A model generated the notes under the pieces. That model was not told the origin of the DNA and ran no database searches. It saw only the letters and a program-made list of their open reading frames with translations. This document shows positions 1-64,000 of a DNA stretch of 64,000 nucleotides, one piece after another (the first letter of the stretch is position 1; each line of letters starts with the position of its first letter). The translations under genes and the position numbers were made by a program. Source of the DNA: Macrostomum hystrix (lineage: Eukaryota; Animalia; Platyhelminthes). The stretch spans positions 1,922,001 to 1,986,000 of the forward strand of contig CATNEN010000041.1 of assembly GCA_950097015.1 (NCBI GenBank). The letters run 5' to 3'.

Positions 1-224
1 GTTGAAAGTTAAATAAAATCAGCCACTACAATAATGGCGTGGACGAGATAAAAATATGACGCAATCGCTGGGTCAAAAAACTGGATTTGGAGAAACTGGC
101 ATTTTAATCTAGGATGATGGATAGTGAGCAATGGAGTGCCTGCAGAGGGACAAAGAGAAGGATTGTTGTTGGTGGCGAGGAGTAGGATGTCTGTAAATGG
201 TCAGAGAAGAATGATGAGTGTCTT

Positions 225-635
225 GGCTGCAGAGTGACAGAGGGGGAGGAGTGGGGTGGCTGCAGAGGGGCAGAGAGGAAGGAGCGGGGTGGATGCAGAG
301 GGGCAGAGAGGGAGGAGTGGGGTGGCTGCAGAGGGGCAGAGGGGAAGGAGTGGGGTGGCTGCAGAGGAGCAGAGAGGAAGGAGCGGGGTGGATGCAGAGG
401 GGCAGAGAGGGAGGAGTGGGGTGGCTGCAGAGGGGCAGAGAAGGAGGAGTGGGGTGGCTGCAGAGGGGCAAAGGAGGAGTCGAGTGGGTGAGGGGCAGAG
501 AGGGAGGAGTGGGGTGGCTGCAGAGGGGCAGAGAGGGAGGAGTGGGGTGGTTGCAGAGGGGCAGATATGGAGGAGTGGGGTGGCTGCAGAGGGGCAAAGG
601 AGGAGTCGAGTGGGTGAAGAGGGGCAGAAACGTAT
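225..635. repeat. 33-bp G-rich minisatellite, about 12 copies
   Basis: Unit GCAGAGGGGCAGAGAGGGAGGAGTGGGGTGGCT. Confidence 0.9.
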
Positions 636-1799
636 AGCAGATATAGTGATATGAGATGCAGTGCCAAAATAGCATTTTTAATAGCTTCTTCTCCTACAGT
701 GAAACAATAGTGAGAACTATTATAAAAGGCTGGCAGTTATCAGTGCGCCAATAGCAGATTGCAGCAGCGCTCAGACAAAGCACTGTAGTTACAGAATTAA
801 AGTAGAGAAGCTGCAGCTGGCTGCAGGCACCAGTTAAGCAATAAAACTAGCAATGCGCTAAAAGTATACTTTGTACAAAAGAAACAGATAGGGCGCCTTT
901 TCTAAAATATTTAGAAAGAAAAAGTCAGACAAAAATACTAGCAGAGGGCAGAAGGACCCAGGCGCATCAGTGATAAACAAGTGAGCACGCTTGCTGCTTC
1001 CGTTTGATCATTAGCCAGTGCAGCAGTGGCAGTGGATATTCGGTCATTAAAGCAATCTAGAATACAAAAGTGAAGCATGCAACTCATGATGGTCCAAATA
1101 ACGCGTATGCAATGATAAGCTTTGCGCTTGGATTAACTGAGAATCGATTGCAAATCTGAGACTTCCGCGTAATAAACAAATCATCTGAAATTATATTTCA
1201 GCTCGAAATCACAACTCAGGCTGAAGTGCGTGAGTGTAATAACAGGACAGTTGCAAGGAACTGCCGGTTGGACATTTGGGACCGAAGCGAGTGCAAAACA
1301 GGGAAATAAATGAACAATTGTAAACAGGAGTGAGGTAAGCGCGAATGGCGAAGAAATGGAGTGAGGTGGGTGCGCTGTGCGTACAGTGAGGGGTGAGGTG
1401 GGTGTGCAGTTTGCGGCTAGAGAGTAGTGAGGTGGGTTCGCTGTGTGCGTACAGTGAGGAGTGAGGTGGGTGTGCAGTTTCCGGAGAGGAATGAAGTGGG
1501 TGCGGTGTGCGTACAGGATGTGGGTGCGAAATGTGAGGCCAGAGAGGGGTGACGTCGGTGCGCAATTTGTGGCGAGAGAGGAGTGGGGAGGGTGAGCAGA
1601 GTAAAAAGGACGGGAGGAAGGCGGGAAGACAGTGCTGTATAACGCAAATCACAGAGAAGCATTACACAATTTAGAATGCCAGGTTCGTCATTTAATTACG
1701 AATACAATAAATTACGGGTAAAAGAGAACAGAAAAGGCTGAAAGAATAAAAGAATACTGTGTACTCTGCTATGTGTGAGCGTAATTGTAGGCTGGGAGG

Positions 1800-4700
1800 T
1801 CACTGGACGGCGCAGTCAATGCCGACTGTGCCGGAGTCATCAGTGGGCACTCTAAGAACGTTGGCTAACGCCCTAAACAGGTATGTCAGCGTACCGAACC
1901 TGCCGCTAGGCGCCGAGTCGTAGAAATGCGCGCAGATGCCGCAGGCTCCGCCGCAGGCCAGCGACTTGTCAGCGCTGGCGCAGCAGGAGACGGCATCGCC
2001 GCCGTGAGCGGCCTGGTCGGCCAGGAAGAGCCGGTTGGCCTCCGTGACCAGCTGCTCCACCTGCAGCACGCGGTGCAGGTCGATGCAGCCGTGCGGGTCC
2101 ATGTCGGGCAGCCGGACCAGCAGGCTGAGCGCCTCGACCAGCAGCTGGCGGTACTCGGGCACCTGCACCGCCGTTATCGCCGCCTCCACCTGCAGCGCGA
2201 ACTTCACCTCGCCAGCCGTCATCTCCCTGGTCAGGTGCTGCCCGATCACGTGATTGTTGATGCTCAGGCCCTCCGTGCGCTCCATGAGGCGCCAGACGCG
2301 CCGGTAGAAGTCGGCCGGCACCCGGTTCAGCGCGCCGTCGATCTTGCGCCGCCGCAGCCACTGACCCTGCCGGTCTGAGCTCAGGCTCTGCGTCAGCCGC
2401 GACTCGCCCGACGACGAGGTGGCCGCTTGCGGATCGCTCGGGTGACGCCTGCGAGGATCCAGAATGTGGGAGTCCGCCTGCGGGATTCGGGAAGAGGAAC
2501 GATTGATCATTTGAGAGCATTTGAAATGGGATTAGGGGTTGGGATTCGGGAGGTTGGGGATGGGGATGGTTGGGATCTGAGAAGATTAGGGGTCGGAGGT
2601 TGGGGTTGGGGATGGGTGGGATCTGAGAAGATTAGGGTTCGGAGGTTGGGGATGGGTGGGATCTGAGAAGATTAGGGTTCGGAGGTTGGGGATGGGGATG
2701 GGATGGGGATGGGTGGGATCTGAGAAGATTAGGGTTTGGAGGTTGGGATGGGGATGGGATGGGGATGGGTGGGATCTGAGAAGATTAGGGTTCGGAGGTT
2801 GGGGATGGGTGGGATCTGAGAAGATTAGGGTTCGGAGGTTGGGGTTGGTGATGGGTGGGATCTGAGAAGATTAGGGTTCGGAGGTTGGGGTTGGTGATGG
2901 GTGGGATCTGAGAAGATTAGGGTTCGGAGGTTAGGGATGGTGATGGGTGGGATCTGGGAAGATTAGGGTTCGGAGGTTAGGTATAGGGATGGGTGGGATC
3001 TGGGAAGATTAGGGTTCGGAGGTTAGGTATAGGGATGGTGAGATATGGGTCTGTGGAGGCTTAAACTGAGGATGGGTGGGATCTGGGAAGATGCGGGAAG
3101 GATCGAAAAAGAGAAATTTTTAGCTATGCATTTTTAGCTACACAAGACATGCTCACACTCGTCTACTAATAGTAGGGCTGACAACAGAAAAAAGTTTGAA
3201 GGATAAACTAACAGCTCATATATTTTGTGTTTTCAGCAGCTAGCTGTGAAGATGTCTTTGAATCGTGCAACCGACACAGGGCGGGAGTAGCAGCACAGAA
3301 AAGCAACTGAGACAGCAAGCAGAGAGAAACAAATTAAACAGAAGATTTCGACAACAAAAACTAATTGAGTTTGCGCCCAGTCGGATTCTCACCTCCACAA
3401 CAACTCTACGGCTTCCAACTGAAGTGCGAATGGGGATTTGGGATTGACGTATTTTAGCTGCCTGCTGAAAACCATTAACTCTGCAGTGCAGAATATAACT
3501 GATTACAAGTAGTCAGTAGTAAGTAACGAGTGCGAGCATTATTTTTCGCTTAAAAATGACAAGTGTATCAACCCTAAGTAAAGGCAGCAGATGAACCTGG
3601 GAAGATGGAGGAGGCTGGGAGAATAAGAGGAGAATAGGACACTGCAGGCCAATGGCCTGACGCACTGACCGCCTGCCGAGGTCCAATGGACTTGGAGCCG
3701 CCGGAGCCGAGCCTGGCGCGCCGGCCGTGAATACTGCGGCCGAGTTCGGTCTCATTGGTTGACACAATGGTCAGGTGGGAGGCCTCGCCCTGCTGCTGCT
3801 CCACTGAAGTTTTCAGCGAATTTTCCAATGTAATTTAGCTTTCAGAAATTTAGCAATTGTTCGTACTAGTCATGCGATAAGTTTAATCATAAGGCGCTGC
3901 AACTGAACAAAGACTTTGTGTCACTTACCGTACTCCGCGTGGAACTCCTTGCCGCTGAGAATGTGATGTAGCAGGGTCTTCATCTCGTACGGACTCAAGC
4001 TGAGCAGGTGCTCAGTAGCATCCTCGGCTGCGAGGGGAGGAGAGGAAAAAGGTGATGTTGGCAGCACTAGGCAGAGAGGAGTGAGGTGGGCGGGACTGGG
4101 CAAAGGAGGAGTGAGGTGGGCGGGATTGGGCAAAGGAGGAGTGAGGTGGGCGGGACTGGGCAAAAGAGGAGTGAGGTGGGCGGGATTGGGCAAAGGAGGA
4201 GTGAGGTGGGCGGGACTGGGCAAAGGAGGGGTGAGTTGGGCGGGACTGGGCAAAAGAGGAGTGAGGTGGGCGGGATTGGGCAAAGGAGGAGTGAGGTGGG
4301 CGGGACTGGGCAAAAGAGGAGTGAGGTGGGCGGGATTGGGCAAAGGAGGAGTGAGGTGGGCGGGACTGGGCAAAGGAGGGGTGAGTTGGGCGGGACTGGG
4401 CAAAGGAGGAGTGAGGTGGGCGGGACTGGGCAAAAGAGGAGTGAGGTGGGCGGGATTGGGCAAAGGAGGAGTGAGGTGGGTGGCAGTGGGAAGAGAGGGG
4501 AATGGTCCAACCTGACCAATGAAACACAATGACTCACCGTTAAGTCTAAGTGAGCGGCCGATTTCGGTGCCCATGACTCGGATGATGAGGCCCACTCGAA
4601 TGCGGTACATGTTAGCAAAGAGCTGCGGCTCAGTCCTGGCCAGCATGCTGAGATACACGAGCACCTCCTGTGTTAAGACACCTAAAGTTAAATCGTTGAA

Positions 4701-7700
4701 GCTGGCCTGCTTGATGAGCTCCTTCAGCTCCTTGGACGATTGCGGTGAAGTGATGAGGCAGTTCTCGGGCTCCGGTGGCAGGCCGATGGTGACCTGCTTC
4801 TGCCGCACCAGCAGGTCGGTGATACACACAGGCAGGTTCTCTACCACCTTCTCCAGCATGCCGGCTGTGTACCGGACCAGCCACCACTGCTTGGTGGCGC
4901 CCGCCCGTTCGTAAAGCTCAGAGACCAGGTCGCGCAGGGTCACGGAGCCACTCTTCTCCTTCCAGCCGGTGTCATGGTTCAGCCCCCTGCGATGGTGGGT
5001 GCGTAGGGCGGTGTGGATGTTCCCTGCTCTGTAAATCATAACCGACCACCCCACTTCTTAGGGAAGTGGCAGAGCGGCTAACGTGCCTGCCTCTCGCACC
5101 AACGTCCCTGAGCTCGATTACACGACGAGAAAATTATTTGGGCCCAATCGTGGAGACAGGGCTTGGGGGCTTGTCGTGCAATCCACGCCCTTGAGGGCCT
5201 TCAAGGCACAGTAAGAGTGCCCCACTGCCTGACGATGAGAAAGTCAGGGCAGATGTACACACCTGAGTGAGCTTTGCCTGCGTACGGTATCGGGTCTATT
5301 GTCACCAACTGATGTGTCATTGACCGCAGCCGTCCTGCAATTATTATTATTACTATACCCCATTCTCTTACCAAATCACCCCAATTCCTTATCCAACCAC
5401 CCCACTTCCTTATCCAACCACCCCACTTCCTTATCCAACCACCCCACTTCCTTATCCAACCACCCCACTTCCTTATCCAACCACCCCACTTCCTTATCCA
5501 ACTACCCCACTTCCTTATCCAACCACCCCAATTCCTTATCCAACTACCCCACTTCCTTATCCAACCACCCCACTTCCTTATCCAACCACCCCACGTCCTT
5601 ATCCAACCACCCCACGTCCTTATCCAACCACCCCACGTCCTTATCCAACTACCCCACTTCCTTATCCAACCACCCCACTTCCTTATCTAACCACCCCACG
5701 TCCTTATCCAACCACCCCACGTCCTTATCCAACCAACCCACGTCCTTATCCAACCACCCCACTTCCTTATCCTGTGAGATGATCATGTACTATATGGAGA
5801 CTAAATACTGCCTTATCAATGGGCCAAAACTCCTGTAGGCTTGCTGAGCGTGTGAGAGACAGATAGAGGGGCCAAAACGGCTTTGAGGAAATGTACTCGA
5901 GTTAGAGTGCCAGGTGACGATTTTATCTCATAATATATCCACTAAATCTCCTACGTCTTCGTCAATCGTCTGTTCAGCGGAAGGGCTAACAATGGCGACG
6001 AGGATGCCGAGCATCGCCCCTCTGGAAGAAGGTGACGAACCCCCGATCGATGGCTGCAGCGATTCGAGGTATGCGCGACATTACATGAGTGGAACGACGA
6101 TAAGAAAGCAAGCGCATTCCTGGCACTCATCGCAAGCGAATGTTCAAGCTGATGGTTGATGCTGCCTTACCTGAAAAACTGCAGGCAAATCGTACGCTAA
6201 GGAGAGAAAATGAGTGGGGTGGGTGCAGAGAAAAGGAGTGGGGTGGGTGCAGAGAAGAGGAGTTGGGCGGGGGCAGAGAAAAGGAGTGAGTGGGTGCAGA
6301 GAAAAGGAGTGGGGTGGGTGCAGAGAAAAGGAGTGAGTGGGTGCAGAGAAAAGGTGTGGGGTGGGTGCAGAGAAAAGGAGTGAGTGGGTGCAGAGAAAAC
6401 GAGTGGGTGGGTGCAGAGAATTCAAAGCACAGAAGTCAGTCATTGCCTGCTAGTACGAGTCAAAACAGGAGCCAAATGAGGACATTGCCACCTACAGCAA
6501 ATGACATGCTATTGCTGTGGGAAACCTGTCACGTGACTGCCGCTTCAAGACGTTAGAGTGCGAAACATAACCAAACATAACCCCAGCAACCACCTCACTC
6601 ACGTACAGCCACCCACTCTCTAAACAGCCGACTCACTTGTCTAGATACAGCTGATAGATAATCTCAAACTGCTCATAGAGATGCTCGGACTGCTCCAAGC
6701 GTCTGAGCAGCTCCTTCTCGGCCAGCTCAGATAGCTGGCAGGCCGGGGATTCGTGCCTCTCAATGAGCACCCGCTTGTAGAGCTTCATGAGGTCTGCGCT
6801 GCTAGCGTGCTCTGTGGAGTCCTTGAGCACGTACTTGGCTGCGAACGGGGTTAATAAAGTGCTCGTGAGATCTGATGCCGTGGCTCCAGTGTCTATGGTC
6901 CAGACCGGCTGGATGATTCACGGGAACTCAGAAAACAGTGCCACAATGAAAATGCGTGCGCGAACACATGTAGGCCGGCATCGGATTCAAGTACGAAAAA
7001 TGGAAAATTAGCCTTCAATTAGTTTGATATTAGCCGGCTCAAACACAAGCACTCAGATCCGAATATGGAAAATTAGCCTTCAATTAGTTTGATATTAGCC
7101 AGCTCAAACACAAGCACTCAGATCCGAATATGGAAAATTAGCCTTCAATTAGTTTGATATTAGCCAGCTCAAACAAAAGCACTCAGATCCGAATATGGAA
7201 AATTAGCCTTCAATTAGTTTGATATTAGCCGGCTCAAACACAAGCACTCAGATCCGAATATGGAAAATTAGCCTTCAATTAGTTTGATATTAGCCAGCTC
7301 AAACACAAGCACTCAGATCCGAATATGGAAAATTAGCCTTCAATTAGTTTGATATTAGCCAGCTCAAACACAAGCACTCAGATCCGAATATGGAAAATTA
7401 GCCTTCAATTAGTTTGATATTAGCCAGCTCAAACACAAGCACTCAGATCCGAATATGGAAAATTAGCCTTCAATTAGTTTGATATTAGCCGGCTCAAACA
7501 CAAGCACTCAGATCCGAATATGGAAAATTAGCCTTCAATTAGTTTGATATTAGCCAGCTCAAACACAAGCACTCAGATCCGAATATGGAAAATTAGCCTT
7601 CAATTAGTTTGATATTAGCCGGCTCAAACACAAGCACTCAGATCCGAATATGGAAAATTAGCCTTCAATTAGTTTGATATTAGCCGGCTCAAACACAAGC

Positions 7701-10700
7701 ACTCAGATCCGAATATGGAAAATTAGCCTTCAATTAGTTTGATATTAGCCGGCTTAAACACAAGCACTCAGATCCGAATATGGAAAATTAGCCTTCAATT
7801 AGTTTGATATTAGCCGGCTCAAACACAAGCACTCAGATCCGAATAATGAGAAACGCAAAATAATTGTAGATTGAAATTAACAAATAAAATAAACAAAAAC
7901 TATTAGTGCAACTTAAATATTGATTAGCATTCTACTGACAATGGCGTTAATTAACTGTTTAGCAAGCCAAATACACTTTTGCGAAAGAAAAAAGCAGCAA
8001 AATTGATGTTGCTAGGCACCCTAGCAACACTGGGCGCCGGAGTCGTCCCACCTGTGGCCTCGCTGCGACGCGCCTCGGATACGATCTCAGCCAGGCCTCC
8101 TTTCATCTCACCCGACCCTGCTGGCGATGCTGCTGCTGATGTTGCTGCTTTCAAGGAAGGGGAAATCCTGTTTCTTTTAGCTTTGAGCGAATTGAAGAAT
8201 TTGACATTTAAGTGCGATCATGAGGCATTTAGTGACAGTTTCTGTGATGACACCAGACATTACTATCTGACAGATATTGTCTGACATTCTGAGATACTGT
8301 CTGAGATTCTGAGATACTGTCTGACATCCTGAGATATTGTCTGACATTCTGTGATACTGTCTGAGATTCTGAGATACAGTATGACATCACGAGATATTGT
8401 CAGACAGCCTGAGTTATATTCCTACATTTTTCGGATATTGTCAGATGGTGTGAGATATCCGGGACATTGTTTAAACAGCAAGCAAATCAACAACAGACAG
8501 TGCGGCAAAGTGACAACTGACAAACTGCTCGCAAAATAGAAAAATGCCAGCTGTCAAACACGAATAGAAATGGCAGGCGAGGGCCAGACAACACTGTAGG
8601 AAAGCTGTGAGGCACCGCCGTTACCTTCAACGAAGCAATCAACTGTGGGGAAAACTGAAAGCGGGCGCGGGCAGGTCATCGTTCAATGATGGGATAATTA
8701 GGACCACTACCAATATAAATGGGAATAGCTACCATTGGAGAAAGATGGAACAAGATGCCAGGTGCTTCATTGTGCACAGCTGTTCAGTCCATGGACCCAA
8801 AAATCTACCCCAGCGAATTCTGGTAGCCATTACTCAGCTGGGTGAACTAAAGCAATGGGAATTGCTCAAAGACGCAAATACGAACACCCGACCTCCCGGT
8901 CAGAATGTCTGCCATTGCGACATTCCGAAAGCAGTTTCGGATAATCATTCAAAAGTTTCATTACAATTCATAAGCGCAATGTAAAATAAAAGTTCAAAGC
9001 TGCCAGAATGCCCAAAGCCTCCGATCTCGGCCGGCCATCCCAAGCTTCTCACCTTCATCATCGATGGTTGCCAGCGAGGTCTCGAAGCGGCCGAGGTCGA
9101 TGGACACGGCGCTGGTGAGCGCCACTGATTTTTTTCGTCGAACTCTGACGGCGAAATCCGGCGCCCCGCCGCCAGACCCGGGCGCCGGGGAAGTCGCTGC
9201 CGAGGCGGCTGCAGACGCGGAGGCGGCCGAGTCGGGCGCAGCGGAGGCGGAGGCGGCGGAGCCGCCTGAGCCGGAGCCGAGTCGGCTGCGGCCGCGGCGA
9301 GACGATCTGGATGCGATCTTCGCCTGCTCCAGCAGGTCATCTGGTACAGGCCGTGGTGGATCATTCTTAATCTGTGCCCGTCAACTTGGCAACCAAGGGT
9401 TCCCCAATCCGCTGAGCTCGAGATTTTATTGGGGGTGAGTTGGGATGTGACTGAGTTGGGATGTGAATGAGTTGGGATGTGAATGAGTTGGGATGTCAGT
9501 GAGTTGGGATGTGAATGAGTTGGGATATTAGTGAGTTGGGTTGTCAGTGAGTTGGGATGTCAATGAGTTGGGATGTCAGTGAGTTGGGATGTGAATGAGT
9601 TAGGATATTAGTGAGTTGGGTTGTCAGTGAGTTGGGATGTCAATGAGTTGGGATGTCAGTGAGTTGGGATGTGAATGAGTTAGGATATTAGTGAGTTGGG
9701 TTGTCAGTGAGTTGGGATGTCAATGAGTTGGGATATTAGTGAGTTGGGATATTTTTCAGCGAAATTCTTTCAGTCCTTTTTCAGCGAAAGCGAAATGCAT
9801 CTTTACTAAGGGAGAATTTAATAAAATAATTTGCGGGAGCTGCAAAATTGGATTTCAACAAATCCAGAACTCCAGAACTGCAGAACTCACCGCCCTTGGC
9901 CTGGTCCAGAAAGTTCATGCTAGTCAGGCAGCTCGTGTCCTTAAAGTCGGATAGCATTCCCAGCGTGACCCTGGCGAAGATGGCGGGGGCGGGGGTCAAA
10001 CAGCCAACGGTTTTGCTGATTAATCGAGCTACTCGAGGTCAGCGGAAGCTTACCTGGTGCCGTTAATGTAGCCGCTCTGCAGCTTCTTGACGGTGGAGTA
10101 CAGGGCAGCGGGCACGGGCAGGTCGGGGCTGAAGTACCAGTGATAAACTGGAATGATAAACAGCGGACGGCCCACAGCAGCCCAGGTGCGCCGGAGGTAG
10201 GCCACGTGGGTCCGGAACTGGTCCAGCAGGAAGTCCAGGTCCAGGCTAAGGTAGAAGGAGTGGTGATCCAGGAACTGGGGGGTGAAGGCCAGCAGCTGGG
10301 AGCCCATGTTGTACAAGCGGCTAGTAGCCAGCACGCCGGCCTCCGGGTTCTGCCTGCCCGACAGGCCGAGCTGCTGGCAGCGGCCCAGGTGGCTGTAGAA
10401 GTGGCCGAGCAGCTTGGCCGGGAAGATGCAGACCCCGGTCTCACTCTGAACCTCGTCAAAGTCCTGCGTCACCAAGCCCAGCTGGCGCTCCAGGCCCGCC
10501 TGGATCTTCGGGTCCTCGGCGATGATCACCACCTGCGATGGCATGCGGGCAGGCTTTGCAGTGTCTGCTGCCGGGAATCCGATTCTCGTAACAGATCCCA
10601 CATCTGCCATGGAGCTTGGAGCAGATCCCTCTGCCCAGTTCCCTAAGCAATTCCCAGATCAATAATGTAGACTCTAGATCCCCAATGCAGATCCCAAAGA

Positions 10701-12941
10701 TCCAATGCAAGATCCCAGATCCCCAATTCAGATCGCAGAGCCCCAATTCATATTCCTGATCCATAATTCAGATCCGAGATCCTCAATGCAGATCCCAGAT
10801 CACTAATGCAGATCGCAGATCCCCAATTCAGATCCCAAATCCTCAATTCAGATTGCAGAGCCCCAATTCATATTCCTGATCCATAATTCAGATCCGAGAT
10901 CCTCAATGCAGATCCCAGATCACTAATGCAGATCGCAGATCCCCAATTCAGATCCCAGATCCCCAATTCAGATCCCAGATCCCTAATTCAGATCCCAGAT
11001 CCTCAATGCAGATCCCACATCCTCAATGCAGATCCCCAGATCCCCAATTCAGATCCCAGATCCCCATTTCAGATCCCCAATTCAGATCCCAGATCCTCAA
11101 TGCAGATCCCCAGATCCCCAATTCAGATCCCAGATCCTCAATGCAGATCCCCAGATCCCCAATTCAGATCCCAGATCCTCAATGCAGATCCCCAGATCCC
11201 CAATTCAGATCCCAGAGCCCCAATCCAGAATGAAGCAAAATGCATGCCAGCCGCACCTGCACGACCAGATCAGGCTTGGTCTCGGTCGCCAGTCGCCTGC
11301 CCAGCGGGTCAATCTCCTGAGGCCGCAGGAAGCCATCCAACAGCAGCAGGCAAATTGTGTACACTGACTGGGACCAAAGGTGGGGCAAAGCGCCAACCGG
11401 ATGCCGCTCCTGACTGCCCGGCCGGGCCCGCTCCTCGGCAACCAGATCAGCGGGCACAGCGTAGGACTCGGGCATGAGCGGCCGGCCGCTGGGGTCGGGC
11501 AGGGCCAGCCGCTCGAGCAGGGCCGCGTATTTCTTGCTGCGCTCGGCGTCCTCGTGGAACAGCGCGTCCAGCAGCTGGTAGCAGAAGAACAGCGGCCATT
11601 CGCACTCGATGTTCTCGAACTGCTTCAGCTCGCACGGCTCGTAGTGCAGCCGGGTCGGGTCCTCGACCGCGGTGCGGTAGCCATCGCGCAGGAAGCGGCA
11701 GCAGCCGTATCTGCAAGTTTTAGTTGGCAAATGGATTATTCGAATACACAATTCGCACATTTCTACTTACCAGTAGAGTGGTGAGGATAGGCAGAGTTGT
11801 AAAGGCGCTGAACGGAGACTAAGTAAACCTAGTGCAGTTGGGCCAGATGTACAGTCACTGCTATATCAAAGGCTGTTACAGCTGTTTACTCCATGGGCTA
11901 GGGGGCACCACACCAACAAAGGCTGTTAAAGCTGTTTACTCCATGGGTTATTATTTAAAGGAATATTTGGGTCAAGGTCACAAATTTTCCTTTGGGCTGA
12001 GATTTGACCTCCCGGCCTGGGAAACAAGCTAGACCGGAGGCTCATGGAATGGATGGGTGGGTGAATCGCAGCAATACAGGAACGGACCTGCCCTCCAGCA
12101 TGCTCTCGATGCAGCCTCGGGTGCTGTTGACAACATCCTCGTTGTCGATGGCGAAGGCAGGGTAGCCGATGACGGACAGCAGGCCGGCGTCCGTCTCCTT
12201 GGAGCAGCTCTCCCTGGGCAGCATGCTCTCCAGGACAGCCGCGCAGCTCTGCGGATCGTCTGCCATGACGTGGACGAAGGACCTGGTGCCGCCGCTGCTG
12301 CCGAACAGATCCAGCTCAGCCAGGGCCTCCAGGGCGGCCTTGGCCATGCCAATGGAGGTGGAGTTGAGCTCCGGCAGGCCGTGGTTGGTTTTGTCGCCGC
12401 GCTCCCAGATGCCATAGTCGGACACGGTGTAAGCGGACTCCAGGTAGAACACGAGGTTCTGCACGAAGGCCACCTCCTCGGGAGTGTAGATGAGCACCAG
12501 GCCGGAGGCGGTCATCTGCGCTAGGGCCAGCAGGTACAGGGACACAGCGTCCAGCTGCAGGTGGCCGTACTCGCCATCCCCAGTGACGGGGCCGAGGTCG
12601 CTGGCGGAGAATTTGCAGTGCAGGGCGTCCAGCGGCTGCCGGCTGGTCTTGAAGCGCTCGAGTTTGTCGGACTGTCGCATCATGCACTGCAGCAGGCTGC
12701 GCATGCACTTCACGGCCCGGCCCTCCAGATCCTTCAGGCGGGCGCGGTCTTCGTCAGCCTCAGCGACCTTCTTGTAGGCCAGGGCCAGCGCCCAGACGCA
12801 CATGGCAGCATAGGTGTTGTCCCGGATGTACGCATGGTCCTGGTGCTCAGAGCTGGCCACAAGCCCAGTGACCGGGTTCTGGCGGTGCAGCACTGTGTCC
12901 AGCACCAGGCCATGGTAGAAATCGAGCTGCCGGCGAGTTGA
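1800..12941 (-). CDS. PHKA: Phosphorylase b kinase regulatory subunit alpha (PHKA1/2-like), spliced; about 1241 aa including tentative exon 1
   Basis: Exons (minus): 12941-12088, 11710-11257, 10532-10054, 9970-9891, 9340-9053, 6838-6637, 4986-4538, 4027-3929, 3803-3670, 2477-1800. All introns are GT-AG and phase-consistent. Motifs QNPVTGL, GHLQLDA, GIWERGDKTNHG, RYGCCRFLRDGY, FENIECEWPLF, LLHHILSGKEF, QWLRRRKIDGALNRVP and YDSAPSGRFGT match PhK alpha. The C-terminal CAVQ CaaX box resembles alpha-type CxxQ ends. Confidence 0.95.
2530..3090. repeat. About 40-bp G-rich minisatellite in last PHKA intron
   Basis: Unit GGGTGGGATCTGAGAAGATTAGGGTTCGGAGGTTGGGGAT with variable GGGAT sub-repeats. Confidence 0.9.
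4075..4485. repeat. 30-bp minisatellite, about 13 copies, fills most of a PHKA intron
   Basis: Unit GGAGTGAGGTGGGCGGGACTGGGCAAAGGA. Confidence 0.95.
5061..5352 (+). mobile_element. Putative tRNA-derived SINE
   Basis: A box TGGCAGAGCGG at 5067-5077, degenerate B box GCTCGATTAC at 5112-5121, internal hairpins and an (ATT)4 tail at about 5340-5351. It interrupts the first unit of the adjacent 21-bp array. Confidence 0.4.
5365..5770. repeat. 21-bp minisatellite, about 19 copies
   Basis: Unit CCCCACTTCCTTATCCAACCA. Confidence 0.95.
6210..6420. repeat. About 25-bp purine-rich tandem repeat
   Basis: Unit close to GTGGGTGCAGAGAAAAGGAGTG(G/A). Confidence 0.85.
7001..7845. repeat. 65-bp tandem repeat, 13 copies
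   Basis: Near-identical unit GGAAAATTAGCCTTCAATTAGTTTGATATTAGCC(G/A)GCTCAAACACAAGCACTCAGATCCGAATAT. Confidence 0.95.
8270..8400. repeat. 20-bp degenerate tandem repeat
   Basis: Unit close to TCTGACATTCTGAGATACTG. Confidence 0.75.
9440..9750. repeat. 16-bp minisatellite, about 19 copies
   Basis: Unit GAGTTGGGATGT(GAAT/CAGT/CAAT). Confidence 0.9.
10620..11220. repeat. Heterogeneous GATCCC-rich tandem repeat
   Basis: Interleaved CAGATCCCAGATCCCCAATT and CCTCAATGCAGATCCC units. Confidence 0.9.
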
Positions 12942-12944
12942 CTG

Positions 12945-15900
12945 CAAGATTGAAGCTAAATGGTTAACACAAGCATAGCCAACAAGATTGAAGCTAAATG
13001 GTTAACACAAGCATAGCCAACAAGATTGAAGCTAAATGGTTAACACAAGCATAGCCAGCAAGATTGAAGCTAAATGGTTAACACAAGCATAGCCAACAAG
13101 ATTGAAGCTAAATGGTTAACACAAGCATAGCCAGCAAGATTGAAGCTAAATGGTTAACACATGCATAGCCAGCAAGATTGAAGCTAAATGGTTAACACAA
13201 GCATAGCCAGCAAGATTGAAGCTAAATGGTTAACACAAGCATAGCCAGCAAGATTGAAGCTAAATGGTTAACACAAGCATAGCCAACAAGATTGAAGCTA
13301 AATGGTTAACACAAGCATAGCCAGCAAGATTGAAGCTAAATGGTTAACACAAGCATAGCCAGCAAGATTGAAGCTAAATGGTTAACACAAGCATAGCCAA
13401 CAAGATTGAAGCTAAATGGTTAACACAAGCATAGCCAGCAAGATTGAAGCTAAATGGTTAACACAAGCATAGCCAACAAGATTGAAGCTAAATGGTTAAC
13501 ACAAGCATAGCCAGCAAGATTGAAGCTAAATGGTTAACACAAGCATAGCCAGCAAGATTGAAGCTAAATGGTTAACACAAGCATAGCCAACAAGATTGAA
13601 GCTAAATGGTTAACACAAGCATAGCCAGCAAGATTGAAGCTAAATGGTTAACACAAGCATAGCCAACAAGATTGAAGCTAAATGGTTAACACAAGCATAG
13701 CCAACAAGATTGAAGCTAAATGGTTAACACATGCATAGCCAGCAAGATTGAAGCTAAATGGTTAACACAAGCATAGCCAGCAAGATTGAAGCTAAATGGT
13801 TAACACAAGCATAGCCAGCAAGATTGAAGCTAAATGGTTAACACAAGCATAGCCAGCAAGATTGAAGCTAAATGGTTAACACAAGCATAGCCAGCAAGAT
13901 TGAAGCTAAATGGTTAACACAAGCATAGCCAGCAAGATTGAAGCTAAATGGTTAACACAAGCATAGCCAGCAAGATTGAAGCTAAATGGTTAACACAAGC
14001 ATAGCCAGCAAGATTGAAGCTAAATGGTTAACACAAGCATAGCCAGCAAGATTGAAGCTAAATGGTTAACACAAGCATAGCCAGCAAGATTGAAGCTAAA
14101 TGGTTAACACAAGCATAGCCAGCAAGATTGAAGCTAAATGGTTAACACAAGCATAGCCAGCAAGATTGAAGCTAAATGGTTAACACAAGCATAGCCAACA
14201 AGATTGAAGCTAAATGGTTAACACAAGCATAGCCAGCAAGATTGAAGCTAAATGGTTAACACAAGCATAGCCAACAAGATTGAAGCTAAATGGTTAACAC
14301 AAGCATAGCCAGCAAGATTGAAGCTAAATGGTTAACACAAGCATAGCCAGCAAGATTGAAGCTAAATGGTTAACACAAGCATAGCCAACAAGATTGAAGC
14401 TAAATGGTTAACACAAGCATAGCCAGCAAGATTGAAGCTAAATGGTTAACACAAGCATAGCCAACAAGATTGAAGCTAAATGGTTAACACAAGCATAGCC
14501 AGCAAGATTGAAGCTAAATGGTTAACACAAGCATAGCCAACAAGATTGAAGCTAAATGGTTAACACAAGCATAGCCAGCAAGATTGAAGCTAAATGGTTA
14601 ACACATGCATAGCCAGCAAGATTGAAGCTAAATGGTTAACACAAGCATAGCCAACAAGATTGAAGCTAAATGGTTAACACATGCATAGCCAGCAAGATTG
14701 AAGCTAAATGGTTAACACAAGCATAGCCAACAAGATTGAAGCTAAATGGTTAACACATGCATAGCCAGCAAGATTGAAGCTAAATGGTTAACACATGCAT
14801 AGCCAACAAGATTGAAGCTAAATGGTTAACACAAGCATAGCCAGCAAGATTGAAGCTAAATGGTTAACACAAGCATAGCCAGCAAGATTGAAGCTAAATG
14901 GTTAACACAAGCATAGCCAACAAGATTGAAGCTAAATGGTTAACACAAGCATAGCCAGCAAGATTGAAGCTAAATGGTTAACACAAGCATAGCCAACAAG
15001 ATTGAAGCTAAATGGTTAACACAAGCATAGCCAACAAGATTGAAGCTAAATGGTTAACACATGCATAGCCAGCAAGATTGAAGCTAAATGGTTAACACAA
15101 GCATAGCCAACAAGATTGAAGCTAAATGGTTAACACAAGCATAGCCAGCAAGATTGAAGCTAAATGGTTAACACAAGCATAGCCAACAAGATTGAAGCTA
15201 AATGGTTAACACAAGCATAGCCAACAAGATTGAAGCTAAATGGTTAACACAAGCATAGCCAACAAGATTGAAGCTAAATGGTTAACACAAGCATAGCCAG
15301 CAAGATTGAAGCTAAATGGTTAACACAAGCATAGCCAGCAAGATTGAAGCTAAATGGTTAACACAAGCATAGCCAGCAAGATTGAAGCTAAATGGTTAAC
15401 ACAAGCATAGCCAGCAAGATTGAAGCTAAATGGTTAACACAAGCATAGCCAGCAAGATTGAAGCTAAATGGTTAACACAATGCATAGCCAGCAAGATTGA
15501 AGCTAAATGGTTAACACAAGCATAGCCAGCAAGATTGAAGCTAAATGGTTAACACAAGCATAGCCAGCAAGATTGAAGCTAAATGGTTAACACAAGCATA
15601 GCCAGCAAGATTGAAGCTAAATGGTTAACACAAGCATAGCCAACAAGATTGAAGCTAAATGGTTAACACAAGCATAGCCAGCAAGATTGAAGCTAAATGG
15701 TTAACACAAGCATAGCCAACAGATTGAAGCTAAATGGTTAACACAAGCATAGCCAGCAAGATTGAAGCTAAATGGTTAACACAAGCATAGCCAGCAAGAT
15801 TGAAGCTAATGGTTAACACAAGGCATAAGCCAGCAAGATTGAAGCTAAATGGTTAACACAAGCATAGCCAGCAAGATTGAAGCTAAATGGTTAACACAAG

Positions 15901-18900
15901 CATAGCCAACAAGATTGAAGCTAAATGGTTAACACAAGCATAGCCAGCCAAGATTGAAGCTAAATGGTTAACACAAGCATAGCCAGCAAGATTGAAGCTA
16001 AATGGTTAACACAATGCATAGCCAGCAAGATTGAAGCTAAATGGTTAACACAATGCATAGCCAACAAGATTTGAAGCTAAATGGTTAACACAAGCATAGC
16101 CAGCAAGATTGAAGCTAAATGGTTAACACAAGGCATAGCCAGCAAGATTGAAGCTAAATGGTAACACAAGCATAGCCAGCAAGATTGAAGCTAAATGGTT
16201 AACACAAGCATAGCCAACAAGATTGAAGCTAAATGGTTAACACAAGCATAGCCAGCAAGATTGAAGCTAAATGGTTAACACAAGCATAGCCAGCAAGATT
16301 GAAGCTAAATGGTTAACACAAGCATAGCCAGCAAGATTGAAGCTAAATGGTTAACACAAGCATAGCCAGCAAGATTGAAGCTAAATGGTTAACACAAGCA
16401 TAGCCAGCAAGATTGAAGCTAAATGGTTAACACAAGCATAGCCAGCAAGATTGAAGCTAAATGGTTAACACAAGCATAGCCAAGCAAGATTGAAGCTAAA
16501 TGGTTAACACAAGCATAGCCAGCAAGATTGAAGCTAAATGGTTAACACAAGCATAGCCAGCAAGATTGAAGCTAAATGGTTAACACAAGCATAGCCAGCA
16601 AGATTGAAGCTAAATGGTTAACACAAGCATAGCCAGCAAGATTGAAGCTAAATGGTTAACACAAGCATAGCCAGCAAGATTGAAGCTAAATGGTTAACAC
16701 AAGCATAGCCAGCAAGATTGAAGCTAAATGGTTAACACAAGCATAGCCAGCAAGAATTGAAGCTAAATGGTTAACACAAGCATAGCCAGCAAGATTGAAG
16801 CTAAATGGTTAACACAAGCATAGCCAACAAGATTGAAGCTAAATGGTTAACACAAGCATAGCCAGCAAGATTGAAGCTAAATGGTTAACACAAGCATAGC
16901 CAGCAAGATTGAAGCTAAATGGTTAACACAAGCATAGCCAAGCAAGATTGAAGCTAAATGGTTAACACAAGCATAGCCAGCAAGATTGAAGCTAAATGGT
17001 TAACACAAGCATAGCCAGCAAGATTGAAGCTAAATGGTTAACACAAGCATAGCCAGCAAGATTGAAGCTAAATGGTTAACACAAGCATAGCCAGCAAGAT
17101 TGAAGCTAAATGGTTAACACAAGCATAGCCAGCAAGATTGAAGCTAAATGGTTAACACAAGCATAGCCAGCAAGATTGAAGCTAAATGGTTAACACAAGC
17201 ATAGCCAGCAAGATTGAAGCTAAATGGTTAACACAAGCATAGCCAGCAAGATTGAAGCTAAATGGTTAACACAAGCATAGCCAGCAAGATTGAAGCTAAA
17301 TGGTTAACACAAGCATAGCCAGCAAGATTGAAGCTAAATGGTTAACACAAGCATAGCCAAGCAAGATTGAAGCTAAATGGTTAACACAAGCATAGCCAGC
17401 AAGATTGAAGCTAAATGGTTAACACAAGCATAGCCAGCAAGATTGAAGCTAAATGGTTAACACAAGCATAGCCAACAAGATTGAAGCTAAATGGTTAACA
17501 CAAGCATAGCCAACAAGATTGAAGCTAAATGGTTAACACAAGCATAGCCAAGCAAGATTGAAGCTAAATGGTTAACACAAGCATAGCCAACAAGATTGAA
17601 GCTAAATGGTTAACACAAGCATAGCCAACAAGATTGAAGCTAAATGGTTAACACAAGCATAGCCAGCAAGATTGAAGCTAAATGGTTAACAAAGCATAGC
17701 CAGCAAGATTGAAGCTAAATGGTTAAACACAAGCATAGCAGCAAGATTGAAGCTAAATGGGTTAACACAATCATAGCCAGCAGATTGATCTAAATTGTTT
17801 AACACAAGCATAGCCACAGTTGAAGCTAAATGGTTAACAAAAGCATAGCCGCAAGATGAAGCTAAATGTTAACACAAGCATAGCCAACAAGATTGAAGCT
17901 AAATGGTTAACACAAGCATAGCCAGCAAATATTGAAGCTAAATGGTTAACACAAGCATATGCCAGCAAGAGTGAAGCTAAATGGTTAACACAAGCAATAG
18001 CCACAAGATTGAAGCTAAATGGTTAACCAAAAAGCATAGCCAGCAAGATTGAAGCTAAATGGTTAACACAGCATACCAACACGTTGAAGCTAAATGGTTA
18101 ACACATGCATAGCCAGCAGATTGAAGCTTAAATGGGTTAAACACAAGACATAGCCAGCACGATTGGAATCTAATGGTTAACACATGCATAAGCCAGCAAG
18201 ATTGAAGCTAAATGGTTAACACAATGCATAAGCCAAGCAGATTGAAGCTAAATGGTTACACAAGCATAGCCAGCAGAGATTGAAGCTAAATGGTTAACAC
18301 AAGCATAGCCAGCAAGATTGAAGCTAAATGGTTAACACAAGCATAGCCAACAAGATTGAAGCTAAATGGTTAACACAAGCATAGCCAACAAGATTGAAGC
18401 TAAATGGTTAACACAAGCATAGCCAACAAGATTGAAGCTAAATGGTTAACACAAGCATAGCCAACAAGATTGAAGCTAAATGGTTAACACAAGCATAGCC
18501 AGCAAGATTGAAGCTAAATGGTTAACACAAGCATAGCCAGCAAGATTGAAGCTAAATGGTTAACACAAGCATAGCCAACAAGATTGAAGCTAAATGGTTA
18601 ACACAAGCATAGCCAACAAGATTGAAGCTAAATGGTTAACACAAGCATAGCCAGCAAGATTGAAGCTAAATGGTTAACACAAGCATAGCCAGCAAGATTG
18701 AAGCTAAATGGTTAACACAAGCATAGCCAGCAAGATTGAAGCTAAATGGTTAACACAAGCATAGCCAAGCAAGATTGAAGCTAAATGGTTAACACAAGCA
18801 TAGCCAGCAAGATTGAAGCTAAATGGTTAACACAAGCATAGCCAACAAGATTGAAGCTAAATGGTTAACACAAGCATAGCCAGCAAGATTGAAGCTAAAT

Positions 18901-19955
18901 GGTTAACACAAGCATAGCCAGCAAGATTGAAGCTAAATGGTTAACACAAGCATAGCCAGCAAGATTGAAGCTAAATGGTTAACACAAGCATAGCCAGCAA
19001 GATTGAAGCTAAATGGTTAACACAAGCATAGCCAACAAGATTGAAGCTAAATGGTTAACACAAGCATAGCCAACAAGATTGAAGCTAAATGGTTAACACA
19101 AGCATAGCCAGCAAGATTGAAGCTAAATGGTTAACACAAGCATAGCCAACAAGATTGAAGCTAAATGGTTAACACAAGCATAGCCAGCAAGATTGAAGCT
19201 AAATGGTTAACACAAGCATAGCCAGCAAGATTGAAGCTAAATGGTTAACACAAGCATAGCCAGCAAGATTGAAGCTAAATGGTTAACACAAGCATAGCCA
19301 GCAAGATTGAAGCTAAATGGTTAACACAAGCATAGCCAGCAAGATTGAAGCTAAATGGTTAACACAAGCATAGCCAGCAAGATTGAAGCTAAATGGTTAA
19401 CACAAGCATAGCCAGCAAGATTGAAGCTAAATGGTTAACACAAGCATAGCCAACAAGATTGAAGCTAAATGGTTAACACAAGCATAGCCAACAAGATTGA
19501 AGCTAAATGGTTAACACAAGCATAGCCAGCAAGATTGAAGCTAAATGGTTAACACAAGCATAGCCAACAAGATTGAAGCTAAATGGTTAACACAAGCATA
19601 GCCAACAAGATTGAAGCTAAATGGTTAACACAAGCATAGCCAGCAAGATTGAAGCTAAATGGTTAACACAAGCATAGCCAACAAGATTGAAGCTAAATGG
19701 TTAACACAAGCATAGCCAGCAAGATTGAAGCTAAATGGTTAACACAAGCATAGCCAGCAAGATTGAAGCTAAATGGTTAACACAAGGCATAGCCAGCAAG
19801 ATTGAAGCTAAATGGTTAACACAAGCATAGCCAACAAGATTGAAGCTAAATGGTTAACACAAGCATAGCCAGCAAGATTGAAGCTAAATGGTTAACACAA
19901 GCATAGCCAGCAAGATTGAAGCTAAATGGTTAACACAAGCATAGCCAGCAAGATT
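12945..19955. repeat. 7-kb satellite, 38-bp unit, about 184 copies, in PHKA intron 1
   Basis: Unit AAGATTGAAGCTAAATGGTTAACACAAGCATAGCCA(G/A)C, no spacers. Indel noise at about 15.5-18.3 kb suggests a weaker consensus, so the true length is uncertain. Confidence 0.98.
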
Positions 19956-22900
19956 AACTGCTGGTTAACACATAGCTATTTAAGATTGAAGCTATGGTTG
20001 ACATATTGTGTTAAATGGTTAACATTTGTAATTAACATTTAACACTTGTATCTTAAATAACCTAATCTTAGCTGGCTATTTGGTTAACACAAGCTAACAT
20101 TGCTGGCTATGCTTGTGTTAACCATTAACATTTTATTACCTTTACTATTATGCATAAAAAATTCTCATTCTTATTAAACTATTATATGTTCATTTTGAAT
20201 GCAATAAATATATTGTATCTAATTTCGAGATTTTTAATGACCTTTTGAAGTATTTCATTATTGCATATAGCTTATATGGAAAAAAATTATAAATTACATT
20301 TAGTATGTGGCTAAAGTTAGAGCCACAGTTATATTTTTGAGAAAATGTTTCGACTATTATGTATAATCTTAATGAAAAAAACAACATAAGGACACATGTC
20401 CGGAAACATTTTCATAATTTTAGGTTGGTGCCACATGGCAGGGCATAGAGCTATGTTGATGCACTGTAATACAAATGGCATTCTGTGTCAATGCACAGGA
20501 CGAATATGTTAGCTGTGGAAAACATTTTTAGAACTAAACTTTTACTGTTCCCAGTGTACATCCATGAACTTTGTGCAAAGATTGCAATGGAGATATAAAA
20601 ATACATTTCATAGATAGACAATAGTACTTACATATTTTGTTCTACAATGAATGTTTTTAACAAACCTATTATACTTTAAAAATAAAGCATTCTACAGTTA
20701 ATTTTAGAACATATTTAATTTTCACAAAGCAGATCAGTTAAATCAATATCAATTTGTATATCTTTTTACATAGCCAGCTAACTAAAATAGTCTAAAATAC
20801 TGACTTAACTAAGTCATTTGAGGTTAAAAATTGCCTTCAAATAAATATTAAATGTAATGTTTAATATTTAATACTTAATATTAGAATATAAAATATTCTT
20901 AAATAAATTAAATAAATATTATTAAATAAACTTAATATTTATTAAATGACAAAATATAAAAAAAACACTTTAAATATCCTTTATCAGGACTTTAAATATA
21001 CTGCAATGATCATGAATATTTTTAGTACATAGCTCAGATTGTTGAATTGCTCAGCTATATGCATATGACTAAAACTTTCAATAATCTATGTAGAAATTAT
21101 ACAGCTAGTTCATATTGTTCATCTTACCTAGATATGCAAATGCAATGGTCAAAATGAAATCTTTTTTTTCATTTTTCATTATGAAAGTGACATGAAAGTG
21201 TATTGATAAATAGTAAATTTTATTAACAAAAAATATATATATAATATTTTATAGCGCTAGAGTAATAGAGTAATACATAGACTTATTGTTATTTTTACCG
21301 CCAATATTGGAATTAAATTATTATTTCTTTTTAAGCTAGGGTGTTGTTATTTTTTAATAGCTAAAAACTAATGTTATTTTAGGTTGTAAGTTGTCAAGTC
21401 AATAAGCTAGAAAAATGTATATATTGTATAATTTTAATTGAAGCTAGCTAGGCAAAGTAACTTTTTGTTTAAGCTTTTAATATTATAGATCTTATCTTTA
21501 TATATCTTACTTTACTTGATTTAGATCATTAATATATCTCCATAACATAACTAACTATATCATATAGTTATGATAGGCCTACACCATCACATCACCCGGT
21601 GCTAGTGCTAGTGCCGTGTCCTAGACTCCTAGATTCCTAGAACCACTGCCATTGACTCTACTTATGCTAAAACCGCTAAATCTGGGTCGTGGTGGTAGTG
21701 CTGATGCTGCCGCTGCAACCACTTCATCCGCCAATTATGAACATTTGCAAGTGCAATTTGACCAATGGCGACAGATTAGAGATCAGCTACTTTAATATTG
21801 AAGCTTTGCTCATGCAAGTACACTTAGCACACATGGCACTGGTACAGCTAGTTAGGCTTGGCCTAGCCTACTTCAGCAAGCAATAGCATGTCTGTGCAAC
21901 TTCAGCCCAATTGAAGGTCATTAGCTCAATTAATTTTTTCGCCACCTTTCATTTCACAACTGGTGAAATTTAAGGCCGCACGACAAGCTTGTGAAATCTA
22001 AACTTAAAGAAGCACATGAAGTCAGGCGAGGAGAGATTCTGAAAGACAAAATTATCGGACTACTTATCGCAGTACTCGAATTTTGGTATCTGGATATCGC
22101 TTTAAGTAGATGCATTCAAAAAGCAAACACCTGGGACTTTTTAATAAGACCTTTTAAAAAATGTTTGTGCTGTCAACTTATATTTGTGCGTGTTTCGTCG
22201 AATTGTATTCGACTCAATACAACAAAAATACTACATTTTTTTCGGTGCAAATGATACTTATAATTATTATTACATTAGCTTTAAATGTCTTAGTTACTAT
22301 ATTTTACCTAAGAAGAAGTACGAAAATCATCAACTTTGTTTTTTATTTTTAAGTACCAATCGGCACAAATGGTCCGATTCATCATCAGTCATTCATAGTT
22401 TTAAAATCTAATCTATATCGTGTGGTAGATAATCTGAAAATGTTTCATTCATAGCAATTTGATTTTTTGTTCCACCAAGAACAACTGGCTAATTCTGCCT
22501 ATTCGGCCACAGATTTAACAGAAAGAACAATTGCCCCCCATGCTACTACAAAAAGTAGAGCCACTTAATTTTTAGCTTGGGTTCAGCATAACCAATAGAA
22601 TCGGGATAGATTCAAGCCTAATTTCTATCATTGTACTGCCTAGTAGCAACTGATCCAAAATGTCCGAAATGTACTATTTACAGTTCAATTGATGGAAGAA
22701 AGCGCAGTAGTTTAACAGTAGTTTAACAGAAATTCGCAACTTAGCAGAAAGTAGATTTATGCTTTATTCAAGCAAAAATTAAGATGCAAGTTGCTTCATT
22801 GGCAAAAGACTTTTGCAACTGCAGCTGCCATTCATTTTGAATAGTAGAAAACACTTTTTACGCTGATTCCCAGCTCTGTTCCCCGGCTTTCCCCTTCTCC

Positions 22901-23067
22901 TTTCCATTCCATTGGAAGGAGGAGGAATGGAATTCCTTTCTAATTTCCCCCAGGGACTCTCTTAGCAGAATCATAGCCGTGTAAAAACTCCTAAGTCCCA
23001 CTCTCAGATCCCACTCCGGTATGAATAGAAGCAGCCCCCACCCCTGCAGCAGCTCTGCTCAACTCAC

Positions 23068-23076
23068 AGAACCCAT
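23068..23076 (-). CDS. PHKA: Probable first coding exon of PHKA (Met-Gly-Ser)
   Basis: ATG GGT TCT followed by a perfect GTGAGT donor, phase 0. It joins the phase-0 acceptor at 12941 to give MGSSTRRQLDFY, similar in length to the vertebrate N-terminus. Other candidate exons in the 10-kb gap were not excluded. Confidence 0.5.
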
Positions 23077-23198
23077 TGAGTCGCTCACGAAAGCATAAAT
23101 AGGCAAGCCTGAAAAAGCTAGATTAGCAGCGAGAACTTCTTAACCAGAGGATAAGGCGAGTTTTTGCCCACAAGTGCACGGGAAGTGTCTCAAGCAGC
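23077..23198. promoter_or_regulatory. Candidate bidirectional promoter between PHKA and GS start codons
   Basis: 122 bp between divergent ATGs, with an AT-rich TAAATA element. Depends on the tentative PHKA exon 1. Confidence 0.35.
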
Positions 23199-26100
23199 AT
23201 GCTTGGCATCAACGTAACGAATAAGACTTCTCTGATGGTGAGTGCGGACTCAGTCACTGCAGCTTGATGCTTTTATCGGACTTTTAAAAGATAGCGAGCG
23301 GCTCATGGAGGATTAGACAGGGTGTCCTGGAGAACTAGACTCAGTCTTATAAAACTGTTATCAGACAGACAAACCCGAACAACTTTTTGGGATACTGTAT
23401 GACGCCAGTCAGGGACTAAAAGTACAAGCAAACAGTGGCTTATATTCCCTCTGACAAGCACGTTTGGAATGACTCAGTGCACAAACAAGGGAGCCATGAT
23501 GGTAAGCGGGTTTTTCCGTTCAACTGCCTGAGCTTGAAGCTCAGCGCTCACCCGCCGCCGCTCACCTTCACAGAGGTACCTGGCCTTGCCGCAGCCGGAG
23601 GACAAGGTGCAGTGCATGTACATCTGGATTGACGGCACCGGAGAGAATCTGCGGGCCAAGACTCGGACGGTCGAGACTGTGCCTAAGGAGGCCAAGGGTG
23701 AGTCGGACCACCGGATGCAGTGACACCTGCAGCTCCGGCTGGCTGGGCTTCAAGATAAAAGTACAAACTAACACAAGACAGCTCACTATTTCAGGAGGCG
23801 GCGGGCGCGCTGGACTGAGTAAGTTTGAGCAATGAGCTGCTGCCTCAGCTATCATGATTGGATTCCTCTCCTTGTACCCGCCTCTTTCATTCTAGGAGTG
23901 AGATTCCATCGGGGGAGAATGGGATTCCATTGGGGGAGAATGGGATTCCACTGGGGGAGAATGGGATTCCATCGGGGGAGAATGGGATTCCACTGGGGGA
24001 GAATGGGATTCCATTGGGGGAGAATGGGATTCCACTGGGGGAGAATGGGATTCCACTGGGGGAGAATGGGATTCCATTGGGGGAGAATGGGATTCCATTG
24101 GGGGAGAATGGGATTCCACTGGGGGATAATGGGATTCCATTGGGGGATAATGGGATTCCATTGGGGGAGAATGGGATTCCATTGGGGGAGAATGGGATTC
24201 CATTGGGGGGAGAATGGGATTCCACTGGGGGAGAATGGGATTCCACTGGGGGAGAATGGGATTCCATTGGGGGAGAATGGGATTCCATTGGGGGAGAATG
24301 GGATTCCATTGGGGGAGAATGGGATTCCATTGGGGGAGAATGGGATTCCATTGGGGGGAGAATGGGATTCCATTGGGGGAGAATGGGATTCCACTGGGGG
24401 AGAATGGGATTCCACTGGGGGAGAATAAGATTCCACTGGGGGAGAATGGGATTCCATTGGGGAGAATGGGATTCCATTGGGGAGAATGGGATTCCATTGG
24501 GGAGAATGGGATTCCATTGGGGAGAATGGGATTCCATTGGGGGAGAATGGGATTCCATTGGGGGGAGAATGGGATTCCATTGGGGGAGAATGGGATTCCA
24601 CTGGGGGAGAATGGGATTCCACTGGGGGAGAATAAGATTCCACTGGGGGAGAATGGGATTCCATTGGGGAGAATGGGATTCCATTGGGGAGAATGGGATT
24701 CCATTGGGGGAGAATGGGATTTCATTGGGGGAAAAGGGGATTGCATTAGGGGAAAAGGGGATTCCATTGGGGGAGAATGCGATTCAATTGGGGGAGAATG
24801 GGATTCCATTGGGGGGAGAATGGGATTCCATTGGGGGAGAATGGGATTCCACTGGGGGAGAATGGGATTCCACTGGGGGAGAATAAGATTCCACTGGGGG
24901 AGAATGGGATTCCATTGGGGAGAATGGGATTCCATTGGGGAGAATGGGATTCCATTGGGGGAGAATGGGATTTCATTGGGGGAAAAGGGGATTGCATTAG
25001 GGGAAAAGGGGATTCCATTGGGGGAGAATGCGATTCAATTGGGATTCCATTTTGTACAGTGAGATTCCATTGGGGAAGAGTCTAATTTTATTGGGGAGAT
25101 TCGGATTTCATTGTGAGAGTGGGATTTTTTTGTGGAGAGTTAGATTTCATTGGGGAGAGTGGGATTTCATTGGGGAGAGTGGGATTTCATTGGGGAGAGT
25201 GGGATTTCATTGGGGAGAGTGGGATTTCATTGGGGAGAGTGAGATTTCATTGGGGAGAGTGGGATTTCATTGGGGAGAGTTGGATTCAATTTCTTAATGG
25301 CAGACAGAGTTCAAGAAAACATGAAGAAATGAGAAAAATAAGGAAGAAAATCTCGAAGCATTTAACTAGCTGCTTTCCTATGCATTGAGTCTGATGCAGT
25401 TGAGCATGAAGGTGAAAAGTGTGAGTCGATAGTGCCGGACACTCTCCTAGATGAGCTGCGTGATGCCTGGGGTTCCATGGTCCAAATCTCCTGCAAAGGG
25501 AGAGAAAGGCGGGGATCCCCCCACACGGCAGCTCAGGTGAATGCATCGATCCGCATGAGTTGCCGGGAGGCATCCGGAGAGTGGCAAAAAAGTTGCTTTA
25601 AAAATAGGATTCCGCAGCCTGCATAGGTAGCGCCCGCCTCGTGCTGCGGCTCAATTTCTCAGCTCATTTGCGACACTCGCCCGCATCAAAGGTGAGGGCC
25701 TTCTCCGCCACCACCTGAGCAGCTTTTGTTTTCTCAGTTGGTCCGGGGAGGGGCATCTGGTTGCCATGGAGACCAGCAATGAATTCTCTTTCTTGGGCAT
25801 TTTCCTTTTGAGACCCATGCAGTGAGGGCACACTAGGTAGCCTGATGTGGAGAATCGGCCTGATGAAGAAATCATTTTACGCATCTATTTTTCATCTGAA
25901 TCGAAACACGGCGTTGTGCAAAGAAAGCTATTTTGTGCAAGCCCGAAGAGGTGTTAAACGGAAAGTGCTTGTAATATTTGATTAAGCGTATGCTTGTAAA
26001 TGCGGCATTACTTGACGCAAAGTTCCAAAGAAACAGACATTTGAGAAGAGATGGGAGTTGAAAGGGTGAGGTGAGAAAAGAAAATAAGTTAGAAGTTACT

Positions 26101-27862
26101 TTCAGGATTCCGTAGCTGAGTGGAAATGGGGCAACGGCCTAGGTGTCCTAACCCAGGTCCGAGCATCACACTACCGCAAGTAGCCAGTATGACCCAAAAC
26201 CCCCCACACACAGACCTGCCAATCTGGAACTTCGACGGGTCCAGCACCGGGCAGGCGGAAGGCCAAAACTCGGACGTGATGATCCACCCGGTTGCGCTGT
26301 TCAACGATCCGTTCCGCGGCGGTGCCAACAAGCTGGTGTTGTGCGAGACCTTCGGTCATGACGGGACGCCGCACCCCAGCAACAAGCGGCACAGCTGCAA
26401 GCAAGCCATGGAGCTGGCCAAGGAGTTCAAGCCGTGGTTCGGCATTGAGCAAGAGTACACTATGCTGGACACGGACGGGCACCCGTTCGGCTGGCCGAAG
26501 AACGGCTTCCCTGGGCCGCAGGGTCCCTACTACACCGGCGTCGGAGCCAACAAAGTCTACGGCCGTGACGTGGTGGAGTCTCACTACCGCGCATGCATGT
26601 ACGCCGGGGTCAAGATTGCCGGCACCAATGCTGAAGTGATGCCGGCCCAGTGGGAATTCCAGGTTAGTCATCATTCGATTTTTTTTAATTCATCACACTT
26701 TATTTCTTAATTCTACAGCACTCGTTCTATTTTTAGATCTTACGTCATCCGCTCTATTTTTAGATCTTACGTCATTCGCTCTATTTTTAGATCTTGTGTC
26801 ATCCGCTCTATTAAAAATCTTGCATCATCAGTTCTATTTTTAGATCTTACTTCATCTGCTCTATTTTTTATACCAACGTAAGCCAGGCACACATGTTCTT
26901 ATTTTTTCATGATTGGACGAAGTGAGTCTTCAGGTCTTACATTATTCAGGTCCTGTGACGCATTACCGCTCTTTAACTAAAACTTTCCAGGTTGGTCCCT
27001 GTGAGGGCATTGACATGGGCGACCACCTGTGGATCGCCCGCTTCATTCTGCACCGCGTCGCCGAGGACTTCGGCATCGTGATCTCCTTCGATCCGAAGCC
27101 CGTGCCAGGCGACTGGAACGGGGCCGGCGCGCACACCAACTTCAGCACGCTGCAGATGCGCCAGGCCGAGGGCATGAAGGCCATCATCGAGGGCATCGAG
27201 AAGCTCGGCAAGCGGCAGGCCGCCCACATCGGGGCCTACGATCCGCACGGAGGCGCCGACAACAAGCGCCGGCTCACCGGCCTGCACGAGACCTCCAGCA
27301 TCGAAAATTTCAGCTACGGTGCGGCACGGCGTATCTGGCACTAGGGATCTGGATCTGTGCTGGGATGCCCACCTGGGATCTGGATCTGTGCTGGGATGCG
27401 CACCTGGGATCTGAATCTGGGCTGGGATGCCCACCTGGGATCTGGATCTGGGCTGGGATGCGCACCTGGGATCTGAATCTGGGCTGGGATGCCCACCTGG
27501 GATCTGGATCTGTGCTGGGATGCGCACCTGGGATCTGAATCTGGGCTGGGATGCCCACCTGGGATCTGGATCTGGGCTGGGATGCGCACCTGGGATCTGA
27601 ATCTGGGCTGGGATGCTCACCTGGGATCTGGATCTGGGCTGGGTGATTCGCTTCACTCTTCTGTAAGTAGTCGCAACTGAATGAAATCCAAAACCACTCG
27701 CGCGCAGGCGTGGCCAACCGCGGCTGCTCGGTCCGCATTCCACGCCAGTGCAGCGACGACGGCTGCGGCTACCTGGAGGACCGGCGCCCGGCCTCCAACT
27801 GCGACCCCTACTGCGTCACAGAGATGCTGGTGCGCACCGTCTGCCTGAATGAGAGCGGCTGA
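23199..27862 (+). CDS. GLUL: Glutamine synthetase (GSII), spliced, 364 aa
   Basis: Exons 23199-23237, 23574-23697, 26214-26662, 26991-27318, 27708-27862 (1095 nt, phases consistent). Motifs [74 protein letters not shown] and [14 protein letters not shown]; catalytic and metal-binding residues appear intact. Confidence 0.97.
23900..25280. repeat. 20-22-bp G-rich minisatellite in GS intron 2
   Basis: Unit GGGGAGAATGGGATTCCA(T/C)T, drifting to GGGGAGAGTGGGATTTCATT at the 3' end. A variant block recurs at about 24715 and 24965. Confidence 0.95.
26723..26870. repeat. 27-bp tandem repeat in GS intron 3, about 5 copies
   Basis: Unit CGCTCTATTTTTAGATCTTACGTCATC. Confidence 0.85.
27345..27640. repeat. 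31-bp minisatellite in GS intron 4, about 9 copies
   Basis: Unit CTGGGATCTG(G/A)ATCTGGGCTGGGATGC(C/G)CAC. Confidence 0.9.
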
Positions 27863-27974
27863 GAACCAGTTCAAACTGGTTTATTGACCTGACAGACTGG
27901 GCACAACTCTTACCTGTACCTTGGCTATAGCTATGGTTATCTCTTACACAGCTTTCTTTTTTATAGATAGGGCA

Positions 27975-28235
27975 TCTCAAAATGGGATTCTAGCATCAGG
28001 TTTGTAGATATGGGATCTCAGAATGGGATTCTAGCATCAGGTTTGTAGATATGGGATCTCAGAATGGGATTCTAGCATCAGGTTTGTAGATATGGGATCT
28101 CAGAATGGGATTCTAGCATCAGGTTTGTAGATATGGGATCTCAGAATGGGATTCTAGCATCAGGTTTGTAGATATGGGATCTCAGAATGGGATTCTAGCA
28201 TCAGGTTTGTAGATATGGGATCTCAGAATGGGATT
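27975..28235. repeat. 41-bp tandem repeat 3' of GS, about 6 copies
   Basis: Unit GGGATCTCAGAATGGGATTCTAGCATCAGGTTTGTAGATAT. Confidence 0.9.
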
Positions 28236-28969
28236 ATATTCTAGTTATCATTTTATCGCTTGTTCCAAGAGCAACTGAAATATTAAATCTATGGCTGTCT
28301 GGCAATATATTCTAATTAGCTTTGGCTTGTGGCCTGTGACGCTCACGGGGCCTGTAACTTCAAAATGAAACAGCTAAAAATAGGCAGATCTGAGCACACT
28401 GTCTTCTCAAAGCAAACACGAGTACTAATAATACTTCTAAAGCCTACCAGACAAGTTCCTGTTAGCCAGGGCTTATTTATCTCTGATGTGCTGGACTTTA
28501 GTTGCTTTGCTTGCATCAGCATAGACATGAGCCAGGTTCCATGTGACCTGAAAGCTTTGTGAGAGCCAGGACCGCGTCATGAGGCCAATTTTGAGTCGAG
28601 TTTCTAGGCGTTGCGAATTTGCGTCTGAGACTACTGCTCAAGCTGAGTACATAATTCTGGCTGGTGAGAAGATGCAGATTGAGAAGAGGCTGAGAAAAGC
28701 CCTGGAGCAGACGGCCAGCATATCGCTGATCCGGCTCTGCCAGCAGCTGGCAGCAACCCTGAGCTCATTGTGCGAGACTGTGCGGACGAGAAACTGGTAA
28801 AAGTACATTGTCTGCTGCATTTAATGGGTCGAAATAAAGATATCTTTTTGGGACTCTTTGTGTAGGGAGAGAGACAAGGAAAGTAAGAAGAGATCAGGGC
28901 AGAAGACCTGGGCGCCAGCTCGCTGCTCATTGAAGATCTGGACGGCAGCTCGCAGGACGGCAGGACGCC

Positions 28970-29515
28970 AGATCAGTCTCTCTCCCTCTCTGCTCAGTCT
29001 ACTCTCCCTGATGATCAGCCTACTCTCTCCCTCTCTGCTCAGTCTACTCTCCCTGATGATCAGTCTACTCTCTCCCTCTCTGCTCAGTCTACTCTCCCTG
29101 ATGATCAGCCTACTCTCTCCCTCTCTGCTCAGTCTACTCTCCCTGATGATCAGCCTACTCTCTCCCTCTCTGCTCAGTCTACTCTCCCTGATGATCAGCC
29201 TACTCTCTCCCTCTCTGCTCAGTCTACTCTCTCCCTCTCTGCTCAGTCTACTCTCCCTGATGATCAGCCTACTCTCTCCCTCTCTGCTCAGTCTACTCTC
29301 TCCCTCTCTGCTCAGTCTACTCTCCCTGATGATCAGCCTACTCTCTCCCTCTCTGCTCAGTCTACTCTCCCTGATGATCAGCCTACTCTCTCCCTCTCTG
29401 CTCAGTCTACTCTCCCTGATGATCAGCCTACTCTCTCCCTCTCTGCTCAGTCTACTCTCCCTGATGATCAGTCTACTCTCTCCCTCTCTGCTCAGTCTAC
29501 TCTCCCTGATGATCT
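28970..29515. repeat. 45-bp tandem repeat with 24-bp sub-unit duplications
   Basis: Unit CTCTCTCCCTCTCTGCTCAGTCTACTCTCCCTGATGATCAG(C/T)CTA. Confidence 0.9.
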
Positions 29516-30482
29516 GTCTCATCCAGCTAGGATTGTGAGGCTGCAGTGCTGCGTTTCTGATTGTGCTCAACTTTGATTTTGGAGCATCGTTGAGCCCGTT
29601 GCGTCCGTTCACAGTAGAATTATTATTGACTCTGTAGACTCAGTTGATTTGCACCCTTGAGCAGTAGACTCAACTCTCCTTGAGCAGTAGACTCTGCCCC
29701 CTTGAGCAGTAAACTCAGCTCCCCTTAAGCAGTAGACTCACCCCCTTGAGCCGTAGACTCACCCCCTTGAGCAGTTGACTCTGCCCCCCAATCAGTAAAC
29801 GCAGCTCCCCTTTGAGCATTATTGCGCTCCCAGTTTCTGTAAGCCAGTAAAATGCCAAAAGTTTCATTTCTGATTAGCATTGTTTGCTCACAGCACAGAA
29901 TCCGCAGCTGTGCTGACACGCAGATAGGTATGAATATATTTGAATAGATATTTAGCAGATAAGGAATTGCGCAGTGCTGGATTTGATTGGACCCGGAAAA
30001 CGGCACAGCTGTGGGGAAAGCAGAGAACTGGACACAATACTGACACAGACAACAGGTGCAGATGGGGCGATGAGTACGGATGTGGGATTAGCACTGCTCA
30101 TTCAGCCAATTCGGTGAAAAACATCTTCTAAGTTCTAAAATCTATTTACAAAACAAAGACTCGCTGAAGTGTGACTGCCAGTAGGCAGGTGGGTGCAGGT
30201 ACATCACTGAATATCTGCTATTCTCAGAACTGCGTTGGTGCACTTTAAAACAGGATGCGAGTTGCTGGGGCCACTAAATAAATGCACAATGCGCCAGAGA
30301 CACGCGAGCCTGCATGCAGTGAGAGCACGGCAGCAGGTAAGCAGAGAAACTCGAGGCTAAAAATCTACTTCGATAAGCAAGCTGAGCTCGGATTGCTCAG
30401 TGCTCAGCAGGTGAAACTGCTCACAATGCAGGCTCTGAATTAGACTTTTTAACTGCTTTGCTAACTTGTGTTAGTAAAAATA

Positions 30483-31410
30483 GGCTATTTAGCTCCTGTT
30501 CGAGTTGGGCATCTAGTTCTTGTACAAGTTGGCTATTTAGTTCTTGTACAAGTTGGCTATTTAGTTCTTGTACAAGTTGGCTATTTAGTTCTTGTACAAG
30601 TTGGCTATTTAGTTCTTGTACAAGTTGGCTATTTAGTTCTTGTACAAGTTGGCTATTTAGTTCTTGTACAAGTTGGCTATTTAGTTCTTGTACAAGTTGG
30701 CTATTTAGTTCTTGTACAAGTTGGCTATTTAGTTCTTGTACAAGTTGGCTATTTAGTTCTTGTACAAGTTGGCTATTTAGTTCTTGTACAAGTTGGCTAT
30801 TTAGTTCTTGTACAAGTTGGCTATTTAGTTCTTGTACAAGTTGGCTATTTAGTTCTTGTACAAGTTGGCTATTTAGTTCTTGTACAAGTTGGCTATTTAG
30901 TTCTTGTACAAGTTGGCTATTTAGTTCTTGTACAAGTTGGCTATTTAGTTCTTGTACAAGTTGGCTATTTAGTTCTTGTACAAGTTGGCTATTTAGTTCT
31001 TGTACAAGTTGGCTATTTAGTTCTTGTACAAGTTGGCTATTTAGTTCTTGTACAATTTGGCTATTTAGTTCTTGTACAAGTTGGCTATTTAGTTCTTGTA
31101 CAAGTTGGCTATTTAGTTCTTGTACAAGTTGGCTATTTAGTTCTTGTACAAGTTGGCTATTTAGTTCTTGTACAAGTTGGCTATTTAGTTCTTGTACAAT
31201 TTGGCTATTTAGTTCTTGTACAAGTTGGCTATTTAGTTCTTGTACAAGTTGGCTATTTAGTTCTTGTACAAGTTGGCTATTTAGTTCTTGTACAAGATGG
31301 CTATTTAGCTCTTGTACAAGTTGACAATTTAGCTCTTGTACAAGTTGACAATTTAGCTCTTGTACAAGTTGACAATTAAACTCTTGTACAAGTTGACAAT
31401 TTAGTTATTG
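30483..31410. repeat. 24-bp near-perfect minisatellite, about 38 copies
   Basis: Unit GTTGGCTATTTAGTTCTTGTACAA. Confidence 0.97.
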
Positions 31411-31895
31411 TACAATGGCAATCCGAGTCACCTTCTCGTCCTTGGCTAAAAGTGCAACCTGACACAAAAGCACAAAGCTTGGCTGACAAACATTTTAGCA
31501 AATAACAGGGAGTGCTCGCAGATTAACAAATCGATAATGGTGTCGCAAAATCACAGGAGCAATGTGCTCACGCGGTGTGCTCAAAGCAGAGAGCGGGATG
31601 GGCAGAAAGCTGTGGAAAGCAAACTAGAAGCAAAGCAGGACTCCGTATAAAAATATGTCTGCCCAGGAATTCGATTCTCAGACAGTCCAGCCAATCAGCT
31701 CACAATCAGAGCGCATTTAAAATTCGCTCTTTCTAAAAAATGGATTTCGAGCGCGTTCAGCCAAAACTGCCCCGAGTTCTTTGATAATTCTTGCAAATGT
31801 CGAATGTGCTACTGCCAAGTTGCTTGTGAGTAGTTTGAATGGAGAATATTCGCTCTTCTATAGATCTGTGTGAAAAATTCCAGTCCCTCTGGGCT

Positions 31896-34800
31896 TCAAG
31901 TAGCCAGGGGCAGCTGGAGGAGGCTGCAGTCCCTTGGCGAGTAGCCCACATTGTGCCGCTGCAGGAACAGGTGAATCTCGCTGAAGCGCGGCCGGCAGGC
32001 TTCGTCCCGCTGCCAGCACTCGCACAGCAGGTCGTAGAGCTCACGGGAGCACAGCGGCGGGCAGGGCAGCGCCTGGGCGGCACCGTTGCACAGCAGGATG
32101 TGCTGGCAGTTGGCCACCACCTGCGGGCCGGCGGCGGGAGGGTGTTGAGAATCTACCACCGCGGATTGCTTAATCTATTTCTATGGACTGCTAGTCTATT
32201 ACAAATGGATTGCTAATCTATTACAAATGGATTGCTAATCTATTACAAATGGATTGCTAATCTATTACAAATGGATTGCTAATCTATTACAAATGGATTG
32301 CTAATATTTGAAATATGAATTGCTAATATAGCCGTCGCTCGCTCACCTGCTGGTCGCTCAGGTGAGAGAATGGCTGCTCCCGGCAGAAGGTGAGCATCTC
32401 CCACAGCGTGACGGCGAAGCTCCAGACGTCGCTGCGGCAGGAGAAGCGGCCGTGCAGGACGGCCTCCCAGGCCATCCAGCGGATGGGCAGCGAGGCGCCG
32501 GAGCCGCCGTCAAGTCGGCAGTAGTCTGCCGAGTAGAGCGGCTGCGACATGCCGAAGTCGCAGATTTTCACCTGGTAGCCGGCGCCCAGCAGGCAGTTGC
32601 GACAGGCCAGGTCGCGATGCACCAGCTGCAGGGACTCCAGGTATTTCATGCCGCTGGCGATCTGCGCGGCAAGGTAGATCAGGCAGCCATGCGACAGCGG
32701 CGGCTCCGAGGAGCCGGTGGCAGCGGCTGCTGCAGCCCGGGAGCGCAGGAACTGGTGCAGGTCACCGTGCTGCATGTACTCAACCAGGATGCACTGCTGG
32801 GCGCCATCGCGCGTCACCACGCCCAGCACCCGGACGATGTTAGGATCCTGCAGCCGCGCCAGCAGCCGCATCTCGCGCCGGAAGTCGCGTCGGGCCTGCG
32901 GACCCGCGCCGGGTCGGAGGGTCTTCGCTGCCACCAGGAGGCGGCCGCCAGGAGAAACCCACTCGGCCAGCCGGACCTCGCCGAACTGTCCGCCTCCCAG
33001 GCGCTCCTTCAGCGCCACGGAGCCCGGCGCCACCTCCAGGGCGGCGAGTGAATCGGCGCTGACCGCAGGTTCCGAAGAGTCGCCGAGGTCATCGGCACCG
33101 CCGAGGATGCCGAAGTCGTCGGGACAGGCGTAGACCGTGTTGCCGGAGCAGCCTGTACAATGGCCAGGGAACGGGTCGGTCTCTTCGGTCCCTTCCCTTC
33201 TCTTAGAAAAAAAGTATAAAAATGGAGGACGGCACGATGGCTCTACTCAAAGTTGATGTTTTGCTATGAGACTCAGCTTGGTCTGGCGCTGCTCTCAGAA
33301 TTCGTATTCCAGAAGCTTCTAAGAAAGAAAATATTTCTTCTGCAACCTCAAAACGTGGTGTTTCTGGCGAGGCTGCGCAAGCGACAGTCCCGTGTTCAAC
33401 AAACCGATCGGCGAGCTTGCAGATTGGGAAGCGGACTATGGTGGGATTGGGGAATCGAAAACAGGCGTCAAAGTTGAGCTCGTCAAACCGAATGAGAACT
33501 GAAGTGAGAAGCAAGCGAACTCGAAGCTGCTCAGACCAATGAGGCTGGGGCTCCCAGCGTCCACTCGCTCACGCGCAGCTGCCCAGGGGAGAGTCTTCAG
33601 GAAGGTGTCGAAGTGAGACGGCTTGTTGGCGATGGGAGCTGATGAGGCGCCGGTCTGCCGGAGTCGAGAGGCCGGCCAAGTGGCCTCAGCAGCAGCAGCA
33701 GCAGCATAGAGCACGCGGGGCGGTGGTCGTGGGATTGCGCAACCGTGGGGAGATTATCCCAGCCCCTTCTCTGTCTGGCCTGGGCAGGAAGTGGTCCGCG
33801 CTGCCGACCTCCACCTGATGCGGCTGGGCCTTCGCCTTCAAGACTTTAATTAAGGTTGAGCATAGTCTCAAAGGGCTCGCACCTGCTCATCCCGGATGAG
33901 GCTCGGGTCAGGCAGATCAGAAGAATGATTGAAGGATACCTGCGAGCTGACCGGCATGCCATGATTGAGGCAGATTATTTGGGGGACACTGACTCACTCA
34001 GCTGAGCAGTGAGCCGTGACTCATTGACCTACTTGACACATTACCGCCCTGCTCTGTTAATAATAGTTAATAACGTCAGCCTTCCAATAATTGAGAGCGG
34101 AGGTGCCGCCGTACCTTGAATGCTCAGGTCCGATGGAAACCGAGGCACCGGCGGAGGCGACGAGTTGGAAGCGAAAGACGCAGCCGCCGCGGCAGTCCTG
34201 GGCAATCCGGGCAGGGCGGCGGTTCTCGACTGACGGCCGCCGCCCAGCTGAAGGTGGCCAGCGGACGGATCAACGGTGGCTGAGCACGCGTGGTGCCGGA
34301 GCTGATGGTGCGGCGGCTGCGGCTGCAGCGGGCCGGTGCCGGGCAGGAGGATCCGCGGCCTGGCGTAGGTGCCGAGCCCCGCCGCGTACAGCCCGCCGCC
34401 GTTCAGGCCGAAGGGTGGCGCCGCCAGCGGCTGCTGCTGCTGCGGGCCGTACAGGGTGGCGCTGGCGTACTCGCGTGCGGCTCCGCTGGGCATCGCCGGA
34501 GCGAACGGAGCGAAGGAAGCCGGGGCGTAGGTGTAGCAGTCGGGGCCGTTCAGGTCGGTGCGCTGGTCCTCCTCGTCCTCGGAATTGGGCAGGCTGGTGT
34601 AGATGCTACCGTTGGCCGGCTTGCCATTGACCACCATGGCTGGCCGGCCGCTGCTGAAGTCTAGGTGGATGCTCTCCGCGTTCTTCGCTTGCTGATGTAA
34701 TGAGCGGCCGCCCGCATCACCGCCCCGCTGCTTTTTGCGCAGGAGGCGCCGGCGAAGGCAGAGGAAGGCGATGGCCAGCATCAGCAGGACCGCGCCCAGC

Positions 34801-37800
34801 AGGATCGAGACGATGATGGCCACGTAGGTGGTCGTCTCGCTCTCCCTGGCCGCGCCGCTGCCGCCGGGGCCGCCAGCGCCGCCTCCGCCCTGCTCGATGC
34901 GCTCATTGTGAGAGGAGCCGCCGCTGCCGCGCCCGGCGCTTGGAGGCTGCACGGGTGGCAGCACCGGCGGGTTCGTATTGCCGGCGCCCGGATCCACTGG
35001 CGGTCGCGGTGGTGGAGACGGCGGGGGCTTCGGCGGTGTCTCAGTTGGTGGCGGGTCGGGCATCACGTCTGCGAAAGGCGAGGAGAGAGAGGGGATGGCC
35101 GGGTTATTGGGATCGCCGATCGAAATGGAATGCGGAACCAATTTGAGCAACGAAAGGAGAAGGTTGGGTGAAGGGAGCGGAGAGGGTTGGGTGAAGGGAG
35201 CGGAGAGGGTTGGGTGAAGGGAGCAGAGAGGGTTGGGTGAAGGGAGCGGAGAGGTTTGAGTGAAGGGAGCGGAGAGGTTTGAGTGAAGGGAGCGGAGAGG
35301 TTTGAGTGAAGGGAGCGGAGAGGTTTGAGTGAAGGGAGCGGAGAGGGTTGTGTGAAGGGAGCGGTGTGGATTGGGATAAAAGGAACAGAGAGGGTTAGGA
35401 TAATAGAGGTCCAATATGGGTGAGATATTCGATGTTGGAATTGATAAGTTGATATAATTTTTGTGCTGTGATTATATTTAATCAAGCAATCACAGCAGAT
35501 ATCATTAGCAGGTGGATTTCAGCCCAGGTGGGATTGCAATCTGCAGGATCTGACAGTGGAGATGCGGAGGTCGGGTCAAGCAGTTGGGTGGGCGCGGGTT
35601 CTTCAGAATTTCATTAAGACAAAGTTTTCTTAGAATGCAGTCAAGGCAGGATCGAACAATTTTAGGAAATGTTTGGGATTTATCTGGCCAAAGATCACGG
35701 CCGGCTTTGGGACACGCGGAGGAGAAGAGGCAGCCCAGGTGAAGTGGGAGCACAAGAGCTGGCCCCCAGAAATTAACCTCCTCTTGGGCGCGCAGTGACT
35801 CGAGAGACAGAAATTCTGACGGCCCTCCGTGATTCCGCCTGTTTTTGCAAGGCACCCGTCTCCGCATCAGTGCTGGCTGCAACCGGTGCGCACAGCTGCG
35901 GCTGCAGAGATGCCTGAATCGCAGCAGATCGCTACCTGGGCATGTCTGAGTTGGACTCTGATTCACTTCTGCCCCGGGGCTTCCGGCTCGGTTTCCGGAC
36001 ACGCGGGGTCTGTTTTCCGGGCCGGCAAATCGAATCTGTCTCGACCCGGTTTGGGGGACTCGCTAAGCTCAGCATCGACTCAGCTGGACAAAGTACAAAA
36101 TATTCCCCTAGGAGGCCGGTGCGGGAGACAGACGCCAGACTTGTGATATGCCACGTCTGGGAGATAAGGCAGGATACTCGAGAGTAAGGAATCGTATCAC
36201 TGTGAGCGTGCGTCCGTTCAACTCCCTTTTCTATCCATTCGAGCACTCCGCGTCCAACCCTCTCTCGCCTCCACTTCTGGCCCTTCCACTCCTCCGCTTC
36301 TACCCATTCTTCTCCACCACTTCTACCCCTTCCCCTCCGCTTCTACCCCTTCTTCTCCACCACTTCTGGCCCTTCCACTCCTCCGCTTCTACCCCTTCTT
36401 CTCCGCTTCTACCCCTTCTTCTCCACCACTTCTACCCCTTCGACTCCTCCGCTTCTACCCCTTCTTCTCCACCACTTCTACCCCTTCCTCTCCTAAACTC
36501 ATGGTGAAGGAAAAAACTGAAGTGTGAGAACGGCGGTGCGGCATGAGTCAATATTTTTCTTTGGAAGGCAAACACGAGACGCTAACCAAGAGTTCTCAAA
36601 CGCCTCAGCTCAAGGTTTCTGGGACACCTGCAAATCTCATTGAGACACACGTTGGAGGCGGCAGAAGACAAAGGCAGAAAAAAGTATTCCAACTTTAATG
36701 AAAGACTGTCTAAAAAGAAGGCTAATCTGCCCTCAAGACATAGTTTGTGAGGCCGCAGTGAGTCACTGTGTGCTCGTGCATAATCTGCGGCCAGAGAAAG
36801 TAAGCAAAGAGCGGTGCGAGCTCGCTAGCAGCTCAGAGTCCGTCATTTCCTGTTGCTGGCGATACCCTCTTAGTTTCTCTCCTTCTGCCCTCGCACGGAG
36901 TCACCCCACGTTTAAAAAAATAGTATTTTAATGGACACAGGAAGTCCGGAAAACTGACGCTAGTTTTCGGGCGATTGGATTAAAGTGGGGAATCAAGTGC
37001 TATTGATTCGGCACCGTTTGAACTGCCGTTCTGGAAAAGACAGGCGCCTCCTGGCTAGAGCTGTGACCCCCGGCTCGGTCATGGGGACTTTCGGAGACGG
37101 GGAGAGTGGTAGATGGTAGATCGGAGCTAGAGAAGTAGATAAGAAAGAGTGAGAGAAGTGAAGAAGGGTAGAGAAGATAGGAAAGGGTAGAATGGAGTGG
37201 GTAGGCAGGGAAGGGTAGAATGGAGAGGGTAGGCAGGGAAGGGTAGAATGGAGAGGGTAGGCAGGGAAGGGTAGAATGGAGAGGGTGGGCAGGGAAGGGT
37301 AGAATGGAGAGGGTAGGCAGGGAAGGGTAGAATGGAGAGGGTAGGCAGGGAAGGGTAGAATGGAGAGGGTAGGCAGGGAAGGGTAGAATGGAGAGGGTAG
37401 GCAGGGAAGGGTAGAATGGAGAGGGTAGGCATGGAAGGGTAGAATGGAGAGGGTAGGCAGGGAAGGGTAGAATGGAGTGGGTAGGCAGGGAAGGGTAGAA
37501 TGGAGAGGGTAGGCAGGGAAGGGTAGAATGGAGTGGGTAGGCAGGGAAGGGTAGAATGGAGAGGGTAGGCAGGGAAGGGTAGAATGGAGAGGGTAGGCAG
37601 GGAAGGGTAGAATGGAGTGGGTAGGCAGGGAAGGGTAGAATGGAGAGGGTAGGCAGGGAAGGGTAGAATGGAGTGGGTAGGCAGGGAAGGGTAGAATGGA
37701 GAGGGTAGGCAGGGAAGGGTAGAATGGAGAGGGTAGGCATGGAAGGGTAGAATGGAGAGGGTAGGCAGGGAAGGGTAGAATGGAGTGGGTAGGCAGGGAA

Positions 37801-40800
37801 GGGTAGAATGGAGAGGGTAGGCAGGGAAGGGTAAAGTGGAGTGCAGGTTGGATGGGAAAAGCAGAGAAGAGAGGGCAGATGGTGAGGGGAAGTGAGAATG
37901 GGAACAATGAGGCTGCCAGGTAGGAAGGGTCCATATGAGTCAGCCGGCCAGTAAGAGCTACAAAAGGAGCCATTAGTAAAAAGCGCAGAACAACTGTGGA
38001 CATTGGAGTGGGCCGCAGCCAGAAACCCCGCCGTGTAATTAAAGCGACCACTCCGGACATTGATTCCCCAGCAACTCCTTCAGTGCGCGATGCATAAAAA
38101 AACAAAACTTTCGGCCACTTTTTGTAGGGAAATAAATTAGTGCTCAGCTCAGCCCGGGCGAGGATGCGGAGCTGGGACCACTTGTGGAATGATGAAGCGC
38201 GGCGGCTGGGCAGAGCTGGGCCTGTTGAAAATAGTGAGAACGCCCGGTCCCAGCAAGCAGCTTGTTAGTGAGGCTCAGTGTAAGATAATACCAGCCCCCG
38301 AATCTCAAAGCGCAAACGATCTGTCTCATCGGGCGTTCAACTGAGAGCGAAATCAATCAGGAGAGGCTCTTTGCCAAACAGAAATCGGAGGCGGAGAAAT
38401 TGCATTCCGCGCTCACTCGCTCTCTTTGATGAGGGGTTCTCGGTGCGCCTCAGTCCGACGCAAAGGCGCCCAGACAGAGACCCTTGTCGGGCCTGTGACG
38501 CCACGGCCACCTGCGTCAATTAGAGCTCGTCCCCACGCTCCAACCCTGTCTCTGGTGTTGTTTGGCCAAGGAGTCTCCAGTTTCACTCGCTCCACTGCCT
38601 GGATCGCTGGGGTCAACTACCAACTGTGCAAACAGTGCATATTGTCCAGGCCGAGTGTTTGTACCTTTAATTCAGTGGAAAATTGAAAATTCTGCGCCGC
38701 AGCAGCAGCAGCAGCAGCACGGTCGTCAGTCGACTGACACGCAGAAGATGAGAGGTCTGTGATTGCACAGCTGCCCATGTGTGACTCATGCAGCAGGCAG
38801 GAGGTCAGCCAGCATCTCCAGCCGGGCTCGGCACAGGAGCATGCTGCACAGGTGATAAGCAGTCTGCTGCACAGTTTCTAAATAGTCTGCTGCACAGGTG
38901 ATAAGCAGTCTGCTGCACAGTTGATAAGTAGTCTGCTACACAGGTGATAATTAGTCTGCTGCATGGGTGGTAATTAGTCTGCTGCACAGGTGCTAATTAG
39001 TCTGCTGCACATGTGGGCTGCTTGCGCAGTGCCACAGGCGTGGTGCCCGATTCGTTTCTCGGGCCGGCGGCTCCTCCGAAGACCCTCGACGCGCAAAGAC
39101 GAATCCATAAAGAGACTCAAAGTGTCGGCCCAATGGCCCGCGCAGTCTCAAAGCGTTAAGGAGAGAAAAAATTGAGCCTAGCACTGCATGATTGATGAGG
39201 CGAGCTCCGCCTCCTGGGAGCCGGGCGGGAATCGGCCAAGTGCGCGCCCCTCGCCGCCATCAGCTTCGCGCTGATGAGGAAATGCAAAATAAATTTATAA
39301 ATAATAACTGCGCGGCCGAGCCTCGCGGGGTGCGAACGACTTGCGAGGCCGCAGCTGCGGGAGGCGACCGCAGGACTCGAAGAAGTCGAGACCGCTCAGG
39401 GAAGGCAGCTGGCAGGAAGAACCGCTGATTGATGACGCAATTTCTCTGAGCCAGTTGACTTCTGCTTGGTGTATCTCCCGCAGCGCGCCCGCCAGTCCAG
39501 GAATTCATCAGCTCCGCCTGCTCCCTCCAATGTGCGAGTCACTTTACTTCCGAAAGATTATTCGCTGAATTGGCCTCTGAAAAATCCCTCCTGCACTCAA
39601 ATCCCATATATTTGTCTCTTTATAAGCTTACCCACCAGCACTCTCATTCTCTCCCTTCTCACTCTCATTCTCTTCCCCTTCTCGCTCTCTCCCCCCTTCT
39701 CACTCTCATTCTCTCCCTTCTCACTCTCATTCTCTCCCCTTCTCACTCTCATTTTCTCCCTTCTCACTCTCATTCTCTCCCCCTTCTCACTCTCATTCTC
39801 TCCCCCTTCTCACTCCCATTCTTTCCCTTCTCACTCCCATTCTTTCCCTTCTCACTCTCATTCTCTCCCCCTTCTCACTCTCATTTTCTCCCTTCTCACT
39901 CTCATTCTCTCCCCCTTCTCACTTCCATTCTCCGTTCTCACTGTCATTCTCTCCCCTTCTCAAATTTTAACTCCTTCCAGTCACCTGTACTCTCAGTCAC
40001 TGTCTCACCCCAGTTTGCCATTCTGTCTACAGTTCCCCCATTCTCTGCTCCATGCAGCCAGATGCCGGTCTCTTTCATGCTCCGTCCGGCTGCTCACCAG
40101 CTGGATCCCACACACAATGGCTTCAACTCGCGCTGTCTCCACCTGAGCTCCTCCACAACGCCAAGACCGCAATGGCCCTCAGCCAGATTAACCGACAACC
40201 ACTTTGACAGCGCCGCCAACCGGACCGGAACGGCCGGAAAGAGATTAGGAAAAAGACGGACAGGGAGGGAAGGAGACGGACAGTCAGTCACTGTGACGGG
40301 CAGGCCTCCAACTGGCTGGCAGACAACCTCTGCCAGCCACAGCGAGAGCGGCACGCAAACAGACGGCCGTGTAGGCCCCTGTTAGCACAGCTTGCGTAGC
40401 AGAGACAAACACGGGAGGGGCGGACAAGGCAAACCCGAGGCATTCTCAGCAACTTTTCAAGTTGAAGGACTCAGGGAAAGTCACTCGCCGGACCGTTTCT
40501 GTAAGGCAGTTTTTTATTTTCAGATCGCTCTGCAAACACGAAGCTCTGCTTGCCTTGTTTGCCGTGGGGTGGCCGGGCGGTCCACAAGCTGGGGCCTGAA
40601 TTTCATTTTGCAGTCCCGATTAGCGCAATTAGAGACCGAATGCTCAGGCTGAATGATGCAGCGGTGATCCCAACAACCCACTGAAACCCTTGCATCGATT
40701 ATTCCCATGCGCCACAAAAAGCAACAGTTGATTCACCCAAGTCACAGTCGGCAAAAAATCAACAGAAAAAAGTTATCCCAACTCAATAATGCTCCCAACT

Positions 40801-43800
40801 TTCCAATTAGGGCGGCCCGTGAATGACGCTGCTTTCTTTCTAAAATCCCAGTTCTCGCCACAATGAGCCCAGCGAGTTGAAAATGTCACGGCGAGTTCAG
40901 TCGGGGGGGGGGAGATCGGAGCCGCAGATTCCGCATGCGATTTTCCCCAATGCTTTGTCACGGAGCCGTGAGCATTGCTCAGGCCCGGCCGCTGAACGAG
41001 CCCCAGTGGAAATGCCGCGCCGGGCCCAAGTGTTGCAGAATTATCCCAGCGACCGAGGTGGGGAGAATGAACTGGCTGAGCTATCCCGCGGGACAGATTT
41101 TGGGGCTGATGAAGAGAGCCATCCGAACACAAAGAAGGCCTCTCTTCTCACTTTGCTGGAGGATTGTGAAAGGGAGATAAGCCCGAGATGATAGGCATTG
41201 CGGGGGCTCGGGGATGCAGTGTCTGAGTCATCCAGTGTGAGTTGCAGAGGCCCAGGTGAAGCATATGTTCGGCTCAGAGCAACAAGTGCCAGCGCAGCCT
41301 CTGTGCTCAACTCGAGTGCTGTGTTTGCTCAGGCGGTGCACGGCCGGGATTTGAGCAGACGCCCACCCCAGACATCAAGCCGCCCGCCATCCCTGCTGCA
41401 TTCCGGCCCGTCTGCTGCAGCAGGGTGCGGCGCGGGGCACCAGCGGACCGGCAAATCGCTGCCCGAATATCCCCAGGACTGGTCGGATTGATGGCTGGGG
41501 GAATAAATTATTCCGCAGCACACACTGCAGAGGTGCAGCCCGGCCTGATTCCGTATGCCACCGCATGCCCCACCCGCCCTGCACTGACAGCTGCCGCGTC
41601 TGGGAGCTCAAGCCGCCCGACTCGCTTGGGTTCGAGAGAGTTGGCTCGGAATGATGCCAGAGTGCCCCTGGCTGAGCCTCGATACATCTGCTTCCCGCAC
41701 CAGCATTCACCCACCCCGCCTTGTCATGCCACTCTGACTTGCGTCTGCCCGCCTCTGCGCTTGCCTCTACCTTATCCTCCCCCCCTTTCCTTGATCTCCC
41801 CTTGCCTCTCCCTTATCTTCCCTTTCCTCTCCCTTATCTTCCCTTTCCTCTCCCTTCTCGTCTCCCTCATAGGGTCAATAAGCCGTCTACTACGAGTGCA
41901 CAATTCTGCTTGCACAAAACAGATGGACCTGTCCCTCTGACACACCTAGTTTACTAAGTGTCCTCATTTAGGATTTAGTTTTGATCTCGAGTCATCAACA
42001 GTTCACAGGGCCTAATTATCCAGTTCTAGCAGCAATTTTAATTAGTAATTCGGGTGTCTAAAAAGCACTGATACACCGATCGCGAGGCCATAAACCTGAT
42101 TAACAGCTTGTCGCGAAGGCCACGTCAACACCTGACCCGCTCCGCGGCGATGCCTCACCTGACTCGAAGAACACCTCTGACAGCAGCATCCAGTTGCTTA
42201 TGGGGTGAAAGTGCAACTCCAGCCGCACGAATCGGCCCACCAGGCCCACAATGTCCAGGCGCAACGGCCGCGTGAACTGGTTGCTGTCGTCCGGAGGCAC
42301 CGCGGTCGCCACGCTGGCTGCGGTGAAGTAGCGGCCGCCCACGCTGGCCGAGGCCACCGCCCTGGAGAACAGGCGCGCGTCCCAGCTAGCGAAGTCGTTG
42401 TTCGTGTCGATGGTGACGCTGTGAAATCGACGCACGGCGTCGAACTCGAACTCGATGGTGACTGAGTCGCTGTTGAGCTGGCGCTTGTCCCAGCCCACGT
42501 AGCGCAGGCCGGCCAGGCCCTCGTCGTTCGGGTCGGTTCTGGGGGACACGCTGCTGCTGGTGTAGTCCGCCAGCTTTCCGAGCCCGCCGGTCAGCTGCCC
42601 ACGGACCACCCGGCCGTCGTAGAAGTGATCGGCGAAGTCGGCCTGGCCTCCGGCCGCGGAATGGCCCTGAGGCGCCGAGTAGGCCACGAGGCCCTGGTAG
42701 TCGGGGCAGCCAAACAGCTCGAACTTCAGGCACACATTGGTGTCCTTCTCGTCCGGGTTCAGTGGGAAGATTTTCACCTGCTTGGCCACCAGCGGCGGCT
42801 TCAAGGTGACGTAGTTTTTCTTGTCCTTCACATCCGTGTTGCCCTTGATGACCTGCGGCAATTCCAGGGAATCAAATTATGGATGGGAAATGGGATTCGG
42901 GACTTCATTTTTTGGGATCCTAAAATGGGGATCGCTTGTGTTCGGGTCTGGCTTTTTACTGGAGTTAGGACAAAGACCATTGACTTTCAGGTGACACGAA
43001 CTCAAAAAGGTAGTCTTGAAAAATACAAATATCCGCGTGCAAATTTCAGGAAAAAAAACTTCTGCAGTCATGACCCGGGCAGCAGGGAGTTCTCCCACGA
43101 GGGCTGGGAAGCACTAAGATCCCCAACAAGGTGGCCATGAGAGGCCAAATTTAGTAACTGCCAGGTAATGCGGCCTCACACGCGAAGTGCATCAGGAGTG
43201 CCAGGAGCCGACAGGGTCCGGACTGTGCAGTGGTCTGAGTTGGTGCGGCCATTGTTCTTTGCCCTCAGAGGTGAAAGTTGAGTGAGGAGATTAAACACTT
43301 AGGGAAAGGGTCGGGAAAGTTTGAAAGTGAGCGGATTCCCCAGTCTGAGGCCGCCAGGGAGCAAAAAGCGCGGGGCTCGAGCTTGGGATTTTGGAGGCGG
43401 AGCTGCCTATGGGAGGATTATCCCAGCCCGACCCCCAGAGTGCGTGGCCGCGGCGGATTAGGAGGCGGGTCCGAGCCGAGGCGCTTTTTCTTCTTTTTTC
43501 CCTTTTTCCTTAAAAATCCCCTCTAGGGAAGAGAAATGAATCACTATTTCTGCTCATGCGCTGAGCTGATCCCTTCCTGCTTTCTTCAGAAGCTTCAGAG
43601 CTGGGGCTGCGGGGCAGCACACTGTGTACGATCTCCTTTTAGAGGGGCGGGACTCTTCTTCCAGAGTCCCAACTCTTTGAGAAGCTTGAGTAGCCTCAGT
43701 ACTCGCTCGGGTCTATTTTGGGGCGTTGCGGACTTGTTTGGTCTCTCGGTTGTCGGGAAAACTTCCCATGGGCAGGTGGGACACGCCCCTGGCCGCGGTG

Positions 43801-46800
43801 GGCAGACGGCAAGCCGAAGCGAGGCTAAATAGGCCTTCTCAAGCGAATTAGTCTTAGCGCTGAGCATTGTGCTCACCGCAGGATGGCGGAAACCTGGGAT
43901 AGTGCGTGACCGGTCGGGACTTGACTGACACCTGTCAACTTGGGATTTCATCACCGCCCGCGTCCTGTGACAGCTGAGCAGGGCTGAGCAGAGTTAAGCT
44001 TAAGAACAGCTGAGGGGAGGAGCTGAAACACGTGGGATATTTATCCGACCCAGCACCAAGAGCCTCGAAGGAGAAGGGAGCTTGCCACTTATTTACGACA
44101 TCATTAATTTGGGTAGTTCTCCAGACAGGTGACAGACCTCCCCTGACAAGCCGGGGATGAGACTTCTCAGATGGGGAATTGGGTGGGGCTTATGATTATG
44201 CGAAGCTCAGACCAGGCACTCAGCTGCTACTCGCTCCGATAAAACTACGATTGCGTAACCCACCGAGGGAGCGACCTGAACCATGAAATGCGGCCTCTGA
44301 AAGAGCGAGAGACTCACCGACTGGCCCTTCAGCTGGCCGTTGACGAAGCCCAGCATGCTGTAGTTGCGGAACTCCTCGGCCTCCGTCCGCTTGTACTGGA
44401 TGAACAGCTGCTTCGAGTGCTCGCCCTGCGGGGAGACCACGGGAGCATTAAAGATGCATCTCTAAACAATGAACTCTGCTACCGCTGCCCCGCCATTTCT
44501 CCCCGGCAAAAAGGCAACACGCTCGACACAAAAGCGGATGAAGGAGCAGCTGAAACTGCAGCCGCTTTGAGGCTCCGCCTGCTCATCTTCTCGCGGCGCA
44601 CAAACAATATCCCGAGCGGCTCGCTACTCCCGCTCAGGTACAGGGAGCAGCTCACATGATGCGATGGATACAGCAGCACCCGCCCTGTTGTTAATCCGCA
44701 GGTGGCGCCCAGCCTCCCCCAGCCTCATCTCAGCGTCCCCGGGCTGCGAAATGGCCAGCAGCCGCTCCCACCTTTTACCGGCGCCTCATCATTTTAGCCA
44801 TTTTGCTTGCCTCGCGAACAAAGCCCGCGGCAGTCAAAGCGATCGATGCGGCCCCGCCAGCCTCAATCGATCTGCCTTCGCTTGCTGCGCCCACCTGCCC
44901 CGCCCCAGGTAACTGGAGACTCGACTCAGGGCTGTGGGGAGCGGATTAAAAGCTCAATCCCACTGATCCCAAAGCAATCTTGGGAGGGGAGTATCTACCT
45001 GCTCCTCAATCAAGGTAGCAAAGCAATAATTAAAGGCTGATCGCGCACACACTGCTCAATGCGGACTCACTGACAAAATAGAAATCGGTTCATAATGTCT
45101 CTAGAAGTGACACAAATCCCACGGGGATTTTTCAGCCCGCTGGGATAATTTATGGCGTCACAAAAGTGGCTGCTCAACCCCCTCCTCCCAGAATCGCGTG
45201 CCACTTGCCCGGCCGGAACTGAACCCGGGTCAAGCTACTCCCAAACTCGAGCGACCTGCTCAAAACGGCAATGGCTCAGATTTCTGAAGCTGAGCAGCCG
45301 CGGTCTGCAAATGAACTTTCAAGTTCGAGCCGCGAGTCCTTCTGCTCCAGAGCTAGACGGAGTAGCGGAGCGCAATGATGGCTGGAGGCTGGGGTCAGGG
45401 GGGCGCAGCTTCGCTGTTTTTTTTAAGTTTGCAGGGCCAAGTCAAGCGCGGGCAGTTGCACTCCTCCGGCTGGGGGGGGGCAGCGGAGCACGAAGGGACG
45501 GCGCCACAGCGACGCCCCGCCATGCGGATCGCGGCGGCCTGCCGGACAGCGGCTTCGGGGAGCATTGAGGGGAGGTGAAATTGTGCGTCCCATCCTCCCA
45601 CCCCGAGTGAAGTGGAGGGGCCTTTTAGAAAATAAATAATTCACCCAGCAGCCGTGTTGAGGAGGCCGCAGCCATCTTGGGAAGTGCAGGCGGGGTGGAT
45701 GCGCTGGACCTGGGTGTGTACAGGCCTCTCCTCCCTGTATTGTCTGTCTGGGATTGTGTTTTACCAAATTCTTGTGCCATCAGGTCAGTTTTCGCGTGCC
45801 CTCCTTAGTTACAATATACTAAACTAGTCGTGAGTTCGAACCCGCAGTTTCAACCACCACCTGAGCGAGCATATAATTAAGCTAATTAATCGGTTCGATT
45901 AAAAAGCTTCCGTCGTGCAACAGTCGTAAAGGCATTGATGTTTATGTCTATGGCAAAAGCCGTACCAGCCGCCGCGCCCTGGGAGAGATAAAGCGGGAAT
46001 GAGCCCCGCTCACTACGGCAGTGACAGCTGTCCGAAGTCATTAAAATAAGTTTTTTGCTGGCCGGGGCTTCGGCTCACACAGGCAGCGGCGAGGCTAATT
46101 TGTGAAATTGAGGTTTTACGGTCTCGGGCAGGCCGGGATCCTATGATGCCCCCCCCCGAGGCACTGAAGCGAGGAAGTCAGCCCGCCTCAAGATGAAGAC
46201 TCCGCTCCCCCCTGGAAAGCCTCACTTAGCAGAAGTTGAGATCCGCATTCCGCTAATCAGGGCTCCCTCTATCTCCCCTTCTCCCTTTCTCCCTACTGCC
46301 CGTCTGTCCCTGCTCAAAGCCGCTCCAAGGGCCCCGACAGGAAGGCCCAGCAAAGGATAGGGAGGCCTGAGGCTGCTTCCGCCTGCCGCGGGTGTGGGGA
46401 TGAGAAACTGAGGGGCTGCAGCGGCTTTGATGTCCCCGAGCAAACAGATCCGCCGTCCGCTGCGCGCGCTGGCCCGTGAGAGCCCGGCAGCCAGAGACTT
46501 AATTAGCAGATGAGGCGCTCAGTGAGCGAGTGGCTGGCTGTCTCCAGGCCCAGCAACACCCCGCGGCCTGTCACCTCGCATTACCTGCCCCGCCCGCTGC
46601 GTGGAAAATCTCGGCAGTTTTCTGGGGGCCCGGCTACCAGCGGGCCGATTGAGTGCCTACCAATTAGGCCTGATTAATGCGGCCCCACGATAAATGAATG
46701 CTGGGCCGGCTGAAGTGCACATGAGGGGCCTGAAGCTCACCCAGCTCCCGCTGCACTGGCTAGAGTGTCTGCTGCTGACTGGCTTCAAAAGCGAGTCTGC

Positions 46801-49800
46801 ATCATGGGAAACCCGATCAGCAGCTGGCGGGAGAGAAGTGCAAGGAGACGCAGCTGGCTTTTGTCAGGCAGCAGCGCAGCATTTGGCTCATGTTTCTCCA
46901 CAGATTCCCAGCACTGGCTGCTCCACCCGCTCTCTCCCTCTCTATCCGACTTTTTCTACTCAGTGAAAAAATCTTCGCCGCATTGTGAGATGCGAACTGC
47001 AAATTGCAGTGCAAAACAAGCTTGCTGCAATTTCCAAATATGGAGTGTGACAAAAGTGGGGTCCATTTTTCTGTCTGAGCCAAGGCCTGCTCGACTCGCT
47101 GCCCGTGTTTGCAGAAGCCCAGCGTGTTTGCCTTCCTGGGCCTCGGATTTCCGGCCATAGACACTGGCCAGTCGGAGCCGCATTCCTGTGACTCACCGCT
47201 GAGTTATGATTGCAAAGCCTGGGGCGCCAGTGGCCCCGCTGTTAATGTGAGCGAAATTGGAAGGCAGAGCGACAAAACGGCCCCCTTCTGCGACGCGGAC
47301 TCGGCCGCGCACGCACGCGGGCCGCGAAATTGGATAAATCTGGGCGTTATGGAACAGGCCCGGGGGCGGGCACATCGAAAGTCGTGACGCACACAGGGAA
47401 CTGTGATGAAGGCACGGATGCAGTCTTGTTATTAGCCACCCGGGCTCCACCTTATTAAGACGCTTGCAGCTTCCGCGCCAACATTTGGCACAGCTGATTA
47501 ATCCCTGATAGGGGAAAATTATCGGCCACGGGCGCGGACTAATGAAAGGAGACAAAACTGTGTAAGGCCGGCAGGGGAACTGTGACTCAGCCCTGTCTCC
47601 TGACTGTAATTGAAGCTGAGGGGCCTAATGCAGGCTGCAAACACAACCCCACGGCCCAACTCTTTGTGGCCTCGGGTGATTGAGACCGCATGGACACACA
47701 TCAGGGACCTCGGTGATTGACAGCCCAGTGAACTCGACCCCCCAGCCTGTGTCATTTGTCAGCACCAGCCAGCCCAGCTATTTGATGCCACAGGTAGGCA
47801 GGTGATTAACGGGCATGCATTAAATCTGCAGTCTCCAGTTACCGGGCGGAGTTGGGAAGTGACCGCTGCGCACTAATGCATCCCTGATTGCTGTCTGGCC
47901 TCCTTGGGTTGAGCTGCGCGACACTTCTCGGGCATTAGGCGAGAATTCTCCTGCGGCATGGCGAGCCCTTTGTTCCCCGGCACTAATGGGTGAAGCTGCT
48001 GCGAGATCTCGGGCCATATTTTCTCCAGGTAAGTCCTATCAGTGAGGAAGTGCCAACCTGACCTGACCTCACCTTTCACACGGGGCCAAGCACGCTTTCT
48101 AGGCAATTCCCGCGCTATTTGGACAATCCCTCAGGCTTCATGGTTGGTCGTGTCAAGGAAGCGAAACAAGAACAACCGAAGATGATATTGCGGGCCGGCG
48201 CAGTTAGAGACAGCGCTTTGAAAAGCAAATATTACTCGGCAATGCACACCGCCCACTGCCAGGGACTCCCATGGGCGCTAGAGGCCAGGGGAGGCGGCCC
48301 CACAGGCGGCCCGGCTAAAAGCCGCCACGCAGGCGGGCCAGTTCCAGGTAGAAATATGACGCCATTAGTAGCTCCGCAGCAATGTCCCAGGAGCTAATCA
48401 ATCCCGCTGTGCGCCCGGGGCGACCGACCCGGCAGATCGGAATTGTTTATCCCTAAAATATCAGGCCTTTTCATCCCAATCTTGGGATATTTATCCCCTG
48501 TTTCTAACTCCTTTCAATTCATTTCGCTTAGTCTGCAGTTGAAAGGATAAATGGCTGCTTGGATGCAGGGACTGCGACGCGAGATTGATTCCGAATTCAC
48601 TTTGTGTGCCTCTTTTCAATTACGCATGCTGTTAGCGGCCCGTTTATCGTCTTCACAGAGCTCCTCGTTCCACTTGATAGGTTAGTCCTATCTGCCAGCA
48701 GGCCAAATTAATCTGGCTCGCCTCTTTCACTCGGACTGGCACTCCCTAGACCCAGCCCTGTCACTCGAACTGGCACTCCCTAGACCCAGCCCTGTCACTC
48801 GAACTGGCACTCCCTAGACCCAGCCCTGTCACTCGAACTAGCACTCCCTAGACCCAGCCCTGTCACTCGAACTGGCACTCCCTAGACCCAGCCCTGTCAC
48901 TCGAACTAGCACTCCCTAGACCCAGCCCTGTCACTCGAACTGCCATTCTCTAGACGCAGCCTTCAAATTGTCAGCCCGCCACTCACCGAGTCGGCGGTCT
49001 TGTGCTGCCTGGGCGCAGTGAGCAGGTTGTTGATAATCTTGAGCTCGGGAAAGGTGACCAGAATCCACTCGGACATTGTGTTCTGGCGCAGAGGCAGGTT
49101 GGGGCACCAAGCCTGGTCGTTCTGGTTGTCGGAGCCATCATTCGAAATCCTGAAAAGGGCAGTTTTAAAACTTGCATTTGAATTCAAGAAGAGCTGAGGA
49201 GGTCTTGGAAACGGCCACTGAATAGAAAGATGCTTTTTCAAAGCTCCAAGCAAAGACAACACGCGAAAGTCCAGGTGAAAATCCGCCCCTCTCCGCATCA
49301 CCTGTTCGACTCCCAGCATCCCCGCCCTCAAAGCAAGGAACAGACAGAGAGGAACAGGCTGAGAGGAACAGGCTGAGAGAGACAGGTCAGCTGCTCCCCG
49401 CGCAGCTGGGCGGGAAGCCCCCAAATCCCGCCGGTTTAACAGAGAGGAAAAACTGGGAGAAAGATCCCCAAAAGGGCTTCATTGGCAGGATATTTTTCGG
49501 CGAAAGTGTACCATTGTGCGAGACGGAATGGCCAGGGTGTCGGCTGATGCGATGAATGTCGGATTTCTATGAATTTCTAAGGAAGCAAATGGATTTGATA
49601 TGAAAAGCTATACTGTGGACTACTGACAGATCAGCAGGTGATGCTCTGACATTTTTCATCAAACCTGTCATAAAAAACTTCCCATGGCAGCTGCGCTGAG
49701 CCCTGCATTTCAGCATCATCATGGCGCATTGTGTATACAAGGGAGATTTGTCACGGGGAAAACAGGTTGCTGCCCAGTGTGAGTGAGTCACAGCTACCAG

Positions 49801-52800
49801 AGCTGCGCCGCCGAGCGGTGTTGCCATGCCGGTTTGTGGGGCCAATGTGGCAGGCAAGTTATTTTTATTGTTTATTGCAAACTGCAAACAAAGCATCAGC
49901 AGCTTTGAACTGCGAGCTGCCCTGTTGTGGCATACTTTGGGAGGCCGGGCGTGGGCGCCGAGACAGGAGTGGCGCGGTTTCGTGACAGTCCCACTGCTGT
50001 TCAAGTCAGGGCAGACCGAGCACCCCCTGGGGACTTGTTTGAGGTCGAGGTTCGTCTCGGGCCTGAATTTCATGCCCTGAATGACGCAGATTGAATTCAT
50101 GTCGAACAATGTTATCGGGAGTTGGCGCACAATGCCCCGCGCTCGTCTGGCATTCTCAGCTTCGAGCCAATGGGCAATAAAAGCTGCTAGCATGCTGTGC
50201 CCAGCTGAGAGTGAAAGTAGAGATACTAAGGCAGGCGAAAGCAACGAGGTCCGCTTCATCATGAAGAAGGAAAGGGAGAGAGAGAGGGTGAAAGAGGGGG
50301 AGAGAGGTGGAAAGAGAGGAAGAGAGAGGGTAAAAGAGGGGGAGAGAGAGGGTGAAAGAGGGGAGAGAGAGGGTGAAAGAGAGAGGGAGAGAGAGGGTGA
50401 AAGAGAGAGGGAGAGAGGGAGAGAGAGAGCGGGAGAGAGGAGAGAGGACACTGCAACATTGAATTTAAAAAATCTAATGTTGGAATCGATTCCGATATGT
50501 ATCCAAAAAATTGAAATCCGGATTCGAACCAAGGCAACTCCAGACGCGTTTCGCTCTTGTTGGAGCTCATCAGTAGAGTCTAGCCTAACGTTTTAGCCAT
50601 TCGTCTATGGGCGCTTGTTCAAATCCAGCTTTCAACCTCAACATATCGTAATCGATTCGGCAGCGCCCCGCAACTCAATCCATACTCACTAAACTCCGTG
50701 GCACTGACTCGGTCGTACGAGACGCCGGTGCTGGCCTGGAGCAGAGGGGAAAAGAGGGGGGGAGAGGGTGAAAGAGGGGGAGAGAGAGGGTGAAAGAGGG
50801 AGAGAGGGTGAAATAGGGGGAGAGAGGCAGCAGAGACATGTGAGGCACAAGCAGAGGTACGGCACACAGAAAGGACAAAGACGGAGATTCCCGCAGCTGC
50901 AGCAGCCAGCCAGCCAAGTGCCAGTAGGCGGGGCGGCTCTTCCCAGCTTGGGGGGCCTGGCAGAAGGCGGCGTAGGACAAGGCGGAGACCGGCAGGCAGA
51001 TTGAGGCCAGATGCGGCGGGCTGCGGACTCTCAGGCCTCGGGCCCATCCCGCTAATGCAGTGGGGACAGGCAAACAAGAGCGCTTATCAGGCCAGAGTCA
51101 ATAGACCAGGGCGGCGCGGACCCGAGGATGTCTGATTGATGAGATGCAGATTCTCAATCTGGGCCTGGAGTCCCAGCAAGCCACAGCAGCACTGCCTGGC
51201 TGCTGGAGTAGTCTGCAGTCTGCCCACTCTAACACAAACTGCAGCTGCGGATTAACTATGTATTAACTAAACTGCAGCTGCACAGTTCCTGCCACCCTCC
51301 AGATTCTATGCTGCACAGTTCCTGCCACCCTCCAGATTCTATGCTGCACAGTTCCTGCCACCCTCCAGATTCTATGCTGCACAGTTCCTGCCACCCTCCA
51401 GATTCTATGCTGCACAGTTCCTGCCACCCTCCAGATTCTATGCTGCACAGTTCCTGCCACCCTCCAGATTCTATGCTGCACAGTTCCTGCCACCCTCCAG
51501 ATTCTATGCTGCACAGTTCCTGCCACCCTCCAGACTACAGGCTATACACCTGGCATTCTCCGCATTCTCCGACTGCCACCCTCAAGCCTTGCACTCTGGC
51601 AGACTCTTTGTTTATCAAGAGGCACTCCAATAATTTGTCTTAATCCACCTGTAGGAAGTGCTTGCACAGAGTTTTAAGCCCCTAGATTTCCACCTGCGCG
51701 CCAAGCAACATGGCCCCAGCTACTCACTTGGCCTGTGAGGCGTTGAACTGGCTGTAGTGCGAGCTGCTGTTGAACCTGGAGTCGTCAAGTCGCTGCACCA
51801 GCCGCAGCGGCTTCTGCGAGTTCTTGCAGTCAAAGTCGGACTCGCGGCCTGCGGAGCGGGGGTGGCGGTCAAAGGTTTTTGTCTCTGGGCTAGCTCATTA
51901 ATTATGCATGCGCTGAGTTGTGCAAGGCATGTTTTCCAGCCTAATTTCATAAGCTATTATGCATTTCATTTTCATCTGGTTGAGTGAGCAGGCGGGCCCA
52001 CTTTCTCTTCGGAGGTGTCATTTGCATGAGCAGAGCGCCTCGGGCCACAATTGCATTTTCGAAGCTGTGGCACGACTTTACCCTCCCCCCCCGGCCTCGG
52101 CAACTGGGCACCTGAGAGCGCACCTAGTTGTGGCTCCGGCCAGGTGTAGCCAGGTGAAACTGGGCCCGCAAATCAGCGCAGCGGCCGCCAATAATTCACT
52201 GGCGGGCCTGCTGAAGTCGCAGCCGGATAGGAAATCGGCGGCATGCTGGGATCAGCTGGGATCTGCTGCTGGCCCAGTTAAAAGTCTCTCCCGGCTGAAG
52301 TGCGGGCACCCGACCCAGAATCGGGCCAGGCGGGCCAGACAGCACAATGGCTGGGCAGAGAGCACCGCGGAAACGAGACAGGGGGTGCAGGGAATTTCTC
52401 TAGGGTGCACACCGTTTGAGTTGGGGGTCGCAACTCAAAAACAAAACCCAAAACTTTGAAGGCCAATTCTAAAACCGAATCGTAAATTCACCAGCAGCGG
52501 GTCGGAGCTTCAGAACTCAGAAGCCGCACTGCAAACCCGAAACGATATTAAATTACGATTTATTATTTTGTTTAGTTCGAATTGCGAGAACAGGAAAACA
52601 AGTGTTTAATATGGGAACGGTGGGATAATTGCAATGATCCACAATCCTCTTGATGGCCTCACAAAAAAAGCAAAACTGGCATTCTTCCAAAATGCGCTGC
52701 TGCAGTGGGCCGGGTCTGAGACCATCCACGGAGAACAGTGCAGGTAAGGGGCCGTGCTTGATTGGGATCCTACCTGTGCTCTATCGGGTATTGCATGTTC

Positions 52801-55800
52801 AAAGGGAATCCGGGACCCTGAATGCCTCACCTGTTGATAGCTCAGGCAGAGCATGACAAGTGGATGCGGAGAAGCATTCACTCAAAGACAATGCAGTCAA
52901 TTTTTAATGCACAGGCGGTGGCTCAGGGCATTCTTCGACTGGCACTGCAGCGGCTGCCTCTAAGGGGGACATTGCCAGGAATTGAATAAAGCGGCTTAAT
53001 TGCACTCCTTCCAGATGCCGGCAGCATGAAATCCGCTCAGGGCCTTAATCACATTAAGGAGCCGCTGAGATGTGTTTACACCCACCAGCCCTGAGCAAAC
53101 AGGAATTCAATCTCACTGAGTGCTCATACCGCAGCAGCGGGCTGCACTTTCTTGTCAGGTAGCATGAGCTGCACCCAAGGCTGAGTTGAGCAGTCTTCAA
53201 CACAATCCCAGCTATGCAAATCGTTTGGAGTCGAGTCTCAGTCAATCACTTTAATAAATTTTATTGCATTTCAAAGCGGCTTTCCTGCAGAGACAAAAAG
53301 CACACCGAGCGACAGAATGGGAGAAGAAGAGTGCATGACACTGATGGATGATCAGACAACTGAATGAACTAGCAGTGATCGATGCCATGACCTGCCCAAC
53401 AATGACCAACCTGAATGAACTAGTAACTAGCAGTGGTCGTTGCCATGACCTGCCCAACAATGACCAACCTGAATGAACTAGTTAACTAGCAGCACCAAGA
53501 TGGCTTTCAATTTTCCTTTTCAGCTCGCAAAAGAATCCGTCAGGTCCAGCCCAGCCATTAATCCACTCACCCAGCCTCACAAAGACAGTTACAAACATTG
53601 AAAGGTTTGAGATAATCACTGAGATGCTCAATGACCCTTGAGCAATCGGAGAACTCACTCTGCTTCGATTCGTTTCCCATTGTTGAGCCACTGTTTGAGT
53701 TTGAGCACAGCCCCATGAAGCGTAAGAGCTCTGAGTTCAGCACGCGAACCCTACTCAAGTTAGCGTCCGTGTCAGGAGCAGCAGTCTCAGGAAACAATCG
53801 TCATCAACGGCCTTCAAGCCTGGCTGCCCCGGGCAAGAAATCGCGAAGGATCTGGCGCCGGGTTGTGCAACCGGCGAATCATCGATACGCGATCGAGTTG
53901 AAACATTATTAAAGGCCTCCCATTTTTGGTTTTCCCTTTCTCCCTCTCTGTTCCCTGCTCATTAAATATCACCGTAGATGGCGAAATGACTGCCAGGCTC
54001 GCGCATTACTGACTGCCCATTATTCTTTGTGACGCCACGTGTGGGGAAACTGGGATCATGGAAGTGGGAACAGTCTGGCTGGGAGGGGCCTCGTTAGGCA
54101 AGTTTCCCTTTTCTCACTAGAACCCACACGTCTTCCCCAGCGGCGAAATCCCGGCCTGTGTGAGCAGTGAGGGGTGGCTCAGACGGGCTGAGTCACTGCG
54201 CAGGGATATCACACTCGGTTATCCAGCAAACACAGGGCGAGGCGCGCAAATCCAGCTCATTAAGCGGGCCGCCTGGGATTATGCTGGCTGAGGTGTTTGC
54301 CCGTGATCAGCCGGGATGGGATCTTATAAGAGTGGGGATTATTTTAGTTCACTCGCGCGGACTGCTGCATTGCTGCAGCTTCCCAGCCCATCTGTCCCAC
54401 AGCCTCAAGTAGCAGCAGCGCAGTTAACTTCCCAGTAGAGAGCGGGGAAAGTGTGATGGACAGATCCCGATAATCCGACGGCAGCGGGCTGTAATTAGCC
54501 GGAGGGCCCCGCAGCCAGCGCCAAGCACTCTACATAGCTCCACAGTACTCAGGCTAGAGACAGGAAGGGAAGAGGGATCGCAGGTCACAATCAGATCCCA
54601 TGTCCCCCTGACATTGACTCCCTGAGCCAGCTCCCATCCCCGAAGCCATCCAGATCCAACTCACTGCGGAGGCCGCCTTTGACACGCTGCAGCCCACAAA
54701 GCCCCGCGCCAGGTATCGATTAAAGAAGCGGTGACTAATTAATAACCCGGGACGCCCGCGACTTCTTCGGCGCCTTCCCGCAGTCACCCCGGCTGCTCTG
54801 AGCGACCGCCAGGAATGCAAATGCAGCCCGGGCCCGAGAAATGCTAATCCAAATTCAATCAGCCCGCGCCCTGTCTTTTCGGTTGTCAAAAGTGCACCGG
54901 AGCTCCAGCAGCCCCTGCTGCCTGCCGCACCGGCGGTTGCGCAATCAATTAAGTCCAAATTGAATTGCTGGAGCAGCTTGCCGGATAAAAGTCACCTTCG
55001 AGGACCCAATTTATCAATTGCCAAGGCTGAGTAGGCTGTGGCTGAGCAGGGAGCTGAGTGAGCGGAGTTGGCTTTGAAACAGTCGAGGCGGATGGTCCAG
55101 AGCCATCCTGCAGCTTCCTCAGCCCTGCCTCATCAATTCTTTGCTCTCAGGACAGGCTAACAAGTCAGGTAGAGCCCGCGCAGAGCGGCCTAATCAGGGG
55201 CTGGCAAAGGAGGGATGAGACGGCATGGGAGAGGGCCAGGTGAAAGCTGAGAACAGAGGCGGAGCAGGAGCTCTGCCTGTCGCGCTTTGAAGCGAAACAC
55301 GGCGATGAGGACTGAAATTGAGAGGCCGGCTTTCACTGCACAGCTTGCGAGCTGAGCACACAAAGGAAGTCCGAGTCTCCCCTGAGTCCATTCTGTTTGT
55401 CCTCTTCTATTCGGACATGATGAATGAGCGGCCAGCCCCGCCCGGCCGGCTGCTTTGCATAAAAAATCGATGGCGATGAAAGAGCCCCAGCGCCTGTCCT
55501 TTCTGGCCCCAGCGCCACTTGAAGGGCCGCACAGGAGCGGTGCCCCGTGACTCAGTTGAGACCCGCGGCCCAAGTACCAACAGGGAGGCAGTGCTTGTGC
55601 AAATGCTAAGATAGCCTTGCCAAGTAAACTTGAACAGGAAAATGACGGAAATGCGAAATACAACACTGCATGCTTACCTGGTGCAGGTAGATTAAACGAA
55701 TTGCTGTGCGGCCTAGCAACAATAATATGCCTCTAATGCCTACCTACACCCATGCCTACAGTCCCAAGTGCCGCTGCGATAAACACGGGCCTCATCAAAG

Positions 55801-58790
55801 CAGCATGCAGAACAATGCCCCAGTGCTGGCTTGGGAGAGGCAGAAAGGTAAAAGCGCTATACCTGTTGATTGTCCCGCTGCCAGAGCGAAGAAAATTGCC
55901 TGTCGCATATCGCCTGCCCGTGATTATTATCCCAATGCAAATCGGGATCTGGAGTTAGAGAAAATTCTGCTTTGACAACTACACAACAGTCCCCTCCCCA
56001 TCAATTCCAACAGTCACATGGGACCAGAATTGTTGTTATGAATTTATGAATCCACAACTGATTGTTCTGACAAGTACAGCTCACTGGAGCTAGAGTTGCA
56101 ATGCACAGAACACGATTCTCAGCTCTCCAATTAAAATAGCTTCTCGTTTTTGATAAGGGAAGGTGTGCAAGTACAGTCAAATGTAGCACCTATAATAAGT
56201 CGATCTGGAATCTAAAAATAACTTATAGATAAATGTAGCACCTACATATTGGTCCAAAGGCGACGGGGATTGTACAAAAAAGTTTTCACTGGTCGGTGAA
56301 CATCAAAGGTAATAAAAATGGTCCATGGTGGCGGTCAGCCTTTGAGTCTGTGTTTAAGGCCCGCAAACCGCGGTCTGGGTTTGATAAACCCGCCACCTCA
56401 ATCAGGTGGGTGCAGGTGCACCAGCCATTACAAGTATGAGACATTTCATTAAAGCTGGGAAAATTCATTTATTGTGCGCTGCCTGTTTTTAAGGTTCCGC
56501 GGGGTTTCATATTTATTTCAATTTCGCGATTCCTAGCATGAAGCCATGTGCACCTCGGCAGATTGCACGACTGCTTACCTGTGAAGCCCACGGTCCCTTG
56601 TCTTCCACCATAAGGAACCAGCCCACTTGCTTTTTTATATTTTTTACTCACAGCCAGAGGGGCTTCAATGCGAGGGTGGATCACAGGTGAGAGGGATGCG
56701 TTAATTACTATTGCGAGAACTGGGTCTCGAGTGTCTTTGGGATGTGGCATTGTGGGGTGTCAAAGTTGGGAAGGCACCACTCACAGATACATTGAGGTGA
56801 GAGAGTGCGCCATGGGGCGGAGCTCAGGTGTGGAGATCACTTATCACTGCAGGGGTCTGCTTACGCGGCTTTGATGTATGAGCTTTTGTGTTCTGCTCAA
56901 ACCAATTTCTCCGCTTTACAACTGGCGGTGTTGAGAGCTGTGGATGCGCACGAAATTGATGCAAAAACACTCACACTTCAGTGCAACTCCCAAGCCAGGT
57001 TGCCATGTGCTCAGAGCTCGAGCAATGCGTGAGCAATTTGGTAATGAGTGATTTCATGAGGCACCATGCCTCATTTCGGTTGTGCTGTGTTGTTCACCAA
57101 GACCGCTATTGACAGGGCGCCAGGTGACAGTTTCAGCTTTTCAATTCACTTTTCAAACTTTCAGAACACTTTCTATTTGCAGATTTGCACTTTTAACAAA
57201 CCGCAGCGTAACTTTCTCTGGGCTAATGGCAGGCCCGCCAGCCAGTCTGGTGGAGGACGGAGCACACTGCTCCGTGCAGGGCAGACGCTCGCACAAATTT
57301 AGCGAAGACGGGAGCAAAAAACTAACTGCGTAGAACCGAGAGAGACTGGGCCCTTCACACGGCTGAGTAGACCCGAGTAGTCCACTGGGCAGTCAGGGAG
57401 CCAGTACCGCTGGACCACAAAGGCCACCCATGCTGAGCTGAGGCATAATTCAACCCATTGCACATGAGCTCTTTTGTTGTTTTAATTAGGCAGTATATAT
57501 CTTTTCTCACATTCTCACCCGCCTGCTTTTCGAGTCTATTTTTATGTGCTCAAAACTGTGCTCAAACTTGCTGGCTCAAGACTCAACTTCTCTTAAGATG
57601 AGACTTGACAACACGCTAAATCATATATTGTTGTGTAGAACACATATTTTGCAATGCTATGAGCAAATTTACAGCACCCTACCTGGCCAGCCAGCATGAG
57701 CTCTGGGGAACGGGACTCGGGAAGACAATTCTCAAACGCAAACGCATGAAATTTCGCCTTTAAAGTCATTGACTAATATCTTAGGTCAAGCTTCACTCTG
57801 CATAGTATAATTTGAACTATACGGATCCTAAACTAATAAACATAATACCATTTACACCTTGAGACTGTTCGTGCTGTACTCCAAGAGTCCAGAGACCAGA
57901 CAAAGAAGAATTTAGTGCAAAATAATGTTGAATTAGAGAGGCCAGTCGGCAGGCAGGCTGGCGCGCGCGGGCCAGACAAAAGTCCTGCACTTTGAACTCG
58001 GTGCTGGAGCAGCCCTGGCCTACCAATGTACGAGGCTACCAATGAACCACGCCTGCAAGCTATCGCTACATGAAGCTAAGAGCTGCAACCGGCATTAAAG
58101 CCTGTTGCGTGACTCACAGGTGACTCAACTGAGCTGAGCAGTGTGAGCAGCCGACTGGACCGGATGGAGATGCGAGCAGCTGAGGGGGGCAATCCATGCA
58201 GACCAGTGATTTACGAGCTTGACCCGGTCCACTCTCCCCATCTGATCCGTGTTCTCAGCTGTCACTCCAATGGACGAGGCGTGAGTTCAACTCAATTCAA
58301 CGCCAGCTATGCCCGAGTCCCGCAGCTTTGATTTACAAAATGCGCGGCTCTGCACAATTTCCGCACACGAGCTCTTCCTGTCTATAGTACGCAAAGGGAA
58401 TTTATTGATTTCCTAGAACTATGGTTATTATGACGGGAGGAGAAATAACCGCGTGATTTACCTGCGGCTGGCTGGGGACATGGTGAGCAGGCGTGAGACC
58501 GCCAGTTTGGCTCACAATCGAACTGTAAGTTCCACAATGCTTTTTCATCAACGGTTTTGAACTAACGAATGCCTTCTTGAATCATGCCTTTTACCTGCAG
58601 TATTGCAGGAGCCTGTTCGCCTAATTAAATCTGCAGCTTGGACCCAGTTCTAGGACTCCCAGGTTTTCGCACAAAAACTAATGAATAAAAAATATGGATT
58701 TCGAGGAAAAAAAATAGGTACAAAAGCAATTTTCTTACCTTGCAGCAGGTACGCTTGCGCACTCAGCAGCAGCAGCAGCCGCAGACTCAT
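31896..58790 (-). CDS. DDR: Discoidin domain receptor tyrosine kinase, spliced, about 1040 aa
   Basis: Exons (minus): 58790-58739 (signal peptide MSLRLLLLLSAQAYLLQG), 51848-51728, 49149-48987, 44425-44318, 42852-42159, 35068-34115, 33152-32347, 32120-31896 (3123 nt, phases consistent). DS domain (AWCP...VCLKFELFGC), DS-like domain (MLLSEVFFES), TM helix YVAIIVSILLGAVLLMLAIAFLCL, juxtamembrane IQG-CSGNTVYA, kinase motifs GQFGEV, HRDLACRN, DFGMS and LPIRWMAWE. Confidence 0.93.
32186..32305. repeat. 22-bp tandem repeat in last DDR intron
   Basis: Unit CTATTACAAATGGATTGCTAAT, about 5 copies. Confidence 0.9.
35160..35355. repeat. 23-bp purine-rich tandem repeat
   Basis: Unit GAAGGGAGCGGAGAGG(G/T)TTG(G/A)GT. 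Confidence 0.9.
36280..36490. repeat. Pyrimidine-rich degenerate tandem repeat
   Basis: Recurring CCGCTTCTACCCCTTCTTCTCCACCACTTC. Confidence 0.75.
37180..37835. repeat. 28-bp G-rich minisatellite, about 23 copies
   Basis: Unit GGGTAGGCAGGGAAGGGTAGAATGGAG(A/T). Confidence 0.95.
38843..39010. repeat. 23-bp degenerate tandem repeat
   Basis: Unit CTGCTGCACAGGTGATAAGCAGT. Confidence 0.8.
39640..39960. repeat. About 22-bp CT-rich tandem repeat
   Basis: Unit close to CTCACTCTCATTCTCTCCCCTT. Confidence 0.85.
48735..48960. repeat. 34-bp tandem repeat, about 6 copies, next to a DDR donor site
   Basis: Unit CTGGCACTCCCTAGACCCAGCCCTGTCACTCGAA. Confidence 0.9.
50448..50742 (-). mobile_element. About 295-bp hammerhead-bearing element (retrozyme, Penelope-LTR or SINE-like)
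   Basis: Unique sequence containing the hammerhead, a B box and a T6 run, bounded on both sides by the same GAGAGAGGGTGAAAGAGGG-type array. Boundaries are approximate and no clear TSD was seen. Confidence 0.5.
50532..50586 (-). ncRNA. Minimal type I hammerhead ribozyme
   Basis: Minus strand reads AGGCUAGACUCUA-CUGAUGA-GCUC-CAACAA-GAGC-GAAA-CGCG-UC^UGGAGUUGCCU. The core CUGAUGA/GAAA/UH is complete. Stem II has 4 bp, stem I about 11 bp with a bulge, and stem III is the palindrome ACGCGU. Predicted cleavage lies between 50543 and 50542. Confidence 0.88.
51278..51535. repeat. 33-bp tandem repeat, about 8 copies
   Basis: Unit CTGCACAGTTCCTGCCACCCTCCAGATTCTATG. Confidence 0.92.
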
Positions 58791-59029
58791 GGCTGTGCAG
58801 CAACACCGCGGAATGTCTTTTCGCTTGAACAGTGATATGCAAAAGGCAGATTTTATCGGTTTTGCTCAGCTGTGTCTGCGCAATAGGAGGCCGCGGCCCA
58901 TCTGCCCGACTCGTTCAACTTGCTGAGGGCTCGGCTTGCGACGCGCAACTTTTTAAACGATTCCCAGACAAGGGGGGAGGGGCAGGCAGACAGTCTGTTT
59001 TTCTCGGGCTAGAGCGATGGGCGTGCTGA

Positions 59030-59120
59030 ACTGACTATAACACTCCGGACAGCCACCCCCTCCGCCAGCCCCCACCGGCCAATCCGGTTGGCCCGCCCGG
59101 TCACGCCCAATAAAACTAAA
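59030..59120 (-). promoter_or_regulatory. Candidate DDR proximal promoter
   Basis: GC-box-like CCCGCCC and two CCAAT motifs about 250-330 bp upstream of the DDR ATG. Confidence 0.25.
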
Positions 59121-59884
59121 GGCAAAGTCAAGCTGGCCTTGGGCTCTCGCACTGCTCGCTACTCGCTACTGTCGAGTAAGCTGCGCGCGCAGATTGAAAC
59201 CAAATGAAGCCAAGTGCTTTCTCCCCTGATCATTAACAAAACTGCCTGCCTGCTCTGTTGATCCTCAGTTGGGAGAAAGGGGCATACAGTCACATTCAGG
59301 CAGGCACACAGTCTAGTTGAGGGCTGGGGCGGGGAGAATTTCTCATTTCCCCTGTAGGAGCGTGCCGGGCGGGACTTTTTCAGCGGTCGAAATTGATTTC
59401 CCACCGCGGCCCGGCCCGCATAATGTGCGCTTGAAAGGGAAAGTGGAGCGTGGATTTGGGGGAGGTTAGAGAAGCACAGAAAAACAGGGATCTCAGGGCA
59501 GGGCTGAGTTAAAGTGAAAAAGCAGGACTGGTTTGTGTGACAGACAATAGCGTGTTGTTTCTTTCCTGTGCGCTGCCAGGTGAACTTGCTTCGATCCCAC
59601 TGCGGCTCGCTAGCAAGCTTATCGCCTTCCCAGCTCCTCAGCCAGGCGAGGATCAGCCGGCCTTTTTAAAATTGAGCCAAAATTCAAACACTGCGAATTG
59701 ACGGAAATGAAATCCGCGGCACTGGGCCCTGGTCGGCTCGGAACCGCCTCGACAGGCTCCACTTTTCCTCTCAACTCCGATCCATTCCTTTCAGTCTCTG
59801 ATCTTTTTAATACCCTTCGGTTACTCCTCTTCTCCTATCCTATCTTCTCCTCCCTGTCTCCTGTCTCCTGTCTCTTCTCTCCCA

Positions 59885-60715
59885 TCTCCTCTCAACCATC
59901 TCCTTAACCATCTCCTCTCAACCATCTCCTTAACCATCTCCTCTTAACCATCTCCTCTCAACCATCTCCTTAACCATCTCCTCTTAACCATCTCCTCTCA
60001 ACCATCTCCTCTCAACCATCTCCTTAACCATCTCCTCTTAACCATCTCCTCTCAACCATCTCCTCTCAACCATCTCCTTAACCATCTCCTCTTAACCATC
60101 TCCTCTTAACCATCTCCTCTCAACCATCTCCTTAACCATCTCCTCTTAACCATCTACTCTCAACCATCTCCTCTCAACCATCTCCTTAACCATCTCCTCT
60201 TAACCATCTCCTCTTAACCATCTCCTCTCAACCATCTCCTTAACCATCTCCTCTTAACCATCTCCTCTCAACCATCTCCTCTCAACCATCTCCTTAATCA
60301 TCTCCTCTTAACCATCTCCTCTCAACCATCTCCTCTCAACCATCTCCTTAACCATCTCCTCTTAACCATCTCCTCTTAACCATCTCCTCTCAACCATCTC
60401 CTTAACCATCTCCTCTTAACCATCTACTCTCAACCATCTCCTCTCAACCATCTCCTTAACCATCTCCTCTTAACCATCTCCTCTTAACCATCTCCTCTCA
60501 ACCATCTCCTTAACCATCTCCTCTTAACCATCTCCTCTCAACCATCTCCTCTCAACCATCTCCTTAACCATCTCCTCTTAACCATCTCCTCTCAACCATC
60601 TCCTCTCAACCATCTCCTTAACCATCTCCTCTTAACCATCTCCTCTCAACCATCTCCTCTCAACCATCTCCTTAACCATCTCCTCTTAACCATCTACTCT
60701 CAACCATCTCCTTCC
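59885..60715. repeat. 13-16-bp CT-rich minisatellite
   Basis: Units AACCATCTCCTCTC, AACCATCTCCTT and AACCATCTCCTCTT interleaved. Confidence 0.92.
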
Positions 60716-61384
60716 TCTAACCTCCTCTCTCCCATTCTATCTCGCGATCTCGTCTCTCCATCGCCCCCTTCCAAGTTCCCTATCATCTCTATTATCTGGC
60801 CTCTCTATGGTGCTCCCCAAGAAATTTCCCTTCGCATATTAATATTTGTTGTCGCAATCCCTGATGCCAGCATTTCAGGTCCCCGAAAACAATATTTTAA
60901 AGTGTGCCAGCGATTGACCCTGAAAGGCTCGCTCTACTCCAGCCGTGTTTTCCTGATCCGCATTCCATGTTCGCCATCATTTTCCACAGAGGCGCCAGCG
61001 GTTTTCGCCAGGTGCGCAAATCCACATTAAAAATTGGCTACAAAATTACGGAATCCGGCTAAATCGGCCATTGATTATTTCTGTTCTCTCTGCGGATCTG
61101 CGCAAATTAACTTGAAAACCACCAGGAACCGAAGAAAGCTACTTGAATCTTACCTGATCATCACTTCAATTACTTGAAGAAGCCTTGGGCCTAACAATAC
61201 TAAACGATACACTCTTCAAATTGACCTTGAAGTGGAGCTCTAAACTCGAACTAAACTTGCACCGCCAACAGCTGCCAACGCCCCAGCATACTACTGACAG
61301 CAGTAGAAAGTAGACATTTCCCATTTGAAACACCAGTTTCCGTTTCCATAAATGCCTTAGAATTTAGTGCGCCGAATTCGTCAG

Positions 61385-62015
61385 TCGCGAATCCATGAGT
61401 CGCCGAATCCATGAGTCGCCGAATCCATGAGTCGCCGAATCCATGAGTCGCCGAATCCATGAGTCGCCGAATCCATGAGTCGCCGAATCCATGAGTCGCC
61501 GAATCCATGAGTCGCCGAATTCGTGAGTCGCCGAATTCGTGAGTCGCCGAATTCATGAGTCGCCGAATTCGTGAGTCGCCGAATCCATGAGTCGCCGAAT
61601 CCATGAGTCCCCGAATTCATGAGTCGCCGAATCCATGAGTCGCCGAATTCATGAGTCGCCGAATCCATGAGTCCCCGAATTCGTCAGTCACCGAATCCAT
61701 GAGTCGCCGAATTCGTCAGTCACCGAATCCATGAATCGCTGAATCCATGGGTTGCCGAATTCGTCAGTCGCCGAATCCATGAGTCGCCGAATCCATGAGT
61801 CGCCGAATCCATGAGTCGCCGAATCCATGAGTCGCCGAATCCATGAGTCGCCGAATCCATGAGTCGCCGAATCCATGAGTCGCCGAATCCATGAGTCGCC
61901 GAATCCATGAGTCGCCGAATCCATGAGTCGCCGAATCCATGAGTCGCCGAATCCATGAGTCGCCGAATCCATGAGTCCCCGAATTCATGATTCGCCGAAT
62001 TCGCGAGTCGCCGAA
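61385..62015. repeat. 16-bp CpG-rich minisatellite, about 39 copies
   Basis: Unit GAGTCGCCGAAT(C/T)C(A/G)T. Confidence 0.95.
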
Positions 62016-62638
62016 TTCAGATTCGACCAGTTCGGGAGCCGCTAAATTGCTGAGTCGGAAAGTGGATTGCTGAGTGGATTAGCTCCCTGGTTTTCAGGAA
62101 AAAATTAAAAACCGATTTAAGCATTTTGCAGCTACTCACAGTAGGCAGGGCGAAGTCGGCGAAATTTCGACTCACCGAGAGGCAAAAACTTTTGACTTTA
62201 TTCAGTCTGCAGTTCCAGAGCCACGGCTAGGGCACACAGTGAGTGTACATTTCAGAGTCTTCTTGGCTTGGCGGGTTTAATTGCCGTAAATTTTATCCAG
62301 CTCAGGGACAGAGAGATGAGGCTGGCCATGCGGCTGCTGTGCAGTTCGCAATGCAGTTTTTAGTTTAATTCGGACTGCATTTGTGAGAATAGAGAGAGTA
62401 CGCTGCCAAGCTCAAAACCCACCCACCGAATCGAGCGCCGCCCGTGCTGCCCGAGTGCTCAGCCCCCCTGCCCGTCTCTTTCGTCTCTCCTACCGCTTTG
62501 AGTCAGCTCAAGCTTATGCCCAAATGGAGAACTCATCGCAATGGCGTCTATTTCGTATTTCAGTGAGCGCCTCGCGTGAGTTTGGCCGCACCGAGTGGAC
62601 AGCTCTTCCCCCAGCAAGCAAACAGCACCGGCTCCGTC

Positions 62639-63550
62639 ATGCAGCGGGATGTGGACAACTTCCGTGGTCAGTTTTCGGTGAGTGTACAAGCATTGCTGAG
62701 TTAATTAGTCCGAGTCTCTCCAGACTGCCTGCACTGCGAACTCCCCGCCATTGCAGAGTCTGGTTCGGAACATCGAGGACCGAGTCGACGATCTGGTTGC
62801 CCAGACCAAAGTGGACCGGCAGCTCAAACAGCTCAACCAGCAGGAGACAGCGGCTGAATGGTCCGACAAACAGGTAGCACGGCGTAACACCTTGAGGCCA
62901 CCACCCTGACTGATCCTTCAGTGCATCAGCTACCATCCTGACTGATCCTTCAGTGCATCAGCCACCACCCTGACTGATCCTTCAGTGCATCAGCCACCAT
63001 CCTGACTGATCCTTCAGTGCATCAGCCACCACCCTGACTGATCCTTCCGTGCATCAGCCACCACCCTGACTGATCCTTCAGTGCATCAGCCACCACCCTG
63101 ACTGATCCTTCAGTGCATCAGCCACCACCCTGACTGATCCTTCCGTGCATCAGCCACCACCCTGACTGATCCTTCCGTGCATCAGCCACCACCCTGACTG
63201 ATCCTTCAGTGCTACTACCACCCTGACAGCCAGCCTCCCCACATGCCGGCATTTCAGAACTCGCTGTCCGCCCTTAAGTCCGACTGGCAGCGAGTGAAGA
63301 ACCTGGCCAAGTGCCTGGACAGGCAGATGGAGCACCAGTCCAATTATCACCTGGTGAGGCAGGCTGTGAGTAGAGTAAGTGGAATCCAGAGTTCTCACTG
63401 AACCAATGCACTTCTCCGCAGTTCTACCAGACCCTGAAGGAGTACCAGACCAGCCTGGAGGCGTCATTCGCGACTTTCAGGGCGGGTCTGACTGGAAAAC
63501 AGTTCTCAGGCACCAAGGACGAGGCCAAGTGGCTGTTCGATAAGATGCAG
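62639..63550 (+). CDS. Partial plakin-family / spectrin-repeat cytolinker gene (continues beyond the window)
   Basis: Four phase-0 exons: 62639(or 62615)-62677, 62757-62873, 63210-63353, 63422-63550. Translation ...LNQQETAAEWSDKQ|CYYHPDSQPPHMPAFQNSLSALKSDWQRVKNLAKCLDRQMEHQSNYHL|FYQTLKEYQ... resembles by eye the plectin/desmoplakin plakin-domain pattern (WSDRN...HP...ALQTQWSW...AYFQFF). Confidence 0.6.
62898..63228. repeat. 32-bp tandem repeat overlapping a splice acceptor of the plakin-like gene
   Basis: Unit CCACCACCCTGACTGATCCTTC(A/C)GTGCATCAG, 9 full copies plus a terminal copy that forms the acceptor at 63209. Confidence 0.92.
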
Positions 63551-64000
63551 GTGAGATTAAGAGGCCAAATAAAAATATTAATGATTGCAGGAGGGCTGCG
63601 GACAAAGCCATACCATCTGGTGAGACTAGACCTGCAGCCAGCGAGAAGGTCAATTATTCCCATTTCGCCGACTCCTGAGCACACACGCACACAGATACTG
63701 TACGCAGGCATCGCTCACACGGGTGTGTACATCTCACTGTGTACATCTGCCCTGACTTTCTATTCGTTAGGCAGTGCACACTTCACTGTGCCTTGGAGGT
63801 TGGCCCTCAAGGACGTAAATTGCACGACTATCCCCCCAAGCCTTCTCTCCGCAGCTGCGCCCCAAATGAATGTGGCCTCGCCGTTGAATCGAGCTCATGG
63901 ACCTTGGTGCGAGTGGCAAACACGTTACTGCTCTGCCACTCACCCCTACTGAAAATATAAGCTCCAAAATTAGCTTCGCTTTTTGTAAACCAACAACGCA

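Follow-up and report, generated by a model that had tools for sequence, protein, structure and literature searches.

A hammerhead ribozyme motif in a DDR intron of Macrostomum hystrix is probably the ribozyme of a retrozyme-like repeat

The 64-kb stretch of Macrostomum hystrix DNA that we analysed (the window) contains a type I hammerhead ribozyme motif on its minus strand, in an intron of a DDR (receptor kinase) gene and in sense orientation. We consider it probable that this motif comes from a non-coding retroelement of the retrozyme or Sm-alpha-like kind, being the ribozyme of a solitary and relatively old copy. The copy in the DDR intron is most likely inert transposon debris and not a gene switch.

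Structure and gene context of the hammerhead motif

The original prediction described a full catalytic core, a 4-bp stem II with a CAACAA loop, the palindrome ACGCGU and a GUC cleavage triplet, and all of these were found on the minus strand where it had placed them. The parts of the motif are as follows.

50532..50586, minus strand: type I hammerhead ribozyme motif (sequence; Rfam HH9 match; 31-nt core repeated genome-wide)
50586-50574, minus strand: stem I, 5' strand
50573-50567, minus strand: CUGAUGA core
50566-50553, minus strand: stem II and its loop (GCUC, 50566-50563, with GAGC, 50556-50553; 4 bp; loop CAACAA)
50552-50549, minus strand: GAAA core
50549-50544, minus strand: palindrome ACGCGU
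50544 and 50543, minus strand: U16.1 and C17 of the GUC, with the predicted cut at 50543/50542
50542-50532, minus strand: stem I, 3' strand

Stem I, put at about 11 bp in the prediction, indeed comprises 7 + 4 bp: an inner part of 7 bp, including two G.U pairs (50574-50580 with 50542-50536), and an outer part of 4 bp (50583-50586 with 50535-50532), separated by a 2-nt bulge (50581-50582). The intronic motif has the conserved hammerhead core CUGANGA...GAAA...UH at the three-way junction. Helices I and II are formed, with 94% of the cells paired over 20 family copies, and helix I is open-ended, as in type I.

The motif was assessed as hammerhead type I of Rfam clan CL00010. When the whole window was scanned against all 4227 Rfam families, the sole match with E <= 1 was Hammerhead_HH9 (50520-50591, minus strand; 37.2 bits, E 8.5e-6), and the same match on 501 nt had an E of 6.6e-8. 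At the gathering threshold the window gave no match, since HH9 has a gathering score of 52 bits. The covariance-model check was therefore positive by E value but fell under the gathering score; the shortfall is due to the missing helix III, and near-consensus copies of the same family scored 38.7-42.1 bits. A generic hammerhead pattern had one match in the window against 0.04 expected, and together with the Rfam scan at E <= 1 this bore out the claim that the window contains no other hammerhead.

That the motif resembles the hammerhead consensus by chance, without descent from a ribozyme, could be argued from the score under the gathering threshold and from the MFE z-score, which was just -0.58 for the 63-nt motif by itself. 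We regard it as extremely improbable in view of the E value reached against 4227 families, of the pattern expectation of 0.04 per window, and of the presence of all core nucleotides in the canonical geometry (helix I of 6-7 bp, helix II of 4 bp; PMC4209133). The motif is also kept in about 88 genomic copies, compared with 0 for a reversed-pattern control.

Four exons of the gene were located around the motif.

51728..51848, minus strand: DDR exon 2, start of the discoidin domain (...DFDCKNSQKPLRLVQRLDDSRFNSSSHY...); acceptor ...CCGCAG/, donor AA/GTGAGTA
48986..49149, minus strand: DDR exon 3, discoidin domain (...ISNDGSDNQNDQAWCPN...); acceptor TTTTCAG/, donor /GTGAGT
42100..42861, minus strand: DDR exon, end of the discoidin domain and DS-like domain (Pfam PF21114 DDR1-2_DS-like, E 2.8e-36)
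32323-33033, minus strand: kinase-domain exon (PF07714, E 6e-65)

The DS-like exon fixed both the identity of the gene as DDR and its strand. Exon 2 was collinear with two paralogue loci in a tblastx comparison (37-44% identity over 45-51 aa), and its splice phase fits the next exon. Exon 3 gave a weak Pfam F5_F8_type_C match (profile positions 19-62) and was 50-54% identical to three paralogues. The repeat with the hammerhead lies between these two exons, in sense orientation. Its assignment to DDR intron 2, on the pre-mRNA strand, accordingly holds for the intronic and sense position, which follows from the flanking exons identified through paralogues; the number of the intron is plausible. 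The paralogous DDR genes have short introns at the corresponding place, and the element is absent from them.

A word-based protein search with the DS-like exon gave no match. Two discoidin ORFs that were tried as DDR paralogues proved to encode another protein, which matched nothing useful in the window. Pattern searches for the discoidin N-terminus found none, the exon being found later by tblastx against the true DDR paralogues. An ORF with an ATG and a signal-peptide-like start, 3' of the element (50262 onward), was ruled out as exon 1 by the presence of exon 2 upstream of it (51848-51728).

The repeat family that carries the motif

The hammerhead is part of a repeat of about 560 bp (~50826-50263) with many copies in the genome, which had been missed in the original prediction. 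A genome-wide search for the 31-nt core, allowing up to 2 mismatches, yielded at least 88 copies (40 forward and 48 reverse) and none with the reversed pattern. Partial tandems, with a period of 300-337 bp, occur among them. Forty full-length copies shared 93-95% identity. In the window, the repeat has the following parts.

50746..50826, minus strand: CT-rich tract 5' of the core, present in 20/20 aligned copies
50455..50745, minus strand: unique repeat core, ~290 nt, with two arms predicted to pair into a long imperfect hairpin or rod
50263..50454, minus strand: CT-rich minisatellite tail, unit ~22 nt (Tandem Repeats Finder, 50278-50440, period 22)
50597..50607, minus strand: A-box-like motif (family majority TAGCCTAATGG; TAGACGAATGG in the DDR-intron copy, decayed at the conserved C)
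50520..50530, minus strand: B-box-like motif GGTTCGAATCC (sequence, alignment, folds)

Column conservation in the core was 0.86-1.0 among 20 aligned copies. The CT-rich tail is common to the family copies but variable in length, and forms a long polypyrimidine tract on the pre-mRNA strand. The most fitting reading of the tract at 50746..50826 is that it stems from an upstream copy of which the tail alone is left; this matches the partial tandems found at other loci. At 7 of the 40 scored loci, the upstream tract runs into a 5'-truncated copy that has the same 3' end point, the period being 322-337 bp. Among other arrays, periods of 300, 486 or 503 bp were seen, as were units parted by an expanded CT-rich satellite. 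Arrays were observed at loci C25, C11, C30 and C38; tandem arrangement is therefore a property of the family but not of the DDR locus, where the copy is solitary.

The core (50455..50745) had a predicted folding energy of -115.2 kcal/mol (z -3.1). The 336-nt unit of a tandem copy, taken from cut to cut, was predicted to form a rod of -120.3 kcal/mol (z -4.4), and none of 100 shuffled sequences folded as well. The GC content was 48.8% for this unit and 46.7% for the core in the window, compared with 50.5% for the whole window. As to compensatory stem changes among related copies, no pair was altered on both sides in 20 copies, a result identical to that of shuffles. With a looser genome-wide pattern that admitted variant stems, 77 of 77 matches had one and the same stem II. 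The absence of covariation is explained by the family being too young to be informative, and structural support accordingly comes from the Rfam model and the canonical core.

When the 1.5 kb around 20 family copies was inspected, neither an ORF of normal composition nor a Penelope-like ORF (RT + GIY-YIG) was present. Searches with GIY-YIG, RVT_1 and Lipase_GDSL_2 did not reveal the reverse transcriptase that would mobilise the family. The four GIY-YIG matches of the genome, considered as a Penelope-like partner, corresponded to a 1.1-kb repeat devoid of RT and hammerhead. Among the best 150 RVT_1 matches that were scored, no open frame contained both RT and GIY-YIG. The Lipase_GDSL_2 profile gave three unrelated matches.

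The two box-like motifs flank the hammerhead, and a T6 run (50510-50505) follows the B-box-like motif at a distance of 9 nt (10 nt in most other copies). The majority sequence TAGCCTAATGG fits TRGCNNANNGG and GGTTCGAATCC fits GGTTCGANNCC; moreover, SMalpha-type elements have been termed SINE-like (PMC2770079, PMC8490949). On these grounds, the ~110 nt bounded by the A-box-like motif and T6, with the hammerhead and the B-box-like motif in between, could be an independent Pol III gene for a small self-cleaving tRNA-like RNA, at the DDR locus as elsewhere. This seems very unlikely to us. The DDR-intron copy departs from the majority at 50604 and 50602, inside the A-box-like motif, and at the nearby positions 50593, 50591 and 50588; these five changes are private to it and include the conserved C. 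No tRNA was recognised by ARAGORN or by the Rfam tRNA model in the window or in six near-consensus copies, even at E <= 10. As the boxes lie ~140 nt inside the unit, a transcript ending at T6 could not hold the whole element. Finally, the B-box-like stretch pairs with an upstream GGATTTGAAC in the predicted rod, which would be a structural reason for its conservation.

Helix III, dimer dependence and the copy in the DDR intron

Helix III of the intronic copy consists of a single A-U pair, or at most of A-U + C-G (1-2 bp), with a palindromic loop, and the C-G pair within ACGCGU would need an impossible 2-nt loop. The intronic motif therefore lacks a helix III that closes the junction within one molecule. 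A single-pair helix III around a palindromic loop rules out a stable monomeric active fold, and with 1-2 bp cutting should depend on a dimer. In the predicted double hammerhead, ACGCGU gives a 6-bp intermolecular duplex. The fold of this dimer was predicted at -39.1 kcal/mol, versus -33.8 kcal/mol for two monomers, a gain of ~5 kcal/mol that corresponds to a dissociation constant near 0.1 mM. On these predicted energies, the gain would be too small to sustain pairing in trans at the concentrations that RNAs reach in cells.

Metazoan type I hammerheads with a helix I of 6 bp, a helix II of 4 bp and a helix III of 1-2 bp with a palindromic loop act as dimers (PMC4209133), and those of amphibian non-LTR retrozymes, with a single-pair helix III and a palindromic tetraloop, cut efficiently solely as dimers (PMC7229834). 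The original prediction was right in calling the motif a type I hammerhead whose palindromic helix III is very short and in linking this architecture to retroelements, since it is the one described for dimer-acting metazoan retroelement hammerheads (PMC4209133, PMC7229834). By analogy, the intronic hammerhead appears to be this known dimer-type variant.

Of 285 positions in the DDR-intron copy, 15 (5.3%) deviated from the family majority, compared with 0-1% for most copies, and the copy grouped with a more diverged subgroup that has the CAACAA loop. This divergence points to an older, relatively old member of the family. Its hammerhead is intact and the remainder of the copy has 14 changes (Poisson P ~0.2). 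The intactness of the 55-nt motif is thus compatible with chance while leaving room for constraint, and the sequence of the copy bears no sign of selection. No partner hammerhead was found in the 64-kb window by the pattern and Rfam scans, and the nearest other copies on the contig, among those listed, are more than 1.2 Mb away. Target-site duplications could not be defined because both ends of the copy are CT-rich.

It had been proposed that the intronic hammerhead acts on the DDR pre-mRNA, having been co-opted to cut the nascent transcript and to tune its splicing or abundance, perhaps only when paired with a second copy. Such a role has been proposed for the intronic hammerheads of amniote RECK, CTCL and DTNB and for the CPEB3 ribozyme, and intronic ribozymes have precedents (PMC6155905, PMC10919898). 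The motif is indeed intronic and sense, its core and both stems are intact although the remainder of the copy is 5% diverged, its stem II and loop 2 are near-identical to the Rfam HH9 consensus, and family RNAs with identical stems might pair with it in trans. However, the motif shares the genome with near-identical copies, at least 88 in all, and is not a unique conserved site; its helix III has 1-2 bp where HH9 has a 3-bp stem and a 5-nt loop. Furthermore, the window holds no partner and the other copies listed for the contig are distant, the dimer gain is small, the intactness of the motif is not statistically unusual, and the short introns of the paralogous DDR genes are without the element. 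We therefore could not uphold an action on the DDR pre-mRNA, and rate it as very unlikely. Still more improbable, in our opinion, is that the intronic copy is silent alone and is switched on in trans by abundant unit-length family RNAs, which have an identical stem I and ACGCGU and would form a double hammerhead with it. If this were true, bursts of retroelement RNA would cut DDR and other transcripts with sense copies, and would thereby act as a transposon-RNA-dependent brake.

The reading that we favour, a solitary copy of a non-coding retroelement, leads to the following scheme, in which dimer cleavage, circularisation and reverse transcription are inferred from the literature. In transcripts of two or more units, two hammerheads would form a double hammerhead via the ACGCGU palindrome, and a cut after GUC in each unit would release a monomer of ~336 nt. 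This monomer is predicted to fold as a rod, would probably be circularised by tRNA ligase, and would be reverse-transcribed into DNA by an enzyme provided in trans. The resulting insertions would comprise one unit and part of the previous unit, each with a CT-rich tail at its end. As to the DDR-intron copy, it would be expected to be passively transcribed, to cut poorly or never, and to leave with the spliced intron.

Relation to known elements and significance

The features of the family match those of metazoan non-LTR retrozymes and of Sm-alpha SINE-like elements. Non-LTR retrozymes are tandem repeats of 150-450 bp whose GC content is below 50% and from which self-paired circRNAs of 170-400 nt arise (PMC7229834). 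The family likewise has a non-coding unit in the 150-450-bp range with one type I hammerhead and without LTR, PBS or PPT, a GC content below 50%, and a monomer predicted to be stable and highly self-paired. Among these retrozymes (Cervera and de la Pena 2020, PMC7229834), the closest are amphibian satellite-2 and axolotl HHR_Amex1, which share with the family the non-coding unit of ~330 bp with its type I hammerhead, the occurrence of dimers or multimers beside dispersed monomers, the low GC content and the self-paired predicted RNA. As in the amphibian retrozymes, helix III has 1-2 pairs and a palindromic loop, and two copies would be needed for efficient cutting. Unlike non-LTR retrozymes, the family copies are mostly solitary or 'one and a bit' rather than in long arrays, the unit has a CT-rich minisatellite at its end that varies in length, and the hammerhead lies between tRNA-promoter-like boxes.

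A type I hammerhead is also carried by SMalpha, a SINE-like element of 335 bp (PMC8490949). Compared by description, the schistosome Sm-alpha and Sj-alpha elements (Ferbeyre 1998, via PMC2770079, PMC8490949) resemble the family in their unit of ~335 bp, dispersed and in tandem, and in their type I hammerhead, whose helix II has 4 bp and whose loop 2 is of the CAAxxA type. The family differs from them in its copy number, which is ~10^2 rather than 10^4. In Sm-alpha, the promoter boxes lie upstream of the ribozyme rather than on both sides of it, as the box-like motifs of the family do.

Retrozymes have been proposed to be non-autonomous derivatives of Penelope-like elements, whose pseudo-LTR hammerheads share the palindromic minimal helix III (PMC4209133; bioRxiv 10.64898/2026.07.22.740005). 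The partial-tandem insertions, in which a full copy is preceded by a 5'-truncated one, are also like those of Penelope-like elements. In contrast to the latter, no RT/GIY-YIG ORF was found between or beside the family copies, 20 of which were inspected over 1.5 kb, and the geometry of helices I and II is that of 'canonical' metazoan hammerheads rather than that of the Penelope-like min-HHR, with its long helix II.

The best Rfam match of the intronic motif is to HH9, and stem II and loop 2 are near the HH9 consensus GCUCCAAxAAGAGC. Like the amniote HH9/HH10 hammerheads of RECK, CTCL and DTNB (Rfam RF02275), the motif is intronic and sense to its host gene. HH9, however, has a stable helix III (3 bp, 5-nt loop) and is single-copy and deeply conserved, whereas the intronic motif is without a monomeric helix III, scored 37 bits for a threshold of 52, and is one of ~88 repeat copies. 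It thus shares the intronic, sense position of domesticated hammerheads but neither their single-copy status nor their monomeric helix III. Among the retrozymes of Xenopus, about 43% of the copies are intronic (bioRxiv 10.64898/2026.07.22.740005).

The single DDR locus is of small importance in itself, and indicates that a textbook-perfect ribozyme motif in a gene can be ordinary transposon cargo. The family adds a retrozyme-like element with three rarer traits, which are the flanking tRNA-promoter-like boxes, the (predicted) rod-shaped 336-nt unit and the CT-rich minisatellite tail. With its compact genome of 220 Mb, this animal would be a handy system for testing how hammerheads that depend on dimers work together with circular RNAs and with trans-acting reverse transcription, and the sense intronic copy is a natural test case for whether solitary dimer-type hammerheads ever cut host pre-mRNAs.

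The hammerhead motif and the intron that holds it

The minus strand at 50586-50532 contains, in order, the stem I 5' strand, CUGAUGA, GCUC-CAACAA-GAGC, GAAA, CGCGUC and the stem I 3' strand. This confirmed that the motif is real and lies where the original prediction had placed it, and the coordinates of the full core, the GUC triplet and the palindromic stem III all agreed. Stem I, which had been put at about 11 bp, comprises 7 pairs adjoining the core (2 of them G.U) and, after a 2-base bulge, 4 further pairs.

Elements of the hammerhead read from the sequence
50573-50567, minus strand: CUGAUGA
50552-50549, minus strand: GAAA
50549-50544, minus strand: palindrome ACGCGU
50543, minus strand: C17, with predicted cleavage between 50543 and 50542

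A generic hammerhead pattern matched once in the 64-kb window (0.04 expected). Rfam gave nothing in the window at gathering thresholds; at E <= 1, with 4227 families and the whole 64 kb, the sole match was Hammerhead_HH9 (50520-50591, minus strand; 37.2 bits, E 8.5e-6). The covariance-model hit is thus significant but below the gathering score of 52, because the helix III of the model (3 bp and a 5-nt loop) is deleted in the window motif. Stem II with loop 2 nearly reproduces the HH9 consensus. No second hammerhead was found in the window by pattern searches or by Rfam at E <= 1, as the original prediction had stated.

The motif had been assigned to intron 2 of DDR, a discoidin-domain receptor kinase gene, on the pre-mRNA strand. 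DDR exons were searched singly, and the upstream region of the gene was compared by tblastx with those of its paralogues. Collinear conserved coding blocks were found at 51870-51718, 49133-48984, 44428-44312 and from 42897 onward.

DDR exons
51848-51728, minus strand: start of discoidin domain (tblastx block, CAG acceptor, AA/GTGAGTA donor)
49149-48986, minus strand: next exon, after TTTTCAG and before GTGAGT (weak Pfam discoidin match, profile positions 19-62)
42100-42861, minus strand: exon with DS-like domain (Pfam, E 2.8e-36)
32323-33033, minus strand: kinase exon (Pfam, E 6e-65)

The GTGA of the first donor gives an in-frame stop at the same place in all three genes compared, and the splice phase agrees, two bases of the upstream exon and one of the downstream exon making AAG. 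The hammerhead-bearing element therefore lies wholly, and in sense orientation, within the intron 51727-49150 (2578 nt). The number 2 is plausible; exon 51848-51728 starts at an acceptor, so one or more exons must precede it. The equivalent intron measures about 305 and 655 nt in two paralogues, and that of the window is enlarged by the element and by a perfect 33-nt minisatellite upstream of it (51277-51534; 7.8 copies, 100% matches). Four more minisatellites lie in DDR introns or the upstream region (48727-48961, 59882-60712, 61370-62016 and 62897-63227; periods 34, 54, 16 and 32 nt; up to 40 copies), the first beginning about 25 nt past the donor of exon 49149-48986.

Besides the window, three further DS-like loci are present in the genome (C31:1815627, C39:15657227-15657859 and C9:1540945 of assembly G000), with exon boundaries conserved in the discoidin region; the C39 locus has an in-frame TGA within the DS-like match. 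A segment of about 270 nt (63652-63922) is conserved far upstream of the C31 paralogue (L037) in several frames, with stops present, which makes it a repeat common to both regions or else a conserved non-coding element.

A dispersed repeat family with partial tandems

A 251-nt query around the motif gave 119 first-look candidates in the 220-Mb assembly; 40 full-length matches on many contigs were scored (93-95% identity). The original prediction had proposed a check of copy number and tandem arrangement, and both were evident: a 31-nt core, with up to 2 mismatches, occurs at least 88 times in the genome (40 forward, 48 reverse; the reversed-pattern control gave 0 matches), and a 5'-truncated copy precedes 7 of the 40 scored copies. 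Alignment of 20 copies with their flanks resolved three zones.

Zones of the window copy
50826-50746, minus strand: CT-rich tract 5' of the core, similar to the 3' minisatellite
about 50745-50455, minus strand: conserved unique core
50454-50263, minus strand: CT-rich minisatellite 3' of the core, variable in length, unit about 22 nt (alignment and tandem repeats)

No ORF of normal composition was found within 1.5 kb of 20 copies. The preceding truncated copies have a common 3' end point, with a period of 322-337 bp, and their truncation points vary from query position 88 to 191, three of them falling where the hammerhead begins on its 5' side and one coinciding with the predicted cleavage site. 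In solitary copies, the window copy among them, the CT-rich tract on the 5' side is therefore best read as a truncated upstream copy of which only the putative tail remains. At other loci, paired units are spaced by 300, 486 or 503 bp, and one locus (L021:4285-9260; G000:C38:21523284-21528259) has five intact hammerhead units whose spacers, alternating between about 0.5 and 1.45 kb, consist of a 10-nt CT-rich satellite that has expanded (GAGAGTGAGG when read on the plus strand). The tail can thus expand to kilobase arrays.

Two junctions stood out. A 5'-truncated copy at G000:C38:31509127-31509212 begins at precisely the predicted cleavage site; at L024:2733-2883 the CT-rich tail is joined directly to CUGAUGA, its CUCUA taking the place of the stem I strand. 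These suggest that the template was switched at CTCT microhomology or that cleaved RNA was reverse-transcribed. In the window, the tail (50263-50454, with 50255-50262 adjoining) gives the pre-mRNA strand about 190 nt of polypyrimidine, followed within about 10 nt by AG and then by an ATG-initiated ORF resembling a signal peptide (MMKRTSLLSPALVSLLSLSAG...). The insertion may thereby have made a cryptic 3' splice site or a point of exonisation.

The partial-tandem, 5'-truncated structure is common to this family, to Penelope-like elements, for which it has been described, and to retrozymes, for which it has been proposed (PMC4209133; bioRxiv 10.64898/2026.07.22.740005). Searches for GIY-YIG, RVT_1 and esterase domains did not identify the mobilising enzyme: the best 150 RVT_1 matches scored have unclassified open frames of about 350-2050 aa, none overlapping the GIY-YIG loci, and the esterase-domain matches gave nothing useful. 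The four GIY-YIG matches in the genome represent a 1.1-kb repeat with neither RT nor hammerhead. It shows 94-96% identity and inverted terminal similarity (L028:916-2059, L029:1006-2089 and L030:916-2082, on C33, C3 and C7); its only ORF (270-313 aa) has a C-terminal GIY-YIG domain, and it is an unusual endonuclease-only mobile element.

Fold, pairing and tRNA-like boxes

The 336-nt unit between predicted cleavage sites of a natural dimer (48.8% GC) folds into a long rod (-120.3 kcal/mol, z -4.4; none of 100 shuffles as good). In this predicted rod, stem I closes one end, the arms flanking the ribozyme pair together, and a G/A/U-rich stretch is the partner of the CT-rich tail. The fold is retained in the window copy (-115.2 kcal/mol, z -3.1).

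Within one molecule, helix III is reduced to A-U, because a further C-G pair could be closed only by a 2-nt loop, which is sterically impossible. When two hammerheads join, their ACGCGU palindromes pair over 6 bp, and this double hammerhead was evaluated at -39.1 kcal/mol against -33.8 for two monomers. The difference, about 5 kcal/mol in favour of the dimer, is equivalent to a dissociation constant near 0.1 mM. Pairing in cis is therefore plausible, and cellular RNA levels make it implausible in trans; the nearest same-contig copies among the matches listed, two in number, are more than 1.2 Mb away. The proposal that the ribozyme acts perhaps only when two copies pair through the palindrome agrees with a dimer; pairing in trans is not supported. 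Metazoan type I hammerheads combine a 6-bp helix I and a 4-bp helix II with a helix III of just 1-2 bp, closed by a small palindromic loop; they are inactive singly and become active in tandem transcripts, as dimers (PMC4209133). Amphibian retrozymes, with a single-pair helix III and a palindromic tetraloop, cut well only in dimeric constructs (PMC7229834). The window helix III agrees with both descriptions, and by this analogy and the modelled energies its ribozyme would be dimer-dependent.

In the family majority an A-box-like TAGCCTAATGG precedes the hammerhead by about 30 nt and a B-box-like GGTTCGAATCC stands directly behind it, with a T6 run 9 bases further in the window copy and 10 in most others. 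These motifs would fit a current Pol III unit, which may hold for the family but is unlikely for the window copy. Several observations weaken it: ARAGORN and Rfam, even at E <= 10, found no tRNA in the window copy or near-consensus copies, the boxes begin some 140 nt into the unit, the element would not fit into a transcript stopping at T6, and the B-box-like stretch is base-paired in the predicted rod. A tRNA/SINE ancestry is likely.

Age of the window copy and its probable fate

Of 285 core positions, 15 (5.3%) in the window copy depart from the family majority; most copies depart from it at 0-3. The few other CAACAA-loop copies, which have some variants in common with the window copy (loop-2 C, G at 50519, T at 50467), are more diverged, or truncated, as well. 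The window copy is therefore one of the older members of the family. Five of the 15 differences are grouped in the A-box-like region. Only one, in loop 2, falls in the 55-nt hammerhead, against about 2.9 expected (Poisson P ~0.2), which gives no evidence of selection on the hammerhead. Compensatory stem changes, whose absence the original prediction would have held against the ribozyme, were not found across 20 copies (stems 94% paired, observed values equal to shuffles), and a looser pattern gave 77 matches, all with one stem II. Because the family is too young, this does not count against the structure.

New here are the assignment to an intron, the unit's rod fold, the series of truncations and the energetic argument against trans activation. 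The suggestion that the hammerhead could cut DDR pre-mRNA is not supported, the copy being solitary and its ribozyme probably dimer-dependent, with a pairing gain too small for trans; a role in DDR regulation is unlikely, and nothing found here supports it. Copies of such elements often lie in introns; in Xenopus the share is about 43% (bioRxiv 10.64898/2026.07.22.740005). The window motif belongs to a solitary, older member of a retrozyme/Sm-alpha-like repeat family, and this copy would most likely be transcribed passively and then removed with the intron.
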